Origin: Escherichia coli
GTDB taxonomy: Bacteria; Pseudomonadota; Gammaproteobacteria; Enterobacterales; Enterobacteriaceae
Length of the DNA stretch: 64,000 nucleotides
NCBI RefSeq assembly: GCF_022846255.1
Contig: NZ_AP025682.1
Direction: 5' to 3' (one strand)
In this document: one piece after another, positions 1 to 64,000 of the stretch
Numbering within the stretch: the stretch's first letter is position 1
Layout of the letters: each line of letters opens with the position of its first letter
Made by a program: the position numbers and the translations under genes
The notes under the pieces: model-generated
What the model was told of the DNA's origin: nothing
What the model saw: only the letters and a program-made list of their open reading frames with translations
The model's database searches: none

Positions 1-1
1 T

Positions 2-157
2 GATAAAAATATCGTTATTTTCACCCATAATCATTGCCTGACATATATTGCTAAAGATAAGCGTGATGCGACATTTAAACCTGATTATCTGGATGGTTTA
101 GTCATGCATGTGGAAAAAGGCAAAGTTTATCTGGATGGGGAATTCGTTAACCACTAA
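2..157 (+). CDS. ais: 3' end of ais/pmrG-like lipopolysaccharide core heptose(II)-phosphate phosphatase (partial, 5' end outside window)
   Basis: Open frame from window edge to TAA at 155-157; translated tail [51 protein letters not shown] matches my recollection of the Ais C-terminus; position next to nudI fits K-12 synteny. Confidence 0.6.
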
Positions 158-195
158 ATTTTCAATCTGACAGCCAGTAATGGCTGTCATCATTG

Positions 196-621
196 TTACA
201 GAAGACCTTTCAAACGTAACGTTTTTCGGGTGGCGACATTCAAATCATAGTGCGCCAGATCTTCAGGTTTTACCCACGCGTAGTCCTGAAACTCTTCGTT
301 TATTTTCACTTCTCGGTTGGCAGAAACGCAGTCAAAAATCAGGTAAATCATATAAATCTCTTCCTTGCGACCATCTGCATACGTCTTGGTGCGAATATCA
401 TCGCTGAAGGTCCACGGCGTGATTTCTGTCAAAAGCAGCTGTTCTCCCAGTTCTTCGCGAATTTCGCGGCGTAGTGCCTCTTCAATTCGTTCGCCAGGCT
501 CTACGCCGCCACCCGAAAGCGCCCATTGACCGGGGAAAACGCCGCGATCGTCGGCCATTTTACACAGCAAATAAGCACCATCATTTTGAATCAAAGGGCA
601 TACAATAGTCCGTTGTCGCAC
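196..621 (-). CDS. nudI: Nudix hydrolase NudI (nucleoside triphosphatase), 141 aa
   Basis: ORF track 141 aa; Nudix box [24 protein letters not shown] present. Confidence 0.85.
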
Positions 622-899
622 AGGGGTATTCCTTATAAATAAAAAGAAACCATGAGAATACGGTAACTCAGAAATATGTGAAAGTGACAGTAATCTCTTT
701 TGCGATTATAACTGCACTTATTATTATTTTTGTGTGTATCGATAAAGTATGTTTATTTTTTCGGCGTTTAATTATTTAAGAAGTATTTAGTTACAATAAG
801 TGACTAGATCCCTTTTTTCGCTCATTGAATCCTCTGTGCCAGGCAGTACAATCCCGCAGCTTTGGGAATTTTGATTTATTGCTTGTGGGAGAGGGGAAA

Positions 900-1442
900 A
901 TGAAAAAAATTGCGCTAGCAGGTCTGGCCGGAATGCTGTTGGTTTCTGCATCGGTCAATGCAATGAGCATCAGCGGCCAGGCGGGTAAAGAATACACCAA
1001 TATTGGTGTCGGTTTTGGGACTGAATCAACGGGCCTGGCGTTAAGCGGTAACTGGACACATAACGACGACGACGGTGACGTCGCGGGCGTGGGGCTGGGG
1101 TTGAATCTGCCTCTCGGGCCGTTAATGGCGACCGTTGGCGGAAAAGGCGTTTACACCAACCCGAATTACGGCGATGAAGGTTATGCCGCAGCGGTAGGAG
1201 GTGGTTTGCAGTGGAAAATTGGCAACAGCTTCCGCTTGTTTGGTGAGTATTACTACTCTCCGGATTCGCTCTCCAGCGGAATTAAAAGTTATGAAGAAGC
1301 GAATGCTGGCGCGCGTTACACCATTATGCGTCCAGTCAGCATTGAGGCTGGCTACCGTTACCTGAACCTGGCAGGTAAAAATGGCAATCGTGATAACGCC
1401 ATTGCTGATGGTCCGTATGTTGGGGTAAATGCCAGCTTCTGA
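900..1442 (+). CDS. yfaZ: YfaZ family outer-membrane protein, 180 aa
   Basis: ATG at 900 preceded by purine-rich SD (gagagggg); signal peptide MKKIALAGLAGMLLVSASVNA; length matches K-12 YfaZ; the ORF-track start at 825 is an upstream extension. Confidence 0.8.
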   Translation: MKKIALAGLAGMLLVSASVNAMSISGQAGKEYTNIGVGFGTESTGLALSGNWTHNDDDGDVAGVGLGLNLPLGPLMATVGGKGVYTNPNYGDEGYAAAVGGGLQWKIGNSFRLFGEYYYSPDSLSSGIKSYEEANAGARYTIMRPVSIEAGYRYLNLAGKNGNRDNAIADGPYVGVNASF

Positions 1443-1541
1443 CGCCTTCCGGCGCGGCGTTCTGTCGCGCCATTCAGTTTCTTACTACGCCCTGTCTCCC
1501 TTTGCGTTATAGTGATTCGATAACAAAAGCAGGAGATAACC

Positions 1542-2744
1542 ATGTTAAAAGTGGAAATGTTATCCACCGGGGATGAAGTGTTACACGGGCAAATCGTTGA
1601 CACTAACGCTGCCTGGCTGGCCGATTTTTTCTTTCATCAGGGGCTGCCATTATCTCGCCGCAATACGGTGGGGGATAACCTTGATGACTTAGTCACCATT
1701 CTTCGCGAACGTAGTCAGTACGCCGATGTGTTGATCGTTAACGGCGGGCTGGGACCGACCAGTGATGATTTAAGCGCACTCGCCGCTGCGACAGCAAAAG
1801 GTGAAGGCCTGGTGCTGCATGAAGCCTGGCTCAAAGAGATGGAACGCTATTTCCATGAACGGGGACGAGTAATGGCACCGAGCAACCGTAAACAAGCGGA
1901 GCTGCCTGCCAGTGCTGAATTTATCAATAACCCGGTAGGCACTGCCTGTGGTTTTGCCATACAGCTTAATCGTTGCCTGATGTTCTTTACCCCCGGCGTA
2001 CCGTCAGAATTTAAGGTGATGGTCGAGCACGAAATCCTGCCGCGCCTGCGCGAGCGTTTTTCTTTACCACAGCCGCCGGTTTGCCTGCGTTTGACTACCT
2101 TTGGTCGTTCGGAAAGCGATCTGGCACAAAGCCTGGACACTCTACAACTGCCGCCGGGCGTAACAATGGGCTATCGCTCCTCAATGCCGATTATCGAACT
2201 GAAACTCACCGGACCGGCAAGCGAGGAACAGGCGATGGAAAAACTGTGGCTGGACGTTAAACGTGTTGCCGGACAGAGCGTGATTTTCGAAGGCACCGAA
2301 GGACTGCCCGCGCAGATCAGTCGCGAATTGCAGAGCCGCCAGTTCAGCCTGACGCTGAGCGAGCAATTCACCGGTGGTTTATTGGCTTTGCAACTTTCTC
2401 GCGCAGATGCTCCATTGCTGGCGTGTGAAGTGGTTCCTTCACAGGAGGAAACCCTGGCGCAAACTGCGCACTGGATTACAGAACGGCGGGCGAACCATTT
2501 TGCTGGGTTGGCACTGGCTGTTTCTGGTCTGGAAGATGAGCATCTCAACTTTGCACTAGCCACGCCAGACGGCACTTTCGCTTTGCGTGTACATTTCAGT
2601 GCCACACGCTACAGTCTGGCTATTCGCCAGGAAGTCTGCGCAATGATGGCGCTTAATATGCTACGCCGTTGGTTAAACGGCCAGGACATCGCCAGCGAGC
2701 ATGGCTGGATTGAGGTTGTTGAGTCCATGACCTTATCTGTCTGA
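1542..2744 (+). CDS. yfaY: CinA-like competence/damage-inducible domain protein YfaY, 400 aa
   Basis: SD aggag at 1531-1535; protein recognised as CinA/MoCF-binding family. Confidence 0.8.
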   Translation: MLKVEMLSTGDEVLHGQIVDTNAAWLADFFFHQGLPLSRRNTVGDNLDDLVTILRERSQYADVLIVNGGLGPTSDDLSALAAATAKGEGLVLHEAWLKEMERYFHERGRVMAPSNRKQAELPASAEFINNPVGTACGFAIQLNRCLMFFTPGVPSEFKVMVEHEILPRLRERFSLPQPPVCLRLTTFGRSESDLAQSLDTLQLPPGVTMGYRSSMPIIELKLTGPASEEQAMEKLWLDVKRVAGQSVIFEGTEGLPAQISRELQSRQFSLTLSEQFTGGLLALQLSRADAPLLACEVVPSQEETLAQTAHWITERRANHFAGLALAVSGLEDEHLNFALATPDGTFALRVHFSATRYSLAIRQEVCAMMALNMLRRWLNGQDIASEHGWIEVVESMTLSV

Positions 2745-2963
2745 TTCCGCCACTCTGTGCCGGTTTACTGCACCGGCACATTCCCCCTCCGGCAAAATTT
2801 GTCCAACCTGTTGTACTCAATAAGAAAAAATCCGTGCGCTGATTCACAAATTTGTGCGTAATTTCTCCAGTCCGCTGGACGAGAAACGGGATTTGATGCG
2901 CTTCACAATTTTACTCCCCCTGAGCAACGAGACTGATTCCAGTATCTAAGACTGGAGTCCAGT

Positions 2964-3746
2964 ATGTTGGAATCAAGCAAAGTTCCCGCCCTGACACGGG
3001 CTATTGATATTCTCAATTTGATTGCCCGGATTGGCCCCTGTAGTGCTGCGACGATCATTGACACATTGGGGATCCCTAAAAGCACAGCCTATTTGCTGCT
3101 TAATGAACTCAGGCGTCAGCGTTTTCTTAGCCTTGATCATCAGGAAAATTTTTGTTTGTGGACCAGGCTGGTGGAGCTTTCCGGTCATGCGTTAAGCAAG
3201 ATGGATCTCCGGGAACTGGCTCGACCGCGTTTGACGCAACTGATGGATACCACCGGGCTGTTATGTCACCTGGGGATTATTGATAACGGCAGCGCTTATT
3301 ACATTTTGAAAGTGGAGTCATCAGCCACTATCAGCGTGCGTTCCCATGAAGGAAAAAGCCTTTCGCTTTATCGCTCCGGAATAGGTAAATGCCTGCTTGC
3401 CTGGCAACCTGCAGCTGTACAGCAAAGCATTATCGAAGGGCTGGTCTGGGAACGGGCGACACCCACAACGATTACTCATCCACAGCAACTTCACGAAGAA
3501 CTGGCGCGTATTCGCCGCCAGGGCTGGAGCTATGACAACGGCGAAGATTACGCCGATGTCCGTTGTGTCGCTGCGCCGGTGTTTAACGCCAATAACGAGC
3601 TTACTGCTGCGATTTCGGTGGTCGGTACCCGCTTACAAATCAATGAAGAATACCGTGATTATCTGGCGGGCAAGGCCATTGCCTGCGCCAGGGATATTTC
3701 ACGTTTGTTGGGATGGAAAAGTCCCTTTGACTTACAGGCCTCATAA
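2964..3746 (+). CDS. rhmR: IclR-family transcriptional regulator of the L-rhamnonate operon
   Basis: 260 aa; N-terminal HTH plus IclR effector domain; SD ggag at 2954-2957; first gene of rhmRDTA. Confidence 0.85.
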
Positions 3747-3760
3747 CAATGGAGAACATC

Positions 3761-4966
3761 ATGACCCTACCAAAAATCAAACAGGTTCGCGCCTGGTTTA
3801 CTGGCGGTGCGACAGCAGAAAAAGGCGCTGGCGGCGGTGATTATCACGACCAGGGGGCGAATCACTGGATTGATGATCATATTGCCACCCCGATGAGTAA
3901 ATACCGCGAATACGAGCAGTCCCGCCAGTCATTTGGCATTAACGTTCTTGGCACGTTGATTGTTGAAGTTGAAGCAGAAAACGGCCAGACCGGATTCGCC
4001 GTTTCGACAGCCGGTGAAATGGGTTGTTTTATTGTCGAAAAACATCTTAACCGTTTCATTGAGGGTAAATGCGTCAGTGATATCAAACTGATCCACGATC
4101 AAATGCTCAATGCCACCCTGTATTACTCCGGCTCTGGTGGCCTGGTGATGAATACGATTTCCTGTGTCGATCTGGCTCTGTGGGATCTGTTCGGCAAAGT
4201 GGTCGGGCTTCCGGTTTATAAACTTTTAGGCGGCGCAGTTCGTGATGAGATTCAGTTCTACGCCACAGGTGCGCGTCCGGATCTGGCAAAAGAGATGGGC
4301 TTTATCGGTGGCAAAATGCCGACGCACTGGGGGCCACATGATGGCGATGCGGGGATCCGCAAAGATGCCGCTATGGTCGCGGATATGCGTGAAAAATGCG
4401 GTGAGGATTTCTGGTTAATGCTCGACTGCTGGATGAGTCAGGACGTGAACTATGCCATCAAACTGGCCCACGCTTGCGCGCCCTATAACCTGAAATGGAT
4501 CGAAGAGTGCCTGCCGCCACAGCAGTATGAAGGTTATCGCGAACTGAAACACAACGCACCAGCGGGGATGATGGTCACCAGCGGTGAGCACCACGGCACA
4601 CTGCAATCTTTCCGTACGCTTTCAGAAACCGGTATCGACATTATGCAGCCGGATGTTGGCTGGTGCGGTGGCTTAACCACGCTGGTGGAAATTGCCGCAA
4701 TCGCCAAATCCAGGGGGCAACTGGTGGTGCCGCACGGTTCGTCTGTTTACTCCCACCATGCGGTGATCACCTTCACCAATACGCCATTCAGCGAATTCCT
4801 GATGACCAGCCCGGATTGTTCAACGATGCGTCCGCAATTTGATCCGATTCTGCTTAATGAGCCAGTGCCGGTGAATGGTCGTATTCATAAATCAGTGCTT
4901 GATAAACCCGGTTTCGGCGTCGAACTCAATCGTGACTGCAATTTGAAACGCCCCTACAGCCACTAA
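3761..4966 (+). CDS. rhmD: L-rhamnonate dehydratase (enolase superfamily), 401 aa
   Basis: ATG 3761 with SD ggag 3751-3754; length matches K-12 RhmD; ORF-track start 3749 adds MENI. Confidence 0.85.
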
Positions 4967-5022
4967 TCATTCCGGGCGTTGCTGTGACAACGGTAACGCC
5001 CACATATTCTAAGGAGCTTTTT

Positions 5023-6312
5023 ATGAGCACCGCTTTGCTTGACGCCGTGGTGAAGAAAAACCGTGCGCGTTTAATTCCGTTTATGTTGGCGCTGTATGTG
5101 CTGGCGTTTCTCGACCGTTCGAATATCGGTTTTGCCAAACAGACCTACCAGATTGATACCGGGCTGAGTAATGAAGCTTATGCGCTGGGAGCAGGCATTT
5201 TCTTTGTGGTATATGCGTTTCTGGGTGTTCCGGCGAATCTTTTGATGCGCAAACTGGGGGCAAGAACCTGGATTGGTACGACAACACTGCTGTGGGGATT
5301 TCTTTCGGCAGCCATGGCATGGGCCGATACTGAAGCGAAATTTCTGATCGTTCGTACTCTGCTTGGTGCTGCGGAGGCCGGGTTCTTCCCTGGTATGATT
5401 TATCTCACCTCGCAATGGTTTCCGCAGCGTAATCGCGCCAGCATTATGGGGCTGTTCTATATGGGCGCACCGTTGGCGTTAACACTGGGATCACCGCTTT
5501 CCGGCGCGCTGCTGGAGATGCATGGATTTATGGGGCATCCCGGCTGGTTCTGGATGTTTGTGATTGAAGGATTGCTGGCAGTCGGCGCTGGGGTATTCAC
5601 ATTCTTTTGGCTTGATGACACGCCGGAGCAGGCACGTTTTCTGAGTAAAGAAGAAAAAACGTTGCTTATCAACCAACTGGCAAGTGAAGAACAACAGAAA
5701 GTGACTTCTCGATTGAGCGATGCGCTGCGTAATGGCCGAGTCTGGCAACTGGCGATTATCTACCTGACCATTCAGGTGGCGGTTTACGGATTAATTTTCT
5801 TCCTGCCGACGCAGGTTGCTGCATTGTTGGGGACAAAAGTGGGCTTTACGGCGTCGGTGGTCACCGCCATTCCGTGGGTCGCGGCCTTGTTTGGGACCTG
5901 GCTTATTCCGCGCTATTCCGATAAAACCGGCGAGCGGCGTAATGTCGCGGCGCTGACATTACTGGCGGCAGGCATTGGTATTGGTCTCTCCGGGCTGCTT
6001 TCTCCAGTACTGGCGATCGTTGCGCTGTGTGTTGCAGCCATCGGGTTTATTGCCGTACAGCCAGTGTTCTGGACGATGCCGACACAGCTTCTTTCCGGTA
6101 CGGCGCTGGCTGCGGGGATTGGTTTTATAAACCTGTTTGGTGCAGTGGGCGGGTTTATTGCCCCGATCCTGCGCGTGAAAGCAGAAACGTTATTTTCCAG
6201 CGATGCGGCGGGATTACTGACGCTGGCAGCGGTGGCGGTCATCGGTTCGCTGATTATTTTCACTCTGCGTGTAAATCGCACTGTTGCGCAGACCGACGTG
6301 GCACATCATTAA
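5023..6312 (+). CDS. rhmT: MFS transporter for L-rhamnonate, 429 aa
   Basis: ATG 5023 with SD aaggag 5011-5016; multi-pass hydrophobic protein; ORF-track start 4984 is an extension. Confidence 0.85.
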   Translation: MSTALLDAVVKKNRARLIPFMLALYVLAFLDRSNIGFAKQTYQIDTGLSNEAYALGAGIFFVVYAFLGVPANLLMRKLGARTWIGTTTLLWGFLSAAMAWADTEAKFLIVRTLLGAAEAGFFPGMIYLTSQWFPQRNRASIMGLFYMGAPLALTLGSPLSGALLEMHGFMGHPGWFWMFVIEGLLAVGAGVFTFFWLDDTPEQARFLSKEEKTLLINQLASEEQQKVTSRLSDALRNGRVWQLAIIYLTIQVAVYGLIFFLPTQVAALLGTKVGFTASVVTAIPWVAALFGTWLIPRYSDKTGERRNVAALTLLAAGIGIGLSGLLSPVLAIVALCVAAIGFIAVQPVFWTMPTQLLSGTALAAGIGFINLFGAVGGFIAPILRVKAETLFSSDAAGLLTLAAVAVIGSLIIFTLRVNRTVAQTDVAHH

Positions 6313-6328
6313 ATAGTTAAGGAACACG

Positions 6329-7132
6329 ATGAACGCATTATTAACCAATCCCTTTAAAGAACGTTTACGCAAGGGCGAAGTGCAAATTGGTCTGTGGTTA
6401 AGCTCAACGACTGCCTATATGGCAGAAATTGCCGCCACTTCCGGTTATGACTGGTTGCTGATTGACGGGGAGCATGCGCCAAACACCATTCAGGATCTTT
6501 ATCACCAGCTACAGGCGGTAGCGCCCTATGCCAGCCACCCCGTGATCCGTCCGGTGGAAGGCAGTAAGCCGCTGATTAAACAAGTCCTGGATATTGGCGC
6601 GCAAACTCTACTGATCCCAATGGTCGATACTGCCGATCAGGCACGTCAGGTGGTGTCTGCCACGCGCTATCCTCCCTACGGTGAGCGTGGTGTTGGGGCC
6701 AGTGTGGCACGGGCTGCGCGCTGGGGACGCATTGAGAATTACATGGCGCAAGTCAACGATTCGCTTTGTCTGTTGGTGCAGGTGGAAAGTAAAACGGCAC
6801 TGGATAACCTGGACGAAATCCTCGATGTTGAAGGGATTGATGGCGTGTTTATTGGACCTGCGGATCTTTCTGCGTCGTTGGGCTACCCGGATAACGCCGG
6901 GCACCCGGAAGTGCAGCGAATTATTGAAACCAGCATTCGGCGGATCCGTGCTGCGGGTAAAGCGGCTGGTTTTCTGGCTGTGGCTCCTGATATGGCGCAG
7001 CAATGCCTGGCGTGGGGAGCGAACTTTGTCGCTGTTGGCGTTGACACGATGCTCTACAGCGATGCCCTGGATCAACGACTGGCGATGTTTAAATCAGGCA
7101 AAAATGGGCCACGCGTAAAAGGTAGTTATTGA
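6329..7132 (+). CDS. rhmA: 2-keto-3-deoxy-L-rhamnonate aldolase (HpcH/HpaI family), 267 aa
   Basis: Protein recognised; last gene of rhm operon. Confidence 0.85.
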
Positions 7133-7172
7133 TATCAAAGGCCCATGGGGATCGGCTGTGGGCCTGTGTTAA

Positions 7173-7346
7173 TTAGTGGTTATTCGCTGCCAGATCGGCT
7201 TCGCTTAGCTGAGTGGCCGCGAGCACCTGATCACGATCAATGCCCTGCTCCAGCATGCGCAAAGCAATTTTAATGGCTTGTTCATGCATGCCTTCCTGCC
7301 AGCCAATTTGATGTCCTTCCTGCCGTAGCCGTTCAGCAATAGTCAT
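7173..7346 (-). CDS. ypaA: Small Rpn C-terminal-domain-only protein (RpnE/YpaA-like), 57 aa
   Basis: Hand-translated: [57 protein letters not shown]; paralogous to the last ~75 aa of the adjacent yfaD product; same SD-containing sequence attaatctctcctttt precedes it; below the 60-aa ORF-track cutoff. Confidence 0.6.
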   Translation of the reverse strand: MTIAERLRQEGHQIGWQEGMHEQAIKIALRMLEQGIDRDQVLAATQLSEADLAANNH

Positions 7347-7358
7347 TAATCTCTCCTT

Positions 7359-8318
7359 TTAATGACCGTTCGGAATATCAGCATCAGTGAGTTGGGTTGT
7401 CGCCAGCACAATCTCACGTTCAAAGCCCTGTTCCAGCATGCGCAAGGCAATTTTAATGGCTTGTTCATGCATACCTTCTACTTTGCCTTTCTGCAAACCC
7501 TCCAATTTCCCCTCCTGCCAGCCTTCTAATTTACCTTCCTGCCAGCCAATTTGATGTCCTTCCTGCCGCAGCCGTTCAGCAATAGTCATTAATCTCTCCT
7601 TTTGTAGTGGTGAACGTTCGGCAATCTCCTCAATAAAACGGGTGAAACGGGAGGTATCGCCGCATTGCAGCAGATAATTAAACAGCGTTTGTAGCTGGCT
7701 GTCATTAGTGAAGCCTCTAACCAAAAGCGTGGTAATCCTGTCGACCATACCGATTAAATCGCGGTCGCGAATATGCTTTTGAATCAGTTCCAGCAGAGCT
7801 ATACGCCGATGTTGCATGATCTCATCGTCAGGTACGATGGTGATATCCACCAACGGAAAAGCTTCGGTGTACAACTGCCGGGCAAGTTGCGGATCGTCAA
7901 ACTCATCCAGCCAGTTGAGTGAGTACGGGTAGGGCGAGGTTTCGCCATGATAAAACAGCAATGGTACCACCAGCGGAACTCTGTCATAGCCTTTATCCAG
8001 GTGACGTTGCATGGCGGCAGTGGCATAGCGCATTAGTCGAAAAGCCATATTCTTTTCTGCAGAACTTTGATGTTCAATCACGCAGTAGATATAGCCGTCA
8101 CCGTCGCTGGTTTCCACCGACCACAAAACATCCGAGTAGTAAGCGCGTAAACTTTTTTCAATAAAGCTGGTGGGTTCCAGGCGTAAGGTTTGCAGGTTGC
8201 AAAGCTTGCGCAGCGGCTCTGGCAGATGTATTTCGAGAAAATCTCGCGCCGTATCGGGCGAGAACATAAAGGTTTTAAATACCGCATCATGCGGGGAGGA
8301 GGTTGTTGATTCGGTCAT
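7359..8318 (-). CDS. yfaD: Recombination-promoting nuclease RpnB (PD-(D/E)XK, transposase_31/YhgA-like family), 319 aa
   Basis: N-terminus [17 protein letters not shown] typical of Rpn/YhgA family; C-terminal xxEG tetrapeptide repeats. Confidence 0.8.
7473..7544 (-). repeat. In-frame tandem repeat inside yfaD encoding [24 protein letters not shown] (three 24-bp units)
   Basis: Read directly from codons 7473-7544; the ypaA copy has only one WQEG unit. Confidence 0.7.
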
Positions 8319-8511
8319 GGTTGTCCGTCACCTGATGTTTATGATGACGCGACATTACGGTTATCCCAGGCCTTTGACATCTGCCAGTTTCAGCCTTTGC
8401 GAGACGTTTTCAGAGGAATTTTCACTGCGTTGCAACGTATACATTGAGCGCGGAATCGTGGACGCAAAAATGCCCGGTAACAACATGCTTACCGGGCATC
8501 AGATGGGAGTT

Positions 8512-12576
<4,065 letters not shown>

Positions 12577-12848
12577 TGTTATCCCTCTGAAGTTCGTTTT
12601 TTACCATTTAGCCATAGTAAAAACATGAATTGTTTGATTTCGCGCATATTCGCTCATAATTCGAAAGTGAAACGTGATTTCATGCGTCATTTTGAACATT
12701 CTGTAAATCTTATTTAATAATGTGTGCGGTAATTCACATTTAATTTCTGAATGTTTTCTTAACATCGCGGCAACTCAAGAAACGGCAGGTTCTCCCACTG
12801 AATCAGGCTGTTAATCATAAATAAGACCACGGGCCACGGAGGCTTTCA
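12577..12848. promoter_or_regulatory. Divergent glpACB / glpTQ control region
   Basis: 272-bp AT-rich spacer between divergent glpA and glpT starts; contains a CRP-like site and tandem ttcgc-containing repeats (tttcgcgcat attcgctcat aattcgaaag) resembling GlpR operator half-sites. Confidence 0.6.
12723..12738. promoter_or_regulatory. CRP-binding site candidate (TGTGC-N6-TCACA)
   Basis: tgtgcggtaattcaca matches the CRP consensus TGTGA-N6-TCACA with one mismatch. Confidence 0.55.
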
Positions 12849-14207
12849 ATGTTGAGTATTTTTAAACCAGCGCCACACAAAGCGCGCTTACCTGCCGCGG
12901 AGATCGATCCGACTTATCGTCGATTGCGCTGGCAAATTTTCCTGGGGATATTCTTTGGCTATGCTGCTTACTATTTGGTTCGTAAGAACTTTGCGCTTGC
13001 TATGCCTTACCTGGTCGAGCAGGGATTCTCACGCGGTGATTTAGGTTTCGCGCTTTCTGGGATCTCGATCGCTTATGGATTTTCGAAATTCATCATGGGC
13101 TCGGTGTCGGATCGCTCGAATCCGCGCGTTTTCCTGCCCGCAGGTTTGATTCTGGCGGCGGCAGTGATGTTGTTTATGGGCTTTGTGCCGTGGGCGACGT
13201 CGAGCATTGCGGTGATGTTTGTACTGTTGTTCCTCTGCGGTTGGTTCCAGGGGATGGGGTGGCCGCCGTGTGGTCGTACTATGGTGCACTGGTGGTCGCA
13301 GAAAGAACGTGGCGGCATTGTGTCAGTGTGGAACTGTGCGCACAACGTCGGTGGTGGTATTCCGCCGCTGCTGTTCCTGCTGGGGATGGCCTGGTTCAAT
13401 GACTGGCACGCGGCGCTCTATATGCCCGCTTTCTGCGCCATTCTGGTGGCACTGTTCGCCTTTGCGATGATGCGCGATACCCCGCAATCTTGTGGCCTGC
13501 CGCCGATCGAAGAGTACAAAAATGATTATCCGGACGACTATAACGAAAAAGCGGAACAGGAACTGACTGCGAAGCAAATCTTCATGCAGTACGTGCTGCC
13601 GAACAAATTGCTGTGGTACATCGCTATCGCCAACGTGTTCGTTTATCTGCTGCGTTACGGCATCCTCGACTGGTCACCGACTTATCTGAAAGAGGTGAAA
13701 CACTTCGCGCTGGATAAATCCTCCTGGGCCTACTTCTTCTATGAGTATGCGGGCATTCCGGGCACCCTGCTGTGCGGCTGGATGTCGGATAAAGTCTTCC
13801 GTGGCAACCGTGGGGCCACCGGCGTCTTCTTTATGACACTGGTGACCATCGCGACTATCGTTTACTGGATGAACCCGGCAGGTAACCCAACCGTAGATAT
13901 GATTTGTATGATTGTTATCGGCTTCCTGATCTACGGCCCTGTGATGCTGATCGGTCTGCATGCGCTGGAACTGGCACCGAAAAAAGCGGCAGGTACGGCA
14001 GCGGGCTTTACCGGGCTGTTTGGTTACCTCGGCGGTTCGGTGGCGGCGAGCGCGATTGTTGGCTACACCGTGGACTTCTTCGGCTGGGATGGCGGCTTTA
14101 TGGTAATGATTGGCGGCAGCATTCTCGCGGTTATCTTGTTGATTGTTGTGATGATTGGCGAAAAACGTCGCCATCAGGAATTACTGCAAAAACGCAACGG
14201 AGGCTAA
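12849..14207 (+). CDS. glpT: Glycerol-3-phosphate:phosphate antiporter (MFS), 452 aa
   Basis: Protein recognised; 452 aa. Confidence 0.9.
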
Positions 14208-14211
14208 TGGC

Positions 14212-15288
14212 ATGAAATTGACGCTGAAAAACCTTAGCATGGCGATCATGATGAGCACTATGGTCATGGGAAGTAGTGCAATGGCGGCGGACAGCAACGA
14301 AAAAATAGTCATCGCCCATCGCGGTGCCAGTGGATATTTGCCGGAGCATACGCTGCCAGCAAAAGCGATGGCTTATGCGCAGGGAGCGGATTATCTGGAA
14401 CAGGATTTGGTGATGACGAAGGACGACCATCTGGTTGTCCTGCATGACCATTATCTCGATCGTGTTACTGATGTTGCCGATCGTTTCCCGGATCGGGCGC
14501 GCAAAGACGGTCGTTACTACGCGATAGATTTCACGCTCGATGAAATTAAGTCACTGAAATTTACCGAAGGTTTCGATATTGAAAACGGTAAGAAAGTACA
14601 GACTTATCCGGGGCGTTTCCCGATGGGTAAATCTGACTTCCGGGTACACACTTTCGAAGAAGAGATTGAATTTGTTCAGGGGTTAAATCACTCTACCGGG
14701 AAAAATATCGGTATCTATCCAGAAATTAAAGCGCCGTGGTTCCATCATCAGGAAGGGAAGGATATTGCGGCAAAAACGCTGGAAGTGCTGAAGAAATATG
14801 GTTACACCGGTAAGGACGACAAAGTTTATTTGCAATGTTTTGATGCTGATGAGCTGAAGCGTATTAAGAATGTGCTGGAACCCAAAATGGGTATGGATCT
14901 CAATCTGGTACAGCTGATTGCCTATACCGACTGGAATGAAACGCAGCAGAAACAGCCGGACGGAAGCTGGGTTAATTACAACTACGACTGGATGTTTAAG
15001 CCGGGGGCCATGAAACAGGTGGCGGAATATGCTGATGGTATTGGTCCGGATTACCATATGTTGATTGAGGAGACATCGCAGCCGGGTAATATCAAACTCA
15101 CTGGCATGGTGCAAGATGCTCAGCAGAACAAGCTGGTAGTGCATCCTTATACCGTGCGGTCAGATAAACTGCCTGAATACACTACTGATGTGAATCAGTT
15201 ATATGATGCTCTGTATAACAAAGCGGGTGTAAATGGGCTATTTACTGATTTCCCTGATAAGGCAGTAAAATTCCTTAATAAAGAGTAA
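14212..15288 (+). CDS. glpQ: Periplasmic glycerophosphodiester phosphodiesterase, 358 aa
   Basis: ATG 14212 with SD ggagg 14199-14203 inside glpT 3' end; signal peptide MKLTLKNLSMAIMMSTMVMGSSAMA; ORF-track start 14155 is an extension. Confidence 0.9.
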   Translation: MKLTLKNLSMAIMMSTMVMGSSAMAADSNEKIVIAHRGASGYLPEHTLPAKAMAYAQGADYLEQDLVMTKDDHLVVLHDHYLDRVTDVADRFPDRARKDGRYYAIDFTLDEIKSLKFTEGFDIENGKKVQTYPGRFPMGKSDFRVHTFEEEIEFVQGLNHSTGKNIGIYPEIKAPWFHHQEGKDIAAKTLEVLKKYGYTGKDDKVYLQCFDADELKRIKNVLEPKMGMDLNLVQLIAYTDWNETQQKQPDGSWVNYNYDWMFKPGAMKQVAEYADGIGPDYHMLIEETSQPGNIKLTGMVQDAQQNKLVVHPYTVRSDKLPEYTTDVNQLYDALYNKAGVNGLFTDFPDKAVKFLNKE

Positions 15289-15490
15289 ATTAACTACCGG
15301 ATGGCACTTATGTGCTATCCGATACCACTCTTCATTAAAGTCTGTGGGTTATCCTTAATTGCAATTATTTTGAGCGAGATGACTTGTTCCCGGCATAAGA
15401 TACTCGTCAATACAACACGTATTATTAAGATTTTCCTCAGCTAAACATCTATAGTCATTGTCGTTAATAAAAAACGACAGGCGATAGGGT

Positions 15491-16141
15491 ATGGCAGTTT
15501 CAGCAAAGCACGACGAATTTAATCACTGGTGGGCAACAGAGGGCGACTGGGTTGAAGAGCCTAACTATCGCCGTAATGGTATGAGCGGGGTGCAATGCGT
15601 CGAGCGCAACGGCAAAAAGCTGTATGTAAAGCGCATGACGCATCATCTGTTTCATTCCGTACGTTATCCGTTCGGCCGACCAACGATTGTCCGTGAGGTT
15701 GCGGTAATTAAAGAACTGGAACGGGCCGGTGTCATCGTGCCGAAGATCGTTTTTGGTGAAGCGGTGAAAATTGAGGGTGAATGGCGCGCGTTGCTGGTGA
15801 CTGAAGATATGGCGGGGTTCATCAGCATTGCTGACTGGTATGCCCGGCATGCAGTATCGCCTTATTCTGACGAAGTACGGCAAGCCATGTTGAAAGCAGT
15901 GGCGCTGGCGTTTAAGAAAATGCATAGCGTTAATCGTCAGCATGGCTGTTGTTATGTTCGCCATATCTATGTGAAAACAGAAGGTAAGGCAGAAGCTGGA
16001 TTTCTTGACCTGGAGAAAAGTCGTCGCCGCTTGCGTCGTGATAAAGCGATTAATCATGACTTCCGCCAGCTGGAAAAATATCTGGAGCCGATCCCCAAAG
16101 CGGACTGGGAGCAGGTGAAAGCATATTACTACGCTATGTAA
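15491..16141 (+). CDS. inaA: Acid-inducible Kdo/WaaP-family kinase-like protein InaA, 216 aa
   Basis: Protein recognised. Confidence 0.85.
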   Translation: MAVSAKHDEFNHWWATEGDWVEEPNYRRNGMSGVQCVERNGKKLYVKRMTHHLFHSVRYPFGRPTIVREVAVIKELERAGVIVPKIVFGEAVKIEGEWRALLVTEDMAGFISIADWYARHAVSPYSDEVRQAMLKAVALAFKKMHSVNRQHGCCYVRHIYVKTEGKAEAGFLDLEKSRRRLRRDKAINHDFRQLEKYLEPIPKADWEQVKAYYYAM

Positions 16142-16150
16142 TCGTTGTAG

Positions 16151-16182
16151 GCCAGATAAGACGTATAAGCGTCGTATCTGGC
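16151..16182. repeat. REP-like palindrome between convergent inaA and yfaE
   Basis: gccagataagacg-tataag-cgtcgtatctggc: 13-bp arms with one mismatch; no adjacent U-run. Confidence 0.5.
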
Positions 16183-16194
16183 GTTAAAACCAAT

Positions 16195-16449
16195 TCACAT
16201 CTCGATTTCAATATCGCCTTTTGCCCGGCAACAACAGGGCAAAATTTCCCCCGGCTGAATAAAAGCTAACGGTTCGGCAATCCAGTCCACCTGGCCTGCG
16301 ACCAGTCGGGTGCGACAGGAGCCGCAGTAACCTTCGCGGCACTGGTACTCAACCGCCACATTGTGGGATTCCAGCGCCGCCAGAAGGGAAGGGTGTTCAT
16401 CCTGGCACAGCAGTTGTGTGCCAGTAATGCGCAGGGTAACGCGGGCCAT
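16195..16449 (-). CDS. yfaE: 2Fe-2S ferredoxin YfaE (NrdB cofactor maintenance), 84 aa
   Basis: Cys-rich ferredoxin; start overlaps nrdB stop by 1 nt (TGATG). Confidence 0.85.
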   Translation of the reverse strand: MARVTLRITGTQLLCQDEHPSLLAALESHNVAVEYQCREGYCGSCRTRLVAGQVDWIAEPLAFIQPGEILPCCCRAKGDIEIEM

Positions 16450-17579
16450 CAGAGCTGGAAGTTACTCAAATCGTCGGTGTCCACTTCCGCGTCAATCTGC
16501 CCGACCAGATAAGAACTGACTTCCACTTCCTGCGGAGCAACCTGCACGTTATCAGACACCAGCCAGGTGTTGATCCACGGGATCGGGTTGGAACGCGTCT
16601 GGAACGGCAGATCCAAACCGACTGCCTGCATACGGATATTGGTGATGTATTCAACGTACTGGCAGAGGATGTCTTTATTCAGACCAATCATCGAACCATC
16701 ACGGAACAGATAATCCGCCCAGTCTTTCTCTTGCTGTGCCGCCTGGACAAACAGGTCATAGCACTCCTGCTTACATTCTTCGGCAATTTCCGCCATCTCC
16801 GGATCATCCGCGCCGCTGCGCAGCAGATTCAGCATATGCTGGGTGCCGGTCAGGTGCAGGGCTTCGTCACGGGCAATCAGGCGAATAATCTTGGCGTTGC
16901 CTTCCATCAATTCGCGTTCTGCAAAGGCAAAGGAACAAGCAAAGCTGACGTAGAAACGAATCGCTTCCAGCGCGTTAACGCTCATCAGGCAGAGATACAG
17001 TTTTTTCTTCAGCTCGCGCAGGCTGACGGTCACGGTTTTACCGTTGACGGTGTGGGTGCCTTCGCCCAGCAAATGCCAGTAGCTGGTCATCTCGATCAGT
17101 TCATCGTAATAGCGGGAAATGCCTTCTGCGCGTTTCTGGATCTGCTCGTTAGTGACGATATCGTCAAACACAACCGACGGATCGTTAACGATATTACGAA
17201 TGATATGAGTATAGGAACGGGAATGAATCGTTTCTGAGAACGCCCAGGTTTCTACCCAGGTTTCCAGTTCCGGGATCGAGATCAGCGGCAGCAGTGCCAC
17301 GTTCGGACTGCGACCCTGAATGGAATCCAGCAGCGTCTGATATTTCAGGTTGCTGATAAAGATGTGTTTTTCGTGTTCAGGCAGTGCCTGGTAATCGATA
17401 CGGTCGCGGGAGACGTCAACTTCTTCCGGACGCCAGAAGAAAGAGAGCTGCTTTTCGATCAGCTTTTCGAAGATGTCATATTTTTGCTGATCGTAGCGAG
17501 CCACGTTGACCGGCTGACCAAAGAACATCGGTTCTTTGAGCTGATCATTTTTCGTCTGTGAAAAGGTGGTATATGCCAT
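16449..17579 (-). CDS. nrdB: Class Ia ribonucleotide reductase beta subunit, 376 aa
   Basis: Starts [17 protein letters not shown]; ORF-track start 17723 is an extension through REP sequence. Confidence 0.9.
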
Positions 17580-17602
17580 GAATGTGTCCTGTTGGGAGTT
17601 TA

Positions 17603-17718
17603 ATGCCGGATAAGGCATTTTACGCCGCATCCTGTGCCTGATGCGACGCTGGCGCATCTTATCAGGCCTACAAAACCGAGCCGTAGGCCGGATAAGGCGT
17701 TCACGCCGCATCCTGCAT
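17603..17718. repeat. REP/BIME cluster in nrdA-nrdB intergenic region
   Basis: gccggataaggc...gccgcatc and gcctgatgcgacgc...cttatcaggcctac palindromic REP units. Confidence 0.8.
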
Positions 17719-17725
17719 CTCAATA

Positions 17726-20011
17726 TCAGATCTTACATGCGCCGCTTTCGCAGCCATCGTCCTGGATTGACGGCACCAGATCGTCTTGTGCGTCTTCAGC
17801 ACCGTCACGGGTGTTCTGATAATACAGCGTTTTGACCCCGAATTTGTAGGCGGTGAGCAGGTCTTTCAGCAGTTGCTGCATCGGCACTTTTCCTGACGGG
17901 AAGCGTGACGGATCGTAGTTGGTGTTAGCAGAGATCGACTGATCGATAAATTTCTGCATGATACCCACCAGTTGCAGGTAGCCATCGTTACCCGGCATTT
18001 CCCACAGCAGTTCATAGGCGTCGTGCAGATGCTCGTAGTCCGGCACCACCTGGCGCAGAATACCGTCTTTCGACGCTTTGATGCTGACGTAACCACGCGG
18101 CGGTTCAATACCGTTAGTGGCGTTAGAGATCTGCGAAGAGGTCTCGGACGGCATCAGGGCAGAAAGCGTGGAGTTACGCAGGCCGTGCGTTTTGATTGAC
18201 TCACGCAGTGCTTCCCAGTCGTAATGCAGCGGCTCATTAGCGATGGCATCCAGATCTTTCTTATAGGTATCGATCGGCAGGATCCCTTTCGCGTAAGTGG
18301 TTTCGTTAAACCACGGGCACGCCCCTTGCTCTTTCGCCAGCTCATTAGACGCTTTCAGCAGGTAATACTGAATGGCTTCGAAGGTTTTATGCGTCAGGTT
18401 GTTGGCGCTGCCGTCGGAGTAGCGTTTACCATGCTTCGCCAGGTAGTAAGCGAAGTTGATCACACCAATACCCAGCGTACGACGACCCATCGCTCCACGT
18501 TTGGCGGCCGGGATCGGGTAATCCTGATAATCCAGCAGCGCGTCGAGTGCGCGTACTGCCAGAATTGCCAGCTCTTCCAGTTCATCCAGGCTGTTAATTG
18601 CGCCCAGGTTGAAAGCAGACAGCGTACACAGCGCGATTTCACCGTTCTCGTCGTTGACGTCGTTCAGCGGTTTGGTCGGCAGGGCGATTTCCAGGCACAG
18701 GTTAGACTGGCGCACTGGCGCGATGGCCGGATCAAACGGGCTATGGGTATTGCAGTGGTCAACGTTCTGAATATAGATACGACCGGTAGATGCACGTTCC
18801 TGCATCATCAGCGAGAACAGCTCAACGGCTTTCACACGCTGCTTGCGGATGCTGTCGTCTTTCTCATATTTGGTGTACAGGCGTTCAAACTCTTCCTGAT
18901 CGGCGAAGAACGCGTCGTACAGCCCCGGTACGTCGGACGGGCTGAATAGGGTGATATCTTCACCTTTCAGCAGACGGGTATACATCAGTTTGTTGATTTG
19001 TACCCCGTAGTCCATATGACGCACGCGGTTGCCTTCCACCCCACGGTTGTTTTTCAACACCAGCAGGCTTTCCACTTCCAGATGCCACATCGGGTAGAAC
19101 AGTGTTGCCGCACCGCCACGCACACCGCCCTGAGAGCAGGATTTCACCGCTGTCTGGAAATGTTTGTAGAACGGAATACAACCGGTATGGAACGCTTCGC
19201 CACCGCGAATCGGGCTACCCAGCGCACGAATACGCCCGGCGTTGATGCCGATCCCGGCACGCTGGGAAACGTATTTAACAATCGCGCTGGAGGTGGCGTT
19301 AATGGAATCCAGGCTGTCGCCGCACTCGATCAGCACGCATGAGCTGAACTGACGAGTCGGGGTACGCACGCCGGACATGATTGGCGTCGGCAGCGAAATT
19401 TTAAATGTGGAAACCGCGTCGTAAAAACGCTTCACGTATTGCAGGCGCGTTTCACGCGGGTAGTTCGAGAACAGGCACGCGGCAACCAGAATATAAAGGA
19501 ACTGGGCGCTTTCGTAGATTTCGCCGGTCACGCGGTTCTGTACCAGATATTTGCCTTCCAGCTGCTTAACGGCAGCATAAGAGAAGGTCATATCACGGTC
19601 GTGATCGATAAACGTGTCCATCTGCTTGAACTCTTCTTCCGTGTAGTCTTCCAGCAGATGATTATCGTATTTGCCCATCTCGACCATTTTCACCACATGG
19701 TCGTACAGTGCAGGCGGCTCAAACTGACCGTAGGCTTTTTTACGCAGGTGGAAGATCGCCAGACGTGCGGCGAGATACTGATAATCCGGCGCATCACGGG
19801 AGATCAGGTCTGCGGCAGCCTTGATAATGGTTTCGTGGATGTCAGAGGTCTTGATACCGTCATAAAACTGAATGTGGGAGCGCAGCTCGACCTGGGAAAT
19901 CGAAACGTTATGCAGTCCTTCTGCCGCCCAATCCAGAACGCGATGGATTTTGTCGAGATTGATGCGCTCTGTGCTACCGTCGCGCTTTGTCACCAGCAGA
20001 TTCTGATTCAT
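17726..20011 (-). CDS. nrdA: Class Ia ribonucleotide reductase alpha subunit, 761 aa
   Basis: 761 aa; ATP-cone N-terminus; C-terminal Cys pair. Confidence 0.95.
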
Positions 20012-20075
20012 GTATGTCGTACCTGTTTTTCAATAGCTTCATGCAGACTACCTGTAGTGAGGGAAGCTGCTAAGA

Positions 20076-20121
20076 ACACTATATATAGGGGGTATGTTTG
20101 GGATTCACTGCAAGATAGTGT
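20076..20121 (-). promoter_or_regulatory. Two candidate NrdR boxes in nrdAB leader/promoter
   Basis: acactatatataggg (20076-20091) and cactgcaagatagtgt (20106-20121) resemble the NrdR palindrome acaCwAtATaTwGtgt; centres ~30 bp apart. Confidence 0.5.
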
Positions 20122-20151
20122 GAAACTGGCCCTCTTGCAAGTGCATAACTT

Positions 20152-20160
20152 TGTGGATAA
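20152..20160 (-). promoter_or_regulatory. DnaA box upstream of nrdA
   Basis: Minus strand reads TTATCCACA, a perfect DnaA box. Confidence 0.65.
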
Positions 20161-20692
20161 CTCAGGAAGGAAAAAGTGGCTTCCGCGCACCTTAGGTCAG
20201 ACAAGGTGTCCGGGAAAGTCAATGGGAAGAGAAAAATTTGTTAAAAATAACCGTTCGGTGAATTCTTGAACGGTAAAATAGGATAGGTAAATTGATATAG
20301 ATGGTTTATTAATCTTGTTGCTAATGATTGCCAAAATTGATCTAGGCACAAGTCGTCACATAATCTGATGTATCAGTTGTGGTCAATATATAAGCGAGTG
20401 TAAGCGATTGTTGAGTCGGAAATGGTTGTTTTATATTCGGTTATTGTTAAATACTAAGCCAATTTGTTACTTTTGTATTTATTATAAGAATATTATTTAT
20501 TGCTTTAATTCAGTTTAAATATAACCGATTTACCTTAAAGTTATTAATTTGAATTGTGATGCATCTAAATTAATTATCAGATAATAACAAAATAGTTATT
20601 ACATCAGGGGCAGAATTTACAAAAGAAAAATACCCTATATCGCATAATGCGATTAAATACGCCATCTTATAGAAAATGATGGTTAGATGAAT

Positions 20693-23600
20693 ATGCGGAT
20701 TATCTCTCTACGCAAGGAGTATTTATCTTTACTCCCGTCAATGATTGCATCTCTTTTCTCTGCTAACGGTGCCGCAGCGGTCATTGATTCATGCCAGGGA
20801 TATGATATCAAAGCGAGCTGTCAGGCCAGCAGGCAAAGCCTTTCGGGTAATATACAGGACTGGAGCATCGCGGATGGACAATGGTTGATTTTTTCGGGTA
20901 TGGTCAATAATACCAGCGGTGGCGCAGTATTTTTGCAGCACAGTGCTGAATTTACGATATCACCACAAAATGAAACAGGGATGACCCTGTTTGCTGATAA
21001 CTCGGTTAGTGGCGAATATAATAATGGTGGGGCTATCTTTGCTAAAGAAAACTCAACGATAAATCTTGCGAATGTTATTTTCGACAGTAATGTTGCAGGA
21101 GGCTATGGCGGAGCAATCTATTCTGCCGGTACCAATGATACCGGTGCCGCCGATTTACGTGTCACTAACGCCGTATTTCACAATAACATCGCTAATGACG
21201 GCAAAGGCGGTGCAATTTATACCATCAATAATGACGTCTATTTAAGTGATGATGCTTTTAATAATAATCAGGCATATACATCAACCAGCTATAGTGATGG
21301 GGACGGCGGTGCCATTGATGTTACGGATAATAGTACGGATAACACACATCTTTCAGGAAAAACGATAATTAATAATACCTCCTTTACCAATAACTATGCA
21401 GAAGGTTATGGCGGAGCAATTTATACCAGCAGCACCACATCCCCGTATCTTATTGATATTTCTGTTGATGATAATTATGACCAAAACAATGGTGTGATGA
21501 TTGATGAAAATAACAGCGCCTCGGGATATGACCATTCGGCGACGGCAGCGGCGGGGGGCTTTATGTATATCGGTCATAGTGTGGCTGAATTTAACATTGC
21601 CGCCGATAAAACGCTGGTAATAGGCAACACCAGCAACGATGGTGCGATTGATTCTCTTGCCGGAACGGGAGTCATCGTGAAAGAGGGAGCGGGAGAGTTA
21701 GTCCTCAATGCCGACAATAATGCGTTTACCGGCGAGATGAGTATCCAGAATGGCGAGGTGACGCTGGGGCGCAGCGATGAGTTAATGAATGTCGGCGACA
21801 CGCACTGTCAGAGCGATCCGCAGGATTGCTTTGGTCTGATGGTCGGCAGCACTGTTCATTCTGAGTATCAGGCAGAACTGAATGTTGGCAATACACAACA
21901 AACGTTTGTGCACTCATTAACCGGTTTTGCTAATGGCATTTTGAATATCGACGCAGGCGGCAATGTTACCGTAAACCAGGGCGGTTTTTCCGGCTCGATT
22001 CAGGGTGAAGGACAGTTGACGGTAGCGCAAGATGGCAGCTATCTCCTGACAGGGGCGCAGTCGATGGCATTAACCGGCGATATTGTGGTGGAAGATAACG
22101 CCGTATTGTCGCTAGCGGGGAATCAGGCCGATTTACGGGCAATGCAGAGCGATCCGCAATCGATCGTGCTAAATGGCGGAGTATTGGATCTCTCTGATTT
22201 CACCACCTGGGATGGCGATAGCTCATACAATGACGGTCTGCAAATCAGCGGCAGCGGGGGGACAGTGATTGGCAGTAATGATGTCGTTGATATCAGCAGT
22301 GGCGATGATTTACATATTGGCGGCAGTGATGCCAGCCAGAATGGCGTTTATGTCGTCATTAATGCGGGGGATCAGCGCGTAACGCTGGCGAATAACAACG
22401 GTTATCTCGGTAATACGCAAATCGCCTCCGGTACGCTTGAAGTCAGCGATAATTCGCAATTGGGGGACACAAGTTACAACCGTTCAGTGATCTTCACAGA
22501 TCCCCAACAACACAGTGAAATGGATGTGACGACTGATGTTGACACTCGCTCGGCTACAACAGGTCAGGGCAGGAATATTGAAATGCGCGCTGATGGCGAA
22601 ATACACGTTGAGGATGGCGTAGATACGCAATGGGGCGGATTGATGGCGGATAGTACCGGGCAACAACTGGATAGCGTAAGCACGTTGACTAAAAGTGGCG
22701 GCGGTACGCTGGAGTTGACCGCCAGCGGCACTGCGACGTCTGCGGTACGTGTGGAGGACGGAACGCTAAAAGGTGAAGCGGAGAATATTATTCCTTATGT
22801 TTCTTCACTGTGGGTGGGGGAAGACGGTGTTTTTGAAACCGGGCAAAATCAGGATATTCGCTCAATCGATGCCACCTCTGGCGGCGATATCGACATAACC
22901 GATGGTACTGTGTTGCGATTGACGCAGCAGGATACGAACCAGGTGCTGGATGCCTCGCTGTTTAGCGGCGACGGTACGCTGGTGAATGCCACCGATGGCG
23001 TGACGCTGGCAGGTGAGCTTAATACCAACCTTGAAACTGACAGCCTGACTTATCTTTCCGACGTGACGGTCAATGGTGATCTAACTAATACTTCCGGTGC
23101 TGTCAGTCTGCAAAATGGCGTCGCTGGCGACACGCTCACGGTAAACGGTGATTACATCGGTGGCGGTACGTTGTTTCTCGACAGCGAATTAAACGGCGAT
23201 GACTCGGCAAGCGACCAACTGGTGTTGAACGGCAATACCTCGGGTAACACGACCGTGGTGGTTAACCCCATTACTGGCATTGGTGAACCGACATCTACAG
23301 GTATTAAAGTGGTTGATTTCGCAGCTGATCCCGCGCAGTTTCAAAACAATGCGCAGTTCAGTCTGGCAGGAAGCGGCTACGTCAATATGGGGGCGTATGA
23401 CTACACGCTGGTGGAAGATAACAACGACTGGTATCTGCGATCACAAGAAGTCAATCCGACGCCGCCGCCCGATCCAGACCCGACTCCAGATCCTGATCCC
23501 ACGCCGGATCCCGACCCAACCCCCGACCCAACCCCCGACCCGGAACCTACGCCTGCCTACCAGCCGGTGTTGAATGCCAAAGTTGGTGGATATTTTAATA

Positions 23601-24463
23601 ACCTGCGGGCGGCAAATCAGGCATTTGTGATGGAGCGACGCGATCACGCTGGTGGCGATGGTCAGACGCTGAATTTACGCGTTATCGGCGGGCGTTATCA
23701 TTACACGGCGGTAGGGCAGTTGGCTCAGCATGAAGACACTTCTACGGTGCAGCTTAGCGGCAACCTGTTTAGCGGGCACTGGGGTGATGATGGCGAGTGG
23801 ATGCTTGGGATTGTTGGTGGCTACAGCGATAACCAGGGCGACAGCCGCTCGAATATGACCGGAACTCGCGCCGATAACCAGAACCACGGTTATGCCGTTG
23901 GGCTGACCTCAAGCTGGTATCAGCACGGTAATCAGAAGCAGGGGGCCTGGTTGGATAGCTGGCTGCAATATGTGTGGTTTAACAATGATGTTTCCGAACA
24001 AGACGATGGCGTGGATCATTACCACTCGTCGGGGATTATCGCCTCGCTGGAAGCCGGTTATCAGTGGTTACCGGGGCATGGTGTGGTGATTGAACCGCAG
24101 ACGCAGGTGATTTATCAGGGCGTGCAGCAGGATGATTTTACCACCGCTAACCATGCGCGCGTGTCACAATCGCAGGGTGATGATATTCAGACGCGGCTGG
24201 GTTTACACAGCGAATGGCGTACTGCTGTTGGTGTCACGCCAACGTTAGATCTGAATTATTATCACGATCCCCATTCGACGGGAATTGAAGAAGATGGCAG
24301 CACTATCAGTGACGATGCGGCGAAGCAACGGGGTGAAATAAAAGTGGGAATAACGGGCAATATCAGTCAGCGAGTTTCGCTGCGTGGTAGCGTGGCGTGG
24401 CAGAAAGGGAGTGATGATTTTGCCCAGACGGCAGGGTTTTTGTCGATGACAGTGAAATGGTAA
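20693..24463 (+). CDS. yfaL: AIDA-I-type autotransporter adhesin YfaL, ~1256 aa
   Basis: Signal peptide, Asn/Gly-rich beta-helix passenger, Pro-rich linker and C-terminal beta-barrel ending in W; alternative ATG at 20687. Confidence 0.85.
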   Translation: MRIISLRKEYLSLLPSMIASLFSANGAAAVIDSCQGYDIKASCQASRQSLSGNIQDWSIADGQWLIFSGMVNNTSGGAVFLQHSAEFTISPQNETGMTLFADNSVSGEYNNGGAIFAKENSTINLANVIFDSNVAGGYGGAIYSAGTNDTGAADLRVTNAVFHNNIANDGKGGAIYTINNDVYLSDDAFNNNQAYTSTSYSDGDGGAIDVTDNSTDNTHLSGKTIINNTSFTNNYAEGYGGAIYTSSTTSPYLIDISVDDNYDQNNGVMIDENNSASGYDHSATAAAGGFMYIGHSVAEFNIAADKTLVIGNTSNDGAIDSLAGTGVIVKEGAGELVLNADNNAFTGEMSIQNGEVTLGRSDELMNVGDTHCQSDPQDCFGLMVGSTVHSEYQAELNVGNTQQTFVHSLTGFANGILNIDAGGNVTVNQGGFSGSIQGEGQLTVAQDGSYLLTGAQSMALTGDIVVEDNAVLSLAGNQADLRAMQSDPQSIVLNGGVLDLSDFTTWDGDSSYNDGLQISGSGGTVIGSNDVVDISSGDDLHIGGSDASQNGVYVVINAGDQRVTLANNNGYLGNTQIASGTLEVSDNSQLGDTSYNRSVIFTDPQQHSEMDVTTDVDTRSATTGQGRNIEMRADGEIHVEDGVDTQWGGLMADSTGQQLDSVSTLTKSGGGTLELTASGTATSAVRVEDGTLKGEAENIIPYVSSLWVGEDGVFETGQNQDIRSIDATSGGDIDITDGTVLRLTQQDTNQVLDASLFSGDGTLVNATDGVTLAGELNTNLETDSLTYLSDVTVNGDLTNTSGAVSLQNGVAGDTLTVNGDYIGGGTLFLDSELNGDDSASDQLVLNGNTSGNTTVVVNPITGIGEPTSTGIKVVDFAADPAQFQNNAQFSLAGSGYVNMGAYDYTLVEDNNDWYLRSQEVNPTPPPDPDPTPDPDPTPDPDPTPDPTPDPEPTPAYQPVLNAKVGGYFNNLRAANQAFVMERRDHAGGDGQTLNLRVIGGRYHYTAVGQLAQHEDTSTVQLSGNLFSGHWGDDGEWMLGIVGGYSDNQGDSRSNMTGTRADNQNHGYAVGLTSSWYQHGNQKQGAWLDSWLQYVWFNNDVSEQDDGVDHYHSSGIIASLEAGYQWLPGHGVVIEPQTQVIYQGVQQDDFTTANHARVSQSQGDDIQTRLGLHSEWRTAVGVTPTLDLNYYHDPHSTGIEEDGSTISDDAAKQRGEIKVGITGNISQRVSLRGSVAWQKGSDDFAQTAGFLSMTVKW
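23456..23553 (+). repeat. Short tandem repeats encoding Pro-Thr/Asp linker (PTPPPDPDPTPDPDPTPDPDPTPDPTPDPEPTP) in yfaL
   Basis: Visible 6-18-bp periodicity (ccggatcccgaccc / cccgaccc). Confidence 0.7.
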
Positions 24464-24485
24464 TCGCTGTCTGACCGGCACTGTT

Positions 24486-24567
24486 GCCGGATGCGGCGTA
24501 AACGCCTTATCTGGCCTACGGGGAGCATTTGTAGGTCTGATAAGACGCGGCAAGCGCCGCATCAGGC
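24486..24567. repeat. REP/BIME element between yfaL and ubiG
   Basis: gccggatgcggcgtaaacgccttatctggcctac ... gtaggtctgataagacgcggcaagcgccgcatcaggc. Confidence 0.8.
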
Positions 24568-24602
24568 TTGGCTCGGTTGCCGGATGAATCCAAACAACAA
24601 CC

Positions 24603-25325
24603 TCACTTATTCTGCGTGTGCAGCATATAGTTCACATCCACGCCGGGGCCGAGCTTAAAGGAATTAGTGATAGGGTTGTAATGCAGCCCGGTCATATGCC
24701 GTTCTTTAAGACTGGTCTGATCCACCCAGCCCAGCAATTCTGCCGGTTTAATAAACTTCTTCACATCATGTGTACCTTTAGGCACCATGCGCAAAATATA
24801 TTCCGCACCAACCACCGCCATCAGCCATGACTTGCCGTTGCGGTTAAGCGTCGAGAAAAAGACATCGCCGCCCGGTTTCACCAGTTGCGCACAGGCTCTG
24901 ACCACTGACTGAGGATCGGGGACGTGCTCCAGCATCTCCATACAGGTCACCACGTCATACTGTCCGGCATGTTTTGCCGCGTGCTCTTCCACGGTTTCCT
25001 GCACGTAATCCACCTGAATGCCGCTTTCCAGTGCGTGCAGTTTTGCCACCTGCAATGGCTCAAAGCCCATATCCAGACCGGTCACCGTCGCGCCCTCCCG
25101 CGCCATACTCTCGGCCAGAATGCCGCCGCCACAACCGACATCGAGCACCTTTTTGCCAAATAAACCGCCAGCACGCTCGGCAATATAGCCCAGACGCAGC
25201 GGGTTAATGCGGTGCAGCGGTTTGAACTCACCTTCAAGATCCCACCAGCGGGAGGCGACGGCTTCAAATTTAGCGATCTCTTCGTGGTCTACGTTGTGGT
25301 TTACCGGCGATTTTTCGGCATTCAT
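24603..25325 (-). CDS. ubiG: Ubiquinone biosynthesis O-methyltransferase, 240 aa
   Basis: Starts [20 protein letters not shown]; SAM motif VLDVGCGGG; ORF-track start 25373 is an extension. Confidence 0.9.
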
Positions 25326-25418
25326 TGGCACTTCTACTCCGTAATTGGCAAGACAAACGAGTATATCAGGCATTGGATGTGAATAAAGCGTATAGGTTTA
25401 CCTCAAACTGCGCGGCTG

Positions 25419-25427
25419 TGTTATAAT
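25419..25427 (+). promoter_or_regulatory. gyrA promoter extended -10 (TGnTATAAT)
   Basis: tgttataat lies 45 bp upstream of the gyrA ATG. Confidence 0.5.
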
Positions 25428-25471
25428 TTGCGACCTTTGAATCCGGGATACAGTAGAGGGATAGCGGTTAG

Positions 25472-28099
25472 ATGAGCGACCTTGCGAGAGAAATTACACC
25501 GGTCAACATTGAGGAAGAGCTGAAGAGCTCCTATCTGGATTATGCGATGTCGGTCATTGTTGGCCGTGCGCTGCCAGATGTCCGAGATGGCCTGAAGCCG
25601 GTACACCGTCGCGTACTTTACGCCATGAACGTACTAGGCAATGACTGGAACAAAGCCTATAAAAAATCTGCCCGTGTCGTTGGTGACGTAATCGGTAAAT
25701 ACCATCCCCATGGTGACTCGGCGGTTTATGACACGATCGTCCGTATGGCGCAGCCATTCTCGCTGCGTTACATGCTGGTAGACGGTCAGGGTAACTTCGG
25801 TTCCATCGACGGCGACTCTGCGGCGGCAATGCGTTATACGGAAATCCGTCTGGCGAAAATTGCCCATGAACTGATGGCTGATCTCGAAAAAGAGACGGTC
25901 GATTTCGTTGATAACTATGACGGCACGGAAAAAATTCCGGACGTCATGCCAACCAAAATTCCTAACCTGCTGGTGAACGGTTCTTCCGGTATCGCCGTAG
26001 GTATGGCAACCAACATCCCGCCGCACAACCTGACGGAAGTCATCAACGGTTGTCTGGCGTATATCGATGATGAAGACATCAGCATTGAAGGGCTGATGGA
26101 ACACATCCCGGGGCCGGACTTCCCGACGGCGGCAATCATTAACGGTCGTCGCGGTATTGAAGAAGCTTACCGTACCGGTCGCGGCAAGGTATATATCCGC
26201 GCCCGTGCTGAAGTGGAAGTTGACGCCAAAACCGGACGTGAAACCATTATCGTCCACGAAATTCCTTATCAGGTGAACAAAGCGCGCCTGATCGAGAAGA
26301 TTGCGGAACTGGTAAAAGAAAAACGCGTGGAAGGCATCAGCGCGCTGCGTGACGAGTCTGACAAAGACGGTATGCGCATCGTGATTGAAGTGAAACGCGA
26401 TGCGGTCGGTGAAGTTGTGCTCAACAACCTCTACTCCCAGACCCAGTTGCAGGTTTCTTTCGGTATCAACATGGTGGCATTGCACCATGGTCAGCCGAAG
26501 ATCATGAACCTGAAAGACATCATCGCGGCGTTTGTTCGTCACCGCCGCGAAGTGGTGACTCGTCGTACTATTTTCGAACTGCGTAAAGCTCGCGATCGTG
26601 CTCATATCCTTGAAGCATTAGCCGTGGCACTGGCGAACATCGACCCGATCATCGAACTGATCCGTCATGCGCCGACGCCTGCAGAAGCGAAAACCGCGCT
26701 GGTTGCTAATCCGTGGCAGCTGGGCAACGTTGCCGCGATGCTGGAACGTGCGGGCGACGATGCTGCGCGTCCGGAATGGCTGGAGCCAGAGTTCGGCGTG
26801 CGTGATGGTCTGTACTACCTGACCGAACAGCAAGCTCAGGCGATTCTGGATCTGCGTTTGCAGAAACTGACCGGCCTTGAGCACGAAAAACTGCTCGACG
26901 AATACAAAGAGCTGCTGGATCAGATCGCGGAACTGTTGCGTATTCTTGGTAGCGCCGATCGTCTGATGGAAGTGATCCGCGAAGAGCTGGAGCTGGTTCG
27001 TGAACAGTTCGGTGACAAACGTCGTACTGAAATCACCGCCAACAGCGCAGACATCAACCTGGAAGATCTGATCACCCAGGAAGATGTGGTCGTGACGCTC
27101 TCTCACCAGGGCTACGTGAAGTATCAGCCGCTTTCTGAATACGAAGCGCAGCGTCGTGGCGGGAAAGGTAAATCTGCCGCACGTATTAAAGAAGAAGACT
27201 TTATCGACCGACTGCTGGTGGCGAATACCCACGACCATATTCTGTGCTTCTCCAGCCGTGGTCGCGTCTATTCGATGAAGGTCTACCAGTTGCCAGAAGC
27301 TACTCGTGGCGCGCGTGGTCGTCCGATCGTCAACCTGCTGCCGCTGGAACAGGACGAACGTATCACCGCGATCCTGCCGGTGACCGAGTTTGAAGAAGGC
27401 GTGAAAGTCTTCATGGCGACCGCTAACGGTACGGTGAAGAAAACCGTCCTCACCGAGTTCAACCGTCTGCGTACCGCCGGTAAAGTGGCGATCAAACTGG
27501 TTGAAGGCGATGAGCTGATCGGCGTTGACCTGACCAGCGGCGAAGACGAAGTAATGCTGTTCTCCGCTGAAGGTAAAGTGGTGCGCTTTAAAGAGTCTTC
27601 TGTCCGTGCGATGGGCTGCAACACCACCGGTGTTCGTGGTATTCGTTTAGGCGAAGGCGATAAAGTCGTCTCTCTGATCGTGCCTCGTGGCGATGGCGCA
27701 ATCCTCACCGCAACGCAGAACGGTTATGGTAAACGTACCGCAGTGGCGGAATACCCAACCAAGTCGCGTGCGACGAAAGGGGTTATCTCCATCAAGGTTA
27801 CCGAACGTAACGGTTTAGTGGTTGGCGCGGTGCAGGTAGATGACTGCGACCAGATCATGATGATCACCGATGCCGGTACGCTGGTACGTACTCGCGTTTC
27901 GGAAATCAGCATCGTAGGCCGTAACACCCAGGGCGTAATCCTTATCCGTACTTCGGAAGATGAAAACGTGGTGGGTCTGCAACGTGTTGCTGAACCGGTT
28001 GACGAGGAAGATCTGGATACCATCGACGGCAGTGCCGCGGAAGGGGACGATGAAATCGCTCCGGAAGTGGACGTTGACGACGAGCCAGAAGAAGAATAA
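25472..28099 (+). CDS. gyrA: DNA gyrase subunit A, 875 aa
   Basis: Unmistakable GyrA sequence; QRDR wild-type (Ser83 TCG at 25718-25720, Asp87 GAC at 25730-25732). Confidence 0.97.
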
Positions 28100-28120
28100 T
28101 TTCATCGCTTCATGCCAAAA

Positions 28121-28140
28121 GGGAGCCATCTCCCTTTTTT
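28121..28140 (+). terminator. Rho-independent terminator after gyrA
   Basis: gggag-ccat-ctccc hairpin followed by tttttt. Confidence 0.7.
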
Positions 28141-28247
28141 GAATTGAAAAGTCCAGGCTGTAAAGTCTGGGCTTTTGTCGTATTAGGGCGCGGTAAAGTT
28201 TGGCTGTGCCCGTAAAAAATGGCTGGCTATACACAAGGAATGTGGCA

Positions 28248-35094
<6,847 letters not shown>

Positions 35095-36744
35095 GTGAAC
35101 TGGCGCAGAATCGTCTGGCTATTGGCGTTGGTTACTCTGCCAACGCTTGCGGAGGAGACGCCGTTACAACTGGTGCTGCGCGGTGCGCAGCACGATCAAC
35201 TGTATCAGCTGTCGTCATCAGGCGTGACCAAAGTCTCGGCATTACCTGACACGCTCACCACGCCGTTAGGGAGTTTGTGGAAACTGTATGTTTACGCCTG
35301 GCTGGAGGATACCCATCAACCGGAGCAGCCCTACCAGTGTCGCGGAAACTCCCCGGAAGAGGTTTATTGTTGTCAGGCTGGGGAGAGTATAACGCGCGAT
35401 ACCGCGCTGGTACGTTCCTGTGGGCTCTATTTTGCGCCGCAGCGGTTGCATATTGGCGCAGATGTGTGGGGGCAATACTGGCAACAGCGTCAGGCACCTG
35501 CGTGGTTAGCGTCTCTTACTACGCTGAAGCCAGAAACCTCGGTAACGGTTAACTCGCTGCTTGATTCATTAGCGACGTTACCTGCGCAAAACAAAGCTCA
35601 GGAAGTCTTACTGGATGTGGTGCTGGACGAGGCGAAAATCGGTGTCGCATCCATGCTCGGCAGTCGGGTACGGGTGAAAACCTGGAGCTGGTTTGCCGAT
35701 GATAAACAGGAAATCCGTCAGGGTGGTTTTGCCGGCTGGTTAACCGATGGTACACCGCTGTGGGTGACTGGCAGTGGCACCAGCAAAACGGTACTGACCC
35801 GTTATGCGACGGTGCTTAATCGGGTTTTGCCAGTGCCGACGCAAGTTGCCAGTGGGCAATGTGTCCTGGTGGAGCTGTTTGCCCGCTATCCGCTGAAGAA
35901 AATCACGGCGGAAAAGAGTTCGACGGCAGTAAAACCCGGCGTACTTAATGGGCGCTATCGTGTGACGTTTGCCAATGGTAACCACATTATGTTTGTCAGC
36001 CACGGTGAGACGACCTTACTGAGCGAAAAGGGCAAACTGAAATTGCAGTCGCATCTCGATCGTGAAGAGTACGTTGCCAGAGTTCTGGATCGTGAGGCGA
36101 AAAGTACGCCACCTGAGGCAGCGAAAGCCATGACCGTGGCGATACGCACTTTTTTACAGCAAAACGCCAATCGGGAAGGCGATTGCCTGACCATCCCTGA
36201 CAGCAGCGCCACGCAGCGTGTTTCTGCTTCGCCAGCTACCACGGGGGCGCGAACGATGACCGCCTGGACGCAGGATCTTATCTATGCGGGCGATCCGGTT
36301 CATTATCACGGCAGTCGCGCTACCGAAGGGACGCTTTCCTGGCGGCAAGCCACGGCCCAGGCGGGGCAGGGAGAGCGTTACGATCAGATACTCGCGTTTG
36401 CTTATCCCGACAATAGCCTTAGCCGCTGGGGAGCGCCACGCTCAACCTGCCAGTTATTACCCAAAGCGAAAGCCTGGCTGGCGAAAAAAATGCCGCAGTG
36501 GCGGCGTATATTACAAGGTAAGACGGGGTACAACGAACCAGACGTGTTTGCGGTTTGCCGTTTAGTCTCAGGTTTCCCCTATACCGATCGGCAGCAGAAA
36601 CGGCTGTTTATTCGTAACTTCTTTACGCTTCAGGATCGGCTGGATTTAACCCATGAGTATCTGCACCTGGCCTTTGATGGTTATCCCACCGGGCTTGATG
36701 AGAACTATATCGAAACGCTTACCCGACAATTATTAATGGACTAA
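35095..36744 (+). CDS. yfaQ: YfaQ (DUF2300) exported protein, 549 aa
   Basis: GTG start immediately after the yfaS stop; signal peptide. Confidence 0.75.
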   Translation: MNWRRIVWLLALVTLPTLAEETPLQLVLRGAQHDQLYQLSSSGVTKVSALPDTLTTPLGSLWKLYVYAWLEDTHQPEQPYQCRGNSPEEVYCCQAGESITRDTALVRSCGLYFAPQRLHIGADVWGQYWQQRQAPAWLASLTTLKPETSVTVNSLLDSLATLPAQNKAQEVLLDVVLDEAKIGVASMLGSRVRVKTWSWFADDKQEIRQGGFAGWLTDGTPLWVTGSGTSKTVLTRYATVLNRVLPVPTQVASGQCVLVELFARYPLKKITAEKSSTAVKPGVLNGRYRVTFANGNHIMFVSHGETTLLSEKGKLKLQSHLDREEYVARVLDREAKSTPPEAAKAMTVAIRTFLQQNANREGDCLTIPDSSATQRVSASPATTGARTMTAWTQDLIYAGDPVHYHGSRATEGTLSWRQATAQAGQGERYDQILAFAYPDNSLSRWGAPRSTCQLLPKAKAWLAKKMPQWRRILQGKTGYNEPDVFAVCRLVSGFPYTDRQQKRLFIRNFFTLQDRLDLTHEYLHLAFDGYPTGLDENYIETLTRQLLMD

Positions 36745-36748
36745 TGCT

Positions 36749-37525
36749 ATGCGAAAGATTTTTCTTCCGTTGTTACTGGTGGCGCTTTCGCCTGTCGCTC
36801 ACAGTGAAGGTGTGCAGGAAGTCGAGATTGATGCACCGCTCTCTGGCTGGCATCCGGCAGAGGGTGAAGATGCCAGTTTTTCACAATCGATCAATTACCC
36901 GGCGTCGTCCGTCAACATGGCAGATGATCAAAATATCTCAGCGCAGATCCGCGGCAAAATAAAGAATTATGCTGCGGCGGGTAAAGTTCAGCAGGGCCGG
37001 CTGGTGGTCAACGGTGCCAGTATGCCGCAGAGAATTGAATCCGATGGTTCATTTGCACGCCCTTATATTTTCACGGAAGGCAGCAACAGCGTGCAGGTCA
37101 TCAGCCCGGATGGGCAAAGCCGGCAAAAAATGCAGTTTTACTCAACGCCGGGTACAGGAACGATTCGTGCACGTTTACGGCTGGTTCTCTCGTGGGATAC
37201 GGACAATACCGATCTCGATCTCCATGTTGTCACGCCCGATGGCGAACACGCCTGGTACGGTAACACGGTGCTGAAAAACAGTGGTGCACTGGATATGGAT
37301 GTCACGACGGGGTACGGACCCGAGATTTTCGCCATGCCAGCGCCGATTCACGGACGTTATCAGGTGTATATCAACTACTATGGCGGACGCAGCGAAACGG
37401 AATTGACGACCGCCCAACTGACGCTGATCACCGATGAAGGATCGGTCAATGAGAAACAGGAAACATTTATTGTACCGATGCGTAATGCTGGCGAGCTGAC
37501 GCTGGTGAAAAGTTTTGACTGGTGA
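36749..37525 (+). CDS. yfaP: YfaP (DUF2135) exported protein, 258 aa
   Basis: Signal peptide MRKIFLPLLLVALSPVAHS; starts 4 nt after yfaQ stop. Confidence 0.8.
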   Translation: MRKIFLPLLLVALSPVAHSEGVQEVEIDAPLSGWHPAEGEDASFSQSINYPASSVNMADDQNISAQIRGKIKNYAAAGKVQQGRLVVNGASMPQRIESDGSFARPYIFTEGSNSVQVISPDGQSRQKMQFYSTPGTGTIRARLRLVLSWDTDNTDLDLHVVTPDGEHAWYGNTVLKNSGALDMDVTTGYGPEIFAMPAPIHGRYQVYINYYGGRSETELTTAQLTLITDEGSVNEKQETFIVPMRNAGELTLVKSFDW

Positions 37526-37561
37526 TTAATGGGGTTACCTTCGCCGTCGATGTTCAAGAAA

Positions 37562-37596
37562 ACACCCGATAACTTTCGCTATCGGGTGTTTTTATT
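37562..37596. terminator. Bidirectional intrinsic terminator between convergent yfaP and atoB
   Basis: Perfect 9-bp stem acacccgat/atcgggtgt, 10-nt loop, T-run downstream and A-run upstream. Confidence 0.7.
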
Positions 37597-37598
37597 GA

Positions 37599-38783
37599 TT
37601 AATTCAACCGTTCAATCACCATCGCAATTCCCTGGCCGCCACCAATGCATAGTGTTGCCAGCCCCAGCGTTTTATCGCGTGCCTGCATGGCATGTAATAG
37701 TGTGACCAGAATACGAGCACCACTGGCACCGATAGGATGCCCGAGCGCGATGGCCCCGCCGTTGACATTCACTTTCTCAGGCTCAAAGCCCAGGGTTTTC
37801 CCAACGGCAAGGAACTGTGCAGCAAATGCTTCATTAGCCTCAATGAGATCAATATCCGCCAGTTGCAGCCCCGCCAGTTGTAACGCTTTTTGCGTGGCAG
37901 GTACTGGCCCCATACCCATCAATGCGGGGGGCACGCCACCGCTGGCATAACTTTTAATGCGAGCCAGGGGGGTAAGGCCTGCTGCCAGCGCCGCAGATTC
38001 TTCCATAATCACCAGAGCGGCAGCACCGTCGTTAATACCAGACGCGTTCCCGGCGGTGACTGTTCCTGCTTTATCGAAGGCCGGGCGCAATGCGCCTAAC
38101 GCTTCAGTCGTAGAATCCGCTTTCGGGAATTCGTCTTGACTGAAGACGAAGGTTTTCTTCCGAGTGACAACATTTACCGGGACGATTTCGGCTGTAAAAG
38201 CACCGGACTCAATTGCGGCAGCCGCTTTACGCTGTGAATGTAGCGCCAGTTCATCCTGCATTTCTCGGGTAATTCCGTACTCTTTGGCCACGTTCTCGGC
38301 GGTAATCCCCATATGATAACCATGGGTGGCGCACATCAGACCATCGCGCAGGATTACGTCATAAACCTGTCCGTCTCCAAGACGATAACCAGAGCGTGCT
38401 TTTGCATCGAGTAAGTAGGGCGCTAAACTCATATTTTCCATACCCCCCGCCACAATGCTTTGCGCCTGACCTGCCTGAATTGCCTGGGCGGCAAGCGCCA
38501 CACTTTTAAGACCCGAACCACACACTTTATTGACCGTGAATCCGCACACCGTTTCTGCCAGCCCGCTTTTTAACAGTGCCTGACGTGCCGGATTTTGCCC
38601 CAACCCGGCTTGCAACACGTTACCCATAATCACTTCATCAATGTGTAGTGAATCGATTTTTGCACGTTCAATGGCGGCTTTAATTACTGTCGCCCCCAGG
38701 TCGATGGCGCTGGTGGACGCGAGTGAACCGTTAAAACTACCGATAGCAGTACGTACCGCACTGACGATGACACAATTTTTCAT
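37599..38783 (-). CDS. atoB: Acetyl-CoA acetyltransferase (thiolase II), 394 aa
   Basis: Protein recognised. Confidence 0.9.
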
Positions 38784-38813
38784 TTTTTAATCCTTCTGTC
38801 TGTAGGGTTGCCG

Positions 38814-40136
38814 TCAGAACAGCGTTAAACCAATGACGAAAATGACGCCGGAGAAGAGCAGGGCAGTGATGCAATAGCCCATGATGTCGCGGACACCGAG
38901 TCCGGCGATTGCCAGTGCTGGCAGCGCCCAGAATGGTTGTGCCATGTTCATCCATTGCTCGCCGTAGGCGATCGCCATTACCGATTTACCGAGATCAGCG
39001 CCCAGCGCCTGGGCTGCGGGTATCACGAAAGGTCCCTGAATAACCCAGTGACCGCCGCCAGACGGAACGGCGAAGTTAATCAGTGCAGAACTAAAAAAGG
39101 TCATTACCGGGAAGGTGTCTTTGTTCGCAACATTGATGAAGAATTCGGTAATGAGTCCGCCCAGACCGGAATGCTCCATCATCAGTTGGATCCCAGCGTA
39201 GAAGGGGAATTGCACCAGAATACCGGCAGTACTGCGTGCTGCCGCGCTGATAGCACGCATATAAGCCATTGGCGTTTTATGTAGCAGCAGACCCGCAATC
39301 ATAAACATCAGGTTGACGGTATTGATGGTGATGTTGAAGCCATGTTCGCTGAAGTACATCGCAAGGTAAGCGATACCGAGTGCGCCGATGATCAACGTCA
39401 GAATGCGGCTTTCTTCCAGTCGCTCGGATGGTGGGGCATCTTTCGGTAGCTGCTTTTGAAAATCAGCCTCTTCCATGAGTAGTTTCGGATCGATACTCAC
39501 CACGTCAGACGGTTTTGGCATCATCATGCGGGTGATAAATGGCATCACCACAATCAACGCCACAGTGATGAAAATATTAAAACCACTGAACAGAGTATCG
39601 CCCACCGGGATCAGCCCGGCGATATGCTCAACCGGGTTGCCCGGTGTTGCAGCCAACAGAGGCATTGAGCCAGAGAAACCGCCACCCCAGGTGAGAAAAC
39701 CAATGTAGGCGCAGGCAATGAGCAACGGATAATCAGAACCGGGTACTCGCCGGGCGACTTCACGGGCGAACATTGCACCGACAACCAAACCAAATCCCCA
39801 GTTGATGACACAAGCGACTGAACCGAAGAAAGTAACCAGCATGACGCCCTGTACGGGCGTCTTTGCGGCGGAGGCGGCAGTACGCAGCAAACTTTTCACC
39901 GGAGCGGAGCTGGCAAGGGCATGACCGGTAACGATGATAAGCGCCATCTGCATACCAAACGCCAGCAAGTTCCAGAAACCGTCACCCCACATTTTCACCA
40001 TGCTGATCGGCGTTTGTGGTGTTAACCAAAGCGCGATCACGAATGTTAGCAATGTCAGCAACATGGCAAAGATCAGTGGATCGGGAAGCCACCGGCTGAC
40101 AAAACGCGTCATAAAACGCGATATGCGACCAATCAT
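38814..40136 (-). CDS. atoE: Short-chain fatty acid transporter, 440 aa
   Basis: Protein recognised. Confidence 0.85.
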   Translation of the reverse strand: MIGRISRFMTRFVSRWLPDPLIFAMLLTLLTFVIALWLTPQTPISMVKMWGDGFWNLLAFGMQMALIIVTGHALASSAPVKSLLRTAASAAKTPVQGVMLVTFFGSVACVINWGFGLVVGAMFAREVARRVPGSDYPLLIACAYIGFLTWGGGFSGSMPLLAATPGNPVEHIAGLIPVGDTLFSGFNIFITVALIVVMPFITRMMMPKPSDVVSIDPKLLMEEADFQKQLPKDAPPSERLEESRILTLIIGALGIAYLAMYFSEHGFNITINTVNLMFMIAGLLLHKTPMAYMRAISAAARSTAGILVQFPFYAGIQLMMEHSGLGGLITEFFINVANKDTFPVMTFFSSALINFAVPSGGGHWVIQGPFVIPAAQALGADLGKSVMAIAYGEQWMNMAQPFWALPALAIAGLGVRDIMGYCITALLFSGVIFVIGLTLF

Positions 40137-40783
40137 AAATCACCCCGTTGCGTATTCAGATCGGCAGCGACTTCAAACCGAGCTTCTGTTTTGGCACGCA
40201 CGGTGGCTAAATCACACCCGTCGGCAATTTCGGTGAGCCACATTTTGCCGTCAATAAAACGAAAGACAGCCAGTTCAGTAACCAGCATATGCACCGCATG
40301 TTGCGCAGTGAGTGGCATGGTGCAGCGGCGCAAAATTTTTGCTGAACCATCTTTGGCGCAATGTTCCATGGCGATGATCACTTTGCGCGACCCGGTCACC
40401 AGATCCATCGCGCCACCCATACCGGGCACCATTTTCCCAGGCACTACCCAGTTCGCGAGGTTTGCTTCTTCGTCTACTTGCAAACCGCCGAGCACGCAGG
40501 CATCAATATGACCGCCACGGATTAGCGCAAATGACATGGCGCTATCAAACATGGCTGCACCGGGTAAAATGCCGCACGGTTGTCCGCCAGCGTTCACCAG
40601 ATCGGGATGCGCTGTTGTGACCGGGCCTAAACCGAGGAAGCCGTTTTCCGATTGCAGAGTGATATGAATACCCTCCGGTAAATAATTGGCGACCATTGTG
40701 GGTAAACCGATCCCTAAGTTAACGATGTCACCATCACGAAGCTCTTGCGCCACACGGCGCGCAATACGTTGTTTCGCATCCAT
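40133..40783 (-). CDS. atoA: Acetate CoA-transferase beta subunit, 216 aa
   Basis: Protein recognised; 4-bp overlap with atoE. Confidence 0.9.
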   Translation of the reverse strand: MDAKQRIARRVAQELRDGDIVNLGIGLPTMVANYLPEGIHITLQSENGFLGLGPVTTAHPDLVNAGGQPCGILPGAAMFDSAMSFALIRGGHIDACVLGGLQVDEEANLANWVVPGKMVPGMGGAMDLVTGSRKVIIAMEHCAKDGSAKILRRCTMPLTAQHAVHMLVTELAVFRFIDGKMWLTEIADGCDLATVRAKTEARFEVAADLNTQRGDL

Positions 40784-41445
40784 TATTTGCTCTCCTGTGA
40801 AACGATGATGTGGTCGATAACGGCACCAGGGGTGACAATATGGTCAGGTTGCAGCTCGCCGGTTTCGACCAGTTCATCTGGCTCTACCAGCGTGATATCA
40901 GCCGCAAGGGCTATCAGGGGGTTAAAGTTGCGGGCGCTAAGGTGATAGGTCAGGTTGCCAAGTGTGTCGCAACGATGAGCGCGAATTAGCGCCAGGTCGG
41001 CGCGCAGCGGGCGTTCGAGCAGCCAGGTTTTACCGTCGAGTGTCAGTGTCTGTTTGCCTTCCTCTACGACGGTGCCGACACCCGTTGGGGTGAGAAAACC
41101 ACCAAGTCCAGCTCCGCCACAGCGAATTTGCTCGATTAGCGTACCTTGCGGCACCAGAACGACGTCCATCTCACCAGATATCATGCGCCGACCTGTTTCC
41201 GGGTTGGTGCCGATATGTGAAGCAATCACTTTGCGGACTCGACCATTGACGATGAGCGGACCGATGCCGGTATCAACAAACGCGGTATCATTGGCTATCA
41301 ATGTCAGGTCGCGAACACCAGATTCCAGTAATGCTTCAACCAGGCGGGATGGAGTGCCAATCCCCATAAATCCGCCCACCATGATGGTCATGCCGTCACG
41401 AAAGAAGCCGGTGGCGTCTTGTAATGTCATCAATTTTGTTTTCAT
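40783..41445 (-). CDS. atoD: Acetate CoA-transferase alpha subunit, 220 aa
   Basis: Protein recognised; 1-bp overlap with atoA. Confidence 0.9.
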
Positions 41446-41490
41446 TTTTTATCCCTCTTGCATACACCGTTGTGGGTACAGTCAGGGAAT

Positions 41491-41506
41491 AGCAAGGGGA
41501 GTGCCA
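41491..41506 (-). promoter_or_regulatory. Sigma-54 promoter of atoDAEB (-24/-12)
   Basis: Minus strand reads TGGCAC-TCCCC-TTGCT, matching TGGCAC-N5-TTGCW, ~45 bp upstream of the atoD ATG. Confidence 0.75.
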
Positions 41507-41588
41507 GAATGAGATTATTGGGGGGTGTTATTTAACTAATTGAATAAAAAAGGATAAATTAGATGGGGGTTTATAAGGAGAATGAGCG

Positions 41589-41629
41589 GCTATGCAGAAA
41601 ATTGCGCACTGTGCAAATTTCTGCATAGC
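41589..41629. promoter_or_regulatory. AtoC upstream activating sequence (inverted 20-bp repeats)
   Basis: gctatgcagaaaattgcgca-c-tgtgcaaatttctgcatagc, near-perfect palindrome ~100 bp upstream of the sigma-54 element. Confidence 0.75.
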
Positions 41630-41640
41630 AAGTTTTGGCG

Positions 41641-41819
41641 TTATACATCCGCCGGATCGATACCGTATTCCTGGAGTTTATACATCAATGCACGGCGACT
41701 GATGCCCAGCATTAATGCAGTGCGGGTTCGGTTTCCTTCTTGTTGTTCCAGCACTTCCATAATGATGCGTTTTTCGACGCGTTTAATTTCCTCTTTTAAA
41801 TTACGCTCACCGACAGGGG
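41641..41819 (-). pseudogene. atoC: atoC 3' fragment (C-terminal HTH domain) separated from the rest of the gene by IS4
   Basis: Hand-translated in frame with the 5' part across the TSD: ...PVGERNLKEEIKRVEKRIIMEVLEQQEGNRTRTALMLGISRRALMYKLQEYGIDPADV*. Confidence 0.85.
41808..41819. repeat. IS4 target-site duplication, left copy (CACCGACAGGGG)
   Basis: Identical 12-mer directly flanks the other IS4 end at 43246-43257. Confidence 0.9.
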
Positions 41820-43245
41820 TAATGCCAGTCAGTTAAGCAACTGACTGGCTCTTTTTCGGGGCTGTGGGGTATTTCCAGGGCCTCTCCTTTACCACTCTCG
41901 GGAAGGCCCTTTCCCTTCTTGTCGGTAATTTCACAAGTTGTCCCATACTTGCAAGATCGCGCATCAGCTCCGGTATACGTCCCGGTGAAGCGCCCTGCAA
42001 TGTCATCAGCATTCTCATCACCATTCCACATGATTCTGAGAAACTCAGTTGATTCGGCCAGTAACCTTTCAGATGTTCCGCCATTTTAATCATCTGATAT
42101 CTCACCAGATTATAAGCCAGTAAGACACCCCACAGCTCTTGCTCCACAAGCTCCGGTTTTTTACTTCTCAGCGTCAGCCTGCTCAGTTGCATCGTCTGTT
42201 TTATCTCCCTGTATCCCAGTTCGATTTCCCAGCGATGACTGTACAGATCCGCCATTTCTCCTCCGGGGAAGCGCATGGCGTCCGTCATCGACGTCAGCAG
42301 ATGGCAGACTTTTCCTTTGCGCGTCACGGTCAGCAGGCGGGCTGTCACTTCATTTCCCAGTCCCGGCCACTTTTTTCGTGCCTGCGGGCTGGTTTTCAGC
42401 TTCACCAGATGATCGCCTTTACCCAGTTTTCTGATCTCTTCATATTGCGCTCCCTTTCTGAGAGGTATCATCCAGTGGCGGTGTTCTCCCGCCAGGCTCC
42501 AGGCATTTAACAGTCCCAGTGAGTAATAACCTTTATCCATTAACGTCAGAGTGTTATCGCCGGTTTGTTCTATAAGTTGCTCAGCAAGCTCATTTTCGCT
42601 GTTCTTCATCGTGCCGAAGGCTGCAGCCGTCAGCAGATGGCTGGTCAGTTCCATCTGGCAGACCATTTTGACCTGCGGGTAGAGCGCCGGGTTCCCGGCA
42701 TGTGTCTGGCGGGGGAAGGCTGCATCGTTCTCTGGTGTATCCGGTGTGCGCCAGAACACACCATCGATGGCCAGCAGGGTCAGGCCGCACCAGTGCGGAT
42801 GCGGCGTGGCGTTATGCCAGAGCTGCGCTGTTTTCGTGAACACGCGGCGGACAGCCTCACTTCCCAGGCGCTGGCGGGCCTGAATAACGGCACTGGGGGC
42901 AACGAAGGGGCGATTGCCCGGCAGCATGATGTCCAGGCGATTCACAATCTGGTGAAGAGGTTCTTTACGCTCAAGCGCCATGCCAACAATACACCAGACC
43001 ATCATTTCGAGGGGAAGACGGCGCTTGCGTAGCGTTACAGTACCTGATTCGGCAAGGCAACGAGAGATGAGTTCGGGGTCGAGGTAATCCCCCAGAGAAG
43101 TCAGTGGGTTACGCAGAGAATCGTAACGGGATACCAGATCAAGAGCCTGTCCAATGTGCATAAAAAAATCCGGAAACAAGTGAGCGTTTCCGGATTCTTA
43201 CACAGCCACTGGATCGGTCAACTGATCCTTAACTGATCGGCATTA
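41820..43245 (-). mobile_element. IS4 insertion sequence, complete (1426 bp)
   Basis: Terminal inverted repeats TAATGCCAGTCAGTTAAG / TAATGCCGATCAGTTAAG (16/18 match); 1426 bp between them; single 442-aa IS4-family transposase; flanked by 12-bp direct repeat. Confidence 0.9.
41833..43161 (-). CDS. insG: IS4 transposase InsG, 442 aa
   Basis: Starts [16 protein letters not shown]; the ORF-track 448-aa version begins 6 codons upstream. Confidence 0.9.
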
Positions 43246-44464
43246 CACCGACAGGGGCTGTTTTTGCCTCACCAGCATTACAGACTGGCTGACGAATCTG
43301 CGGCGGAAGATCCTCAGAGAAAATGATCGGGCCTGAGTTCATCACGACGGCGCGTTCAATGACGTTGGAAAGCTCTCGAATATTACCCGGCCATGACCAG
43401 GCGGTAAGCAGCGACATTGCCATCGGATCGATGTCGATAATATCGCGCTGATTCTCACTACTGAATTTTTGCAAAAAGTGATTAGCTAACAGGGAAATAT
43501 CTTCCCGGCGATCGCGCAGAGGCGGCAGTATTAAATGAATAACGTTAAGGCGATAAAAGAGATCTTCACGGAAGGTGCCTTCTTTCACCATTGCCTGCAA
43601 GTCGCGGTTGGTGGCAGCAATGATGCGGATATCAACTTTTATGGTCTGATGACCGCCAATCCGTTCAAATTCCCGTTCCTGCAGAATGCGTAGTAATTTG
43701 GCTTGCAGTACCAGCGGCATTTCGCCAATTTCGTCGAGGAGCAGAGTACCTTCGTTGGCACGTTCAAATAATCCCTGACGTAAGGTTTGTGCACCAGTAA
43801 ATGCGCCTTTTTCATGACCAAACAGTTCACTTTCGAGCAACGATTCCGGCAGCGCCGCGCAGTTGACTTTAATGAACGGCCCCTTTGCCCTCCGCGAATT
43901 GTAGTGAATCGCTCTGGCAATCAACTCTTTCCCGGTGCCGCTTTCACCGCTAATCAAGACGCTGGCCTGAGAAAGGGCAATTTTGGCGGTGTCTTTGCAG
44001 ATGTCCATCATCGCCGGGCTGTTGGTGAGAATGTGCCCCCATTGCCAGCTGGTGCTCAGTGCCTGGTGCAGATGACGGATCTCTTTTTTCATTGACTGGA
44101 GTTGTAAAGCGCGCTGAACGATTAAATTCAACTCATCGAGATCAAACGGTTTGATAACATAGTCGAAGGCTCCGCAGCGTAGTGCTTCGACGGCGGTTTC
44201 CACTTCAGCATAGGCCGTCATCAGAATAACGGGTGTCCGGGTCTCATGGCTGCGCATCTCCTTGAGTGCCTTGATGCCGTCCATCTCTGGCATGCGGATA
44301 TCCATCAACACCACGTCAGGGTGAATATCGGCAAACAGGTGTAATGCTGTGCGCCCGTTGTTCGCACAATGTGTTTCGAATCCTTGTAGTGCAAAAGCGG
44401 TGCTCAGCATACGGCGAACATTATCTTCATCATCCACAATAAGGATGCGATTAATAGCAGTCAT
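43229..44464 (-). pseudogene. atoC: atoC 5' part: receiver plus sigma-54 AAA+ domains, truncated by IS4 (406 native codons + VMPIS from the IS end)
   Basis: ORF of 411 aa ends 17 nt inside the IS4 terminal repeat; GESGTGKE Walker A and GAFTGA motif present; HTH absent. Confidence 0.85.
43246..43257. repeat. IS4 target-site duplication, right copy (CACCGACAGGGG)
   Basis: Identical to 41808-41819. Confidence 0.9.
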
Positions 44465-46287
44465 ACAGTCTGATTTCCCTGCGGGTTGATCGGTAAAATA
44501 AGCGTGAAGGTTGCGCCGTAGCCCGGCAAACTGGCGACGCGAATATCACCCTGATGGGCATTAATGATGCGTTGACTTAACGCCAGACCAAGCCCGGTTC
44601 CTGAGGCTTTGGTAGTGAAAAAGGGATCGAAGATCTTTTTTTGCAGCGAGAGATCAATGCCACTGCCGTTGTCCTCTATCGAAATGGCCTGTTGTGAGTC
44701 GCTATACTGCCAGGTTCGAATGCGAATTTTCCCTCGTGCACTGATAGCCTGGACGGCATTGATCAGGATATTCAGTAGTACCTGTTTGAGCAGTTCACGA
44801 TCGGCGTTAATCGGGCTTAATTCATTATCCAGTTCGCTTATGAAGTCGACCCGCGCTTGTACGCCGGCGGTTTGTACCAGTACCAGAGTTTCTTCAACCA
44901 ATGCATTGAGGCTGACTTGTTGCCATTGACTGTGGCGTGGACGTGAAAATTCGAGCAATTGCTGAATAACTTTGTTAATTGAATCGATTTCTTTGAGTAC
45001 TACGGACAGATATTCCTGATGTATTGGGTCACGGGTTTGTTGGCGCAAGATCTGTACATAACCACGAATAGCTGTTAGCGGATTACGTAATTCATGCGCC
45101 ACGCCAGCCATCAGCTCACCCAGTGTGGCGAGGCGTTCTGCTTGCGCCATGCGGCGCTGGGTTTCTTTGCGGGCAGTTAAATCAGAGAAAATCACCAAAG
45201 CACCTATCATTTCACCGTGCGTGTTATGAATACGACTGGTCGTGACACTGAGTTCAATGGTGCGGTCACGGCCTGGAAAACTGATCTCCAGTGCTACATG
45301 TTCGGTGCCATGTTCCAGCGTATCCAGTACTGGACTGTAGAACTGAGTATTGTCGAACAACATGGAGTAAGGCTGCCCTACCAGTTCATGACGTTGATAG
45401 CCAGTGATGACTTCTGCTGCTGGGTTCATGGTGGTTACATCACCCTGGCGGTCAATGGCAATGACGCCATCGGCAGCGTTTTCAATAATCAGATCGTTAA
45501 GTGTTCGCGTTTCACGCAGTGCCTGGGCGAGGTTGTTAACACTCTGACTGATTTGCCCCATTTCACCGGGCAATTGTGGTAATCGAGTGGGAATATTTTG
45601 TGCCAGAGTCGAGAGGCCATCGGTGATGATATCTATATTGGCGCTCAGGCGACGGGAGAAAAGGACAATCAACAGCAGGCTTATCAGCAAACCGGCGGTG
45701 AGCACAATGATAATCCTCACATCCATTTTCCAGGCCTGGCGGCGAATATCTTCGGTTAATTCATTGGCCCAGATATAGCCGAGGATTTCACCATTACGCT
45801 CAATGGGAATCATTGAATTCAAAATATCGCCGCGCACCTGCCTGCCTGAATAAACCAAAGGGGTATTTGTACGCATGACTTCGCGACCAGGGTGATCTGC
45901 GGCAATGGTAACGCCCACATTATTCTGATATAGCGCTGAAGGCGCGTAGGTGATTATCGCATCCAGCGTTTTGTTGTAATAACCAGCGCCGATGCCAGGG
46001 AAGGCGTGAGTGATATTTTCGGTAATGGGGGCAAGTTCTGCATTTAATGCGCGGATATGCTCCTCACGCGGTAAGTCGATGTAGAGATCGTAGCGATTGC
46101 CTAGCGCCTGATTAAGCAGGTTGACCACGGCAGAAAGTTTTTTCTCTTTTTCAGATAAGACTGCTGAACGTCCTTCCGTTTCTACGATATAACCAATAGT
46201 AAGCGTTGGGACAATGACCATCAGGATTGCCATCAGGATCATTTGATTGCGTAAGCGGCGTGGATAAATCCACTTCATATAATGCAT
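44461..46287 (-). CDS. atoS: Sensor histidine kinase AtoS, 608 aa
   Basis: Starts [15 protein letters not shown]; ATGA overlap with atoC start. Confidence 0.9.
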
Positions 46288-46453
46288 GCTGAAATCCACT
46301 AGTCTTGTCCGGTATATGACGATTATCAGAGGTTAAGGTGATGATTTCTCGGCGGTGTATCATATTCCAGAGAAGAGAGAACATTGCGGTAACACGCTTT
46401 TACCGCTACCTTAACCACACTCCATCGGTCACCTGAGGCGGAGCTTCGCCCCT

Positions 46454-49303
46454 TTGAAATACCTTGCTTCTTTTCGTACAACCCTGAAAGCCTCGCGCTA
46501 CATGTTCAGAGCATTGGCGTTAGTGCTCTGGCTGTTGATTGCTTTTTCATCCGTTTTTTACATCGTTAATGCGTTACATCAGCGAGAATCGGAAATTCGT
46601 CAGGAATTTAATCTGAGTTCCGATCAGGCTCAGCGCTTTATTCAACGCACCTCTGATGTGATGAAAGAGCTGAAGTACATAGCTGAAAATCGCTTATCGG
46701 CAGAAAACGGTGTGCTTTCCCCGCGTGGACGAGAAACGCAGACGGATGTGCCTGCGTTTGAACCGCTGTTTGCTGACTCTGATTGTTCCGCAATGAGTAA
46801 CACCTGGCGAGGTTCTCTGGAGTCATTGGCGTGGTTTATGCGCTACTGGCGCGATAATTTTTCTGCGGCTTACGATCTAAACCGGGTATTTTTAATCGGC
46901 AGCGATAACCTCTGCATGGCTAATTTCGGTCTGCGTGATATGCCAGTGGAACGCGATACCGCGTTAAAAGCTTTGCATGAACGCATTAATAAATATCGAA
47001 ATGCACCACAAGATGATAGTGGCAGTAACCTCTACTGGATCAGCGAAGGTCCGCGCCCTGGCGTCGGGTATTTTTACGCCTTGACGCCAGTTTATCTGGC
47101 GAACCGGTTGCAGGCGCTTTTGGGTGTCGAGCAAACCATCCGGATGGAGAACTTTTTCTTACCTGGTACGTTGCCGATGGGGGTTACCATTCTTGATGAA
47201 AATGGTCATACCCTGATTTCGCTTACCGGACCAGAAAGCAAAATTAAGGGCGATCCTCGCTGGATGCAGGAACGCTCCTGGTTTGGCTATACGGAAGGGT
47301 TCCGGGAGCTGGTGCTGAAGAAAAATCTGCCACCCTCATCGCTAAGCATCGTGTATTCGGTGCCGGTTGATAAGGTGCTGGAACGCATTCGCATGTTGAT
47401 CCTTAACGCAATTTTGCTGAATGTGCTTGCCGGAGCTGCATTGTTTACTCTCGCGCGGATGTACGAGCGGCGTATTTTCATTCCGGCGGAAAGCGACGCC
47501 TTGCGACTGGAAGAACATGAGCAGTTTAATCGCAAGATTGTCGCCTCCGCGCCAGTGGGTATCTGCATTTTGCGTACCGCTGATGGCGTCAATATTTTAA
47601 GTAACGAACTGGCGCATACCTATCTCAATATGCTTACGCATGAGGATCGCCAACGGCTGACACAAATTATCTGTGGGCAGCAGGTCAATTTTGTTGATGT
47701 CCTGACCAGCAACAATACCAATCTGCAAATCAGCTTCGTCCATTCGCGCTATCGTAATGAAAACGTGGCCATTTGTGTGCTTGTGGATGTTTCTTCGCGC
47801 GTGAAGATGGAAGAGTCGTTGCAGGAGATGGCACAAGCAGCGGAACAGGCGAGTCAGTCAAAATCGATGTTCCTTGCCACCGTCAGTCATGAGCTGCGAA
47901 CGCCGCTGTATGGCATTATCGGTAACCTGGATCTGTTGCAAACCAAAGAGTTACCGAAAGGCGTCGATCGTCTGGTGACGGCAATGAACAACTCTTCCAG
48001 CCTGTTGTTGAAAATTATCAGCGATATTCTCGATTTCTCGAAGATTGAATCGGAACAGTTGAAGATCGAACCGCGTGAGTTTTCACCGCGTGAAGTGATG
48101 AACCACATCACCGCCAACTATTTACCGCTGGTGGTACGCAAGCAGTTAGGCTTGTACTGCTTTATTGAACCGGATGTGCCAGTGGCCTTAAATGGCGACC
48201 CGATGCGTTTACAGCAGGTCATCTCCAACCTGTTGAGTAACGCCATAAAATTCACCGATACCGGCTGTATAGTTTTGCATGTTCGCGCTGATGGCGATTA
48301 TCTCTCTATCCGTGTTCGCGATACCGGCGTGGGGATTCCGGCGAAAGAAGTCGTGCGCTTGTTTGATCCCTTCTTCCAGGTCGGAACGGGCGTACAGCGA
48401 AACTTCCAGGGGACCGGTCTGGGTCTGGCGATTTGTGAAAAACTGATCAGCATGATGGACGGCGATATCTCGGTAGATTCAGAACCGGGAATGGGCAGCC
48501 AGTTTACCGTGCGTATTCCGTTGTACGGCGCTCAGTACCCGCAGAAAAAAGGCGTGGAAGGGTTGAGTGGTAAACGCTGCTGGCTGGCGGTCCGCAATGC
48601 GTCGCTCTGTCAGTTCCTGGAAACCAGTTTGCAGCGCAGCGGCATCGTCGTTACAACATACGAAGGGCAGGAACCGACTCCCGAAGATGTGTTAATCACT
48701 GACGAGGTAGTGAGCAAAAAATGGCAGGGTAGAGCGGTAGTGACCTTCTGTCGTCGCCATATTGGTATTCCGCTGGAGAAAGCGCCAGGGGAGTGGGTAC
48801 ACAGTGTGGCTGCCCCGCATGAGCTACCGGCATTGTTGGCGCGTATTTATTTGATCGAGATGGAGAGCGATGATCCTGCTAACGCTCTGCCGTCGACGGA
48901 CAAAGCGGTCAGCGATAACGACGATATGATGATTCTGGTCGTGGATGATCATCCGATTAACCGGCGTCTTCTGGCAGATCAGTTGGGATCGTTGGGCTAT
49001 CAATGTAAAACCGCGAATGATGGCGTCGATGCGCTTAATGTACTTAGCAAGAATCATATTGATATCGTGCTTAGCGACGTCAACATGCCAAATATGGATG
49101 GTTACCGCTTGACGCAACGCATTCGTCAGTTGGGACTGACGTTGCCGGTTATCGGAGTAACTGCTAATGCGTTGGCTGAAGAGAAGCAGCGGTGTCTGGA
49201 GTCCGGTATGGACAGCTGCCTGTCGAAGCCGGTAACGCTGGATGTGATAAAACAGACGCTAACGGTATATGCCGAGAGGGTCAGGAAATCGCGGGATTCG
49301 TAG
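46454..49303 (+). CDS. rcsC: Hybrid sensor kinase RcsC, 949 aa (TTG start) or 933 aa from ATG 46502
   Basis: HisKA/HATPase plus C-terminal receiver; the ORF-track start is TTG. Confidence 0.9.
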   Translation: MKYLASFRTTLKASRYMFRALALVLWLLIAFSSVFYIVNALHQRESEIRQEFNLSSDQAQRFIQRTSDVMKELKYIAENRLSAENGVLSPRGRETQTDVPAFEPLFADSDCSAMSNTWRGSLESLAWFMRYWRDNFSAAYDLNRVFLIGSDNLCMANFGLRDMPVERDTALKALHERINKYRNAPQDDSGSNLYWISEGPRPGVGYFYALTPVYLANRLQALLGVEQTIRMENFFLPGTLPMGVTILDENGHTLISLTGPESKIKGDPRWMQERSWFGYTEGFRELVLKKNLPPSSLSIVYSVPVDKVLERIRMLILNAILLNVLAGAALFTLARMYERRIFIPAESDALRLEEHEQFNRKIVASAPVGICILRTADGVNILSNELAHTYLNMLTHEDRQRLTQIICGQQVNFVDVLTSNNTNLQISFVHSRYRNENVAICVLVDVSSRVKMEESLQEMAQAAEQASQSKSMFLATVSHELRTPLYGIIGNLDLLQTKELPKGVDRLVTAMNNSSSLLLKIISDILDFSKIESEQLKIEPREFSPREVMNHITANYLPLVVRKQLGLYCFIEPDVPVALNGDPMRLQQVISNLLSNAIKFTDTGCIVLHVRADGDYLSIRVRDTGVGIPAKEVVRLFDPFFQVGTGVQRNFQGTGLGLAICEKLISMMDGDISVDSEPGMGSQFTVRIPLYGAQYPQKKGVEGLSGKRCWLAVRNASLCQFLETSLQRSGIVVTTYEGQEPTPEDVLITDEVVSKKWQGRAVVTFCRRHIGIPLEKAPGEWVHSVAAPHELPALLARIYLIEMESDDPANALPSTDKAVSDNDDMMILVVDDHPINRRLLADQLGSLGYQCKTANDGVDALNVLSKNHIDIVLSDVNMPNMDGYRLTQRIRQLGLTLPVIGVTANALAEEKQRCLESGMDSCLSKPVTLDVIKQTLTVYAERVRKSRDS

Positions 49304-49497
49304 GACGGATAAGGCGTTTACGCCGCATCTGGCATTCAGTGCAAATGCCAGATGCGACGCTGACGTGTCTTATCTGGCCTACTTTAATGTAATCTGTTGA
49401 AATAATGGGAATCGTAGGACGGATAAGGCGTTTACGCCGCATCCGGCAATCGGTGCAAATGCCAGATAAGACACTAACGCGTCTTATCTGGCCTACA
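49304..49497. repeat. REP/BIME cluster between convergent rcsC and rcsB
   Basis: Two copies of cgtaggacggataaggcgtttacgccgcatc (about 49297 and 49412) plus inverted partners ending cttatctggcctac. Confidence 0.8.
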
Positions 49498-49502
49498 GGT
49501 GA

Positions 49503-50153
49503 TTAGTCTTTATCTGCCGGACTTAACGTCACTGAAGAGAGATAATTCAGCAGAGCAATATCGTTCTCGACACCCAGCTTCATCATCGCAGATTTCTTCT
49601 GGCTACTGATGGTTTTGATACTGCGGTTCAGCTTTTTAGCGATCTCGGTCACCAGGAAACCTTCCGCAAACAGGCGTAGAACTTCACTCTCTTTTGGCGA
49701 GAGACGCTTGTCACCGTAACCACCAGCACTGATTTTTTCCAACAGGCGAGAAACGCTTTCCGGGGTAAATTTCTTCCCTTTCTGCAGCGCGGCGAGAGCT
49801 TTCGGCAGATCGGTCGGTGCACCTTGTTTCAGCACGATCCCTTCGATATCCAGATCCAATACCGCACTAAGAATCGCCGGGTTGTTGTTCATGGTCAGAA
49901 CAATGATCGACAGGCTTGGGAAATGGCGCTTGATGTACTTGATTAAGGTAATGCCATCGCCGTACTTATCGCCAGGCATGGAGAGATCGGTAATCAACAC
50001 ATGCGCATCCAGTTTCGGCAGGTTGTTGATCAGTGCTGTAGAGTCTTCAAATTCGCCGACAACATTCACCCACTCAATTTGCTCAAGTGATTTGCGAATA
50101 CCGAACAAGACTATCGGATGGTCATCGGCAATAATTACGTTCATATTGTTCAT
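49503..50153 (-). CDS. rcsB: Response regulator RcsB (LuxR/FixJ family), 216 aa
   Basis: Starts MNNMNVIIADDHPIVLFGIRKSL; ORF-track start 50198 is an extension. Confidence 0.9.
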   Translation of the reverse strand: MNNMNVIIADDHPIVLFGIRKSLEQIEWVNVVGEFEDSTALINNLPKLDAHVLITDLSMPGDKYGDGITLIKYIKRHFPSLSIIVLTMNNNPAILSAVLDLDIEGIVLKQGAPTDLPKALAALQKGKKFTPESVSRLLEKISAGGYGDKRLSPKESEVLRLFAEGFLVTEIAKKLNRSIKTISSQKKSAMMKLGVENDIALLNYLSSVTLSPADKD

Positions 50154-50169
50154 GTAATAGGCTACCTTG

Positions 50170-52842
50170 CTACAGCAAGCTCTTGACATAACTGTCAATG
50201 TCGCTGATGTATTTTTCTATTCCTGGAACATCCTTCTCACGAATCAGATGTTCCAGCGTTTCACATAACTGCTTGCCGGGTACCAGATTTAGCATGGCAA
50301 ATACGCCTTTAAGACGATGAGCCGTTTGGGCTAACGCAGCAAAGTCACTGGTTGCTGCTTCAGTATACAGCCTCTTAACATCATCCGGTACTGTGTCTAC
50401 AAAGAGCGCATAATAGCCGCTGGCATGGAGTTGCGCATTTTCATCTCCGCCCAGAGGCGATTCTGTCACCTCTTCCTGCGCCAGTTGCACTTCAATTAAT
50501 TGTAAGACCGCTTCCTGCATAGCGTTGCTCATATTGAAATTGACGCACAATTGACCAGGCCCAATTTCCCGTACGCCAGACTCATCATCGCTTAAAAGCA
50601 AGCCAGAGGCAGTAAGATTAGACGGATTATCCGTTAAAAAGATATCATAATCTTGACTAATTAATCTTTCATCGGGTGTGATACAGGTTGCACCCCAATT
50701 TTCTAACTGGCGAGTGACAATATTCCGAATTTCTGCCGAAGTAACATCCACCATTACGCAGACATCATCCAGTAATCGCTCTTCTTCCTCTTCAACTTCC
50801 GGGTCAGCTGCGAGCATTTTGATATGCACAGAGTAGCGTGTACCGAGCCCATCCCGCGTTTTGATGTTTAAATGACCGCCCAGTTTACGCGCCAGTTGAT
50901 CGCTCAGCCAGAATGCCAGCGGGTCCGCCTTGCCATAGCGATCGTTTTGGGTCTGGTTGATAAACGGGAAGTGCAAATTATCCATTTCATGAATACTTAC
51001 GCCTTCTCCCGTGTCCAGAATGCGGAACGTCAGGCGGTCTTCGGAGGACTCATCCTGATCAACCTCAAGGGTGATTTTTCCCAATTGCGTTGAGGTCACG
51101 GCATATTGCATCAGTAGTAGCAAAATACGTCGTAAGGCATCGCGATCGCCGCGGCGCATATCGTGTGCTTTCAGATGATTGTTAATCAGCAGTTGCAGAC
51201 CTTTACGCTTGATGGCAGGCAACACTGAAGGCACAACTTCATCAATTAAATCCTGCACGGAGAACAGCTCCGTCTCACTTTTCCAGCTATCGTCCGCAAG
51301 CATGTTCGCTAACTGTATTTCATCGACCAGCCGCACCAGCACATCTGCCTGATTCGCCAGTTGTTTGCCTTCCGGGGCGTTGAGTTTAGCCGCGCTCTCC
51401 GCCAGGGACTGTGCGGGTTCTTTCAGCGCATCGCCAATGTTTTTCATAAAGGTCATCCGCCCCTGCTGGTTTTTCTCATACAGACGCTGCGCCTGCTTGA
51501 GTTTCTTGTTTACCAGCACTTCGCGATCCTGATCGCGAATAATGAAAATTTGTGTGCGCGGCGCAACCTGGCTGCGGAACATGCGGATCTCATACAGCTC
51601 GTTATTGATCGTCGCCTGAATAATCCCCTGATGCTGTTCCGCCATGGTGGTGATGTTTTGCAGATTCAAATGCGGCAGCAAATGATCGGCAATTTTGTTA
51701 CTTATGACTGTGCGGTTCGATTCCTGATCGTGAACCAGCAGGCCGAGCGGCAGCAGTGAGACTATCTCTTCATTAATTGCCCGTAAAATGCGCAATTCGT
51801 TATTGACCGCCGTGCTGGGGACGCTTTCTGTACTGCGGCTGGAGAAATGGCGGAATGTGGTATAGCCAAATAACGCCAGCGCCAGCAAACCGATGTTCAG
51901 CAGCAGTGGCAGCAGAATGTTTTGCAACGTATCCAGCAGTAAGGTGCCGTAAGGAACCTGCCAGACCAGGCGCATATCGGTAGAGTTGAGTGCCGAGGAG
52001 ATTTCAATCTTCGTACTGTTAAAGTGGATACTGACGCTATCCGTCCCTTCTTTCTCATTTTCATTGTTTCCCGTTGCCGTCGCGTCTGGCTCAAGGCGGA
52101 AACTGTCCAGCGGCATACCCGGTGGGATCAAATCATTAATCGGCAGATCAAAAGCCACGACCGTTGCCAGATGTCCCGGCTGGTTGAACGTGGTACGCAA
52201 GGTAAAGTAATGACCGTTCTGCCAGGCCAGGCGGCGCATGTTAGAAAAACTTTCGCGTTCATCGAGGGCGTTGGCCTGTTGCAACATCTCTGCACGACGT
52301 GAATCAACAATGTCGCTGACGGTCGATTCTTTAAATCCGGAGGTGAGATCTTTGAGGGGCAGGGTTGAGATCAGCACCAGACTGTTATCCTGACCATTCA
52401 GGTAATACATCGACCACGGTACATTTTCTGCGCCCCACAATGTGTCCAGATAGGTGGACATCCGTTGAGTCATCTCAAGCGTTGAGTTGTCGTGAGAGCC
52501 AAAGATTAACGCTTCCGTTTTGCGGCGTGGTTTCTCCAGATAGTAGACATCCTGTTTCAGGCGCGTCTCTTGTAAACCTTCGCCGGAGGAGGGGGAGGTT
52601 GTCGCGGCAATGTTGTCGTAGATCTGCCAGGTCACGTAACGCCAGGTATCGACGCGCTTTTGGATAGCGTGGGTAATGTCGACAATCTGGTAACTTTTAT
52701 CTTTCAGCCAGGCGTTAACGGCGCTTTGTACCATTACACCCATCGTCACCAGTAACACAATGATCAACAGTAAAAAGAAGCGGGTAATGCTCCCCGGTAG
52801 GAGTGAAAAGCGGGTCGTGGCCGTTGTCTCTTTCTGACGCAT
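50170..52842 (-). CDS. rcsD: Phosphotransfer intermediate RcsD (YojN), 890 aa
   Basis: Protein recognised; C-terminal HPt domain. Confidence 0.9.
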   Translation of the reverse strand: MRQKETTATTRFSLLPGSITRFFLLLIIVLLVTMGVMVQSAVNAWLKDKSYQIVDITHAIQKRVDTWRYVTWQIYDNIAATTSPSSGEGLQETRLKQDVYYLEKPRRKTEALIFGSHDNSTLEMTQRMSTYLDTLWGAENVPWSMYYLNGQDNSLVLISTLPLKDLTSGFKESTVSDIVDSRRAEMLQQANALDERESFSNMRRLAWQNGHYFTLRTTFNQPGHLATVVAFDLPINDLIPPGMPLDSFRLEPDATATGNNENEKEGTDSVSIHFNSTKIEISSALNSTDMRLVWQVPYGTLLLDTLQNILLPLLLNIGLLALALFGYTTFRHFSSRSTESVPSTAVNNELRILRAINEEIVSLLPLGLLVHDQESNRTVISNKIADHLLPHLNLQNITTMAEQHQGIIQATINNELYEIRMFRSQVAPRTQIFIIRDQDREVLVNKKLKQAQRLYEKNQQGRMTFMKNIGDALKEPAQSLAESAAKLNAPEGKQLANQADVLVRLVDEIQLANMLADDSWKSETELFSVQDLIDEVVPSVLPAIKRKGLQLLINNHLKAHDMRRGDRDALRRILLLLMQYAVTSTQLGKITLEVDQDESSEDRLTFRILDTGEGVSIHEMDNLHFPFINQTQNDRYGKADPLAFWLSDQLARKLGGHLNIKTRDGLGTRYSVHIKMLAADPEVEEEEERLLDDVCVMVDVTSAEIRNIVTRQLENWGATCITPDERLISQDYDIFLTDNPSNLTASGLLLSDDESGVREIGPGQLCVNFNMSNAMQEAVLQLIEVQLAQEEVTESPLGGDENAQLHASGYYALFVDTVPDDVKRLYTEAATSDFAALAQTAHRLKGVFAMLNLVPGKQLCETLEHLIREKDVPGIEKYISDIDSYVKSLL

Positions 52843-53153
52843 TCGTGTTTATGACCTGTTAAAACTTCGCGAAGTGATAGGGCAGTATAAAGGGTACAGT
52901 GTGAAATTCCAGACTCTTACCTGATTGATGATTCTCTATTCTCCAGTGATATTTATCATCCTGCATTGGGGGAAATAGATGTACAAGCGCCATTTTGCTG
53001 TACAAATAACCTACAAAAAGCCTAACGAAATTAATTGCAAATAAACGAAGATTGCTGGAAATTATGCTGATGTTAATTATTTGTGAAATAGTTAACAAGC
53101 GTTATAGTTTTTCTGTGGTAGCACAGAATAATGAAAAGTGTGTAAAGAAGGGT

Positions 53154-53246
53154 AAAAAAAACCGGATGCGAGGCATCCGGTTGAAATAGGGGTAAACAGA
53201 CATTCAGAAATGAATGACGGTAATAAATAAAGTTAATGATGATAGC
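53154..53246 (-). ncRNA. micF: MicF antisense sRNA (93 nt), repressor of ompF translation
   Basis: Minus strand reads GCTATCATCATTAACTTTATTTATTACCGTCATTCATTTCTGAATGTCTGTTTACCCCTATTTCAACCGGATGCCTCGCATCCGGTTTTTTTT, ending in a hairpin plus U8 terminator; divergent from ompC. Confidence 0.9.
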
Positions 53247-53401
53247 GGGAGATATTCTAGTTGCGAGTGAAGGTTTTGTTTTGACATTCAGTGCTGTCAA
53301 ATACTTAAGAATAAGTTATTGATTTTAACCTTGAATTATTATTGCTTGATGTTAGGTGCTTATTTCGCCATTCCGCAATAATCTTAAAAAGTTCCCTTAT
53401 A

Positions 53402-53461
53402 TTTACATTTTGAAACATCTATAGCGATAAATGAAACATCTTAAAAGTTTTAGTATCATAT
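53402..53461 (+). promoter_or_regulatory. OmpR-binding sites C1-C2-C3 of the ompC promoter
   Basis: tttacattttgaaacatcta / tagcgataaatgaaacatct / taaaagttttagtatcatat match the known three tandem 20-bp OmpR boxes. Confidence 0.75.
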
Positions 53462-53580
53462 TCGTGTTGGATTATTCTGCATTTTTGGGGAGAATGGACT
53501 TGCCGACTGATTAATGAGGGTTAATCAGTATGCAGTGGCATAAAAAAGCAAATAAAGGCATATAACAGAGGGTTAATAAC

Positions 53581-54696
53581 ATGAAAGTTAAAGTACTGTC
53601 CCTCCTGGTCCCAGCTCTGCTGGTAGCAGGCGCAGCAAACGCTGCTGAAATTTACAACAAAGACGGCAACAAATTAGATCTGTACGGTAAAGTTGACGGC
53701 CTGCACTATTTCTCCGATAACGACTCTAAAGATGGCGACAAGACCTACATGCGTCTTGGCTTCAAAGGTGAAACTCAGGTTACTGATCAACTGACCGGTT
53801 ATGGTCAGTGGGAATATCAGATTCAAGGTAACGAACCTGAAAGTGACAATAGTTCCTGGACCCGTGTGGCATTCGCTGGTCTGAAATTCCAGGACGTTGG
53901 TTCTTTTGACTATGGTCGTAACTACGGCGTTGTTTATGACGTAACATCCTGGACCGACGTGCTGCCAGAATTCGGTGGTGACACCTACAGCTCTGACAAC
54001 TTCATGCAGCAGCGTGGTAACGGCTTCGCGACCTACCGTAACACCGACTTCTTCGGTCTGGTTGATGGCCTGAACTTTGCTGTTCAGTACCAGGGTAAAA
54101 ACGGTAGCCCGTCTGGCGAAGGTATGACTGGTGTGACCAACAATGGTCGTGATGTTCTGGAACAGAACGGTGACGGCGTTGGTGGTTCTATCACTTATGA
54201 CATCGGTGAAGGCTTCAGCTTCGGTGGTGCAATCTCCAGCTCCAAACGTACCGCAGAGCAGAACAATTATGGCATCGGTAACGGCGATCGTGCAGAAACC
54301 TACACTGGTGGTCTGAAATACGACGCTAACAATGTATACCTGGCTGCTCAGTACACCCAGACTTACAACGCAACTCTGGCTGGTGATTTAGGTTGGGCGA
54401 ACAAAGCTCAGAACTTTGAAGTGGTTGCACAGTACCAGTTCGACTTCGGTCTGCGTCCTTCTGTAGCTTACCTGCAGTCCAAAGGTAAAAACCTGAATGC
54501 CAACATCGCTGGTCGTACTTACGACGACGAAGATCTGCTGAAATATGTTGATGTTGGTGCGACCTACTACTTCAACAAAAACATGTCCACCTACGTTGAC
54601 TACAAAATCAACCTGCTGGACGACAACCAGTTCACCCGCGCTGCTGGCATCAACACTGATAACATCGTAGCTCTGGGTCTGGTTTACCAGTTCTAA
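53581..54696 (+). CDS. ompC: Outer membrane porin OmpC, 371 aa (non-K-12 allele)
   Basis: Signal peptide [21 protein letters not shown]; ends LVYQF; differs from my recollection of K-12 OmpC (367 aa) in loop segments. Confidence 0.9.
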
Positions 54697-54716
54697 TCTC
54701 GATTGATATCGAACAA

Positions 54717-54737
54717 AGGGCCTGCGGGCCCTTTTTT
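54717..54737 (+). terminator. Rho-independent terminator of ompC
   Basis: agggcc-tgcg-ggccct hairpin followed by T6. Confidence 0.75.
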
Positions 54738-54807
54738 CATTGTTTTCAGCGTACAAACACAGTTTTTTGGTGTACTCTTGCGACCGTTCGCATGAGGATA
54801 ATCACGT

Positions 54808-55863
54808 ATGGAAATAAGCTTTACCCGCGTGGCACTGCTGGCTGCCGCGCTCTTCTTTGTTGGTTGCGATCAAAAACCACAACCCGCCAAAACCCACGCT
54901 ACTGAAGTTACCGTTCTTGAAGGCAAAACCATGGGTACCTTCTGGCGTGCCAGCATTCCGGGCATTGACGCCAAACGCAGTGCCGAACTTAAAGAAAAGA
55001 TTCAGACCCAGCTGGACGCCGACGATCAGCTGCTTTCGACCTATAAAAAAGATTCCGCGCTGATGCGCTTTAACGACTCGCAAAGTTTGTCGCCGTGGCC
55101 AGTAAGTGAAGCGATGGCCGATATCGTCACCACCTCGCTACGCATTGGCGCGAAGACCGATGGCGCGATGGATATAACCGTCGGGCCGCTGGTGAATCTG
55201 TGGGGCTTTGGCCCGGAACAACAGCCGGTTCAAATTCCGAGCCAGGAACAGATCGATGCGATGAAAGCCAAAACCGGCTTACAGCACCTGACGGTCATTA
55301 ATCAGTCGCATCAGCAATATCTGCAAAAAAACCTGCCGGATTTATATGTCGATCTCTCCACTGTCGGCGAAGGCTATGCGGCGGATCATCTGGCACGCTT
55401 GATGGAGCAGGAAGGGATTTCCCGCTATCTGGTGTCGGTGGGCGGCGCGCTGAACAGCCGTGGCATGAACGGTGAAGGCCAGCCGTGGCGGGTAGCGATT
55501 CAAAAACCAACCGATAAAGAAAACGCGGTTCAGGCTGTGGTGGATATCAACGGTCATGGCATTAGCACCTCTGGCAGCTACCGTAACTATTACGAACTGG
55601 ACGGCAAACGTCTTTCTCATGTTATCGATCCGCAAACCGGGCGTCCTATCGAACACAATCTGGTATCCGTGACGGTGATTGCCCCGACGGCGCTGGAAGC
55701 CGATGCCTGGGATACTGGCTTAATGGTACTGGGGCCGGAGAAAGCCAAAGAGGTTGTTCGCCGGGAAGGACTGGCGGTCTACATGATCACCAAAGAGGGC
55801 GATAATTTTAAAGCCTGGATGTCGCCGCAGTTTAAAAGCTTCCTTATCAGCGAAAAAAATTAA
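54808..55863 (+). CDS. apbE: FAD:protein FMN transferase ApbE (lipoprotein), 351 aa
   Basis: Lipobox LFFVGC near the N-terminus. Confidence 0.85.
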   Translation: MEISFTRVALLAAALFFVGCDQKPQPAKTHATEVTVLEGKTMGTFWRASIPGIDAKRSAELKEKIQTQLDADDQLLSTYKKDSALMRFNDSQSLSPWPVSEAMADIVTTSLRIGAKTDGAMDITVGPLVNLWGFGPEQQPVQIPSQEQIDAMKAKTGLQHLTVINQSHQQYLQKNLPDLYVDLSTVGEGYAADHLARLMEQEGISRYLVSVGGALNSRGMNGEGQPWRVAIQKPTDKENAVQAVVDINGHGISTSGSYRNYYELDGKRLSHVIDPQTGRPIEHNLVSVTVIAPTALEADAWDTGLMVLGPEKAKEVVRREGLAVYMITKEGDNFKAWMSPQFKSFLISEKN

Positions 55864-55869
55864 AGCGCA
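55857..55869 (+). promoter_or_regulatory. Ada box of the ada-alkB promoter
   Basis: AAATTAAAGCGCA matches AAANNAAAGCGCA; overlaps the apbE stop codon. Confidence 0.7.
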
Positions 55870-55936
55870 AGATTGTTGGTTTTTGTGCGATGGTGACCGG
55901 GCAGACTAAAGGCTATCCTTAACCAGGGAGCTGATT

Positions 55937-57001
55937 ATGAAATACGCCACATGCTTAACTGACGATCAACGCTGGCAATCTGTCTTAGCCCGCGACTCGA
56001 ATGCCGACGGCGAATTCGTTTTCGCCGTGCGCACCACGGGTATCTTTTGCCGTCCGTCTTGCCGAGCCAGACATGCCTTGCGGGAAAATGTCTCCTTCTA
56101 CGCAAATGCCAGCGAGGCGCTTGCCGCTGGCTTTCGTCCCTGCAAACGTTGTCAGCCAGACAAAGCCAATCCCCTGCAACATCGCCTTGATAAAATTACC
56201 CACGCCTGCCGACTTCTGGAACAGGAAACGCCTGTAACGCTGGAAGCCTTAGCCGACCAGGTGGCGATGAGTCCATTTCATTTGCATCGGTTGTTTAAAG
56301 CGACTACCGGAATGACGCCTAAAGCCTGGCAACAGGCCTGGCGCGCTCGCCGTTTGCGCGAATTGCTGGCGAAAGGGGAGAGCGTGACTACATCTATTAT
56401 TAACGCCGGATTCCCCGACAGCAGCAGTTACTACCGCAAAGCCGACGAAACGCTGGGCATGACGGCTAAACAATTCCGTCACGGTGGCGAAAATCTGGCG
56501 GTGCGTTACGCGCTGGCTGATTGTGAGCTGGGCCGTTGCCTGGTGGCAGAAAGTGAGCGGGGGATTTGCGCGATATTACTGGGCGATGATGACGCGACAC
56601 TAATCAGCGAGTTACAGCAGATGTTTCCCGCTGCCGACAGCGCGCCTGCCGATCTGACGTTTCAGCAACATGTGCGTGAAGTGATCGCCAGCCTCAATCA
56701 ACGCGATACGCCGCTGACGTTACCGCTGGACATTCGCGGCACTGCTTTTCAGCAACAAGTCTGGCAGGCACTGCGCACGATACCTTGCGGTGAAACCGTC
56801 AGTTATCAGCAACTGGCTAACGCCATCGGCAAACCGAAAGCGGTACGGGCCGTTGCCAGCGCCTGTGCCGCCAACAAGCTGGCTATCATAATACCCTGTC
56901 ATCGGGTGGTCCGTGGTGATGGCACACTTTCCGGTTACCGCTGGGGCGTGTCGCGTAAAGCGCAACTGCTGCGCCGCGAAGCTGAGAATGAGGAGAGGTA
57001 A
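55937..57001 (+). CDS. ada: Bifunctional regulator / O6-methylguanine-DNA methyltransferase Ada, 354 aa
   Basis: N-terminal Zn Cys cluster; C-terminal PCHRV active site. Confidence 0.95.
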   Translation: MKYATCLTDDQRWQSVLARDSNADGEFVFAVRTTGIFCRPSCRARHALRENVSFYANASEALAAGFRPCKRCQPDKANPLQHRLDKITHACRLLEQETPVTLEALADQVAMSPFHLHRLFKATTGMTPKAWQQAWRARRLRELLAKGESVTTSIINAGFPDSSSYYRKADETLGMTAKQFRHGGENLAVRYALADCELGRCLVAESERGICAILLGDDDATLISELQQMFPAADSAPADLTFQQHVREVIASLNQRDTPLTLPLDIRGTAFQQQVWQALRTIPCGETVSYQQLANAIGKPKAVRAVASACAANKLAIIIPCHRVVRGDGTLSGYRWGVSRKAQLLRREAENEER

Positions 57002-57651
57002 TGTTGGATCTGTTTGCCGATGATGAACCGTGGCAAGAGCCACTGGCGGCTGGTGCGGTAATTTTACGGCGTTTTGCTTTTAACGCTGCGGAGCAACTGA
57101 TCCGCGATATTAATGATGTTGCCAGCCAGTCGCCGTTTCGCCAGATGGTCACTCCAGGCGGATATACCATGTCGGTGGCGATGACCAACTGTGGGCATCT
57201 GGGCTGGACGACCCATCGGCAAGGTTATCTCTATTCGCCCATTGATCCGCAAACAAATAAACCGTGGCCCGCCATGCCGCAGAGTTTTCATCATTTATGT
57301 CAACGTGCGGCTACGGCGGCGGGCTATCCAGATTTCCAGCCAGATGCCTGTTTGATCAACCGCTACGCTCCTGGCGCGAAACTGTCGCTGCATCAGGATA
57401 AAGACGAACCGGATCTGCGCGCGCCGATTGTTTCTGTTTCTCTGGGCTTACCCGCGATTTTTCAATTTGGCGGCCTGAAACGAAATGATCCGCTAAAACG
57501 TTTGTTGTTGGAACATGGCGATGTGGTGGTATGGGGCGGTGAATCGCGGCTGTTTTATCATGGCATTCAACCGTTGAAAGCGGGGTTTCATCCACTCACC
57601 GCCGACTGCCGCTACAACCTGACATTCCGTCAGGCAGGTAAAAAAGAATAA
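57001..57651 (+). CDS. alkB: Alkylated-DNA repair dioxygenase AlkB, 216 aa
   Basis: Start overlaps ada stop by 1 nt (TAATG). Confidence 0.95.
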   Translation: MLDLFADDEPWQEPLAAGAVILRRFAFNAAEQLIRDINDVASQSPFRQMVTPGGYTMSVAMTNCGHLGWTTHRQGYLYSPIDPQTNKPWPAMPQSFHHLCQRAATAAGYPDFQPDACLINRYAPGAKLSLHQDKDEPDLRAPIVSVSLGLPAIFQFGGLKRNDPLKRLLLEHGDVVVWGGESRLFYHGIQPLKAGFHPLTADCRYNLTFRQAGKKE

Positions 57652-57726
57652 AAATAAGAATTATTATTGCTGTGCGCACGAAGATGTTTAAACTGCGGGC
57701 TGTAATTCATTGTCCGGGTTTTCTGC

Positions 57727-59370
57727 ATGGAACTTCTTGTACTTGTCTGGCGGCAGTATCGCTGGCCATTTATCAGTGTGATGGCGCTAAGCCTCGCCAG
57801 TGCGGCATTAGGCATTGGCTTAATTGCTTTTATCAATCAGCGCCTTATCGAAACGGCGGATACCAGTCTGCTGGTGTTGCCGGAGTTTCTGGGATTATTG
57901 TTGCTGTTGATGGCAGTCACTCTCGGATCGCAACTGGCGCTCACCACTTTGGGGCATCACTTCGTTTACCAACTGCGTAGTGAATTTATCAAGCGGATTC
58001 TGGATACCCACGTCGAGCGCATTGAACAACTTGGTAGCGCTTCGTTGCTGGCGGGGTTAACCAGCGATGTGCGCAATATCACCATTGCTTTTGTGCGTCT
58101 GCCGGAACTGGTGCAGGGGATCATTCTCACTATCGGTTCCGCGGCGTATTTGTGGATGCTGTCGGGCAAAATGTTGCTGGTAACGGCTATCTGGATGGCA
58201 GTCACCATCTGGGGCGGTTTTGTGCTGGTGGCGCGGGTGTACAAACATATGGCGACCCTGCGTGAAACCGAAGATAAGCTGTACACGGATTTTCAAACCG
58301 TACTCGAAGGGCGCAAAGAGCTGACTCTGAACCGGGAACGCGCCGAGTATGTGTTTAACAACCTCTACATTCCTGATGCGCAAGAGTATCGCCATCATAT
58401 TATCCGCGCAGACACCTTCCATCTTAGTGCCGTGAACTGGTCAAACATCATGATGCTGGGCGCTATCGGCCTGGTGTTCTGGATGGCGAACAGTCTCGGT
58501 TGGGCTGATACCAACGTTGCCGCGACCTATTCGTTGACGCTGTTATTCCTGCGTACGCCGCTGCTTTCGGCAGTTGGCGCATTGCCGACGCTGCTGACGG
58601 CGCAGGTGGCGTTTAACAAGCTGAACAAATTCGCGCTCGCACCTTTCAAAGCAGAGTTTCCACGCCCGCAGGCGTTTCCCAACTGGCAAACGCTGGAGCT
58701 GCGTAACGTGACGTTTGCTTATCAGGATAACGCGTTTTCCGTTGGGCCGATTAACCTCACCATCAAACGTGGCGAACTGCTGTTTCTGATTGGTGGCAAC
58801 GGTAGCGGAAAATCGACGCTGGCGATGTTGCTGACGGGCTTGTATCAGCCACAAAGCGGCGAAATCTTGCTGGATGGCAAACCTGTCAGCGGCGAACAAC
58901 CGGAAGATTATCGCAAACTGTTTTCGGCAGTGTTTACCGATGTCTGGCTGTTTGATCAACTGCTGGGGCCGGAGGGTCAACCCGCTAACCCGCAACTGAT
59001 TGAGAAGTGGCTGGCGCAACTGAAAATGGCTCATAAGCTTGAGTTAAGCAACGGACGTATTGTTAACCTGAAGTTATCAAAAGGGCAGAAAAAACGCGTC
59101 GCGCTGTTGCTGGCGCTGGCAGAAGAACGCGATATTATCCTGCTGGATGAATGGGCGGCGGATCAGGACCCACACTTCCGTCGTGAGTTTTATCAGGTGC
59201 TGCTACCGCTGATGCAGGAGATGGGTAAAACGATTTTCGCCATCAGTCATGATGATCATTACTTTATCCACGCTGACCGCCTGCTGGAAATGCGCAACGG
59301 GCAACTTAGCGAGCTGACAGGCGAAGAGCGCGATGCTGCTTCGCGTGATGCCGTTGCCCGGACGGCATAA
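57727..59370 (+). CDS. yojI: ABC transporter (fused permease/ATPase) YojI, microcin J25 efflux, 547 aa
   Basis: Walker [10 protein letters not shown]; N-terminal transmembrane domain. Confidence 0.85.
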
Positions 59371-59382
59371 TATTTCGACGCT

Positions 59383-59409
59383 GACCTGGCGGACTGCTGC
59401 CGCCAGGTC
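59383..59409 (+). terminator. Stem-loop downstream of yojI (candidate terminator)
   Basis: Perfect 10-bp stem gacctggcgg/ccgccaggtc with 7-nt loop; followed by AT-rich sequence but no clean U-run. Confidence 0.45.
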
Positions 59410-59575
59410 AATATTCTAAAAATCCCTTCATTTCTAATAACCCTATAATTAATCAACGAAATTATAATGTTTCTAAAATTAGAATATAATTTATAAACAT
59501 TATTTAAATGTTGTTACTTAAGTGTTACCGTTGATGCCGCGCAAATCTCACCTGCAATAAAGCGACTAAAAGTAA

Positions 59576-61234
<1,659 letters not shown>

Positions 61235-61236
61235 TG

Positions 61237-61365
61237 ATGTGCCACATCCGGCATGGTATGCCGGATGTGGCGTATGCAGATAAGACGCGTCAGCGTCGCA
61301 TCAGGCAACCGGCTCGGGCGTTAGATGTCGGATGCGGCGTAACCGCCTTATCCGACCTGGCGGTT
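61237..61365. repeat. REP/BIME cluster between mqo and eco
   Basis: gatgtgccacatccggcatggtatgccggatgtggcg ... gatgtcggatgcggcgtaaccgccttatccgacctggcgg. Confidence 0.8.
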
Positions 61366-61383
61366 GCAGCACTTCACAGCAGT

Positions 61384-61872
61384 TTAGCGAACTACCGCGT
61401 TGTCAATTTTCTCTTCCGCCTTCCAGACGCGGTACTTCACATCTACATTGTCTGGCGTATACACCACGATCGGCAGCTTGCTGTTATAACGCAGCATTCC
61501 GGCATCGCCCAGATACGCGGTGACAAATTTCTTCTCTTTCTTGCCATCCGGGCAGGCCATCATCGTCGAAACCGGGGAACTGACTTTATCAAAGACATAA
61601 TAATCATAGCCCCAGCCTTCCAGCGTTTTGCTTTCCAGCTTCCCGCCGAGACGATGCAAATTGCAATCGACTTCCAGCGTCTGGCCGATTAACAGTTCTA
61701 CTTTCAGGGTAGATTCATCTTCTTGCGGGGTTAACTGAATCACCTGGCGCTTCATGCCTTTTTCAGCTTGTGGATAAGGTGCGATTTTTTCCAGTGGCTG
61801 GACGCTTTCTGCCGCCCAGGCGGAAGTGGTGGCGAAAGCGGCAAACAATACTGCAGGTAGAATGGTCTTCAT
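61384..61872 (-). CDS. eco: Ecotin, periplasmic serine protease inhibitor, 162 aa
   Basis: Starts [20 protein letters not shown]; ORF-track start 61893 is an extension. Confidence 0.9.
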
Positions 61873-62131
61873 TTTTTTGCTTTCCTTCTTCATTTATAGG
61901 TTTTCACCGATGATGACGCTGAAGGTTAACATATTCATCAGATTTATTAATTTGCTTTATGAATAACTTAAAGAACATTCAGATAATTTTACCTGCTCTT
62001 TTAGTGTTAAATTCTGATGAGAAAACAAACCAGCAGAAATATCTCTGGCGAATTAATCGATATATAAATATGTTTATAACCATTTGAAATGTGAGCAAAA
62101 GCCCGTTTTTGCCACGCTTCCCGCCACTCTT

Positions 62132-62166
62132 TTGATCCTGCTACAGGTTTTACCCCGATCGGGGTA
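62132..62166 (+). promoter_or_regulatory. napF promoter: FNR-like site (62132-62145) and NarP/NarL 7-2-7 palindrome (62151-62166)
   Basis: ttgatcctgctaca, then perfect palindrome TACCCCGATCGGGGTA 20 bp downstream; spacing fits the known -64.5/-44.5 arrangement; taatat -10 candidate at 62187-62192. Confidence 0.65.
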
Positions 62167-62279
62167 TGCATCTTTGACACATCCTTTAATATCTTAGCGG
62201 CTATAAAAATGGCTTATTAATTATGCGGTTTATTTGGTCGCTCTCAATTTTCAGAGCGCGTTAATGATGGAAGGTCAAT

Positions 62280-62774
62280 GTGAAGATTGATGCATCCCGT
62301 CGGGGCATACTCACTGGTCGCTGGCGCAAAGCCAGTAACGGTATCCGTCCGCCCTGGTCCGGTGATGAATCTCATTTTCTGACCCATTGCACCCGCTGCG
62401 ACGCCTGTATTAATGCTTGTGAAAACAACATTCTGCAACGCGGCGCGGGTGGCTATCCGAGCGTTAATTTCAAAAATAACGAGTGCAGCTTCTGTTACGC
62501 CTGCGCGCAGGCTTGCCCCGAATCGCTATTTTCTCCGCGCCACACCAGGGCCTGGGATTTGCAGTTCACCATTGGGGACGCGTGCCTGGCGTATCAGTCA
62601 GTTGAATGCCGCCGCTGTCAGGATAGCTGTGAGCCAATGGCAATTATCTTTCGCCCGACGCTCTCCGGGATCTACCAGCCGCAACTTAATAGCCAACTTT
62701 GCAACGGATGTGGAGCATGTGCAGCCAGCTGTCCGGTATCAGCCATAACTGCGGAGTATCTCCATGCACACTAA
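62280..62774 (+). CDS. napF: Ferredoxin-type protein NapF, 164 aa
   Basis: GTG start with SD ggaagg 62269-62274; multiple CxxCxxC clusters. Confidence 0.85.
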   Translation: MKIDASRRGILTGRWRKASNGIRPPWSGDESHFLTHCTRCDACINACENNILQRGAGGYPSVNFKNNECSFCYACAQACPESLFSPRHTRAWDLQFTIGDACLAYQSVECRRCQDSCEPMAIIFRPTLSGIYQPQLNSQLCNGCGACAASCPVSAITAEYLHAH

Positions 62775-63027
62775 CTGGCAAGTTTGCAGCCTGGTCGTGC
62801 AGGCCAAAAGCGAACGAATTTCAGACATCAGCACCCAACTGAACGCCTTTACCGGCTGTGAAGTTGCTGTCAGCGACGCGCCGAGCGGTCAGTTGATTGT
62901 GGTGGTGGAAGCAGAAGACAGCGAAACGCTGATCCAAACCATTGAGTCAGTACGCAACGTAGAGGGCGTGCTGGCGGTGTCGCTGGTTTATCACCAGCAG
63001 GAAGAGCAAGGTGAGGAAACACCATGA
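62764..63027 (+). CDS. napD: NapA chaperone NapD, 87 aa
   Basis: Overlaps napF by 11 bp and napA by 4 bp. Confidence 0.85.
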
Positions 63028-64000
63028 AACTCAGTCGTCGTAGCTTTATGAAAGCTAACGCCGTTGCGGCCGCTGCGGCGGCTGCCGGTCTCAGCGTGCC
63101 GGGCGTTGCCCGCGCCGTTGTTGGTCAGCAGGAAGCCATTAAATGGGATAAAGCGCCGTGCCGTTTCTGCGGTACGGGTTGCGGCGTTCTGGTCGGAACG
63201 CAGCAGGGGCGTGTGGTGGCCTGTCAGGGCGACCCGGACGCACCGGTTAACCGTGGCCTGAACTGCATTAAGGGCTATTTCCTGCCCAAAATCATGTACG
63301 GTAAAGACCGTTTGACGCAGCCGCTGCTGCGTATGAAAAACGGTAAATATGACAAAGAAGGCGAATTTACCCCAATCACCTGGGATCAGGCCTTCGATGT
63401 GATGGAAGAGAAATTCAAAACCGCCCTGAAAGAAAAAGGGCCGGAATCGATCGGTATGTTCGGTTCTGGTCAGTGGACTATCTGGGAAGGTTATGCCGCG
63501 TCCAAGTTGTTCAAAGCGGGCTTCCGTTCGAACAACATCGACCCGAACGCGCGTCACTGTATGGCGTCGGCAGTAGTTGGCTTTATGCGTACCTTTGGTA
63601 TGGATGAGCCGATGGGCTGCTATGACGACATCGAGCAGGCTGACGCGTTTGTGCTGTGGGGCTCCAACATGGCGGAGATGCACCCGATCCTCTGGTCGCG
63701 CATCACTAACCGTCGTCTTTCTAACCAGAACGTCACCGTGGCGGTGCTTTCTACCTACCAGCATCGTAGCTTCGAGCTGGCGGATAACGGCATCATCTTT
63801 ACGCCGCAATCTGACCTGGTGATCCTGAACTATATCGCCAACTATATCATTCAAAACAATGCGATAAATCAGGACTTCTTCAGCAAACACGTTAACCTGC
63901 GCAAAGGGGCGACGGACATCGGCTACGGTTTACGTCCGACCCATCCGCTGGAAAAAGCAGCGAAGAATCCGGGTTCTGACGCCTCCGAACCGATGAGCTT
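63024..64000 (+). CDS. napA: Periplasmic nitrate reductase catalytic subunit NapA, N-terminal part (runs off window)
   Basis: Twin-arginine signal [31 protein letters not shown]; Cys cluster CRFCGTGC; not in ORF track because it has no stop inside the window. Confidence 0.9.

Follow-up and report, generated by a model that had tools for sequence, protein, structure and literature searches.

A gene-within-gene at rpnE in a non-K-12 Escherichia coli and a diverging downstream copy, ypaA, that is likely not its cognate partner

The rpn genes of Escherichia coli are known to carry in-frame internal starts. Ribo-RET peaks were reported at such starts in all five rpn genes, and the product of the internal start in rpnE was found to be 98% identical to YpaA (Meydan et al. 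2019, bioRxiv 10.1101/520783). SPA-tagged RpnE_S, YpaA and RpnE_L were then detected in K-12 by Zhong et al. (2023, PMC10400941), who described ypaA as a second copy stemming from rpnE, named it rpnE_Ss, and solved the structure of RpnA_S (PDB 7TH0). In the same work, blocking of the cognate long protein by the small protein was shown for RpnA, RpnB, RpnC and RpnP2 only, and anti-phage defence was shown only for the plasmid protein RpnP2. What is more, RpnC_S inhibits RpnC_L only if the numbers of a 4-aa repeat in the two proteins are equal. This repeat-matching rule is based on RpnC and on a difference of one repeat, a mismatch that abolished inhibition (Zhong et al. 2023, PMC10400941). Overexpressed K-12 RpnE gave no recombination, toxicity or SOS phenotype, the sole paralogue to behave so, with constructs that co-expressed RpnE_S (Kingston et al. 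2017).

The nearest known system to the locus described here is rpnE/ypaA of K-12 itself, with the same locus, synteny, SD/ATG and duplication junction; its internal start and second copy have been described and both proteins detected. The two alleles differ in repeat number alone, with 0 extra units embedded in rpnE (RpnE of 299 aa) and 1 in YpaA (61 aa) in K-12, against 5 (319 aa) and 0 (57 aa) at the present locus. The rpnC/rpnC_Ss pair of some E. coli strains likewise has a second small C-terminal copy just downstream (Zhong et al. 2023), but it is a different paralogue at a different locus with an independent origin, and it is there that toxicity of the long protein, RpnC_L, and repeat-dependent inhibition were tested. 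RpnA_L/RpnA_S (7TH0) shares with RpnE the PF04754 domain and the catalytic residues, and its small protein has the same 11-residue start and three-helix layout. However, RpnA in K-12 is without a stand-alone downstream copy, RpnA_S is without the G-x-x-x repeats (RpnE_S and YpaA carry 0-8), and RpnA is an active nuclease whereas no activity of RpnE was seen in the assays employed (Kingston et al. 2017). A more distant likeness is to FliH/YscL and Yae1-Lto1, in which variable-length GxxxG or deca-GX3 helices mediate dimer or complex formation (PMC2674601, PMC4523923); these share with RpnE the variable-length G-x-x-x helix for homo- or heterodimerisation, but no homology outside the repeat. The arrangement at rpnE-ypaA, including translation of both small proteins, is thus already published in K-12, and what is added here is modest: the duplication junction, the repeat mismatch, the population frequency and the selection on ypaA.

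The window, a stretch of 64,000 nt from E. coli (NZ_AP025682.1), carries the locus on its minus strand. ORF calling on the window gave, between glpC (8512-9777) and yfaU, a 319-aa ORF, a 12-nt spacer and a 57-aa ORF. The first is the rpnE (yfaD) CDS for full-length RpnE_L (7359..8318, minus strand, 319 aa plus stop), as judged from the ORF, NCBIfam, the RefSeq name and synteny. The second is ypaA, or rpnE_Ss (7173..7346, minus strand, 57 aa plus stop), a stand-alone C-terminal domain that lacks extra repeats (0) and keeps the ancestral tail, ending in EADLAANNH. The spacer is filled by the ypaA SD AAGGAGAGATTA (7347-7358), fused to the rpnE stop TAA (7359-7361), so that stop and SD together occupy 7347..7361 on the minus strand. 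With only 12 nt between the two genes, translational coupling from rpnE to ypaA is plausible. A scan for sigma-70 consensus sites over 7050-8560, made for the reported internal promoter, returned 0 sites, below the shuffled expectation. Beyond ypaA lies the convergent gene yfaU/rhmA (6329-7132, plus strand), and between the two is a GC-rich hairpin (7139..7165), also present in E. albertii, which is likely a bidirectional terminator.

That this is the known rpnE/rpnE_S/ypaA arrangement in a non-K-12 strain of E. coli is near certain. RpnE scores 707 bits on the equivalog model NF007418 (cut-off 583), while the RpnA model NF007361 gives 416 bits, under its cut-off of 583. The gene order is glpC-rpnE-ypaA-yfaU and the RefSeq gene name is rpnE. 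Of 5,426 complete E. coli genomes, 5,420 carry this DNA at the same place in the chromosome; the closest sequence is from strain 2017.09.02CC (99.8%), and the allele is not that of K-12. The original prediction had named the long gene rpnB (yfaD) and the small one ypaA/rpnE. Both labels are wrong: yfaD is rpnE and rpnB is yfcI, that is, RpnE is YfaD and RpnB is YfcI (Kingston et al. 2017), and ypaA is the downstream small copy, rpnE_Ss (Zhong et al. 2023, PMC10400941). The same prediction placed a 57-aa ORF 3' of yfaD, which is there, after a gap of 13 nt, which has to be corrected to 12 nt (7347-7358).

The N-terminal part of RpnE is a PD-(D/E)XK nuclease / Transposase_31 domain (aa 8-209, 7692..8297, minus strand; Pfam PF04754, E = 1e-87). 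Residues D11, D63, E82, Q84, R94 and the PDDE residue D165, whose mutation altered the activity of RpnA in published work, are all present in the RpnE translation at the equivalent positions. The RpnE numbering is that of RpnA, with the RpnA model aligning 1-256 to 1-256. The nuclease core of RpnE therefore appears intact by its residues. In many RefSeq genomes rpnE is annotated by PGAP as 'ISNCY family transposase' and ypaA as a pseudogene fragment. A transposon-type mobile element, as the PGAP name would have it, was rejected: there are no inverted repeats within 7100-8400 and the position is fixed in the 5,420 genomes mentioned above, and published arguments also oppose a transposon reading of Rpn proteins (Zhong et al. 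2023, PMC10400941, and a commentary). Against PADLOC-DB v2, YpaA had no match and RpnE a weak one only, of aa 208-300 with C3a178 'putative invertase' (E = 7.8e-5).

Where does the small protein start within rpnE? The internal Shine-Dalgarno region AAAAGGAGAGATTA (7590..7603, minus strand) stands immediately 5' of an in-frame ATG (7587-7589) at codon 244. The start thus reads AAGGAG, 6 nt and ATG (7587-7603), in frame with rpnE, and the 30 nt 5' of the ATG are identical to K-12. The primary start of rpnE (8318) has no comparable SD, and this difference in strength fits the published excess of the short over the long protein. From the internal ATG runs the embedded rpnE_S (7359..7589, minus strand), 76 aa plus stop in the rpnE frame according to ORF and repeat parsing. 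The first 19 residues of the 57-aa ORF are those of rpnE from the internal Met (ATG 7589-7587) onward, and AAAAGGAGAGATTA-ATG is found in both places; the original prediction was right on both counts, the shared Met-initiated stretch and the shared SD-containing sequence.

The DNA match between the two copies is far beyond chance. The segments 7291-7360 and 7534-7603 are identical at 69 of 70 nt, with ATTAATCTCTCCTTTT, the SD and start, inside both blocks, and 7194-7295 has 81% DNA identity to 7377-7478. For 7248-7355 against 7428-7600, which had been predicted to be near-identical, 104 of 108 aligned positions agree once a 60-nt insert is taken out; this near-identity is confined to the SD and codons 1-35, where the 4 changes are all synonymous. 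Codons 36-52 have diverged: the copies differ at 13 of them and 8 of the changes are nonsynonymous, so that 8 of the 17 codons of the third-helix region carry nonsynonymous differences between YpaA and the embedded copy. Overall, YpaA is 82% identical to RpnE_S, the small protein that it resembles most. On the other side, the homology between copies goes on for about 16 nt 5' of the SD and there takes in the final codons of rpnE. The insert corresponds to 5 extra 12-nt (4-aa, G-x-x-x) units in the embedded copy only, none being in ypaA (7473..7532, minus strand; from TRF, the alignment gap and repeat parsing). They belong to a periodic array of 12/24 nt at 7474-7547 (TRF period 24), which encodes the five added 4-aa units. 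Taken together, the architecture is the one that had been claimed, with one gene nested in another and the C-terminal domain duplicated as a free-standing gene, in agreement with the published Rpn model.

How did the second copy arise? In E. albertii, glpC and yfaU flank an rpnE of 312 aa that is present as a single copy. Up to GAT this sequence runs collinear with the first copy, and from there on with the 3' end of ypaA, the stop and the terminator hairpin. This collinearity with a single-copy locus on both sides points to a tandem duplication, with the junction at GAT|ATT(G)CCGAACG. The linker ATTGCCGAACGTTCACCACTACAAAAGGAG lies 5' of the internal start, and its counterpart at the 3' end of rpnE is ATT-CCGAACGGTCA-----TTAAAAGGAG. 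Seen from the downstream copy, the first 15 nt (7362-7376, ATTCCGAACGGTCAT) are a decayed version of the linker ATTGCCGAACGTTCACCACTACA and encode IPNGH. The end of rpnE is now ATT CCG AAC GGT CAT TAA, and the last five residues of RpnE, IPNGH, together with the stop are thus the decayed linker. From the copy-vs-copy and E. albertii alignments, the upstream copy of the unit is 249 nt (7377..7625, minus strand), that is 189 nt plus the 60-nt repeat expansion, and the downstream copy is 183 nt (7194..7376, minus strand). On this evidence a stretch of about 189 bp, made up of the first 51 codons and the 36 nt of linker and SD ahead of them, was duplicated in tandem and gave rise to ypaA; ypaA keeps the ancestral 3' end, and the junction forms the present stop of rpnE. 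A unit of 189 bp is divisible by 3 and would at first have preserved the reading frame, giving a protein with the C-terminal domain twice in succession. Deletions of 1 nt and 5 nt in the duplicated linker then produced the present TAA stop of rpnE, and the second domain is now accessible solely via its own SD/ATG, 12 nt downstream.

The single-copy loci agree in form with ypaA at their ends: all 4 of the 4 sampled from complete E. coli genomes, and that of the GTDB representative, end in a ypaA-type tail. The outgroup search demanded an exact DNA pattern, which may miss other Escherichia; it returned only E. albertii and the GTDB representative of E. coli. The synonymous differences do not fit one simple event. 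Between the copies pS is about 0.6 in codons 36-51 and 0.13-0.32 in codons 1-35, while between E. coli and E. albertii it is 0.36-0.44, below the between-copy value of codons 36-51. A simple recent duplication is therefore insufficient without mosaic recombination or 5' gene conversion. The pattern suggests either that the 5' part underwent gene conversion or that the 3' part is mosaic or of greater age, in what is a short segment.

The small proteins are related to RpnA_S in sequence and probably in fold. Residues 1-55 of YpaA align to 1-47 of RpnA_S (PDB 7TH0) with E = 4e-5 by phmmer, the one gap falling where the repeats are inserted. The full-length RpnE as query against PDB gave a chance flagellar match only, and it was the short query that reached 7TH0. 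An AF2 model of the 76-aa RpnE_S has an unbroken helix at 3-53, through the repeats, and a second helix at 58-65 (pLDDT 71); its best PDB match by Foldseek is again 7TH0 (probability 0.99, target-normalised TM 0.72, E = 0.18), with pLDDT and E-value both modest. In precomputed Pfam annotation, PF27070 HTH_Rpn_C covers the C-terminus of RpnE and YpaA. A Pfam-A scan of YpaA alone, with a release that predates PF27070, found no significant family, and the Pfam scans of RpnE and YpaA gave no match to DUF4351, a domain that Zhong et al. assign to some of the stand-alone RpnS. The embedded repeats form a perfect (G-x-x-x)n run. The repeat region of RpnE also has weak, composition-driven matches to FliH models (E = 1.5e-7) and to Pfam Yae1_N (E = 0.025). 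The relation of the RpnE repeats to the FliH and Yae1 helices is a resemblance in possible mechanism, not homology. Even so, the likeness to GxxxG helices offers a simple rationale for a pairing specificity that depends on how many units there are.

Is the arrangement common, and do the two copies change together? The two-copy junction was found in 3,133 of 5,426 complete E. coli genomes (about 58%), the remainder matching the SD/start part only. Repeats were counted in the window and in 19 two-copy loci of complete genomes taken from different parts of the similarity ranking. In the sampled genomes the embedded copy carried 0-8 of the 4-aa units and ypaA 0-6. Written as embedded/ypaA, the combinations 5/0, 0/1, 8/6 and 8/4 were each seen at 3 loci, 5/1 and 5/2 at 2 loci each, and 6/2, 6/4, 8/2, 1/4 and 3/1 at 1 locus each; the window is one with 5 extra repeats embedded and 0 in ypaA. 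The two numbers were equal in 0 of the 20 two-copy loci and 0 of the 11 distinct combinations. Active avoidance of equal numbers was considered and rejected: independence predicts about 5% of matches, and 0 of 11 is not significant. Nevertheless the two copies are not kept matched, and they lack co-variation among these sampled strains, which are phylogenetically non-independent. Linkage of particular pairings was seen in further contigs. Among 10 with the exact 57-aa YpaA, 8 were two-copy, all with a 5-repeat rpnE (1 of them with an internal stop in rpnE), and the other 2 were single-copy with a truncated rpnE. Another 10 contigs with the 61-aa YpaA of K-12 always had a 0-repeat rpnE, the 0/1 pairing. 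As for selection, ypaA is intact in 37 of 37 two-copy loci, and pN/pS of its non-repeat codons is about 0.11, equal to that of the embedded copy, by crude pairwise sums over non-independent alleles. The small gene is under purifying selection and is not decaying.

The explanation that we regard as best for the whole, and hold with good though not full confidence, is that rpnE is a gene-within-gene for RpnE_L and RpnE_S, and that ypaA is a duplicated, diverging and likely non-cognate copy. Following this explanation, rpnE encodes a YhgA-like PD-(D/E)XK protein, RpnE_L, while the strong SD and the ATG at codon 244 would yield the C-terminal helical domain separately, as RpnE_S. The latter would pair with the identical domain of RpnE_L via the long helix 1 and render the nuclease inactive. 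By analogy to RpnA, RpnB, RpnC and RpnP2, it is likely that RpnE_S restrains RpnE_L through such helix-1 pairing. The toxic-nuclease half of this model is putative for RpnE, being taken from its paralogues, and overexpression in K-12 was negative (Kingston et al. 2017). The embedded copy and ypaA are now evolving apart, with 5 against 0 repeats in helix 1 and strong divergence in the third-helix region.

Then what is ypaA for, if the two copies no longer match? Given the repeat-matching rule of RpnC and the 5 versus 0 repeats here, a rescue role for ypaA is doubtful, and we infer that in this strain it is most likely not the cognate inhibitor of the co-resident RpnE_L, although the RpnC rule may not transfer to RpnE. 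One tentative suggestion is that ypaA is kept by selection as a non-cognate RpnS, with a helix 1 whose length is always unlike that of the resident pair, and that it serves as an archived specificity cassette or as a trans-acting partner. In the latter case it might possibly modulate the availability of RpnE_S or act as a decoy for phage factors.

Another explanation, possible but to be held with slightly more doubt, is that ypaA works as a recombination cassette, so that exchange or deletion would swap the C-terminal specificity domain of rpnE, repeats and helix 3 alike, in one step. The 5' parts of the two copies are 96-99% identical, which offers a substrate for homologous exchange, and it is the 5' 105 nt that stay near-identical while the 3' part has diverged; however, gene conversion is putative here, and conservation of so short a 5' part could also come from constraint on the protein. 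Traces of exchange may be seen in individual alleles. KIEG WQEG occurs in both copies of loci L004, L011 and L015, and LQQG in both copies of L010. The tail and repeats of some single-copy rpnE genes equal the ypaA of other strains, as in the O157:H7 locus L005, which equals the ypaA of locus L012, and the single-copy locus L014 resembles the K-12 ypaA. These single-copy alleles agree with a route of fusion and deletion to which Zhong et al. (2023, PMC10400941) had drawn attention. Such a deletion-fusion destroys the cassette, though, and the route is hence one-way.

The original prediction took ypaA for a second functional antitoxin, which would add to RpnE_S in the rescue from RpnE_L toxicity. 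We consider this unlikely. YpaA is expressed in K-12, shares 19 N-terminal residues and 82% identity with RpnE_S, is encoded 12 nt downstream behind an identical SD, and is under purifying selection. But the repeat numbers are unequal in 20 of 20 loci and 11 of 11 combinations, when a mismatch of one repeat was enough to end inhibition in RpnC, and the third-helix region differs in 8 of 17 codons. Moreover, the extra copy is missing in 42% of genomes, and RpnE showed no toxicity in the assays of Kingston et al. (2017).

Least probable of all is that ypaA is a neutral by-product of the duplication, translated through its inherited SD/ATG and functionless: its lack in about 42% of complete genomes, the resemblance of single-copy loci to simple deletions or fusions between repeats and the frequent PGAP call of a pseudogene fragment would suit such a by-product, but the ORF is intact in 37 of 37 two-copy loci, its pN/pS of about 0.11 equals that of an embedded copy itself constrained within rpnE, it persists in at least 11 repeat haplotypes, and the protein is detectable in K-12. 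Both the non-cognate paralogue and the recombination cassette fit the data better.

As a case of one gene nested in another, the rpnE-ypaA locus could stand in a textbook, though it had been described before. It also exposes an annotation problem, with ypaA as a pseudogene fragment and rpnE as a transposase in many RefSeq genomes. For the Rpn field it puts a sharper question: what is the binding partner of the conserved, repeat-mismatched downstream copy? The answer would tell if stand-alone RpnS genes act as antitoxins, as cassettes for diversification or in some other way, and would test the generality of the repeat-matching rule.

The synonymous divergence between the two copies of the small ORF, the one embedded in rpnE (7359-8318, minus strand) and the stand-alone ypaA (7173-7346, minus strand), is uneven along their length. 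For codons 36-51 (embedded copy within 7377-7479, ypaA within 7194-7296), pS is about 0.6, which is higher than that between E. coli and E. albertii for the same gene (0.36-0.44), while over codons 1-35 the two copies are much closer. How did such a pattern arise? Because the high divergence is found in codons 36-51 and codons 1-35 are so much closer, there are hints of 5' gene conversion or of a mosaic origin. A single-copy rpnE in the GTDB representative of E. coli (SCPM-O-B-8794, locus L018, 1403-2173) has a mosaic tail of 22 residues, in which helix 3 of the upstream-copy type is joined to a ypaA-type end. This allele may represent an intermediate stage, or it may have formed by recombination of one copy with the other.

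The 4-aa repeats of RpnE at 7473-7547 (aa 258-282) form a perfect G-x-x-x run, which gives weak profile matches to FliH (NCBIfam, E = 1.5e-7) and Yae1_N (Pfam, E = 0.025). Both of these likewise have GxxxG/deca-GX3 dimerisation helices of variable length.

Some genomes keep the small ORF or ORFs intact while the nuclease part of rpnE is disrupted: in strain 2012C-4502 (L019/L036) a stop codon interrupts the frame after codon 61, and two single-copy loci, L033 and L034, have rpnE truncated at 217 and 213 aa, respectively. In strain UTME-10 (L006, 2227-3455), rpnE is interrupted by an IS2 element at about codon 211, a short way upstream of the region that holds the internal start. In strain RM14723 (L009, 1605-1937), the annotation gives the adjacent yfaU, the gene for 2-keto-3-deoxy-L-rhamnonate aldolase, as a pseudogene containing an internal stop.

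Elsewhere in the window, Rfam places two adjacent naRNA4 (REP-type) elements at 49303-49493 (plus strand) and MicF at 53154-53247 (minus strand), and there are no tRNA genes in the 64 kb; this content is ordinary for the E. coli region concerned.

Note that ypaA is labelled a pseudogene ('incomplete; missing N-terminus') by NCBI PGAP in many RefSeq genomes, with the feature starting at the base right after the rpnE stop, and that rpnE is named 'ISNCY family transposase'. The problem concerns 7173-7361 in the window and rpnE loci L001, L004, L007-L012 and L019-L027. Both labels look like annotation artefacts, given to a small gene that is expressed and to a nuclease that is not a transposase.

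Follow-up and report, generated by a model that had tools for sequence, protein, structure and literature searches.

A variable four-residue repeat carried by RpnE (YfaD) of Escherichia coli and by its predicted intragenic short protein

The analyzed stretch of Escherichia coli DNA (64,000 nucleotides of contig NZ_AP025682.1, assembly GCF_022846255.1; hereafter the window) contains a nuclease-like gene whose 3' part encodes a row of four-residue units ending in glycine, followed by a small gene with a single such unit. A sequence-only reading had taken this row for an expandable repeat. The locus raises the question of what the tract is, how its unit number varies and what a change in unit number might do to the proteins that carry it.

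Identity of the gene

According to our analysis, segment 7100-8400 holds one long minus-strand open reading frame (ORF), which by its sequence is a member of the Rpn (YhgA-like, PF04754) nuclease family and the orthologue of RpnE/YfaD. The gene, its nuclease domain and its neighbors are as follows.

7359..8318, minus strand: rpnE (yfaD), full-length ORF of 319 aa, the RpnE_L nuclease "toxin" form (ORF list, NF007418, synteny)
7692..8297, minus strand: PD-(D/E)XK/Transposase_31 (YhgA-like) nuclease domain, aa 8-209 (Pfam PF04754, E = 7.5e-88)
8512..9777, minus strand: glpC, flanking rpnE
6329..7132, plus strand: yfaU, flanking rpnE/ypaA

Against the ORF, the NCBIfam equivalog NF007418 reaches 707 bits (cutoff, 583), and the NCBIfam model for RpnA, which aligns its positions 1-256 to ORF residues 1-256 at zero offset, scores 416 bits, under its cutoff. 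The PF04754 match spans profile positions 1-202 of 203. Kingston et al. (2017) described the residues on which RpnA function depends (D11, D63, E82, Q84, and R94) and the PDDEI motif, and all five residues, together with D165 of the motif, are present here under the same residue numbers. The order glpC-rpnE-ypaA-yfaU is that of K-12 MG1655 (b2243-b2245), where b2244 (rpnE) and then ypaA (b4543) lie between glpC and yfaU, and the nearest complete genome has the same order. A gene between glpC and yfaU is YfaD and thus RpnE, the name RpnB belonging to YfcI (Kingston et al. 2017). The sequence-only reading had used two names for the gene, of which YfaD is borne out by its position, whereas RpnB has to be replaced by RpnE (YfaD, b2244) in view of NF007418 and the neighbors glpC and yfaU.

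Current annotation presents the locus differently. PGAP labels rpnE as "ISNCY family transposase" and in most genomes treats ypaA as a pseudogene fragment. It never annotates the internal product RpnE_S, and it names the C-terminal domain "Rpn/YhgA-type helix-turn-helix." The Pfam family precomputed by the protein database on small proteins of the RpnE_S type is PF27070. PADLOC, which has no Rpn model, returned one weak unrelated match only ("putative invertase," E = 8e-5).

Internal start and tandem copy of the short module

All five rpn genes of E. coli have been reported to contain an internal translation start from which a small C-terminal protein, RpnS, is made (Zhong et al., PNAS 2023, PMC10400941), and the same work cites dRNA-seq start sites inside all rpn genes. 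In the window, the sequence of rpnE likewise points to an in-frame internal start, preceded by a ribosome-binding site, for a small C-terminal protein, and the module made of both is present twice.

7594..7601, minus strand: Shine-Dalgarno (SD)-like AAGGAGAG, 6 nt before the internal ATG (direct reading)
7359..7589, minus strand: rpnE_S, predicted intragenic antitoxin of 76 aa from M244 (translation; homology to RpnA_S)
7351..7358, minus strand: second AAGGAGAG, the ribosome-binding site of ypaA, which overlaps the stop codon of rpnE and lies inside the 70-nt 99% duplicate
7173..7346, minus strand: ypaA (rpnE_Ss), free-standing tandem copy of rpnE_S, 57 aa (translation; K-12 b4543 at the same position)
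7290..7301, minus strand: single WQEG unit of ypaA, after HQIG (translation)
7173..7603, minus strand: head-to-tail duplication of the ribosome-binding site and RpnS module (copy 1, 7361..7603; copy 2, ~7173..7360)

The in-frame ATG (M244, 7589..7587) lies 14 codons upstream of the six variable units and occupies the start position of RpnA_S. In the numbering of RpnE_S, the xxxG register begins at residue 8 and the variable units at residue 16. A simple sigma-70 consensus scan of 7100-8560 gave no site. The two copies of the module are 99% identical over 70 nt (7291-7360 and 7534-7603), which cover the ribosome-binding site and the first 19 codons, and 81% identical in their tails (7194-7295 and 7377-7478). 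YpaA matches NF007418 at positions 244-308 (E = 7e-29) and has one WQEG after HQIG, in agreement with the single repeat unit first ascribed to it. According to Zhong et al. (PMC10400941), ypaA is a second copy of RpnE_S ("rpnE_Ss"), which is expressed and can be lost by deletion or fusion; RpnE_L, RpnE_S, and YpaA proteins were all detected in K-12, the last by SPA tagging.

The repeat tract

The tract consists of variable units preceded by two invariant ones.

7473..7544, minus strand: six variable xxxG units (sequence, Tandem Repeats Finder); unit number differs between strains
7545..7568, minus strand: two invariant leading units, RQEG and HQIG, in an xxxG register common with the six variable units

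Read on the minus strand from 7544 to 7473, the variable units are the codons TGGCAGGAAGGT AAATTAGAAGGC TGGCAGGAGGGG AAATTGGAGGGT TTGCAGAAAGGC AAAGTAGAAGGT, and rereading them reproduced exactly the boundaries and the peptide given by the sequence-only reading. The xxxG pattern itself is somewhat longer than first noted, RQEG and HQIG preceding the six units in register; in the alignment of 38 homologues these two are (almost) unchanged. Glycine thus recurs at every fourth residue eight consecutive times (residues 254, 258 ... 282 of the 319-aa protein), and since it makes up only 3.1% of the remaining RpnE residues, a run of eight anywhere in the protein would be expected by chance at about 3e-10.

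Tandem Repeats Finder reported positions 7474-7547 with a period of 24, 3.1 copies, 76% matches, and a score of 85, and an independent repeat search of the window agreed with it on the 24-nt register. Two classes of 12-nt unit alternate, encoding W/L-Q-E/K-G and K-L/V-E-G, with 8 to 10 of 12 bases matching within a class and 3 to 6 of 12 between classes, so that the true DNA period is 24 nt; the initial description of imperfect 12/24-bp repeats therefore resolves into two imperfect 12-nt classes in alternation. The longest exact repeat in the tract is 11 nt. Between the two copies of the WQEG-KLEG dyad, 5 of 24 nt have changed, none of them altering an amino acid, which indicates that the units are old and that the peptide pattern is under constraint. 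An assembly artifact was ruled out: the tract measures 72-96 nt, and the locus length is identical in 60 independent complete genomes (≥99.5% identity).

Structural relationship of the short domain to RpnA_S

The C-terminal domain of RpnE is homologous to the helical RpnA_S, the structure of which (7th0) is a 49-residue chain entitled "Recombination-promoting nuclease RpnA." In a phmmer search against the PDB, residues 1-13 and 41-72 of RpnE_S aligned to residues 1-13 and 13-44 of 7th0, and this alignment in two blocks indicates that the repeats are inserted within helix α1. The one-unit RpnE_S of K-12 is 40% identical to the 7th0 chain by BLASTP (E = 1e-8). An AlphaFold2 monomer model of RpnE_S, built on the 38 homologues, predicts that residues 3-54, with every repeat unit included, form one continuous helix and that a second, short helix comes after it, with pLDDT values of 87-91 in the core and only 55-59 in the repeat stretch; the top PDB match of the model in Foldseek was 7th0 ("E. 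coli RpnA-S"; probability, 0.99; target TM-score, 0.72). In the crystal structure of RpnA_S, the repeats lie in helix α1, at the dimer interface (PMC10400941).

The best PDB sequence match, a designed pentatricopeptide repeat protein, was rejected: it consists of eleven subthreshold stretches in which the C-terminal helix resembles helical repeats in composition.

Unit number among E. coli genomes

Of 5,426 complete E. coli genomes, 5,420 were matched by a megablast query with positions 7130-8330. Sixty genomes sampled at even intervals showed at least nine locus lengths, which were apart by 243 nt or by whole 12-nt steps, and 22 E. coli loci were decoded for the variable units after HQIG. Their nuclease gene has 1, 2, 3, 4, 5, 6, or 9 units and their YpaA 1, 2, 3, 5, or 7. 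Copy number across E. coli genomes was the check proposed for the repeat being expandable, and the number is not uniform, varying from 1 to 9 in the nuclease gene and from 1 to 7 in ypaA. The decoded loci (L numbers) are given below by their units in RpnE and YpaA.

RpnE 6, YpaA 1: window, L014
RpnE 6, YpaA 2: L004, L016, L017
RpnE 6, YpaA 3: L005, L018
RpnE 5, YpaA 2: L015
RpnE 4, YpaA 2: L006
RpnE 3, YpaA 5: L021
RpnE 2, YpaA 5: L009, L011
RpnE 1, YpaA 2: K-12 MG1655, L001, L012, L019
RpnE 9, YpaA 5: L007, L010
RpnE 9, YpaA 7: L002
Single fused gene with a YpaA-type tail of 1 or 3 units, lacking exactly one duplicate module: L003, L008, L020
rpnE truncated by IS2: L022

Of the 22 decoded loci, 21 have an intact rpnE ORF. 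Genomes that lack exactly 243 nt carry the single fused gene, and this arrangement accounts for about 40% of the sampled genomes. When undecoded rows of the 60-genome sample are assigned to the decoded class of equal length and score, the sample would comprise 35 two-gene loci, 24 fused ones (20 with one unit and 4 with three), and 1 disrupted locus; by the same assignment, the one-unit allele would be the commonest, and the six-unit allele would be carried by about 15% of the genomes.

Compared with K-12, which has 1 and 2 units in RpnE and YpaA, the window has 6 and 1, and nothing in it is different in kind. MG1655 b2244 encodes 299 aa with a C-terminal domain of 56 aa, and the window RpnE has 319 aa with one of 76 aa. 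As there is no length difference elsewhere, five extra units fully explain the difference, and the repeats do account for the excess of about 20 aa, as had been suspected. Beyond these genomes, a search of a 5.8-billion-protein collection with RpnE_S gave 239 proteins, mostly small-protein clusters among the best 120 that were examined; all parsable clusters among these 120 have repeat regions whose length is a whole number of 4-aa units, with 1-9 units in RpnE-type tails and 2-9 in YpaA-type tails.

Variation of this kind has been reported before. Zhong et al. (PMC10400941) described four-residue repeats that vary within the species in all E. coli RpnS proteins and YpaA, and the RpnL/RpnS systems of that work (with 7th0) agree with the window in the gene itself, the start at M244, the helical C-terminal domain, and the within-species unit variation. 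Their units, like those of the window, have four residues, of which one is hydrophobic and the other three are charged or Gly, and begin 8-20 residues after the internal Met. The repeat and its variability are therefore already known (Zhong et al. 2023), and both the first observations on this window and the present ones fall within that description. The only later literature that we found was the commentary accompanying that paper.

How and how fast the unit number changes

Some pairs of alleles match everywhere except for the clean gain or loss of a 24-nt block bordered by short repeats. The four-unit allele of L006 is that of L004 (six units) without TGGCAGGAGGGG AAATTGGAGGGT; L002 and L007 have the same RpnE accession (WP_000140602.1), and their ypaA genes differ by AAATTAGAAGGT TTGCAAGAAGGT. 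Such a pattern is compatible with slippage or short-homology recombination. Zhong et al. left the mechanism by which "these dodecamer repeats" expand open and speculated that the nuclease promotes changes in its own repeats (PMC10400941). For the window, a change in unit number would likely come about by slippage between the imperfect units, by recombination over their short homologies, or by exchange with the neighboring copy, ypaA.

The variation is between lineages and is not rapid. All of the 60 best-matching genomes (≥99.5% identity) have one locus length, 1,201 bp, in a ranking that slightly favors gapless matches and hence is not unbiased, and the three O157:H7 genomes in the evenly spaced sample all have a 982-bp locus. 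The tract had first been called prone to slipped-strand or recombinational change. In-frame variation between lineages fits that wording, but rapid change does not, given the single length of the 60 nearest genomes and exact repeats of at most 11 nt.

These findings bear on the view of the tract as a contingency locus, that is, a hypermutable simple-sequence repeat of the phase- or antigenic-variation type that switches frequently within clones. Its tandem structure and the copy-number variation between strains are what one would expect of such a locus. However, the 12-nt units are imperfect, with 11 nt as the longest exact repeat, and the length is constant both in the 60 closest genomes and in O157:H7; moreover, every variant is in frame, so that there is no on/off switching. 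We consider a contingency locus extremely improbable.

Function of the repeat and alternative explanations

RpnS proteins block the toxic, DNA-cleaving RpnL, as demonstrated for RpnA, RpnB, and RpnP2 (Zhong et al. 2023, PMC10400941). In RpnC, the only protein for which the repeat-number matching rule was shown, one repeat added to RpnC_S or RpnC_L abolishes neutralization unless both have it, and the plasmid paralogue RpnP2, the only one with demonstrated anti-phage activity, protects against T-even phages (PMC10400941). Against this background, we think it probable that the tract of the window is a specificity-setting helical repeat common to RpnE_L and its intragenic antitoxin RpnE_S and that it changes in rare in-frame steps of 12 or 24 nt. 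It would be a hypervariable 4-aa (12-nt) repeat in the first α-helix of the RpnE C-terminal domain, its codons read in two proteins, RpnE_L (319 aa) and RpnE_S (76 aa, from M244), of which the short one would, as in the Rpn family, act as the antitoxin by binding to the long one and blocking it. With every further xxxG unit, the helix that forms the RpnS dimer and the RpnS-RpnL interface is predicted to become longer, and repeat number would thereby set which short protein neutralizes which long one; since toxin and antitoxin share these codons, both would change together.

The anatomy, homology, helix prediction, between-strain variation, and lineage stability in this explanation come from the present analysis, and separate translation, antitoxin activity, and repeat-number specificity from Zhong et al. 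2023 (PMC10400941). Both antitoxin action and repeat-number specificity are inferred for RpnE by analogy with RpnA, RpnB, RpnC, and RpnP2. The RpnE of K-12, when overexpressed, was inactive in every assay, with no recombination, toxicity, or SOS induction (Kingston et al. 2017), and its RefSeq name is "inactive ... nuclease-like protein," so that a toxin-antitoxin role is putative for RpnE itself.

This inactivity is also the main ground on which the tract could be seen as neutral low-complexity drift, RpnE being a decaying inactive paralogue whose unit number wanders by slippage with no functional effect. The pseudogene label that PGAP gives to ypaA in most genomes, the interruption of rpnE by IS2 in one genome, and the collapse of two copies into one in about 40% of sampled genomes would fit such decay as well. 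Yet all six functional residues of RpnA are kept, the ORF is intact in all but one of the decoded loci, the xxxG pattern has been retained while the DNA of the units diverged at synonymous sites only, and the SD sequence and ATG are kept in both module copies; furthermore, the three proteins are detected in K-12, and repeat number has a measured effect in the paralogue RpnC (PMC10400941). Neutral drift is therefore deemed unlikely. The repeat could instead act as a molecular ruler: by lengthening a helical spacer, it would affect how two DNA-contacting modules of the RpnL dimer are spaced or arranged and so alter the nuclease target rather than, or besides, antitoxin pairing. Zhong et al. raised the analogy with the TAEL repeats of HsdS and reported that HHpred relates RpnS to helix-turn-helix motifs (PMC10400941), the PGAP domain name points the same way, and in a speculation of Kingston et al. 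the preference for particular DNA depends on the variable tail. However, RpnA shows little if any sequence preference in cleaving DNA (Kingston et al. 2017), and the sole measured effect of repeat number is on RpnS/RpnL neutralization (PMC10400941), which makes a ruler very unlikely to us.

Unequal unit numbers in RpnE_S and YpaA

In all 18 decoded two-gene genomes, a small and phylogenetically nonindependent sample with 11 distinct combinations, RpnE_S and YpaA have unequal unit numbers. This inequality is not stated in the available part of the text of Zhong et al. (2023, PMC10400941), and we regard it as a lead only. Synthetic loci with equal numbers (1/1 and 2/2 units) also served as queries against all E. 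coli genomes. Such a search joins gapped pieces and ranks by identity, and at the top of its best 12 matches stood the unequal genotypes from which the queries were derived.

If the equal-number rule of RpnC holds here, unequal numbers mean that YpaA is not a spare cognate antitoxin. YpaA might then be a noncognate "archived" allele, forming with rpnE a two-cassette device that switches toxin-antitoxin specificity, a reading that we hold to be unlikely; the 70-nt, 99% identical 5' flank would let ypaA and rpnE swap tracts by gene conversion or unequal crossover. Alternatively, equal-number pairs may be lost quickly by recombination, giving the fused genes of about 40% of genomes.

Comparison with other four-residue helical repeats

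Gly at every fourth residue of a helix, with a variable number of units, is likewise found in the GxxxG repeats of FliH/YscL (Trost and Moore 2009, PMC2674601) and in the deca-GX3 motif of Yae1/Lto1 (PMC4523923). FliH models gave weak matches to RpnE (E = 1.5e-7 to 3e-4) at aa 206-287, i.e., the repeat and its immediate flanks, and scores of the FliH-type models were 20-31 bits against cutoffs of 180-293; with matches confined to this region, there is no homology to FliH beyond the glycine repeat. Pfam PF09811 (Yae1_N) is precomputed on two database homologues, P0041 with nine units and P0051 with about ten. The resemblance to FliH and Yae1 is one of pattern, not homology. The biology of RpnE also differs, FliH/YscL being regulators of type III secretion ATPases and Yae1/Lto1 Fe-S adaptor proteins, and in FliH the unit number varies between species, unlike the within-species variation of RpnE.

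The TAEL repeats of HsdS (EcoR124I/II), a comparison drawn from the discussion of Zhong et al. (PMC10400941), are likewise four-residue, helical, and part of a defense-related protein, and a change in their number changes specificity. HsdS and the Rpn proteins are nonhomologous, however, and TAEL determines how far apart two DNA target-recognition domains lie (N6 versus N7), whereas the effect seen in RpnC concerns protein-protein pairing.

Implications

The locus exposes a weakness of current annotation, rpnE and ypaA being mislabeled and RpnE_S omitted by PGAP. For the Rpn family, it illustrates that a toxin and an antitoxin read from the same gene can have their pairing set jointly by a single run of codons, and such a system can diversify under phage pressure with its partners never uncoupled.

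Unit numbers in rpnE_S and ypaA

In all 18 decoded two-copy genomes (window 7173-7603; loci L001 to L021), the number of four-residue units in rpnE_S, the internal ORF of the nuclease gene rpnE, is unequal to that in its tandem copy ypaA. These genomes display 11 distinct rpnE_S/ypaA combinations, for example, 6/1, 1/2, 9/5, 9/7, 2/5, and 3/5. The inequality could be due to chance or shared ancestry; alternatively, equal pairs could be unstable or selected against. The second unit of rpnE in the window (7521-7532) is KLEG, encoded by AAATTAGAAGGC, while in the other decoded six-unit alleles it is KIEG, encoded by AAAATTGAAGGT. The window unit is similar to the KLEG unit found in ypaA of other strains, AAATTAGAAGGT, a similarity that may reflect past gene conversion of rpnE with ypaA.

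Fused and disrupted loci

The 243-nt duplicate module is absent in about 40% of the sampled genomes (24/60), which harbor instead a single fused gene of 300 or 308 amino acids consisting of the rpnE N terminus and a YpaA-type tail. The decoded fused loci are the following.

L003, E. coli CFSAN061768
L008, E. coli O157:H7 NE122
L020, E. coli MS15046

Unequal recombination across the 70-nt, 99% identical segment would be expected to produce such a gene. The locus is 982 bp long in all three sampled O157:H7 genomes; one of them, NE122, was decoded and carries the fused gene. A different alteration was detected in E. coli UTME-10 (L022, NZ_CP157104.1, 1-1832), where an IS2 insertion cuts rpnE after about residue 211, with loss of the entire RpnS domain and of ypaA.

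Annotation and neighboring features

In the window and in L001 to L023, PGAP names rpnE "ISNCY family transposase," leaves the internal product RpnE_S without annotation in every case, and treats ypaA (window 7173-7346), which it shows abutting the rpnE stop codon, as a fragmentary pseudogene ("incomplete; missing N-terminus"). Despite this label, a separate AAGGAGAG/ATG precedes and starts ypaA, and YpaA has been detected experimentally (Zhong et al. 2023, PMC10400941). The following terminator-like and RNA features were identified in the window.

7139-7165, G+C-rich hairpin of 10 pairs between the convergent yfaU and ypaA
49303-49493 (+), two adjoining copies of naRNA4 (CssrE), Rfam
53154-53247 (-), MicF sRNA, Rfam, 116.8 bits

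The hairpin, the sole terminator-like match in 7100-8560, is likely a bidirectional terminator. MicF and naRNA4 are commonplace in E. coli and have no connection with the rpnE repeat. No tRNA genes were found within the 64,000-nt window.

Frameshifted YpaA-like proteins

Among the database proteins matched by RpnE_S, the 75-amino-acid YpaA-like proteins P0069, P0071, P0072, P0076, P0080, P0084, and P0086, some of which are named E. marmotae or Escherichia sp., end in ...IDRDLAARSHPAKRSRSGSE. Some of their clusters represent at least 50 contigs. Since this ending corresponds to the usual YpaA tail read in an alternative frame, the lineages of these proteins share a frameshift, conserved among them, in the region of the third helix.

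Follow-up and report, generated by a model that had tools for sequence, protein, structure and literature searches.

What are the three TTCG-containing 10-bp units that lie between the divergent glpA and glpT genes of Escherichia coli, and which protein do they serve? Judged from sequence and its conservation, they are probably half-sites for GlpR, the DeoR-family repressor of the glycerol-3-phosphate regulon, and form the core of a GlpR operator array on the glpACB promoter; we put the probability of this reading at about 85%. The units lie in a 64,000-nucleotide stretch of the E. coli chromosome (the window), whose coordinates we use throughout. Positions 12400–13000 are 100% identical to NZ_AP025214.2 and are found in 5,419 of 5,426 complete genomes, annotated as glpA/glpT. 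Between the ATGs at 12576 (minus strand) and 12849 lie 272 bp (12577–12848), the whole divergent intergenic region and the span singled out by an earlier note on this DNA. The minus strand carries glpA (10948–12576; anaerobic glycerol-3-phosphate dehydrogenase subunit A, NCBIfam NF008313 at 1107 bits, RefSeq glpA), glpB (9699–10982) and glpC (8512–9777), and the plus strand carries glpT (12849–14207; glycerol-3-phosphate transporter, NF008433 at 976 bits) and glpQ, which ends at 15288, all placed by open reading frames and NCBIfam scans. Compared with MG1655, the intergenic region has five differences, all outside the three units; window 12629–12668 corresponds to MG1655 2352555–2352594. Larson, Cantwell and van Loo-Bhattacharya in 1992 (J Biol Chem 267:6114), and Yang, Gerhardt and Larson in 1997 (Mol Microbiol 24:511), reportedly described the glpTQ-glpACB control region. 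The block analyzed here lies in that region, at the same locus in the same organism, and matches the GlpR half-site; nothing sets it demonstrably apart from the operators described there, and our findings agree with the accounts given in later papers.

As a plain repeat, the series of units is weak. The units stand exactly where the earlier note placed them, as TTTCGCGCAT (12638–12647), ATTCGCTCAT (12648–12657) and AATTCGAAAG (12658–12667), and to that extent its description of tandem ttcgc repeats holds; as a repeat, they give TRF a period of 10, 2.4 copies and a score of only 36, below the default threshold of 50. The output of a second repeat finder lacks the three units. Units 1 and 2 are identical at 8 of 10 bases, and unit 3 has only the TTCG core in common with them; the series is not a structural tandem repeat with high head-to-tail identity, and the likeness of its members is confined to a protein-binding core. 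A register shifted by 1–2 nt makes better biological sense: TTCGCGCATA (12639–12648), TTCGCTCATA (12649–12658) and TTCGAAAGTG (12660–12669), with spacings of 10 and then 11 bp and CG cores at 12641–12642, 12651–12652 and 12662–12663.

An independent model of GlpR binding recognizes the units in this register. We built a 10-bp half-site matrix from the 12 halves of glpD and glpFK operators, without using the glpA–glpT region. The six 20-bp operators and the GlpR consensus are those that we attribute to the Larson laboratory papers, and they were checked only against the MG1655 sequence and against general descriptions of the glpFK operators. Against a background in which scores of at least 5 bits occur at about 0.5% of positions, the matrix marks three adjoining half-sites. 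The first is the inverted ATTGTTTGAT on the plus strand (12629–12638, 7.0 bits), whose TTGAT doubles as the promoter-proximal half of a putative FNR box. The second is unit 1, read on the minus strand as TATGCGCGAA (12639–12648, 5.5 bits), which makes a palindromic operator with 12629–12638, and the third is unit 2, TATGAGCGAA on the minus strand (12649–12658, 6.7 bits), oriented as unit 1. Unit 3, CACTTTCGAA on the minus strand (12660–12669), lies 11 bp from unit 2 and is a weaker half-site, with 1.4 bits in E. coli; it has CGAAAGTG in common with AACGAAAGTG, the right half of the sequence that we assign as glpD operator 2. The resemblance to GlpR half-sites that had been proposed from the letters alone is thus borne out by a matrix drawn from the operators of other glp operons, and by the cross-species motif described below. 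A lack of matrix hits in the segment had been named as the result that would overturn the proposal; hits are present, so the reading stands.

Both the palindrome and the tandem arrangement stand out from their surroundings. Positions 12629–12648 match the 20-bp operator consensus WATGTTCGWTAWCGAACATW at 15 of 20 bases, one of only two such sites in the 64 kb, and rank 4th of 63,981 positions by matrix score, while the tandem-operator pair at 12629–12670 has the top score in the window. Sites with at least 13 of 20 consensus matches number 86 in the window, four of them inside the 272-bp intergenic region against 0.37 expected, and one of these four (12721–12740) is the CRP box itself. In 5,000 dinucleotide shuffles of the intergenic sequence, the best full operator was equalled in 1.9%, the best tandem pair in 1.5% and the best three-half-site chain in 8%. 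In literature text, the GlpR consensus string gave no match, and the unit sequences matched a PCR primer only.

The half-sites share an order and a phasing with known GlpR operators. Read in the glpA direction, the block consists of CACTTTCGAA, TATGAGCGAA and TATGCGCGAA in the same orientation, followed by the inverted ATCAAACAAT; counted from the inverted half-site, the three same-orientation half-sites follow at 10, 10 and 11 bp. The glpFK and glpD operators use the same half-site (about WATGTTCGWT) and the same 10-bp phasing. The layout recurs in glpFK O3–O4 (MG1655, minus ~379–418), where TAAGTTCGAT, ATTTCTCGTT and TTTGCTCGTT run in one orientation and are followed by the inverted AACGATAAGT. 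GlpR operators are usually drawn as two tandem palindromes. The two promoter-proximal operators that we assign at glpD have alternating half-sites that make two such palindromes, unlike the glpA block. A further difference lies in what the operators overlap: glpFK has four footprinted GlpR operators, with O4 over the -10 element and CRP sites over O2 and O3, whereas the glpA array overlaps an FNR box instead. Half-site and palindrome match, 10-bp phasing, location at a glp promoter and conservation of the motif together mark the block as a putative GlpR operator array. The exact operator boundaries, and the 10-mers that GlpR would contact, are those we infer from this match.

Cross-species comparison provides what we regard as the decisive support for the predicted array. 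We scanned one genome per species, which yielded 80 glpT loci, 54 of them with a divergent glpA, and aligned the intergenic regions of 36 Enterobacteriaceae. The alignment contains discrete conserved islands: ATTTAGCC (12606–12613), which is its most conserved short block; the TGTTTGAT block with the three units; ATGC at 12681–12684; the CRP box; the glpT -10 element TAACAT; and the glpT ribosome-binding site. Anchoring on TGTTTGAT recovered a four-part block in 53 of the 54 orthologous intergenic regions (Enterobacterales), while neighboring intergenic sequence, unlike the block, is not conserved. The four parts read ATTGTTTGAT / TTCGCGCATA / TTCGCTCATA / ATTCGAAAGTG in E. coli, ATTGTTTGAT / AAGGAACAAA / AACGAACGAA / AAACGAAAGTA in Yersinia and AATGTTTGAT / AAAGAGCAAA / AACGAACAAA / AAACGAAAATT in Brenneria. 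Units from the distant genera, such as AAGGAACAAA, AACGAACAAA and AAACGAAAAT, are close to the GlpR half-site AACGAACA in Yersinia, Serratia and Brenneria.

What is kept across these genera is a motif rather than a string of bases. Over 47 distinct sequences the unit profiles are WWSGMRCAWA, WWCGMRCAWA and WWCGAAARTR, where the GlpR half-site is AWCGAACATW; the pattern WWCG(A/C)(A/G)CA persists from Escherichia to Yersinia, Serratia and Brenneria though the bases change, and unit 3 keeps its WWCGAAA core. Matrix scores exceed the 95th percentile of intergenic background in 94% of species for unit 1, 94% for unit 2 and 77% for unit 3, percentages that overstate the independent support, since the 53 species are related and are not independent trials. 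Turnover of bases under a constant motif and a constant 10/10/11 spacing is the signature of a binding site, not of inertia alone. The eight bases of TGTTTGAT are constrained far more tightly than any other half-site, at 1.7–2.0 bits per position over the 47 distinct sequences, which is consistent with double duty for FNR and GlpR.

Two side observations came from the same survey. Citrobacter youngae carries a 1-base deletion in the otherwise invariant FNR/GlpR box (TGTTTG-TTTTGCGCAT, at about 53–70 of its intergenic region), which puts units 1 and 2 out of register and could reflect either genuine regulatory variation or a mistake in the assembly. In two Bartonella-labelled records, one a MAG and the other the complete B. 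choladocola genome, GlpT is 86–87% identical to the E. coli protein, and one of the two has a divergent glpA as well; these matches point to horizontal transfer or, in the case of the MAG, to contamination.

The array lies across the region where FNR is predicted to act on glpA. A putative extended -10 element, the invariant TGGCTAAAT in the minus-strand reading (12606–12614), predicts a glpA start near 12599, from which the four-part block spans about -30 to -70; counted from glpT, it spans about -100 to -140. A putative FNR box, TTGAT-TTCG-CGCAT, lies at 12634–12647, and its center at 12640.5 falls at about -41.5 relative to the start predicted for glpA. The E. coli box matches the consensus at only 7 of 10 positions, and matches of that quality (three mismatches) number 348 in the window, no excess over chance; at the same place Yersinia and Serratia have TTGAT-AAGG-AACAA, a 9/10 match, and TTGAT is invariant in the 47 distinct sequences. 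In enterohemorrhagic E. coli (EHEC), Kurabayashi et al. 2017 (PMC5352689) reported a 70-bp DNase I footprint of FNR(D154A) that contains this box, which they named an FNR-like motif at -123 to -136 of glpT. Mapped onto the window, the footprint covers about 12617–12687 and with it all three units. The site resembles class II FNR promoters (TTGAT-N4-ATCAA at -41.5) in its invariant TTGAT, its predicted geometry, which fits -41.5, and its place inside the FNR footprint. It differs in E. coli by its poor distal half, CGCAT, which doubles as a GlpR half-site. Unit 1 thus most likely overlaps both sites, serving two proteins as the distal half of the FNR box and as a GlpR half-site. The earlier note's reading of its units as half-sites is supported, but the note had omitted both this FNR overlap and the inverted half-site at 12629–12638.

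These same features invite another explanation, in which the block is mainly a docking site for FNR and RNA polymerase that activates glpACB and enhances glpT anaerobically, and the GlpR likeness of units 2 and 3 is incidental. The footprint over all three units, the invariant TTGAT and the placement of the box at -41.5 of a start predicted from a conserved extended -10 element all speak for it, and part of the conservation could serve contacts of FNR or of the RNA polymerase alpha subunit, as the 70-bp in vitro footprint would allow. However, the FNR half-site overlaps unit 1 only, and units 2 and 3 keep the WCGA core of a GlpR half-site, not TTGAT or ATCAA. The E. coli box itself is a 7/10 match, one of 348 in the window. 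An FNR role of unit 1 is, moreover, compatible with binding of GlpR, and overlap of both sites is the most likely case. We therefore consider it improbable that FNR docking is the main function of the block, and prefer the reading as a GlpR operator array that includes the FNR box.

A response regulator, for instance ArcA-P, could also bind direct repeats at 10–11 bp. ArcA-type sites typically consist of repeats in one orientation at helical spacing, and the spacing of the direct repeats here fits. The regulators listed for glpABC are GlpR (-), FNR (+), CRP (+) and ArcA (-), and the units of Brenneria and Serratia, taken on the minus strand, are TGTTCGTT, near the ArcA repeat TGTTA. The minus-strand units of E. 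coli (TATGCGCGAA, TATGAGCGAA and CACTTTCGAA), however, lack TGTTA, and the conserved CG core is a feature of GlpR half-sites, so an ArcA origin of the repeats is very unlikely. Least probable of all is a chance likeness of functionless units in AT-rich intergenic sequence: the TRF score of just 36, the 8% of shuffles that equal the three-unit chain and the comparable chain scores at other AT-rich places such as 53024 and 55862 would allow it, but the block has the top tandem-operator score in the window, and its position, spacing and motif are kept across 53 species where neighboring intergenic sequence is not.

Activation of glpT involves a separate element of the intergenic region. The CRP box TGTGCGGTAATTCACA (12723–12738), TGTGC-GGTAAT-TCACA, matches the consensus TGTGA-N6-TCACA at 9 of 10 positions and is conserved; its center at 12730.5 lies 40–41 bp from the glpT start implied by a conserved -10 element, close to the -41.5 of a class II activator site. 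The CRP-like site that the earlier note set beside the units is therefore present where it said, but it is not adjacent to them, lying 55 bp away, and it belongs to glpT. The pattern alone is not rare: the window contains 3 matches, where 2.1 would be expected. The predicted glpT -10 hexamer, TAACAT at 12759–12764 on the plus strand, is conserved as TAACAT, TACCAT, TACTAT or TACAAT and points to a start near 12771. This start fits the numbering of the EHEC footprint, in which cAMP-CRP protects -30 to -52 of glpT (Kurabayashi et al. 2017, PMC5352689). The arrangement is that of a class II CRP promoter such as EHEC glpT, and the box spacer differs by one base, GGTAAT in the window versus GGCAAT in EHEC and MG1655.

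Other candidate elements accompany this promoter. A second, weaker CRP-like box, CGTGA-TTTCAT-GCGTC (12673–12688), is centered at 12680.5, which corresponds to about -81.5 from the start predicted for glpA and about -90.5 from that of glpT; across Enterobacteriaceae, its left half is conserved as (T/C)GTGA. A generic promoter scan missed the promoters of both glpA and glpT, which are activator-dependent with a poor -35 element; its two matches, at 12692–12721, are probably not real promoters. Citrobacter, Enterobacter, Klebsiella and related genera have in common a conserved TTGTCAT-N6-TGTAACA immediately upstream of the CRP box, possibly a site of the ArcA type; in the three Escherichia species, other sequence stands at that position (12700–12722 in the window).

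Further candidate GlpR operators flank the array on both sides. Over the predicted -10/+1 region of glpA lies GAAGTTCGTT|TTTTACCATT (12589–12608, spanning -10/+10), a 14/20 match to which GlpR may bind. Its half-site GAAGTTCGTT (12589–12598, 6.0 bits) falls on the predicted transcript of glpA at about +1 to +10 and is possibly part of an operator there; GTTCGTTTT is conserved in most Enterobacteriaceae. Toward glpT, near -90 of glpA, CATGCGTCAT|TTTGAACATT (12681–12700) is a 13/20 candidate with a matrix score of 6.8, and its TGAACAT is conserved in the Escherichia/Citrobacter clade.

Sites farther away were less persuasive. Operator-like 20-mers occur in coding sequence at 12183–12202 in glpA (+407) and at 13078–13097 in glpT (+316). 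We rejected the former, the best matrix match in glpA, as a loop operator: it shows no excess of synonymous-site conservation (z of -0.6 to -2). A scan of glpA from +500 to +750 for GlpR operators gave nothing convincing, and the distal partners of the loop were not located in the window. Among half-site chains, the top score of the window belongs to the ompC region (53024–53054), where AACGAA-containing repeats stand about 20 bp apart. As GlpR arrays, this site and the one at 55862 look like chance matches in AT-rich sequence.

The arrangement points to a model of how one array could control two operons. Without glycerol-3-phosphate, tetrameric GlpR would cooperatively fill the array at the glpACB promoter. 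Because the innermost half-site pair is also the predicted class II FNR box at -41.5, GlpR bound there should keep FNR and RNA polymerase off glpACB, and the two regulators would compete at glpA. Relative to glpT, the array occupies about -100 to -140, farther upstream than the CRP class II site. From there it cannot occlude the glpT promoter, and it would have to act at a distance, by the looping that the literature describes, to distal operators. Secondary sources citing Larson 1992 describe four GlpR operators in the glpTQ-glpACB intergenic region and a repression loop, and glycerol-3-phosphate is reported to release GlpR. On induction, glycerol-3-phosphate would free GlpR, after which cAMP-CRP at -41.5 would drive glpTQ, and FNR would drive glpACB anaerobically.

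A more specific version of the model concerns the order of the half-sites. The glpA array may be a fixed one, of three same-orientation half-sites and one inverted half-site on one helix face, on which a single GlpR tetramer would occupy four half-sites by placing its four flexibly tethered DNA-binding domains on four consecutive turns, as conservation of the array from Escherichia to Yersinia and its recurrence at glpFK O3–O4 would imply; its terminal pair, being the FNR box, would put GlpR and FNR in direct competition. We offer this arrangement tentatively and think it less likely than not. If it is true, the terminal pair shared by FNR and GlpR would integrate glycerol-3-phosphate and oxygen signals.

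The biology of this locus is already known: it is the textbook regulation of glpACB and glpTQ, and we find no new element. The glpTQ-glpACB region is a classic case of a multi-operator repressor acting at a distance, part of which is re-identified here from sequence alone. This analysis itself contributes the agreement with an independent GlpR model, the phasing of the half-sites, the deep conservation of the block and its geometry relative to conserved promoter elements; cross-species comparison pins the core array to 12629–12669 and reveals its overlap with the FNR box. Both points bear on the anaerobic induction of glpT, and hence on the uptake of fosfomycin.

Follow-up and report, generated by a model that had tools for sequence, protein, structure and literature searches.

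DnaA and NrdR boxes at the nrdAB promoter of Escherichia coli and their arrangement in related species

The minus-strand region 20045-20160 of an Escherichia coli chromosome segment of 64,000 nucleotides (contig NZ_AP025682.1; the whole of this stretch is referred to as the window) is very probably the core promoter and operator of nrdAB-yfaE. The control of nrdAB by DnaA and NrdR through this region is already known from the literature, and the residual novelty of the present analysis is a comparative side result on related species. The corresponding promoter of strain K-12, nrdAp, was characterised by Tuggle & Fuchs 1986, Augustin et al. 1994, Jacobson & Fuchs 1998, Olliver et al. 2010, Torrents et al. 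2007, and Rozman Grinberg et al. 2025.

The NrdR boxes were found at the promoter of the ribonucleotide reductase operon, with nrdA and nrdB immediately downstream. Since both genes lie on the minus strand, all promoter features are read from high to low coordinates. They are listed below in that order, with positions relative to the transcription start in brackets.

20230-20686, no strand: divergent nrdA/yfaL intergenic region, AT-rich (18-35% GC)
20183-20213, minus strand: inverted repeat CCGGACACCTT-9 nt-AAGGTGCGCGG upstream of the DnaA boxes, 11-nt arms, 82% complementary
20152-20160, minus strand: perfect, high-affinity DnaA box TTATCCACA, exact consensus (-54 to -46)
20140-20148, minus strand: second, weaker DnaA box TTATGCACT, 7/9 matches (-42 to -34)
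20135-20140, minus strand: -35 hexamer TTGCAA, 4/6 consensus matches (-34 to -29)
20108-20123, minus strand: NrdR box 0 TCACACTATCTTGCAG, the classical upstream box, 5/6 core positions with C at position 6 (-17 to -2)
20112-20117, minus strand: -10 hexamer TATCTT, 4/6 consensus matches, inside NrdR box 0 (-11 to -6)
20106, minus strand: nrdAB-yfaE transcription start, transferred from K-12 position 2,344,757 (+/-1-2 nt)
20012-20105, minus strand: remainder of the nrdA 5' leader (the leader is 95 nt long, and its first base is the start at 20106)
20076-20091, minus strand: high-affinity NrdR box 1 CCCCTATATATAGTGT, 6/6 core positions (+16 to +31)
20045-20060, minus strand: NrdR box 2 TCACTACAGGTAGTCT, 5/6 core positions (G9), outside the range flagged in the first-pass annotation (+47 to +62)
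17726-20011, minus strand: nrdA, class Ia ribonucleotide reductase alpha, 761 aa (NF006578, 1644 bits; cutoff 813)
16449-17579, minus strand: nrdB, class Ia ribonucleotide reductase beta, 376 aa (NF006576, 807 bits; cutoff 346)

The segment 19900-20700 of the window matched CFT073, Nissle 1917, ABU 83972, and further strains at 100% identity; in these strains the flanking genes are annotated as nrdA and yfaL. Outside the promoter the flanks showed 97-98.9% identity to CFT073, and the window strain is therefore different from CFT073. Collinearity and full identity of the window with CFT073 were ruled out by these flanks and by a 1.4-kb IS4 insertion in the window. Of 5426 complete E. coli genomes, 5425 contained the core 126 bp of the promoter, with at least 95% identity in nearly all cases. 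The gene for the repressor itself, nrdR (ybaD), is encoded at another chromosomal locus in E. coli.

K-12 nrdAp was shown to be the same locus, and the DnaA double box, the -35 and -10 hexamers, box 0 and box 1 are base-for-base identical between the two. Over the stretch running from the inverted repeat through box 1, the window departs from K-12 only at one base of the repeat and at two of the spacer between -35 and -10. The window carries the allele common to CFT073 and Nissle 1917, which further downstream differs from K-12 by one substitution in the linker between boxes 1 and 2. Box 2 starts with TC in the window and with GT in K-12 (where box 2 is GTACTACAGGTAGTCT), and TC gives one more match to the consensus. 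The nrdA leader of the window is without 13 bp, CGGAAAGAATTCC, found in K-12 (95 nt vs 108 nt), and the start codon of K-12 ypaB is absent from the window. The literature places an upstream AT-rich element in the nrdA-yfaL intergenic region, and effects of Fis, IciA, and H-NS on the nrdAB promoter are named in PMC4009431 and PMC8203912. A '45-bp inverted repeat' has been implicated in the cell-cycle control of nrd (PMC2500167); by an equation of the two that we infer, the repeat at 20183-20213 is probably its core.

The hexamers TTGCAA and TATCTT were found 17 bp apart with a combined score of 8/12, so that a generic promoter scanner with a cut-off of 9/12 misses the nrdA promoter. This was the case for the consensus scanner used here, and its 4 hits in the AT-rich spacer were at chance level (3.9 expected). 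Such weak hexamers fit an activator-dependent promoter. The start of nrdA-nrdB-yfaE at K-12 position 2,344,757 was taken from the SMRT-Cappable-seq supplement of PMC6131387, whereas the Cappable-seq supplement of PMC4782308 contained no entry for the nrdA locus. As the start was measured in K-12, it was brought to position 20106 of the window through an alignment of K-12 and the window. The placement of TATCTT agreed with this mapped start, and the nrdA ATG falls at +96. In the older literature, 110 nt separate the start from the K-12 ATG downstream, 2 nt off the value used here. Comparison with a mapped start had been proposed in the first-pass annotation as a check, and with the K-12 start every box falls within either promoter or leader. 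An Rfam scan of the nrdA leader gave no family matches.

The perfect DnaA box was found exactly where the first-pass annotation had located it. It forms the upstream half of a pair, TTATCCACA-aag-TTATGCACT, in direct orientation with a 3-bp gap, which abuts the -35 hexamer in such a way that the last T of TTATGCACT is the first T of TTGCAA. Three perfect copies of TTATCCACA were present in the 64-kb window (0.27 expected), a number reached in none of 100 shuffles. The other two copies (33525 and 61769) lie inside genes and lack a partner box, and the nrdA pair is the sole double DnaA box with at most two mismatches in total in the window. The 23-mer gTTATCCACAaagTTATGCACTt is identical to the 'double DnaA box' of K-12 nrdA, which lies under a DnaA ChIP-seq peak with 14-fold coverage and at which mutation of either box disrupted DnaA binding (PMC11317965). 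According to the same study, DnaA generally requires two boxes 2-3 bp apart, and just 13 of the 32 perfect single boxes of K-12 are bound in vivo. For annotation purposes, the DnaA site of nrdA is better recorded as a double box.

The nrdA pair resembles the other sites described by Stringer, Fitzgerald & Wade 2024 (polA, purH, mioC, DARS2, dnaA, and rpoH) in that it consists of two direct 9-mers 3 bp apart, one of them perfect, at a promoter; nrdA itself is included in Table 1 of that paper. It differs in polarity: at nrdA the perfect box is upstream and the weak box lies over the -35, whereas most of these sites have the perfect box downstream.

For the NrdR boxes, the consensus acaCwAtATaTwGtgt with the core C4, A6, A8, T9, T11, and G13 has been published (PMC4009431), and two scores were used. 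A consensus-weighted score was built from the consensus and the six highly conserved positions (PMC4009431; bioRxiv 2026.05.11.724285), and an independent log-odds matrix was trained solely on 57 boxes from other clades plus those of E. coli nrdHIEF and nrdDG. By the consensus-weighted score, box 1 was the best 16-mer in the 64 kb. Boxes 1+2 scored 36 as a pair and boxes 0+1 scored 35, compared to 28 for the next best pair in the 64 kb and 33 for the best pair in 200 dinucleotide shuffles, none of which reached the observed value. By the matrix, boxes 1, 0, and 2 ranked 1st (18.6 bits), 3rd (8.9 bits), and 6th (8.2 bits) among 63,985 positions; the pairs 0+1 and 1+2 scored 27.4 and 26.7 bits, and the next best pair 3.5 bits. 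Such a matrix scan had been suggested beforehand as a check, and these extreme scores bear out the call of NrdR sites. The six-position core pattern CNANATNTNG was not enriched in the window (14 found vs 16.9 expected). As the core pattern alone is at chance, the signal sits in the full boxes and their phasing.

The linker between boxes 0 and 1 is 16 bp, which corresponds to 32 bp from centre to centre and agrees with the three helical turns claimed in the first-pass annotation; the linker between boxes 1 and 2 is 15 bp. The same annotation had described boxes 0 and 1 as two 16-bp NrdR-like palindromes. Their likeness to NrdR boxes stands (five and six of the six core positions), but 'palindromic' is generous for box 0, in which only three of the eight symmetric position pairs are complementary. 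In box 1, the inner 10 bp are a perfect palindrome.

NrdR represses nrdAB via boxes at the nrdAB promoter (PMC12176259; PMC4009431). The pair formed by boxes 0 and 1 is the classical annotation (Rodionov & Gelfand 2005; Torrents 2007), and one 2025 preprint continues to take it as the operator (bioRxiv 10.1101/2025.03.28.645925). With K-12 probes, a different pair was shown to be bound in vitro (Rozman Grinberg et al. 2025; PMC12176259). NrdR-ATP-dATP bound the box 1+2 probe with a KD of 113 nM, comparable to nrdHIEF (138 nM) and nrdDG (160 nM), while the KD for the box 0+1 probe (57-58-mer) was >6000 nM and NrdR with ATP alone did not bind. The box 1+2 segment of the window differs from the tested K-12 probe at 3 of 57 positions. 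In gel shifts with a 185-bp probe, for which PMC12176259 cites Torrents 2007, mutation of box 0 made no change and mutation of box 1 abolished the shift. The failure of box 0 has been attributed to C6, with C6A giving 10-fold tighter binding, while the central AG of box 2 is tolerated; binding requires two boxes and a 15-16 bp linker (bioRxiv 2026.05.11.724285). A NrdR tetramer that carries dATP together with either ATP or ADP binds boxes three turns apart and bends the DNA (PMC12176259; bioRxiv 2026.05.11.724285).

The box set of the first-pass annotation needs some revision: its two NrdR boxes are the classical pair 0+1, but the DnaA unit is a pair and the NrdR pair bound in vitro is 1+2, which extends beyond the flagged coordinates. 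The NrdR operator is better recorded as three boxes, 20045-20123, and a three-box operator is possible. Which pair works in vivo is contested.

The other E. coli NrdR operators, nrdHIEF and nrdDG, and those of nrdAB and nrdRJ in Streptomyces coelicolor consist, like that of E. coli nrdAB, of pairs of 16-bp partially palindromic boxes with C4 and G13, a 15-16 bp linker and binding by the NrdR tetramer with ATP and dATP. Unlike these operators, E. coli nrdAB has three in-phase boxes instead of two, its in-vitro-bound pair lies wholly downstream of the start, and its box 0 carries the non-canonical C6.

For a comparison between species, representative genomes were scanned with a degenerate pattern for the N-terminal coding sequence of nrdA, which leaves the promoter unbiased, and 120 loci were recovered. 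Anchoring on box 1 gave an essentially gapless alignment of about 70 species of Enterobacterales, Vibrionales, and Aeromonas. A row-by-row listing was used for the upstream DnaA box, which was blurred in the column-conservation profile by 1-bp offsets between species. The DnaA box, the -35, the -10 with box 0, and box 1 were shown to be phylogenetic footprints in an intergenic region that has otherwise diverged across these ~70 species. Box 1 was present in all sampled species. In 64 of 68 species, box 0 kept C4, A8, T9, T11, and G13 at a 16-bp linker, none of the 64 having A6; in the remaining four species the linker between boxes 0 and 1 was 15 bp. Five of six core positions at the place of box 2 were found only in Escherichia (E. 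coli and E. albertii, which keep the core CTACnnGTAG), Rouxiella, and Aeromonas, and several other type U Enterobacterales keep an ACTA(C) half-site there. A perfect TTATCCACA was found near nrdA in about 64 of 72 sequences of Enterobacterales, Vibrionales, and Aeromonas, at two alternative positions.

These two positions correspond to two architectures, U and D. In type U, a second DnaA-like box adjoins TTGCAA, with TTATCCACA upstream of this second box, and box 0 encloses the -10 TATCTT. TTGCAA is conserved in type U species, and CACTATCTTG, which contains TATCTT, is invariant there. This type was found in Yersinia, Serratia, Rahnella, Hafnia, Edwardsiella, Photorhabdus, Xenorhabdus, Proteus, Budvicia, Dickeya, and Brenneria, and also in Vibrio, Photobacterium, Aeromonas, and Escherichia; the perfect box is 3 bp from the second box in Escherichia and about 13 bp from it in the other type U species. 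Type D was found in Citrobacter, Enterobacter, Kosakonia, Pluralibacter, Cedecea, Shimwellia, 'Escherichia sp. ESNIH1', Pantoea, Erwinia, Tatumella, Mixta, and Pectobacterium. Its elements follow in the order TTGTAC-16-TAGAAT, ACTCACCATATAGCGT, a 16-bp linker, box 1, and TTATCCACAgagTTAGTCACA, with an inverted TGTGGATAA about 30 bp further on; TTGTAC-16-TAGAAT is the predicted promoter of this type.

Type D promoters thus share with E. coli a box 0-like element, the 16-bp linker, box 1, and a double DnaA box with a 3-bp gap. They differ from E. coli in that the double box TTATCCACAgagTTAGTCACA lies immediately 3' of box 1, in the predicted leader, and is followed by the inverted third box, and in that there is neither a DnaA box upstream of the -35 nor a box 2. 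The architecture in Salmonella was deduced solely from the remark that its first annotated box adjoins the -10 (PMC2892513).

Among the Enterobacteriaceae and Erwiniaceae sampled, most have the DnaA double box in the predicted leader rather than ahead of the -35.

A limited literature search gave no description of the U/D dichotomy. As a tentative reading, which we regard as possible though far from established, nrdAB of E. coli may have a promoter that is unusual within its family in two respects. One is an in-phase NrdR array of three boxes, with a widely conserved but uniformly 'weakened' box 0 and a near-Escherichia-specific box 2. The other is a DnaA double box upstream of the -35, a position shared with Yersinia, Serratia, and Vibrio, where the other sampled Enterobacteriaceae and Erwiniaceae, and also Pectobacterium, have it in the predicted leader right behind box 1.

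Chance alone is an explanation that we regard as already refuted for the DnaA and NrdR motifs. It would make them matches with no regulatory role, and it could draw on the chance frequency of the six-position NrdR core, on the two partnerless intragenic DnaA boxes elsewhere in the window and on the low share of perfect boxes bound in K-12. Against it, the NrdR pair and triple scored above all 200 shuffles, with matrix ranks of 1st, 3rd, and 6th, the promoter elements are deeply conserved across species, and the identical DNA has proved to be a target of DnaA in vivo and of NrdR in vitro. The regulation of nrdAB by DnaA and NrdR that was suggested in the first-pass annotation is likewise supported by the K-12 ChIP-seq data on the identical 23-mer and by the published repression by NrdR. 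The re-finding of this region validates motif recognition from sequence alone and adds nothing new on the region itself.

The role of box 0 has to be weighed more carefully. According to the classical operator model, NrdR in the cell uses boxes 0+1 and occludes the -10 and the start, and box 2 is accessory or an in-vitro curiosity. We consider this unlikely for E. coli, where the two probes differ so widely in KD, where the gel shift with the 185-bp probe depended on box 1 and was indifferent to box 0, and where C6 replaces the conserved A at a 10-fold cost that C6A recovers. Yet the matrix places box 0 3rd of 63,985 positions and the pair 0+1 slightly above 1+2, and the five core positions of box 0 are kept at exact spacing in nearly all of the Enterobacterales and Vibrionales species compared (64/68). 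They are kept even where the predicted -10 (TAGAAT) falls outside the box, in species that are without box 2. In Salmonella, mutation of either annotated box gave higher expression of nrdAB-lacZ, although the effects of the box-1 mutant were perhaps due to promoter damage according to the authors (PMC2892513), and recent work still takes 0+1 as the operator (bioRxiv 10.1101/2025.03.28.645925). Since box 0 is backed by evolution and box 2 by E. coli biochemistry, the classical model is kept as a live rival. The opposite view, that box 0 is no NrdR site and owes its likeness to selection on the -10 and on an AT-rich start region flanked by C/G, seems improbable to us. The conserved core CACTATCTTG does contain the -10 TATCTT in E. 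coli and other type U species, and in-vitro binding to 0+1 was not measurable; but in type D the best predicted promoter, TTGTAC-16-TAGAAT, ends just upstream of the box 0-like element, and ACTCACCATATAGCGT still matches at the same five core positions and stands at the same distance of 16 bp from box 1.

On the reading of 20045-20160 as the nrdAB-yfaE promoter and operator, control may be pictured as follows, with DnaA occupancy, NrdR affinities, and nucleotide dependence carried over from the K-12 literature by analogy. A weak sigma-70 promoter, TTGCAA-17-TATCTT, would initiate transcription near 20106. DnaA, probably as a dimer, would cooperatively occupy the double box at -54 to -34, its downstream half touching the -35. 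Whether DnaA acts at nrdAB as activator or repressor is still debated (PMC2500167; PMC8203912). At low occupancy (DnaA-ADP or little DnaA-ATP), DnaA may aid the binding of RNA polymerase, and at high DnaA-ATP the complex would repress, presumably by keeping polymerase off the promoter; this follows the published model, in which RNA polymerase is stabilised by DnaA-ADP, or by DnaA-ATP at low levels, on the high-affinity boxes, and high DnaA-ATP represses, presumably by occlusion (PMC8203912). Such control would link dNTP synthesis to the chromosome's initiation state. The NrdR pair used in vitro, box 1 (+16 to +31) and box 2 (+47 to +62), would lie in the early transcribed region. When dATP is plentiful, NrdR at box 1 would lie directly against the polymerase footprint at its downstream edge and prevent open-complex formation or escape, a steric mechanism that we infer from the positions of the boxes. 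Box 0, over the -10 and the start, would be a third box, conserved and in helical phase with the others but weak in itself, and any role of it in E. coli is likewise put forward conditionally.

The region is a textbook example of dNTP supply coupled, via DnaA, to replication initiation and, via NrdR, to the dATP/ATP balance. The comparison between species sharpens the live disagreement over the physiological NrdR pair. If the atypical position of E. coli is true and unreported, conclusions drawn in E. coli, such as DnaA as an activator and boxes 1+2 as the operator, may not transfer to its closest relatives. In the type D relatives, DnaA would then act from a downstream site as a repressor or roadblock, and boxes 0+1 would be the pair left to NrdR.

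Comparison of the nrdA upstream regions from species-representative genomes (loci L003–L122) with window 20045–20160 divided the promoters into two alternative layouts. In type U, the DnaA boxes were found 5′ of the −35 element, and this layout was present in Escherichia, Yersiniaceae, Hafniaceae, Morganellaceae, Budviciaceae, Dickeya, Brenneria, Vibrionaceae and Aeromonas. In type D, the predicted leader carries a double DnaA box (TTATCCACAgagTTAGTCACA) directly 3′ of NrdR box 1, together with a third, inverted box. This second layout was found in Erwiniaceae, Pectobacterium and the sampled Enterobacteriaceae other than Escherichia. With respect to DnaA box placement, Escherichia (type U) differed from all other sampled Enterobacteriaceae (type D).

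Part of the nrdA promoter was also found on mobile elements. When window 20040–20165 was used as query, 217 E. coli plasmid records matched only the double DnaA box and the −35 element (query positions 3–44), with approximately 93% identity over 42 nt (gagTTATCCACAaagTTATGCACTTGCAAcggggccattttc). One example lies next to genes annotated as DNA polymerase III subunit theta and a HumD family polymerase:

L124 (plasmid pAPSLC-111K locus) 1470–1545: segment matching the nrdA promoter

This theta and HumD gene pair resembles that of phage P1. In phages P1, P7 and SJ46, a segment with approximately 80% similarity was detected. NrdR boxes were absent there.

Elsewhere in the window, two perfect DnaA boxes (TTATCCACA) and a single strong NrdR-like box (TCACATTATATGGTGC) were found, all placed within genes by mapping to CFT073:

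33525–33533, minus strand: perfect DnaA box, intragenic in an alpha-2-macroglobulin-family gene
61769–61777, minus strand: perfect DnaA box, intragenic in eco
28671–28686: NrdR-like box within a yfaA-like ORF, 13.8 bits, rank 2 in the window

No second DnaA box was found 2–3 bp from either of the two DnaA boxes. Since DnaA generally needs two boxes at this spacing (PMC11317965), binding of DnaA to these unpartnered sites would be unlikely, judged from their sequence. The NrdR-like box had no in-phase partner and is probably a chance match.

Alignment of window 13943–64000 with CFT073 showed a mosaic identity pattern. A stretch of 801 bp over the nrdA promoter and the start of yfaL was 100% identical to both CFT073 and Nissle 1917, and the flanking blocks showed 97.0–98.9% identity to CFT073. 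Across E. coli, the whole spacer was unusually variable, roughly half the records showing 80–90% identity, compared to 95% or more for the core 126 bp of the promoter. An insertion relative to CFT073 was found in the 3′ part of atoC (mapping to CFT073), encoding an IS4-family transposase of 448 aa that matches Pfam Nterm_IS4 and DDE_Tnp_1:

41819–43246: 1.4-kb IS4 insertion, with an overlap of approximately 12 bp at the junction

The nrdA leader was 95 nt long in the window compared to 108 nt in K-12, and 13 bp of the K-12 leader (CGGAAAGAATTCC; 833–845 of the K-12 upstream locus L002) were missing at window position ~20025–20035. This segment was likewise missing in CFT073, but E. albertii and a further strain of E. 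coli carry it. The K-12 annotation places a small ORF antisense to this promoter:

20126–20269, plus strand: ypaB, 47-aa ORF across the −35 element and the DnaA boxes

The ATG of K-12 ypaB was replaced by CTG in the window (on the nrdA strand, gggtCATttt to gggcCAGttt), while the reading frame remains open far upstream, which argues against ypaB as a conserved gene. An Rfam scan of the nrdA leader matched no RNA family; RNA families found in the window were:

53154–53247, minus strand: MicF sRNA, 116.8 bits
49303–49379 and 49417–49493, plus strand: two copies of naRNA4/CssrE

Besides the main nrdA start, SMRT-Cappable-seq of K-12 listed two 'novel' internal starts of nrdB-yfaE transcripts, at 2,347,063 and 2,347,351 (PMC6131387). 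These positions fall at the 3′ end of nrdA and within the spacer that separates it from nrdB (approximately window 17550–17820). This spacer varies in length by strain, with ~146 bp in the window, 189 bp in CFT073 and presumably 233 bp in K-12.

Within the promoter, five core positions of NrdR box 0 (window 20108–20123), namely C4, A8, T9, T11 and G13, were kept in 64 of the 68 species at loci L003–L122, and none of these 64 had the consensus A at position 6. In published mutagenesis, a base other than A at this position carried an approximately 10-fold affinity cost (bioRxiv 2026.05.11.724285). Box 0 looks like a conserved, deliberately weak NrdR box.

Follow-up and report, generated by a model that had tools for sequence, protein, structure and literature searches.

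The classical curved targets of H-NS with phased A-tracts are proU, the hns promoter and the upstream region of rrnB P1. Closer to the locus described here are the promoter islands of Escherichia coli K-12 (Shavkunov, Panyukov, Ozoline) which, according to the abstract of Panyukov & Ozoline, bind RNA polymerase, are transcriptionally defective and are associated with H-NS. Table 1 of Panyukov & Ozoline 2013 lists 78 promoter islands, among them 2342143_534, yfaL(-)/ypaB(-), for which the H-NS column carries the entry "A", denoting binding in the Grainger, Kahramanoglou and Oshima data alike; in the same work, the K-12 yfaL locus is called foreign by GIST, Nakamura and Price. Table S3 of Myers 2013 gives the H-NS ChIP-chip regions of this locus as 2340767–2343304 under aerobic and 2340938–2342437 under anaerobic conditions. 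In the genomic SELEX of Shimada 2014, performed in vitro, the spacer appears as yfaL<HNS>nrdA and contains both an H-NS site and a site for the RNA polymerase holoenzyme.

The window, a 64-kb stretch of E. coli DNA, contains a strain-specific allele of this already catalogued H-NS-bound promoter island, which lies upstream of a known cryptic adhesin gene, yfaL. K-12 coordinates (U00096.2 numbering) were converted to window positions via pairwise alignment. The K-12 promoter island, 2342143–2342676, falls at approximately 20209–20741 in window coordinates, and most of the island is accounted for by the AT-rich block ahead of yfaL. The H-NS regions of Myers 2013 fall at approximately 19594–22117 (aerobic) and 20448–21946 (anaerobic). 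In K-12, H-NS covers the AT block and the AT-rich first 1.2–1.4 kb of yfaL and, under aerobic conditions, extends over the nrd promoter too. A sequence-only reading of this DNA had proposed that the region is bound by H-NS and had named H-NS ChIP data as the check; for the K-12 orthologue the answer is positive in the ChIP sets, the Myers 2013 regions and the SELEX data. All of these occupancy data come from K-12, and the AT blocks of K-12 and the present strain share 86% identity. The genes and segments that make up the locus are as follows.

17726–20011, minus strand: nrdA, ribonucleotide reductase alpha subunit (RefSeq annotation of matching records).
20012–20272, minus strand: nrdA promoter/regulatory region, given as context outside the AT block; 85–93% identity across Escherichia up to 20272.
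20273–20692, no strand: AT-rich block upstream of yfaL; GC 0.278, fast-evolving, with length and composition kept across Escherichia.
20441–20640, no strand: AT core; GC 0.21, the 200-bp minimum of the window; most diverged from K-12 (80–86% identity).
20693–24463, plus strand: yfaL/ehaC, an AIDA-I-type (AIDA-I family) autotransporter adhesin of 1256 aa (RefSeq annotation, Pfam).

In the RefSeq annotation of matching records, nrdA and yfaL are divergent and separated by a spacer of 681 bp (20012–20692). The neighbors named in the sequence-only reading, the nrdA control region and yfaL, are the ones identified by annotation and Pfam. By Pfam, the yfaL product comprises an autotransporter beta-domain, an autochaperone domain and pertactin-like passenger repeats. 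The conserved start of yfaL is at 20693, and an ATG at 20687 is peculiar to the present allele. The first ~800 bp of yfaL (to ~21500) are also AT-rich, with a GC content of 0.37–0.47, and lie within the K-12 H-NS regions. Elsewhere in the window, an IS4 element at approximately 41820–43246 (448-aa transposase ORF, 41833–43179, minus strand) is situated among the ato genes, where it seems to lie at the 3' end of atoC or close to it, and is missing from Nissle 1917 at that place. Relative to the window, K-12 has 87 bp extra in the nrdB–nrdA spacer (window ~17600–17700) and 261 bp extra, consisting of LysR-family pseudogene remnants, in the glpQ–inaA interval (window ~15300–15400).

The region singled out from the sequence, 20270–20686 (417 bp), has a GC content of 0.281, as compared to 0.514 for the 64-kb window, and is the lowest 417-bp stretch in it. 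Segments of 417 bp with GC this low amount to 0.1% of all, and every one of them overlaps the yfaL upstream locus. The AT content is 72% over the 417 bp and 79% in the 200-bp core. The region contains 56 TpA steps (mean 18) and 21 hexamers resembling a -10 element (mean 2.9), both window maxima, and its least stable 100 bp, starting at 20476, are the second least stable in the window. The window-extreme GC content, TpA and -10-like counts and the low stability show that the AT-richness is real and extreme, as had been claimed for some 400 bp upstream of yfaL, and both of the A/T strings that had been quoted are present, at 20442–20461 and 20493–20526. Other AT-rich troughs of the window (GC 0.28–0.37), mapped via the Nissle annotation, are all intergenic: 59409–59607 (mqo–yojI), 53070–53486 (ompC–micF/rcsD), 61872–62288 (upstream of napF) and 556–972 (yfaZ–nudI). 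For the mqo–yojI and ompC–micF/rcsD spacers, Shimada 2014 likewise gives an HNS mark.

The density of promoter-like signals, for which hexamer counts serve as a proxy for PlatProm predictions, is likewise at its highest here. Four -35/-10 pairs are found in 20270–20686 against a mean of 0.32, the window maximum. Shuffles of the sequence give an expectation of 3.5 pairs, and no excess of pairs beyond composition is seen; promoter-like hexamers crowd the block upstream of yfaL because of composition alone. The region has the two properties of a promoter island, dense promoter-like signals over at least 300 bp and little productive transcription, the latter taken from the K-12 literature. The individual elements recognized within the block are listed below.

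20289–20300 and 20334–20345, plus strand: two copies of the direct repeat AAATTGAT(A/C)TAG, 45 bp apart, with ATTGAT cores kept genus-wide.
20337–20364, plus strand: sigma70-like promoter candidate TTGATC-16-CATAAT from the hexamer scan, facing yfaL, with a leader of ~320 nt.
20616–20622, plus strand: TTTACAA, invariant in 7/7 Escherichia sequences and among the few such motifs of the block.
20639–20653, no strand: perfect 15-bp palindrome ATCGCAT-A-ATGCGAT, 40 bp upstream of the yfaL ATG.

In Table 1 of Shimada 2014, TTGATC-16-CATAAT is given as the "constitutive promoter" of yfaL, and it is put forward there as the best yfaL promoter. It is kept in K-12 and O157; other Escherichia species keep TTGAT only and not the -10 element. 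The invariant TTTACAA may be a -35 element. The palindrome has one mismatch in K-12 and is not kept outside E. coli.

The finding that promoter-like sites occur at the frequency expected from composition is in keeping with a neutral origin of the block, in which the AT-richness is functionless, the DNA is either a weakly constrained, drifted spacer or the relic of an anciently acquired yfaL cassette, and H-NS binding is unselected. Such an origin is also compatible with the absence of clear enrichment for a specific H-NS motif: the TCGATAAATT-like 10-bp high-affinity H-NS motif has two matches in the region, each with two mismatches, which places it in the 8% tail of 417-bp windows. The tracts lack helical phasing as well, and turnover is fast, with between-species identity of 46–48% compared to ~30% by chance. 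A drifted spacer would not, however, be expected to hold its length (408–415 bp) and GC content (0.26–0.30) tightly despite this turnover, to be present in 5425/5426 complete E. coli genomes and rarely disrupted, or to contain even a few invariant motifs, and we consider a functionless origin quite improbable.

The many promoter-like sites, together with short ORFs of 31–36 aa at 20408–20518 (plus strand) and 20570–20665 (minus strand), could also be taken to indicate that a small protein gene or a small RNA missed by annotation lies inside the block. None of the short ORFs of the block is open in K-12, O157 or other Escherichia. The interval 19000–22000 gives no Rfam match at E<=1, the terminator scan found no terminator-like sites, and no annotated feature lies inside the AT block among the complete genomes listed. 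With its reading frames closed elsewhere and neither a family match nor a terminator in place, a hidden gene is an explanation to which we give hardly any weight.

The A/T tracts had been described in the sequence-only reading as helically phased, and the DNA as a curved promoter region; these are the parts of that reading that did not hold. Periodicity of 10–11.2 bp in A-tract centers and in AA/TT dinucleotides was assessed in four sub-regions (the 417-bp region, the whole spacer and each half) and in none of them was it above dinucleotide-preserving shuffles, with 0.29–0.87 of the shuffles at or above the observed value. Three wedge models, with approximate parameters after the dnacurve package, predict bends only at ~20238 and ~20334, at the nrdA-proximal edge, and none of the three predicts curvature in the AT core (20440–20640). 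Averaged over the region, curvature places it among the top 3%, 24% or 21% of windows, depending on the wedge model. The DNA upstream of yfaL resembles those H-NS targets that are rich in AT and TpA and have a narrow minor groove; it does not match the curved-DNA type.

The nrdA-proximal side of the spacer is occupied by the nrdA control region, in which the following elements are placed.

20112–20117: nrd -10 element.
20135–20140: nrd -35 element.
20140–20148 and 20152–20160: DnaA boxes.
20163–20178 and 20198–20213: HusR/YnfL boxes, reported in 2026.
20250–20274: inverted repeat ACCGTTC..GAATTC..GAACGGT, centered ~157 bp upstream of the inferred nrd TSS.

NrdR-box-like palindromes are also found in the nrdA-proximal 260 bp. 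The low-GC region, 20270–20686, overlaps the inverted repeat by its first few bp only. Reviews citing Cendra 2013 state that H-NS represses nrdAB, and reference lists name a published "upstream AT-rich sequence" and a "45 bp inverted repeat" for nrd. An FNR ChIP peak at K-12 position 2342590, which has been assigned to the FNR-repressed nrdAB, converts to approximately 20295 of the window, and further FNR ChIP signal is located inside yfaL.

The position of the inverted repeat, the FNR peak at ~20295 with its assignment to nrdAB, the predicted bends at ~20238 and ~20334 and the genus-wide ATTGAT cores at 20291 and 20336 would all be accommodated if the block, or at least its nrdA-proximal 70–80 bp, were the upstream regulatory region of nrdAB and not a silencer of yfaL. 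A Fis site, the "upstream AT-rich sequence", a 45-bp inverted repeat for cell-cycle control and an FNR site would then operate through bending or activator recruitment. This assignment is unlikely for the block as a whole and plausible for its first 70–80 bp only: the strong conservation that tracks the nrd promoter ends at ~20273, the other ~400 bp are only 46–48% identical between species, and the divergence of the block goes with the yfaL allele and not with nrdA. At most, regulation of nrdAB accounts for 20270 to ~20345, and not for the AT core.

Several further observations concern the nrdA control region itself. In the nrdA 5' UTR, the present allele is without 13 bp, GGAATTCTTTCCG, at 20031/20032, ~20 nt upstream of the start codon; GGAATTCTTTCCG is present in K-12, O157, E. 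albertii, Escherichia sp. E1V33 and another E. coli. The K-12 ORF ypaB (47 aa) corresponds to window 20126–20269 on the plus strand, opposite to nrdA and over the nrd promoter, within a long ORF at 19439–20269. It is annotated in most genomes, Nissle not being one of them, and its end is the exact start of the 417-bp region. A 2026 paper describes a HusR-dependent ypaB mRNA. In the window, the ypaB reading frame stays open far upstream of the gene, on the strand opposite to nrdA, an argument against its being genuinely protein-coding.

Copies of the nrdA promoter are also found on mobile elements. The segment 20122–20251, which includes the DnaA boxes, the -35 element and a HusR box, has a 130-bp copy of 94% identity in phage P7, several P1 isolates and Salmonella phage SJ46, and many P1-like plasmids (235 plasmid places) have a version of the promoter segment with 77% identity and a 30-bp identical core, TTGCAAGTGCATAACTTTGTGGATAACTC. 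In one P1-like plasmid, the copy lies ~70 bp upstream of a homologue of the DNA polymerase III theta subunit, and in P7 it lies under the unknown ORFs upf91.4–91.7, beside IS903 (coordinates of the copies: 2501–2629 in L014 and 3001–3115 in L003). The phage and plasmid copies may represent a captured DnaA-regulated promoter. In an exact-match contig scan with a 26-mer of the nrd promoter, matches were confined to Escherichia, plus one 221-bp "Acinetobacter" contig that is probably contamination.

The spacer was aligned for seven sequences: the window, K-12, O157:H7, E. albertii, E. whittamii, Escherichia sp. E1V33 and a divergent "E. coli". Conservation breaks sharply at ~20273, with 85–93% identity before this position and 46–48% after it in the other species; chance identity for the composition of the block is ~30%. 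The collapse of identity after 20272 indicates that the left edge of the 417-bp region, at 20270, is a genuine evolutionary boundary, and the AT block is not co-conserved with the nrd promoter across species (46–48% versus 85–93%). The length of the block (408–415 bp) and its GC content (0.26–0.30) are maintained in every aligned sequence, covering four Escherichia species and both E. coli allele classes. Identity to K-12 along the window is distributed as follows.

nrdAB: 92–100% (mostly 96–100%).
AT core: 80–86%.
yfaL signal peptide: 96%.
yfaL passenger domain (21300–22900): 62–77%.
yfaL beta-barrel: 81–100%, with most of the barrel conserved.
ubiG and gyrA: 94–100%.

Identity to K-12 falls from ~20400 onward and through the passenger domain of yfaL, and this profile assigns the AT block to the hypervariable yfaL allele rather than to nrdA. 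The strongly divergent adhesin allele has core genes of 94–100% identity on its flanks. A 901-bp query (19900–20800), 100% identical to Nissle 1917, has matches in 5425/5426 complete E. coli genomes. Two main allele classes are seen in E. coli, with 987 genomes at least 95% identical to the window and 4375 at 80–90%. The yfaL gene and the AT block adjoin nrdA in E. albertii, E. whittamii and Escherichia sp. E1V33; given that yfaL is beside nrdA throughout the genus, it is unlikely to be recently acquired, although three predictors call it foreign in K-12, and any acquisition would predate the genus.

Individual genomes depart from this picture in several ways. Over 17000–27000, the best of the 5426 complete E. 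coli genomes has 98.7% identity, and Nissle is at 97–99% outside 19900–20800; a Nissle-identical stretch of 901 bp within a divergent 10 kb suggests either that the locus is mosaic or recombinant in origin or that its lineage is not represented among these genomes. In SCPM-O-B-8794, labeled E. coli (L010, 4250–5150), the AT block and the 5' end of yfaL are far closer to the E. albertii allele than to either of the two E. coli classes, and the nrd promoter is E. coli-like. This arrangement hints at a possible allele exchange between species with a breakpoint near window 20273. In the pig isolate UTME-10 (L006, 3826–4523; approximately window 20690), an IS1 has entered where the AT block meets the start of yfaL, and yfaL is left as a pseudogene with a truncated N-terminus. 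EC2001 matches the distal 56% of the AT block only; disruption of the block is otherwise very rare.

From this allele structure, we tentatively propose that the AT block may not just be a passive target of silencing and that it and the yfaL passenger domain may form a recombining allelic module with a sharp edge at ~20273, where the nrd control region ends, in which selection would act on composition and length and not on sequence; this is a possibility that we hold with some doubt. In such a module, the competence for silencing would be kept as the adhesin and its regulatory DNA diversify and pass from one Escherichia lineage to another, exchange being invoked because a single E. coli genome has an allele resembling that of E. 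albertii. If the proposal is true, the module would be a clean natural case of an H-NS platform conserved in composition but not in sequence.

Expression data for yfaL come from K-12. In the part of the anaerobic sigma70 ChIP-seq peak list of Myers 2013 covered here, consecutive peaks are at 2341575 and 2342779, the latter at the nrd promoter, with none in between. GadX ChIP-exo peaks flank the yfaL start codon, and knockout is without change in yfaL expression. No TSS is recorded for yfaL, and the GadX table gives no TSS distance for it. The biofilm phenotypes of yfaL were obtained with a constitutive promoter inserted ahead of the gene; that phenotypes have been studied only after such an insertion agrees with the poor expression of yfaL proposed from the sequence.

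Taken together, we find it quite probable that the block at 20273–20692 is the AT-rich upstream region of the cryptic yfaL gene and acts as a platform for the nucleation and spreading of H-NS. H-NS binding is documented for K-12, and silencing of yfaL is what we infer from it, since no report of yfaL derepression in hns or hns stpA mutants was found in the literature searched. An H-NS filament on the platform would occlude or trap RNA polymerase at the yfaL promoter or promoters, such as the candidate TTGATC-16-CATAAT, and would also curb spurious initiation at the many -10-like sites, leaving yfaL silent in the laboratory. The filament would extend into the AT-rich 5' end of yfaL and reach the nrd control region and, because it abuts or overlaps the nrdA control region, nrdAB might also be damped. 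The site-specific proteins that bind at the edges of the block, FNR at ~20295 and GadX at the start of yfaL, are candidate modulators or counter-silencers.

Apart from curvature and phasing, the sequence-only reading is supported as essentially correct, and its content is already in the literature; current understanding is unchanged by the present result. The additions are modest: the conservation edge at ~20273, the maintenance of length and composition despite turnover, and the association of the block with the divergent passenger allele of yfaL. The locus also illustrates that H-NS territory can be recognized by a sequence-only reader from composition alone. Because length and composition are kept despite turnover, the block is a convenient natural test case for selection on H-NS platforms. 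In addition, a silenced, fast-evolving adhesin gene is here set against the control region of the essential, cell-cycle-regulated nrdAB, a juxtaposition that makes spreading of H-NS from the yfaL side a plausible route by which the state of the nucleoid could modulate dNTP supply.

Comparisons with described systems place the block closest to the K-12 promoter island 2342143_534, to which it is orthologous and which it resembles in the density of promoter signals, low transcriptional output, H-NS coverage and the flagging of the gene as foreign. The main difference is that the present strain carries the other major allele, which is 86% identical. With proU, the hns promoter and the rrnB P1 upstream region, the block has AT-richness and H-NS binding in common; unlike these regions, it is without A-tract phasing, and its AT core is without predicted curvature. 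The upstream regions of ycgV/ychF, yadN, sfmA and elfA and the fim switch, which Panyukov & Ozoline list as promoter islands too, are likewise AT-rich, intergenic, bound by H-NS in ChIP and located ahead of surface-adhesin genes that are silent in the laboratory. In contrast to these cases, yfaL faces away from the essential, cell-cycle-regulated nrdAB, and the control region that adjoins its block is itself reported to be modulated by H-NS.

Follow-up and report, generated by a model that had tools for sequence, protein, structure and literature searches.

A length-variable, acidic proline-rich spacer between the autochaperone domain and the barrel of the Escherichia coli autotransporter YfaL/EhaC

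The yfaL locus

The stretch of DNA analysed here, 64,000 nucleotides from Escherichia coli and called the window throughout, carries on its plus strand an uninterrupted open reading frame of 1258 codons (20687-24463). Its first in-frame ATG lies at 20687, and the RefSeq-style start is two codons (6 nt) further on, at 20693. A sequence-only reading of the window had named the gene yfaL, and the family and genome comparisons agree: the protein scores 2703.9 bits against the NCBIfam YfaL/EhaC equivalog NF007285 (cutoff 1459), with residues 3-1258 aligned on model positions 1-1250, and RefSeq annotates yfaL under the matching DNA in 5,419 of 5,426 complete E. coli genomes. The gene has nrdA on one side and ubiG-gyrA on the other, neighbours that are supported by the NrdA, UbiG and GyrA equivalog scores; the order yfaL-ubiG-gyrA is also present in the gut metagenome contigs L018-L021. 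The N-terminus of YfaL, MRIISLRKEYLSLLPSMIASLFSANGAAA, looks typical of a Sec signal peptide when judged by eye, and the repeat matches in the passenger (Pfam PATR and Chlam_PMP, together with TIGR02601 and TIGR01376) suggest a beta-helical passenger. The features that matter for the following are collected in Table 1.

Table 1. Features of yfaL discussed in the text, with window coordinates
Feature	Position	Strand	Residues	Basis
yfaL/ehaC CDS, AIDA-I-type classical autotransporter adhesin	20693..24463	+		NF007285 match; RefSeq yfaL annotation
Autochaperone (junction) domain, C-terminal end of the passenger	23078..23410	+	798-908	Pfam PF18883 AC_1, 3.9e-18
Proline-rich (P-D/T/E)n spacer	23456..23554	+	924-956	Translation; gap in 4MEE alignment; AF2 model; allele lengths
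Perfect tandem array of the 12-nt unit CCCGACCCAACC (encodes PDPT), 2.7 copies	23510..23541	+		Tandem Repeats Finder, 100% matches, score 64
Predicted alpha-helix, expected occupant of the barrel pore	23576..23620	+	964-978	AF2 model residues 185-199, pLDDT 87-90
Outer-membrane beta-barrel translocator	23666..24457	+	994-1257	Pfam PF03797, 1.7e-31 (residues 997-1236); TIGR01414

Judged by its sequence, the window looks like a piece of an E. coli lineage with few representatives among complete genomes. In the set of 5,426 complete E. coli genomes, gyrA reaches at best 99.2% identity and yfaL 99.0%, with no identical copy of either, and an exact-sequence search of a collection of 15 billion proteins did not find this YfaL protein. 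Relative to the window, the yfaL alleles of the complete genomes fall into two main groups, one at 95-99% identity (~1,240 genomes) and one at 80-90% (~4,180 genomes); on yfaL alone, the window's gene is grouped with the 95-99% class.

One neighbouring gene start deserves a remark. The ubiG open reading frame on the minus strand (24603-25373) gives 256 aa when read from its first ATG. The UbiG model begins to align at residue 32, and related contigs (L018) have a gene call of 240 aa; the true ubiG start thus probably lies downstream of that ATG.

Sequence and structural setting of the proline-rich run

The linker of YfaL is a run of 33 codons whose translation is PTPPPDPDPTPDPDPTPDPDPTPDPTPDPEPTP. 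It opens with the codons CCG ACG CCG CCG CCC GAT and closes with GAA CCT ACG CCT, and the conserved anchors GACTGGTATCTGCG and TACCAGCCGGT bracket the segment. Its composition is extreme: 18 Pro, 8 Asp, 1 Glu and 6 Thr, with a net charge of -9. Indeed, 18 of the 33 prolines of YfaL are found within these 33 residues, against a proline background of 1.2% (binomial tail ~3e-26). The run had been described beforehand as low-complexity, proline-rich, in-frame coding sequence rather than a repeat array, and the translation, the excess of proline and the reading frame bear this description out. It had also been placed at 23456-23553; the start holds, and the end falls 1 nt before the last proline codon finishes. 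A non-coding repeat array or an overlapping gene was considered and rejected, as every open reading frame that overlaps it besides yfaL, on whichever strand, is short and embedded (33-97 aa).

At the DNA level, the repeats of the linker are imperfect except for the perfect array of 12-mers in Table 1. Tandem Repeats Finder also reports a looser array of period 18 at 23466-23535. A score of 50 is reached by only 5 rows across the 64-kb window, the highest being that of a tandem repeat elsewhere, at 7474-7547 (period 24, 3.1 copies, 76% matches, score 85). All four proline codons are used within the run (CCG 6, CCC 5, CCA 4, CCT 3). This codon usage, together with the imperfect DNA units, means that the repetition is mostly one of protein composition and less one of DNA, and that one recent DNA duplication overlies it.

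The earlier placement of the run between passenger and beta-barrel is borne out by structural comparison and can be narrowed. When residues 780-1258 are compared with the AIDA-I transport unit (4MEE), two blocks align, residues 812-920 and 965-1252 (4.4e-38), and the proline run falls into the unaligned gap between them, which comprises 44 residues in YfaL and ~11 in AIDA-I. The IcsA autochaperone (3ML3) aligns as far as residue 923, and a Pfam Pertactin match (PF03212) covers residues 816-918. An AlphaFold2 model of the C-terminal part from residue 780, built on an alignment of 16 sequences (mean pLDDT 81.5), predicts beta strands up to residue 918, then coil, then the helix and the barrel. 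Residues 920-959 are modelled as coil without secondary structure, with a block-mean pLDDT of ~46-50. The top Foldseek match of the model is again 4MEE (target TM 0.91, rmsd 2.0 A). The gap in the 4MEE alignment and the coil in the model thus place the run, as a spacer, between the autochaperone domain, whose predicted strands end at residue 918, and the pore helix at 964-978.

The architecture has precedents. The closest described feature is found in TibA, which has a proline-rich domain (residues 627-677) between its junction region and its membrane-embedded C-terminal domain (PMC3835316). By description rather than by sequence, this is the same architecture as that of the YfaL spacer; however, TibA, a glycosylated self-associating autotransporter, is not the same protein, and its domain has ~50 aa as compared with 17-33 aa in YfaL. 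The closest solved structure is that of AIDA-I, with which both the autochaperone-like block and the helix plus barrel of YfaL align. Because the junction has ~11 residues in AIDA-I and 44 in YfaL, including the 33-aa proline run, the YfaL spacer is an insertion relative to AIDA-I. Short proline repeats are also known from pertactin. Its passenger has (GGXXP)n and (PQP)n regions whose copy number varies by allele; they occupy loops or the end of the beta-helix and have been discussed as targets of immunity. The YfaL run, in contrast, is a separate inter-domain spacer built of PD/PT units. Runs of ~20-35 residues in X-Pro pattern, the (EP)n(KP)n segment of TonB and the Ala-Pro hinge of OmpA, link membrane-bound and functional domains and are thought to be extended. 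These runs are periplasmic, belong to proteins unrelated to YfaL and, in TonB, combine acidic with basic charges; that of YfaL is expected to be extracellular and is purely acidic. At the level of sequence, distant autotransporters (30-38% identity, several of them named Citrobacter) also contain P(D/E)PT-type runs of 25-57 aa. In the literature collection searched, no paper has both yfaL and "proline-rich".

Linker length among alleles

A comparison of linker length among yfaL alleles had been suggested as a check, with an invariant linker across strains as the contrary outcome. The linker is not invariant: at least seven aligned lengths exist among alleles, 33, 31, 29, 24, 23 and 21 aa in complete E. 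coli genomes and 17 aa in the protein database. The eleven sampled loci with an intact linker already comprise five of these lengths (33, 31, 29, 23 and 21 aa), and a twelfth has a 168-nt deletion. The 29-aa linker, found in K-12-like, O157 and most B2-like alleles, accounts for about two thirds of the sampled genomes. The 31-aa linkers end in PDPAPDPTP or PDPAPAPTP and the 23-aa linkers in PDPIP; the 24-aa linker is that of AR_0017, and a 21-aa class is also present. The 33 aa of the window, shared with N1420 and A20, tie as the longest linker seen; another allele of 33 aa, with a different sequence, comes from Escherichia sp. KS167_9B in the protein database. The matches in that database are mostly fragments with few full-length orthologues, and they serve here as a source of extra linker variants and not of frequencies.

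How common each class is can be read from a systematic sample of 60 rows, evenly spaced down the ranking of the 5,419 genomes. Relative to the window, net length changed by 0 nt in 1 row, -6 in 6, -12 in 37, -30 in 13 and -36 in 2, with a large deletion in 1; an independent set of 40 rows gave -6 in 3, -12 in 27, -30 in 8 and -36 in 1, with the same large deletion in 1. All 100 net differences are multiples of 3 nt, and the sampled alleles of complete genomes stay annotated as intact coding sequences. Only 4 of the 5,419 records have at least 99% identity to the window over 401 nt around the linker, which means that the window's 33-aa allele is rare. The length classes mostly track allele lineages: the -30 class lies at 84-85% identity, and the -12 class is dominant in both major groups. 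This argues that much of the variation is old and inherited, and not actively generated.

Close pairs of alleles give a view of how single changes arise. Relative to FEX669 and FHI_NMBU_03, which are among its closest alleles, the window has exactly one extra 12-nt unit CCCGACCCAACC, and relative to AR_0017 it has two units and one CCG codon; over ~4 kb these three alleles differ from the window by 28, 38 and 13 substitutions, respectively. Overall, alleles that are 13-49 substitutions apart over ~4 kb carry 0.7, 1.7 or 2.7 copies of the unit. Such differences in copy number between near-identical alleles are the signature of slippage or of unequal exchange between direct repeats. Length differences between alleles come in in-frame steps of 3, 6 and 12 nt and more.

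A larger change is the 168-nt in-frame deletion in E. coli VTB97022v (L006, NZ_CP178670.1), which matches window positions ~23324-23503. Both of its ends lie at the 12-nt direct repeat CTGATCCCACGC, which occurs once in the autochaperone region and once in the linker. The allele loses the last ~43 residues before the linker, i.e. the end of the autochaperone, as well as the first part of the linker. Its coding sequence is still annotated as intact (1194 aa); over the ~1 kb compared, a single substitution separates it from the K-12-like allele.

A different kind of change is seen just upstream of the linker. N1420 (L012) and A20 (L016) differ from the window by 22 substitutions within ~155 nt of the autochaperone domain (23157-23311); over the remaining gene N1420 is nearly identical to the window, and A20 is somewhat more diverged throughout. 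To judge from this clustering, the tract looks like a recombination mosaic.

Truncated products were considered in the same region. The one found most often in the databases, P0118, is read on 19 contigs, and the four loci compared (L018-L021) come from four different samples. In these gut metagenome contigs, yfaL is a pseudogene with three open reading frames at 624-1916, 2001-3425 and 3482-4315 of the locus. The break near the linker is a 1-nt deletion (GTATG-CTAC), after which the proline run is out of frame until a TGA just beyond it. The deletion is ~50 nt upstream of the linker and therefore gives no support to the linker as a frameshift hot spot. Three further products, P0034, P0037 and P0044, change frame within the linker itself (e.g. 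...PDPDPTPDQHPTRNLRLPTSRC), which may reflect either real out-of-frame slippage or errors in a C-rich tract.

The linker is also met as an end point of assemblies. Dozens of partial YfaL fragments of Shigella sonnei (P0031-P0116 and L022, on contigs of ~1.7-1.9 kb) end at scattered sites in or just before the linker, and the P0019 fragments (303 members) cover only the barrel region beyond it. From these two sets, short-read S. sonnei assemblies seem to break near the linker, perhaps by an IS insertion or a drop in coverage. The S. sonnei linker begins TPPSPPNPNPTPDP, in which D is changed to N twice.

The spacer reading and its alternatives

We propose that the run is very probably an acidic, proline-rich, in-frame spacer of the type Va autotransporter YfaL/EhaC, with a length varied by slippage and a role as an extended tether. 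Insertions and deletions would occur between the short direct repeats that encode PD and PT, by replication slippage or unequal recombination. The resulting spacer would lie between the autochaperone, where the probably beta-helical passenger has its base, and the alpha-helix expected to plug the outer-membrane barrel. With its alternating X-Pro pattern and strong acidity, it would probably form an extended, polyproline-II-like tether outside the mouth of the barrel. In the model, a coil with pLDDT below 50 signifies the absence of confident structure and not a predicted polyproline-II rod. If an extension of 3.1 A per residue is assumed, 17-33 residues would span ~53-102 A, and this span would set the stand-off of the passenger and its freedom relative to the outer membrane and LPS. 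The suggestion, made from the sequence alone, that length variation would alter the distance at which the passenger is displayed is plausible. The length differences themselves most likely reflect allele variation under weak or no selection, and not a switching mechanism.

Three other functions were weighed, each of which is less well supported than the spacer reading. The run might be a hypermutable contingency tract, in which copy number switches YfaL on and off or varies it within a population, as in phase-variable adhesins. A perfect 12-nt tandem array is present, near-identical alleles differ in its copy number, and P0034, P0037 and P0044 read the linker out of frame in the protein database and stop just past it. 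However, the units are 6 and 12 nt, such that slippage preserves the frame, as in every one of the sampled rows; the array has fewer than three copies, and the remaining run is imperfect at the DNA level, with no long homogeneous tract. One length is common to about two thirds of the genomes, the best-supported frameshift allele is broken upstream of the linker, and the three out-of-frame products, which derive from assembled public sequencing runs, may be sequencing errors. Units that are multiples of 3 nt, a short array and alleles annotated as intact argue together against a contingency switch, and we consider it extremely unlikely. In Bordetella pertactin, immune selection has been put forward to account for the proline-rich repeat regions, and the YfaL run might likewise be mainly a surface-exposed, immunodominant repeat epitope whose variation is driven by the host. 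It is polymorphic, repetitive and expected outside the barrel, the junction region has the Pfam Pertactin match, and one study (PMC9110714) reported positive selection in a set of E. coli genes that includes yfaL. The same study does not place the selected sites in the linker, though. The run lies close to the membrane, at the foot of a passenger of ~900 residues, where LPS should hinder antibodies; in addition, its variants are few and mostly bound to lineages, and the substitutions within it are conservative (D/E/A/T/I). We therefore regard immune selection as a very unlikely driver.

The third function concerns secretion: an unfoldable stretch might form or feed the hairpin in the pore when translocation starts, or block premature folding in the periplasm. 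The position is suggestive, as the run directly precedes the pore helix and follows the autochaperone, which in established models of autotransporters is the first part of the passenger to emerge (PMC9289746). Similar runs are carried by related autotransporters. On the other hand, AIDA-I works with a junction of only ~11 residues, which means that a long spacer is dispensable for secretion as such, and natural alleles of 17-33 aa, together with the 56-aa deletion allele that is still annotated as intact, indicate that no particular linker length is needed. A role in secretion is thus unlikely. A final possibility keeps the spacer and makes its length adaptive, as a "stalk length" that is recurrently re-tuned by in-frame slippage of 6 or 12 nt, matching the thickness of O-antigen or capsule or varying a membrane-proximal epitope. 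We give it little credence; if it were true, length classes would correlate with surface polysaccharide type beyond phylogeny.

To return to the spacer, the linker represents a known class of element within an already known gene, and its allelic length variation is real but modest and unsurprising. For annotation, this means that the run should not be labelled a non-coding repeat array, and that length differences at the linker should not be taken as assembly errors or pseudogenes. The C-terminal 465 residues of YfaL, which by the numbering of that study span the spacer, serve as an anchor for surface display (PMC13101318). Natural linkers of 17-33 aa show that the protein tolerates different spacer lengths, and the length could be set by design. 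The 12-nt unit provides a small, clean example of in-frame slippage between otherwise near-identical alleles.

Follow-up and report, generated by a model that had tools for sequence, protein, structure and literature searches.

A full-length Escherichia coli gyrA with wild-type quinolone anchor residues and no predicted contribution to resistance

The window, a 64-kb stretch of Escherichia coli DNA, almost certainly carries a full-length and intact gene for DNA gyrase subunit A with a wild-type quinolone-binding surface (Table 1). The initial annotation had read serine at codon 83 and aspartate at codon 87 and had reported that the common resistance substitutions (S83L and D87N/G/Y) were absent. 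Both statements held when the gene was compared with reference sequences. In fact, residues 1 to 677 were identical throughout to those of K-12 and of E. coli GyrA in PDB entry 6RKS, a span that takes in the region determining quinolone resistance (QRDR), Ala51, Ala119, Ala196, and the Arg121/Tyr122 pair. This comparison supports a broader claim for gyrA than the one made at the outset, namely, one that covers all residues from 1 to 677 and not just codons 83 and 87. The gene, the water-metal ion bridge involving Ser83 and Asp87, and the exact protein allele have all been documented before, and the allele is a textbook wild type.

Table 1. Positions of gyrA features and of other elements in the 64-kb window
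Feature	Position	Strand	Remarks
ubiG-gyrA intergenic region	25326..25471	+	Contains promoter (extended -10) and ribosome-binding site; 146 of 146 bases as in K-12
gyrA coding sequence	25472..28099	+	875 codons plus stop; from ORF list and translation
QRDR, codons 67-106	25670..25789	+	Protein identical to K-12
Codons 81-88 (GDSAVYDT)	25712..25735	+	GGT GAC TCG GCG GTT TAT GAC ACG, read in frame from the ATG at 25472
Codon 83	25718..25720	+	TCG, Ser, wild type; residue role in PMC9917921 and PMC7730664
Codon 87	25730..25732	+	Wild-type Asp (GAC); second of the two bridge anchors (PMC9917921)
Codon 122	25835..25837	+	TAT, Tyr122, after Arg121; winged-helix domain
GyrA box, residues 560-566	27149..27169	+	QRRGGKG; C-terminal DNA-wrapping (beta-pinwheel) domain
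Codon 678	27503..27505	+	GAA, Glu (K-12 GAC, Asp); D678E
Codon 828	27953..27955	+	TCG, Ser (K-12 GCG, Ala); A828S
IS4 element	41820-43245		1,426 bp, within atoC
IS4-family transposase	41833-43179	-	
Target duplication	41808-41819 and 43246-43257		12 bp, CACCGACAGGGG
glpT	12849-14207	+	Fosfomycin uptake route
yfaL	20687-24463		
yfaS	30475-35094	+	Alpha-2-macroglobulin family protein
naRNA4 (REP-type) elements	49303-49379 and 49417-49493	+	Between rcsC and rcsB; Rfam
MicF sRNA	53154-53247	-	Upstream of ompC; Rfam, 116.8 bits
ompC	53581-54696		
Unit of about 110 bp	61279-61387		Between eco and mqo

Several lines of evidence establish which gene this is and in which register it is read. Using phmmer, we aligned the predicted protein with E. 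coli GyrA (PDB 6RKS and its relatives); residues 1 to 875 mapped onto residues 1 to 875 with no gap, and 873 of the 875 positions were identical. The DNA is exactly as long as K-12 gyrA (2,628 nt each, with no indels) and 98.17% identical to it at the nucleotide level. The 48 differences comprise 46 synonymous and 2 nonsynonymous changes. That 46 of 48 are silent indicates strong purifying selection on gyrA, and a pattern of mostly silent change is the expectation for an essential gene. Given its near-complete identity to the characterized E. coli enzyme (873 of 875 residues), the protein would be expected to carry out negative supercoiling together with GyrB. The winged-helix domain retains Tyr122, the catalytic tyrosine of type IIA topoisomerases, preceded by Arg121.

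If the reading register were shifted, or if the gene were the paralog parC, then Ser83 and Asp87 would not correspond to the resistance sites of GyrA. ParC has the fold in common with GyrA, resembles it in the helix-4 motif, and was among the weaker matches in both the PDB and NCBIfam. However, a gapless alignment over the whole of GyrA with 873 identical residues speaks against both possibilities, and the register used by the initial annotation, checked in this way and by the match in DNA length, contained no miscount. Against TIGR01063, the NCBIfam equivalog for gyrA, the protein scored 1309.5 bits, above the curated cutoff of 877, whereas its score against parC_Gneg was 581.3, under the cutoff of 628.9. 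The protein also has a GyrA box, which marks gyrase as opposed to topoisomerase IV. The gene order ubiG-gyrA-yfaA is that of K-12 and of strain MS20657, and this synteny, like the GyrA box, argues against parC. The alignment, the comparison with K-12 DNA, and the family scores rule out a shifted register and a parC identity, to which we assign a negligible probability. Four open reading frames of 139 to 323 codons on the opposite strand within gyrA (25634-26605, 26618-27238, 27283-27708, and 27815-28234) were also listed; we treat them as mechanical artifacts of listing open reading frames rather than as genes.

Having identified the gene as gyrA, we considered its upstream region. The spacer contains TGTGTTATAAT, an extended -10 element that corresponds to the K-12 gyrA promoter. 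Because gyrA is intact and the 146-bp spacer matches K-12 at every base, the gene should be expressed normally. A generic consensus scan for promoters and terminators around gyrA called neither the known promoter nor the hairpin that follows the stop codon.

The QRDR has been defined as GyrA residues 67 to 106 (PMC7730664). Relative to K-12 and 6RKS, we found no substitution within this region or at A51, A119, or A196. The K-12 state was present at A51, A67, G81, D82, S83, A84, D87, Q106, A119, A196, and R462. Within the QRDR, the DNA differed from K-12 at three silent sites: V85 (GTC to GTT), R91 (CGC to CGT), and Y100 (TAT to TAC).

These residues matter for how the drugs act. Quinolones trap the gyrase-DNA cleavage complex, in which the C3/C4 keto-acid of the drug is held or positioned by a water-Mg2+ bridge whose anchors are a conserved serine and an acidic residue in helix 4 (PMC9917921; PMC7730664). 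In the gyrase of E. coli, Ser83 and Asp87 alike anchor this bridge (PMC9917921). Within the winged-helix domain, the two residues belong to helix alpha-4 and adjoin the catalytic Tyr122. In ParC, Ser80 and Glu84 form the equivalent helix-4 pair of a serine and an acidic residue that anchors the water-metal ion bridge, according to one published account (PMC3632122). With Ser83 and Asp87 both kept, fluoroquinolones would be expected to trap the gyrase encoded in the window as efficiently as they trap the K-12 enzyme, and the wild-type anchors would make the contribution of gyrA to resistance zero. Drug sensitivity like that of K-12 is expected because both anchors are present beside Tyr122.

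The only protein differences from K-12, D678E and A828S, both fall in the C-terminal domain. It is conceivable that this gyrA still lowers quinolone susceptibility through sites beyond 83 and 87, whether by A51V, by changes at G81, D82, A84, Q106, or A196, or by D678E and A828S themselves. Mutations elsewhere than at the classic hot spots can confer resistance, an example being A51V, which lies outside the QRDR (PMC7730664), and the window gyrA does have two nonsynonymous differences from K-12. Nevertheless, the identity of residues 1 to 677 with K-12 argues against substitutions of this kind at positions other than 83 and 87, and D678E and A828S are situated in the DNA-wrapping C-terminal domain, distant from the drug pocket. 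In clinical surveys, it depends on the sequence type whether S83L/D87N accompany these two changes (PMC10638923; PMC6848087), so that they occur in susceptible and resistant backgrounds alike. Furthermore, in a pan-genome study of genotype and phenotype (Hyun et al. 2020; PMC7067475), 637 isolates with the allele that differs from MG1655 by just D678E and A828S ("gyrA-0") were fluoroquinolone susceptible and 3 were resistant. We therefore regard a contribution from other sites in this gyrA as extremely unlikely.

D678E and A828S are common polymorphisms that track sequence type rather than phenotype, as judged from associations in the literature. Their presumed neutrality is a population association. 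The exact 875-residue protein occurs on at least 1,000 contigs in public data, under the name E. coli DNA gyrase subunit A. The pair could subtly shift the wrapping of DNA or the set-point of supercoiling, and lineages with it could hence differ in fitness or in their route to later quinolone resistance; we consider such an effect very unlikely.

From the sequence, together with the published association for this exact allele, a wild-type ciprofloxacin MIC is predicted unless non-gyrA mechanisms act. The initial annotation had likewise predicted no target-based quinolone resistance from gyrA, a prediction that gains support from the identity of residues 1 to 677 with K-12 and from the split of 637 isolates versus 3 for the allele. 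Still, a wild-type gyrA does not guarantee a susceptible strain. Three of the 640 isolates with the D678E and A828S allele were resistant (PMC7067475), presumably through non-gyrA mechanisms. The strain could be resistant in the same way, by means of plasmid qnr, aac(6')-Ib-cr, qepA, or oqxAB, efflux mutations in marR, acrR, or soxR, or changes in gyrB, parC, or parE, and a reading of "susceptible" would then be misleading. A 64-kb window cannot speak for determinants located elsewhere in the genome. Our conclusion is limited to gyrA because the window does not include parC, parE, gyrB, plasmids, or the efflux regulators.

On the other hand, such determinants are absent from the window itself, in which collinearity with K-12 extends from ais/nudI to napA and an IS4 element is the sole insertion. 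In addition, the window has an intact OmpC as well as micF. Quinolones act primarily on gyrase in E. coli, and a gyrA mutation is normally the starting point of high-level resistance; in the absence of such a mutation, just low-level resistance is expected. Overall, we judge it unlikely that the strain is resistant through determinants of this kind. As gyrA indicates, the step with which fluoroquinolone resistance usually begins has not occurred in this strain. The value of this observation is practical only: where resistance is predicted from genotype, gyrA is correctly called negative here.

To place the allele among other E. coli, we counted exact 39-mers spanning codons 78 to 90 in 5,426 complete RefSeq genomes of the species. 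As lower bounds, with further synonymous variants uncounted, the wild-type 39-mer was found in 2,651 genomes (48.9%; 2,012 with codon 85 as GTT, like the window, and 639 with GTC, like K-12), the S83L plus D87N form in 1,702 (31.4%; 1,371 GTT and 331 GTC), and S83L alone in 484 (8.9%; 412 GTT and 72 GTC). The rest, about 11% of genomes, have other substitutions or other silent variants. No other single state is as common as the wild-type QRDR, even though the collection is biased toward clinical multidrug-resistant isolates. One complete RefSeq E. coli record labeled as a plasmid contains a gyrA match. One plasmid location matches the S83L plus D87N 39-mer exactly and could represent either a plasmid-borne or a misassigned copy of a resistant gyrA.

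The surrounding DNA closely follows K-12. The window is an ordinary chromosomal segment, collinear with K-12 positions 2,365,174 down to 2,301,777 at 94.6 to 98.4% identity, and the genes that K-12 has from nudI to napA are all full length except atoC. The lone insertion, the one IS element present, is the IS4 copy in atoC; apart from it, we found no acquired gene in the 64 kb, resistance genes included. Its terminal inverted repeats read TAATGCC(A/G)(G/A)TCAGTTAAG, and a target duplication flanks it on both sides. The insertion cuts AtoC after approximately residue 406 of 461. Because the C-terminal part of the protein is lost, the short-chain fatty-acid operon atoDAEB can probably no longer be activated.

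We also recorded several other features of the region. GlpT is intact and 99.1% identical to its K-12 counterpart, and fosfomycin resistance by loss of glpT is not predicted from the window. The yfaS gene, a pseudogene in the K-12 annotation, is an uninterrupted open reading frame of 1,539 codons here; its product had no family match in NCBIfam. Divergence from K-12 is greatest, by a wide margin, in the surface proteins YfaL (81.6% identity) and OmpC (89.3%, with indels); nearly all other proteins in the window are 97 to 100% identical. The exact OmpC protein is common to several other NCBI assemblies, whose DNA differs from the window by 41 to 276 mismatches over 7.1 kb. The MicF small RNA and two naRNA4 elements were identified with Rfam. 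Finally, a single copy of a unit of approximately 110 bp lies between eco and mqo; it matches five tandem copies in K-12 (2304503-2304950).

The lineage to which the window belongs is sparsely sampled in public data. Among the 5,426 complete RefSeq E. coli genomes, the nearest gyrA was 99.2% identical at the DNA level, and the best match to a 25-kb segment was 98.1%. Shigella, which the IS4 insertion and the best identity of roughly 98% brought into consideration, is unlikely, since the 64 kb contain a single IS element and all genes other than atoC are intact. A strain-specific 40-mer from yfaL was absent from GTDB species-representative genomes. One 6.8-kb Logan contig (DRR322657_220, from run DRR322657) was identical to window positions 17684 to 24510 over 6,827 bp. 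The nucleotide allele of gyrA is uncommon, differing by at least 0.8% from every gyrA in the complete RefSeq E. coli genomes. Sparse sampling leaves the gyrA finding unaffected because the protein allele is common.

Comparison with named relatives places the window gyrA among well-characterized forms of the gene. ParC has a paralogous fold, but the window protein has the GyrA box and falls under the parC_Gneg cutoff. The S83L and S83L plus D87N alleles share the gene and the codon context of the window and occur on both the GTT and the GTC background at codon 85. They differ in having TTG at codon 83 and, where D87N is present, AAC at codon 87, in place of the TCG and GAC of the window. GyrA of K-12 MG1655 (b2231, NP_416734.1; structures 6RKS, 6RKU, 6RKV, and 6RKW) has in common with the window its length of 875 amino acids, residues 1 to 677, the GyrA box, the 146 bp upstream, and the neighbors ubiG and yfaA; the window differs by D678E, A828S, and 46 synonymous changes. 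Like the window, the gyrA-0 allele of Hyun et al. 2020 (PMC7067475) combines D678E and A828S relative to MG1655 with an unchanged QRDR.

Follow-up and report, generated by a model that had tools for sequence, protein, structure and literature searches.

IS4 is reported, in work attributed to Klaer and Starlinger and to Mayaux in 1984, to have inserted repeatedly at one position of the galT gene, in both orientations, and an AAA-N20-TTT target was reportedly proposed. The insertion described here, in the atoC gene of Escherichia coli, resembles the galT case in that one exact nucleotide is reused in both orientations. The element is the same as in the galT case and the IS4 subgroup, with a length of 1,426 bp, terminal repeats matching at 16 of 18 positions and duplications of roughly one helical turn, 11–14 bp, and the target has an A-rich arm on one side and, less clearly, a T-rich arm on the other. 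The atoC site differs, however, in its place within atoC and in matching the consensus well in one arm only. The IS4 subgroup has been credited with a "spectacular apparent insertion specificity" (PMC2266710).

The atoDAEB operon is sigma-54-dependent (PMC3118216), and deletion of atoSC abolishes short-chain fatty acid catabolism (PMC3118216). Two 20-bp AtoC sites verified by ChIP, GCTATGCAGAAATTTGCACA and GCTATGCAGAAAATTGCGCA, are situated at −184 to −165 and −163 to −144 of atoD (PMC3118216, Table 5). AtoC has also been reported as an inhibitor, or antizyme, of ornithine decarboxylase (PMC3118216, PMC1784093). The antizyme role is disputed. Laboratory atoC and atoSC nulls of E. coli K-12 are similar to the present locus in that the sigma-54 activator is lost and atoDAEB is intact but uninducible, the latter being a prediction here. 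In contrast to those nulls, the present allele is natural and removes the HTH alone, with the receiver and AAA+ regions kept.

Enhancer-binding proteins that have no DNA-binding domain, as is the case for the truncated AtoC, include Helicobacter FlgR and the engineered DctD250. CtcC of Chlamydia also consists of a receiver and an AAA+ region without a DNA-binding domain, a likeness that is one of architecture only. These proteins evolved in this form or were over-expressed, whereas the loss in AtoC appears accidental and recent and concerns a promoter that is enhancer-dependent. Expressed from a plasmid, an AAA+ core that lacks the DNA-binding domain can activate sigma-54 transcription from solution with lower efficiency (PMC3844500). 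A further parallel is the IS pseudogenisation of catabolic loci in E. coli and Shigella, where, as here, an IS with its duplication disables an accessory regulator, and atoS lesions follow in some of the lineages that carry the insertion. But unlike in the usual IS pseudogenisation, the position of the atoC insertion is non-random and is reused to the nucleotide.

The IS4 insertion in atoC

The window is the whole stretch of DNA analyzed here, 64,000 nucleotides of E. coli sequence. The ato genes in it are found in the K-12 order, atoS, atoC, atoD, atoA, atoE and atoB, all on the minus strand, and atoC is interrupted by a complete IS4. The features of the insertion are as follows.

41820–43245, minus strand: complete IS4, 1,426 bp, 100% identity to annotated IS4 (insG) copies
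41833–43161, minus strand: IS4 transposase gene, 442 aa (Pfam Nterm_IS4, 3e-33, and DDE_Tnp_1, 9e-32)
41808–41819, no strand assigned: target-site duplication, copy 1, CACCGACAGGGG
43246–43257, no strand assigned: target-site duplication, copy 2, CACCGACAGGGG
43229–44464, minus strand: truncated atoC open reading frame, 411 aa, AtoC positions 1–406 followed by VMPIS (translation, Pfam domains)
41641–41819, minus strand: atoC 3′ remnant, 179 bp, 58 codons and a stop, with a Fis-type HTH (HTH_8, E-value = 4.4e-16)

The identity of the element extends over its full length, and many E. coli genomes have such IS4/insG-annotated copies. The 18-bp terminal inverted repeats, TAATGCCGATCAGTTAAG and TAATGCCAGTCAGTTAAG, are imperfect and match at 16 of 18 positions. 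The transposase gene has the orientation of atoC and of atoDAEB. The insertion point is at atoC codon 406/407, and the 12-bp target duplication on its two sides is perfect. When IS4 and one copy of the duplication are deleted in silico, the result is a 7,251-bp atoS-atoB block that has the K-12 length and is exactly colinear with K-12. This reconstructed block shows 119 SNPs relative to K-12 (1.6%) with all open reading frames remaining open, and V400A is the sole difference between the reconstructed AtoC and K-12 AtoC. Because the IS4 copy is pristine, the duplication perfect and the flanks without lesions, the insertion is judged from its sequence to be recent. An assembly artefact was considered and rejected, as the two copies of the duplication agree fully and independent assemblies, two of them (L006 and L009) 100% identical to the window, show this structure too.

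The allele takes the last 55 AtoC residues, which carry the HTH, off the protein and leaves a receiver plus AAA+ product whose VMPIS tail is read from the IS4 terminal repeat. By Pfam, Response_reg (5e-32), Sigma54_activat (1e-75) and AAA_lid_14 are all kept in the 411-aa product, and its translation shows D55, Walker A, GAFTGA and Walker B. Pfam finds no HTH in this product; HTH_8 is confined to the separate 58-codon remnant past IS4, which is colinear with K-12 atoC codons 404–461 and is off the AtoC polypeptide. The original prediction had placed the HTH on a 179-bp fragment downstream of IS4 and had the truncated AtoC keeping its ATPase domain. Both points are borne out, the first by HTH_8 at 41641–41819 (E-value = 4e-16) and the second by the presence of Sigma54_activat, AAA_lid_14 and the Walker motifs.

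The atoDAEB control region and the truncated activator

The genes and control elements around the insertion are as follows.

44461–46287, minus strand: atoS, sensor kinase, intact, 608 aa
41589–41629, minus strand: AtoC enhancer, two inverted 20-bp half-sites, an exact match to the ChIP-verified sites
41533–41545, minus strand: IHF-like 13-mer ATTCAATTAGTTA, one mismatch to WATCAANNNNTTR, the same in K-12
41491–41506, minus strand: sigma-54 promoter of atoDAEB, TGGCAC-N5-TTGCT, identical in K-12 and SMS-3-5
40783–41445, minus strand: atoD, CoA-transferase alpha subunit, intact, 220 aa, one substitution relative to K-12
40133–40783, minus strand: atoA, CoA-transferase beta subunit, intact, 216 aa, one substitution relative to K-12
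38814–40136, minus strand: atoE, short-chain fatty acid transporter, intact, 440 aa, protein identical to K-12
37599–38783, minus strand: atoB, acetyl-CoA acetyltransferase, intact, 394-aa open reading frame, colinear with K-12, no internal stop

The sigma-54 element reads CTGGCACTCCCCTTGCTA on the minus strand, is identical to that of K-12 MG1655, and displays GG at −24 and GC at −12 with canonical spacing. The enhancer reads GCTATGCAGAAATTTGCACA-G-TGCGCAATTTTCTGCATAGC, extends from −184 to −144 relative to the atoD ATG and is also identical to K-12. The 13-mer may have a role in IHF binding. As the identity to experimentally defined elements is exact, chance matching is not an issue. Relative to K-12, 12 of the 195 intergenic positions are changed; ten of the changes are in the enhancer-promoter spacer, and the enhancer, the IHF-like 13-mer and the −24/−12 element are free of them. 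Ten of the 12 are common to SMS-3-5, whose atoC is intact, and thus represent standing polymorphism and not decay. Decay of the cis-elements was therefore rejected. Rfam and tRNA scans of the window show nothing in the ato region.

The claim that the sigma-54 element and the palindromic AtoC site are undamaged therefore stands, both being identical to K-12 and matching the published sites. That they persist without the HTH of their activator had been put forward as noteworthy, but this is not supported, as the locus is an ordinary young IS knock-out. The cis-elements are undamaged because the insertion is young and there has been no time for decay. Intact cis-elements beside a broken activator are the default for a recent insertion and do not suggest a retained function.

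The observed anatomy of the insertion, its observed recurrence at the same nucleotide and the observed resemblance of the site to other IS4 targets are best explained by a recent loss-of-function allele of atoC, produced when an active IS4 moved by cut-and-paste into a preferred sequence, a reading to which we give a probability of about 0.85. IS4 inserted between codons 406 and 407 and duplicated 12 bp, and the atoC frame now closes within the terminal repeat of IS4, after five codons of it. The resulting receiver plus AAA+ product is probably still phosphorylated by AtoS, but would be unable to dock on the enhancer, which precedes the sigma-54 promoter of atoDAEB by 90–130 bp. With no activator tethered there, the local activator concentration at the closed complex would be too low, and atoDAEB would consequently be uninducible by acetoacetate. 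The strain should thus display an Ato-minus phenotype.

Loss of function may be incomplete, because AAA+ activators without a DNA-binding domain can act from solution (PMC3844500). The truncated AtoC might accordingly be a working protein in a selected state, responsive to AtoS and giving weak sigma-54 activation from solution, or inhibiting ornithine decarboxylase, or both, but this is quite improbable. D55, Walker A/B, GAFTGA and the lid domain are all kept in the 411-aa open reading frame, and the mRNA should be stable, given its stop codon close to a terminator. DctD250, which has no DNA-binding domain, activates heterologous sigma-54 promoters enhancer-free at a level ~10-fold below the cognate activator (PMC3844500), CtcC naturally has no such domain and shows AtoC as its closest E. 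coli relative, with 42% identity (PMC7482065), and the antizyme role of AtoC is on record (PMC3118216, PMC1784093). However, activation from solution needed over-expression or removal of the receiver (PMC3844500). The truncation point is set by the target choice of IS4 and not by a domain boundary, several atoC::IS4 lineages have lost atoS too (Y590* or a frameshift), and the absence of the allele from all 5,426 complete genomes argues that it neither persists nor spreads. Activity of the truncated AtoC from solution or as an ornithine decarboxylase inhibitor, the two combined, would be unlikely. The broader proposal that the recurrent alleles are selected, as a CtcC-like activator controlled by AtoS and/or an ornithine decarboxylase antizyme, or through read-through into atoDAEB, with IS4 as a reusable switch, is given as little credence as a working truncated AtoC.

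In other lineages with the insertion, atoS carries Y590* (four loci) or a 4-bp frameshift. These lesions suggest that the signalling pair is decaying and not being retained. Approximately 28% of complete E. coli genomes are without atoDAEB entirely. The ato locus is dispensable and decays after an IS4 hit. In K-12 laboratory populations, butyrate-adaptive atoC and atoS mutations fell in frequency after butyrate was exhausted, which the authors attribute to a cost (PMC10321620). Since such mutations are costly, silencing of atoDAEB is plausibly neutral or mildly beneficial.

Transcription from IS4 and the detached HTH remnant

The original prediction had also raised the possibility that the HTH fragment is expressed from an outward-reading IS4 promoter. 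The features that bear on this are as follows.

43194–43221, minus strand: promoter-like site of the IS4 transposase, TTGACC-16-TGnAAGAAT (sigma-70 consensus scan)
43164–43199, minus strand: hairpin followed by U7 inside IS4, −18.8 kcal/mol, z = −5.1
41824–41849, no strand assigned: 11-bp hairpin at the transposase-distal end of IS4, terminator-like on the plus strand only, where it is followed by CTCTTTTTC
41641–41760, minus strand: the sole in-frame start-bearing open reading frame in the remnant, 39 aa from AtoC Met423

The transposase promoter-like site is the only sigma-70-like match in 41400–43400. A consensus scan, the only search made for promoters, showed no sigma-70-like promoter on the minus strand from the transposase promoter of IS4 to atoD, and no sigma-70-like match on the minus strand at the operon-facing IS4 end (~41820–41900), where an outward promoter would be situated. 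The hairpin with U7 is found just downstream of the transposase promoter and ends three bases 5′ of the transposase ATG. It should halt read-through coming from atoS and the truncated atoC. The 11-bp hairpin has no U tract on the minus strand and is terminator-like solely towards transcripts that come in from the side of the ato promoter. For this reason weak transposase read-through across the HTH remnant is possible, and no terminator-like site was found on the minus strand from the transposase stop to atoD.

The 39-aa open reading frame spans the whole HTH_8 match and is annotated by gene callers in one public locus (L021). No Shine-Dalgarno sequence is present before Met423 in the upstream sequence AAACGCATCATT-ATG. 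The transposase gene ends in a TAA that shares the reading frame of the atoC remnant and precedes it by 5 codons; this shared frame is treated as a coincidence. The remnant thus appears to be a silent, promoterless leftover. Expression of the HTH from an outward IS4 promoter finds no support, there being no promoter, no Shine-Dalgarno sequence and a predicted terminator in the path of read-through.

It is very improbable that IS4 activates the operon, with transcription leaving the element and driving atoDAEB independently of AtoC and sigma-54 in a bgl-like manner. The transposase is co-directional with atoDAEB, the minus strand is free of terminator-like sites from its stop to atoD, and the hairpin past that stop is without a U tract on this strand. 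Yet there is no sigma-70-like outward promoter, IS transposase promoters are weak in general, and the occurrence of both orientations at one site fits target specificity better than promoter delivery. Butyrate use by way of ato mutations is strongly selected in some conditions, but these mutations are costly once butyrate is gone (PMC10321620).

Production of the stranded HTH as a 39–58-aa peptide, or as a transposase-HTH read-through fusion, that would occupy the enhancer is scarcely credible: the Met423 frame over the whole HTH_8, the in-frame transposase stop 5 codons upstream and the intact palindrome would permit it, but the Met423 start has no Shine-Dalgarno sequence, the remnant itself is without a promoter, a shared frame is expected by chance in one of three cases and here follows from the insertion site, and this strain has no activator with which an isolated HTH could compete.

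Recurrence of the insertion and choice of target

The most telling feature of the allele, which the original prediction had missed, is its recurrence. A look-up by exact sequence found the 411-aa product on 12 public contigs. Two of the 12 (L006 and L009) are identical to the window and the others are approximately 1% different in atoS and atoC. The accessions of the 411-aa protein include two of the STH/STL series and one from DDBJ, all labelled E. coli; by their prefix, the two STH/STL-series entries may be NCTC strains. Three further products were predicted, namely the K-12-type V400 product ending in VMPIS and, for an inverted IS4, either variant ending in VMPVS. All three exist in public data, on at least 24, at least 8 and at least 2 contigs, P0016 being the V400 product of the same orientation and P0017 and P0018 the products of inverted IS4. 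In L031 and L035 the transposase is on the opposite strand, which confirms the inverted IS4. Truncated AtoC for both IS4 orientations is found on at least 46 public contigs, although recurrence was looked up by exact protein, so that these counts are biased and without a denominator. Some of the carrier contigs may be re-sequenced strains or laboratory-evolved K-12.

The junction nucleotide is identical in 27 of 27 retrieved loci. Loci that span IS4 (L003, L021 and L031) show the same 12-bp duplication on both sides, and their sigma-54 and enhancer elements are intact. Over 1,800 nt upstream there are 14 haplotypes, at most 34 SNPs apart, and two of these carry IS4 in both orientations. SNPs among carriers are as near as 16–22 bp to the junction, three loci are 100% identical to K-12 MG1655 over 2.0–2.8 kb upstream, and the inserted IS4 copies differ mutually by 0–6 SNPs. 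The two orientations, the 14 haplotypes, the differing IS4 copies and the K-12-identical flanks argue for many independent events. A conservative count, of haplotype clusters more than 10 SNPs apart multiplied by orientation, implies at least about 10 independent atoC::IS4 insertions.

Despite its recurrence the allele is rare: in either orientation, the insertion is found in 0 of 5,426 complete RefSeq E. coli genomes. The nearest intact loci in these genomes are only 99.2–99.6% identical to the window, so that its lineage is unrepresented in complete RefSeq. A scan of JGI metagenomes for the junction 35-mer gave 0 matches, although a JGI contig (L026) carries the 35-mer; thus the scanned JGI collection differs from the protein index.

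A single ancient insertion spread by homologous recombination would account for the junction and duplication common to all carriers, and E. coli recombination is frequent, but this origin is barely conceivable and was rejected, as it cannot yield both orientations (at times on one haplotype), inserted IS4 copies that are not alike, or flanking SNPs 16–22 bp from the junction, and some flanks are identical to K-12 and no complete genome has the allele.

Independent insertion at one nucleotide raises the question of the target. Ten other IS4 sites in one genome show the layout AAAAAcgg-(12–14 bp)-ccgTTTTT with duplications of 12–14 bp, that is, an A-run, three bases, a partly palindromic duplicated core of 12–14 bp, three bases and a T-run. 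Eight of the ten are intergenic and terminator-like. The atoC target reads gcAAAAAcag-CCCCTGTCGGTG-agcgtaaTTT. Scored with a position weight matrix (PWM) derived from these other sites, the atoC site ranks 8th among window loci and 13th of 250,088 position-length combinations. One half-site, consisting of the A-run arm and the core, ranks 6th of ~62,000 positions, and the other arm is weak. The PWM score of the atoC site, 12.4, is lower than that of all ten training sites (15–34). The duplicated core resembles that of the IS4 site at rpoD-mug, where the BLAST match extends past the element.

In the preferred reading IS4 would pick its targets by sequence, the atoC site mimicking one arm and the core of a terminator-like target, and the identical insertion would for that reason recur in both orientations and in unrelated lineages. 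Sequence-directed targeting is the most economical account of the recurrence. However, sequence preference alone may not explain it, because the second half-site is poor and the score is under those of the training sites, and selection for loss of atoC may contribute. Codon 406/407 of atoC is an apparently undescribed natural hot spot of IS4: atoC is named as an IS4 target in none of the papers searched, and no relevant paper on atoC and IS4 was found.

What the window shows is a naturally occurring atoC knock-out, and no further meaning attaches to the intact promoter and enhancer. The junction provides a marker for finding Ato-minus E. coli with two 30-mers, either CAGCCCCTGTCGGTG and TAATGCCGATCAGTT or CAGCCCCTGTCGGTG and TAATGCCAGTCAGTT. 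Natural strains with a receiver plus AAA+ AtoC that has no DNA-binding domain are material for questions on enhancer-independent activation and on the antizyme. The atoC case shows cleanly, in nature, how the target preference of a single IS makes a specific gene repeatedly mutable species-wide, and it bears on the reading of parallel gene loss as evidence of selection.

The atoDAEB control region

The atoDAEB operon is sigma-54 dependent and under AtoC. Relative to K-12, ten of the 12 intergenic differences in the window fall in the stretch that separates the sigma-54 promoter from the AtoC enhancer, five of them on consecutive bases:
41511-41575, - strand, variable enhancer-promoter spacer (-130 to -66 from atoD)

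This spacer is much more variable than the genes on either side of it in the same comparison, and the AtoC enhancer, an IHF-like 13-mer and the -24/-12 element show no change from K-12.

IS4 and its targets

Two features of the IS4 copy in atoC (41820-43245, - strand) are listed here:
43164-43199, strong hairpin followed by U7, immediately 5′ of the transposase start codon
41833-41835, transposase stop codon, in a frame shared with the atoC HTH remnant in this orientation

The hairpin and U7 probably shield the transposase gene against outside transcription. In GCA_900448835.1, which supplied ten other IS4 sites for comparison (L011-L020), eight of the ten copies are intergenic and lie in sequences made up of an A-run, a palindrome and a T-run, e.g. 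at adhE-tdk, eno, rpoD-mug and degS-mdh. These eight targets look like bidirectional terminators. The remaining two copies break genes, bcsG and a DUF4049 gene.

A metagenome contig, ENA ERZ1303465 (L022:5626-7236), carries the IS4 of atoC followed by an IS4 target from ravA-kup, and the atoC remnant is absent there. The far side of the element displays the ravA-kup duplication CCCCCCTTTGAG and next to it ravA. The presence of this target beyond the IS4 points to one of two things: two IS4 copies have recombined, with an inversion or a deletion as the result, or the metagenome assembly is chimeric.

Other elements in the window

Two RNA features represent K-12-like content, as expected:
53154-53247, MicF sRNA, adjoining ompC
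49303-49493, two naRNA4 (REP325) units, 3′ of rcsC

A 102-nt direct repeat is also found (7194-7295 and 7377-7478, 81% identity, 183 bp apart), which partly overlaps the 3′ end of an open reading frame at 7359-8318 (- strand).

Distribution and state of the ato locus

The ato locus of the window is at most about 99.1-99.6% identical to any complete RefSeq genome. A scan of the JGI metagenome collection with the 35-mer spanning the atoC/IS4 junction gave 0 matches, a collection that differs in its records from the index used for exact look-up of the truncated AtoC protein, which includes the junction-bearing JGI contig 3300015155 (L026).

Among public loci with IS4 at this atoC junction, several carry a second lesion, in atoS: the nonsense change Y590* (nt 1770) is found in L021, L024, L025 and L026, and a 4-bp insertion in L023. 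This suggests that the atoS/atoC two-component pair is decaying after, or alongside, the IS4 insertion. The ato pathway is accessory within E. coli, since atoDAEB is present in only 3,927 of 5,426 complete genomes.
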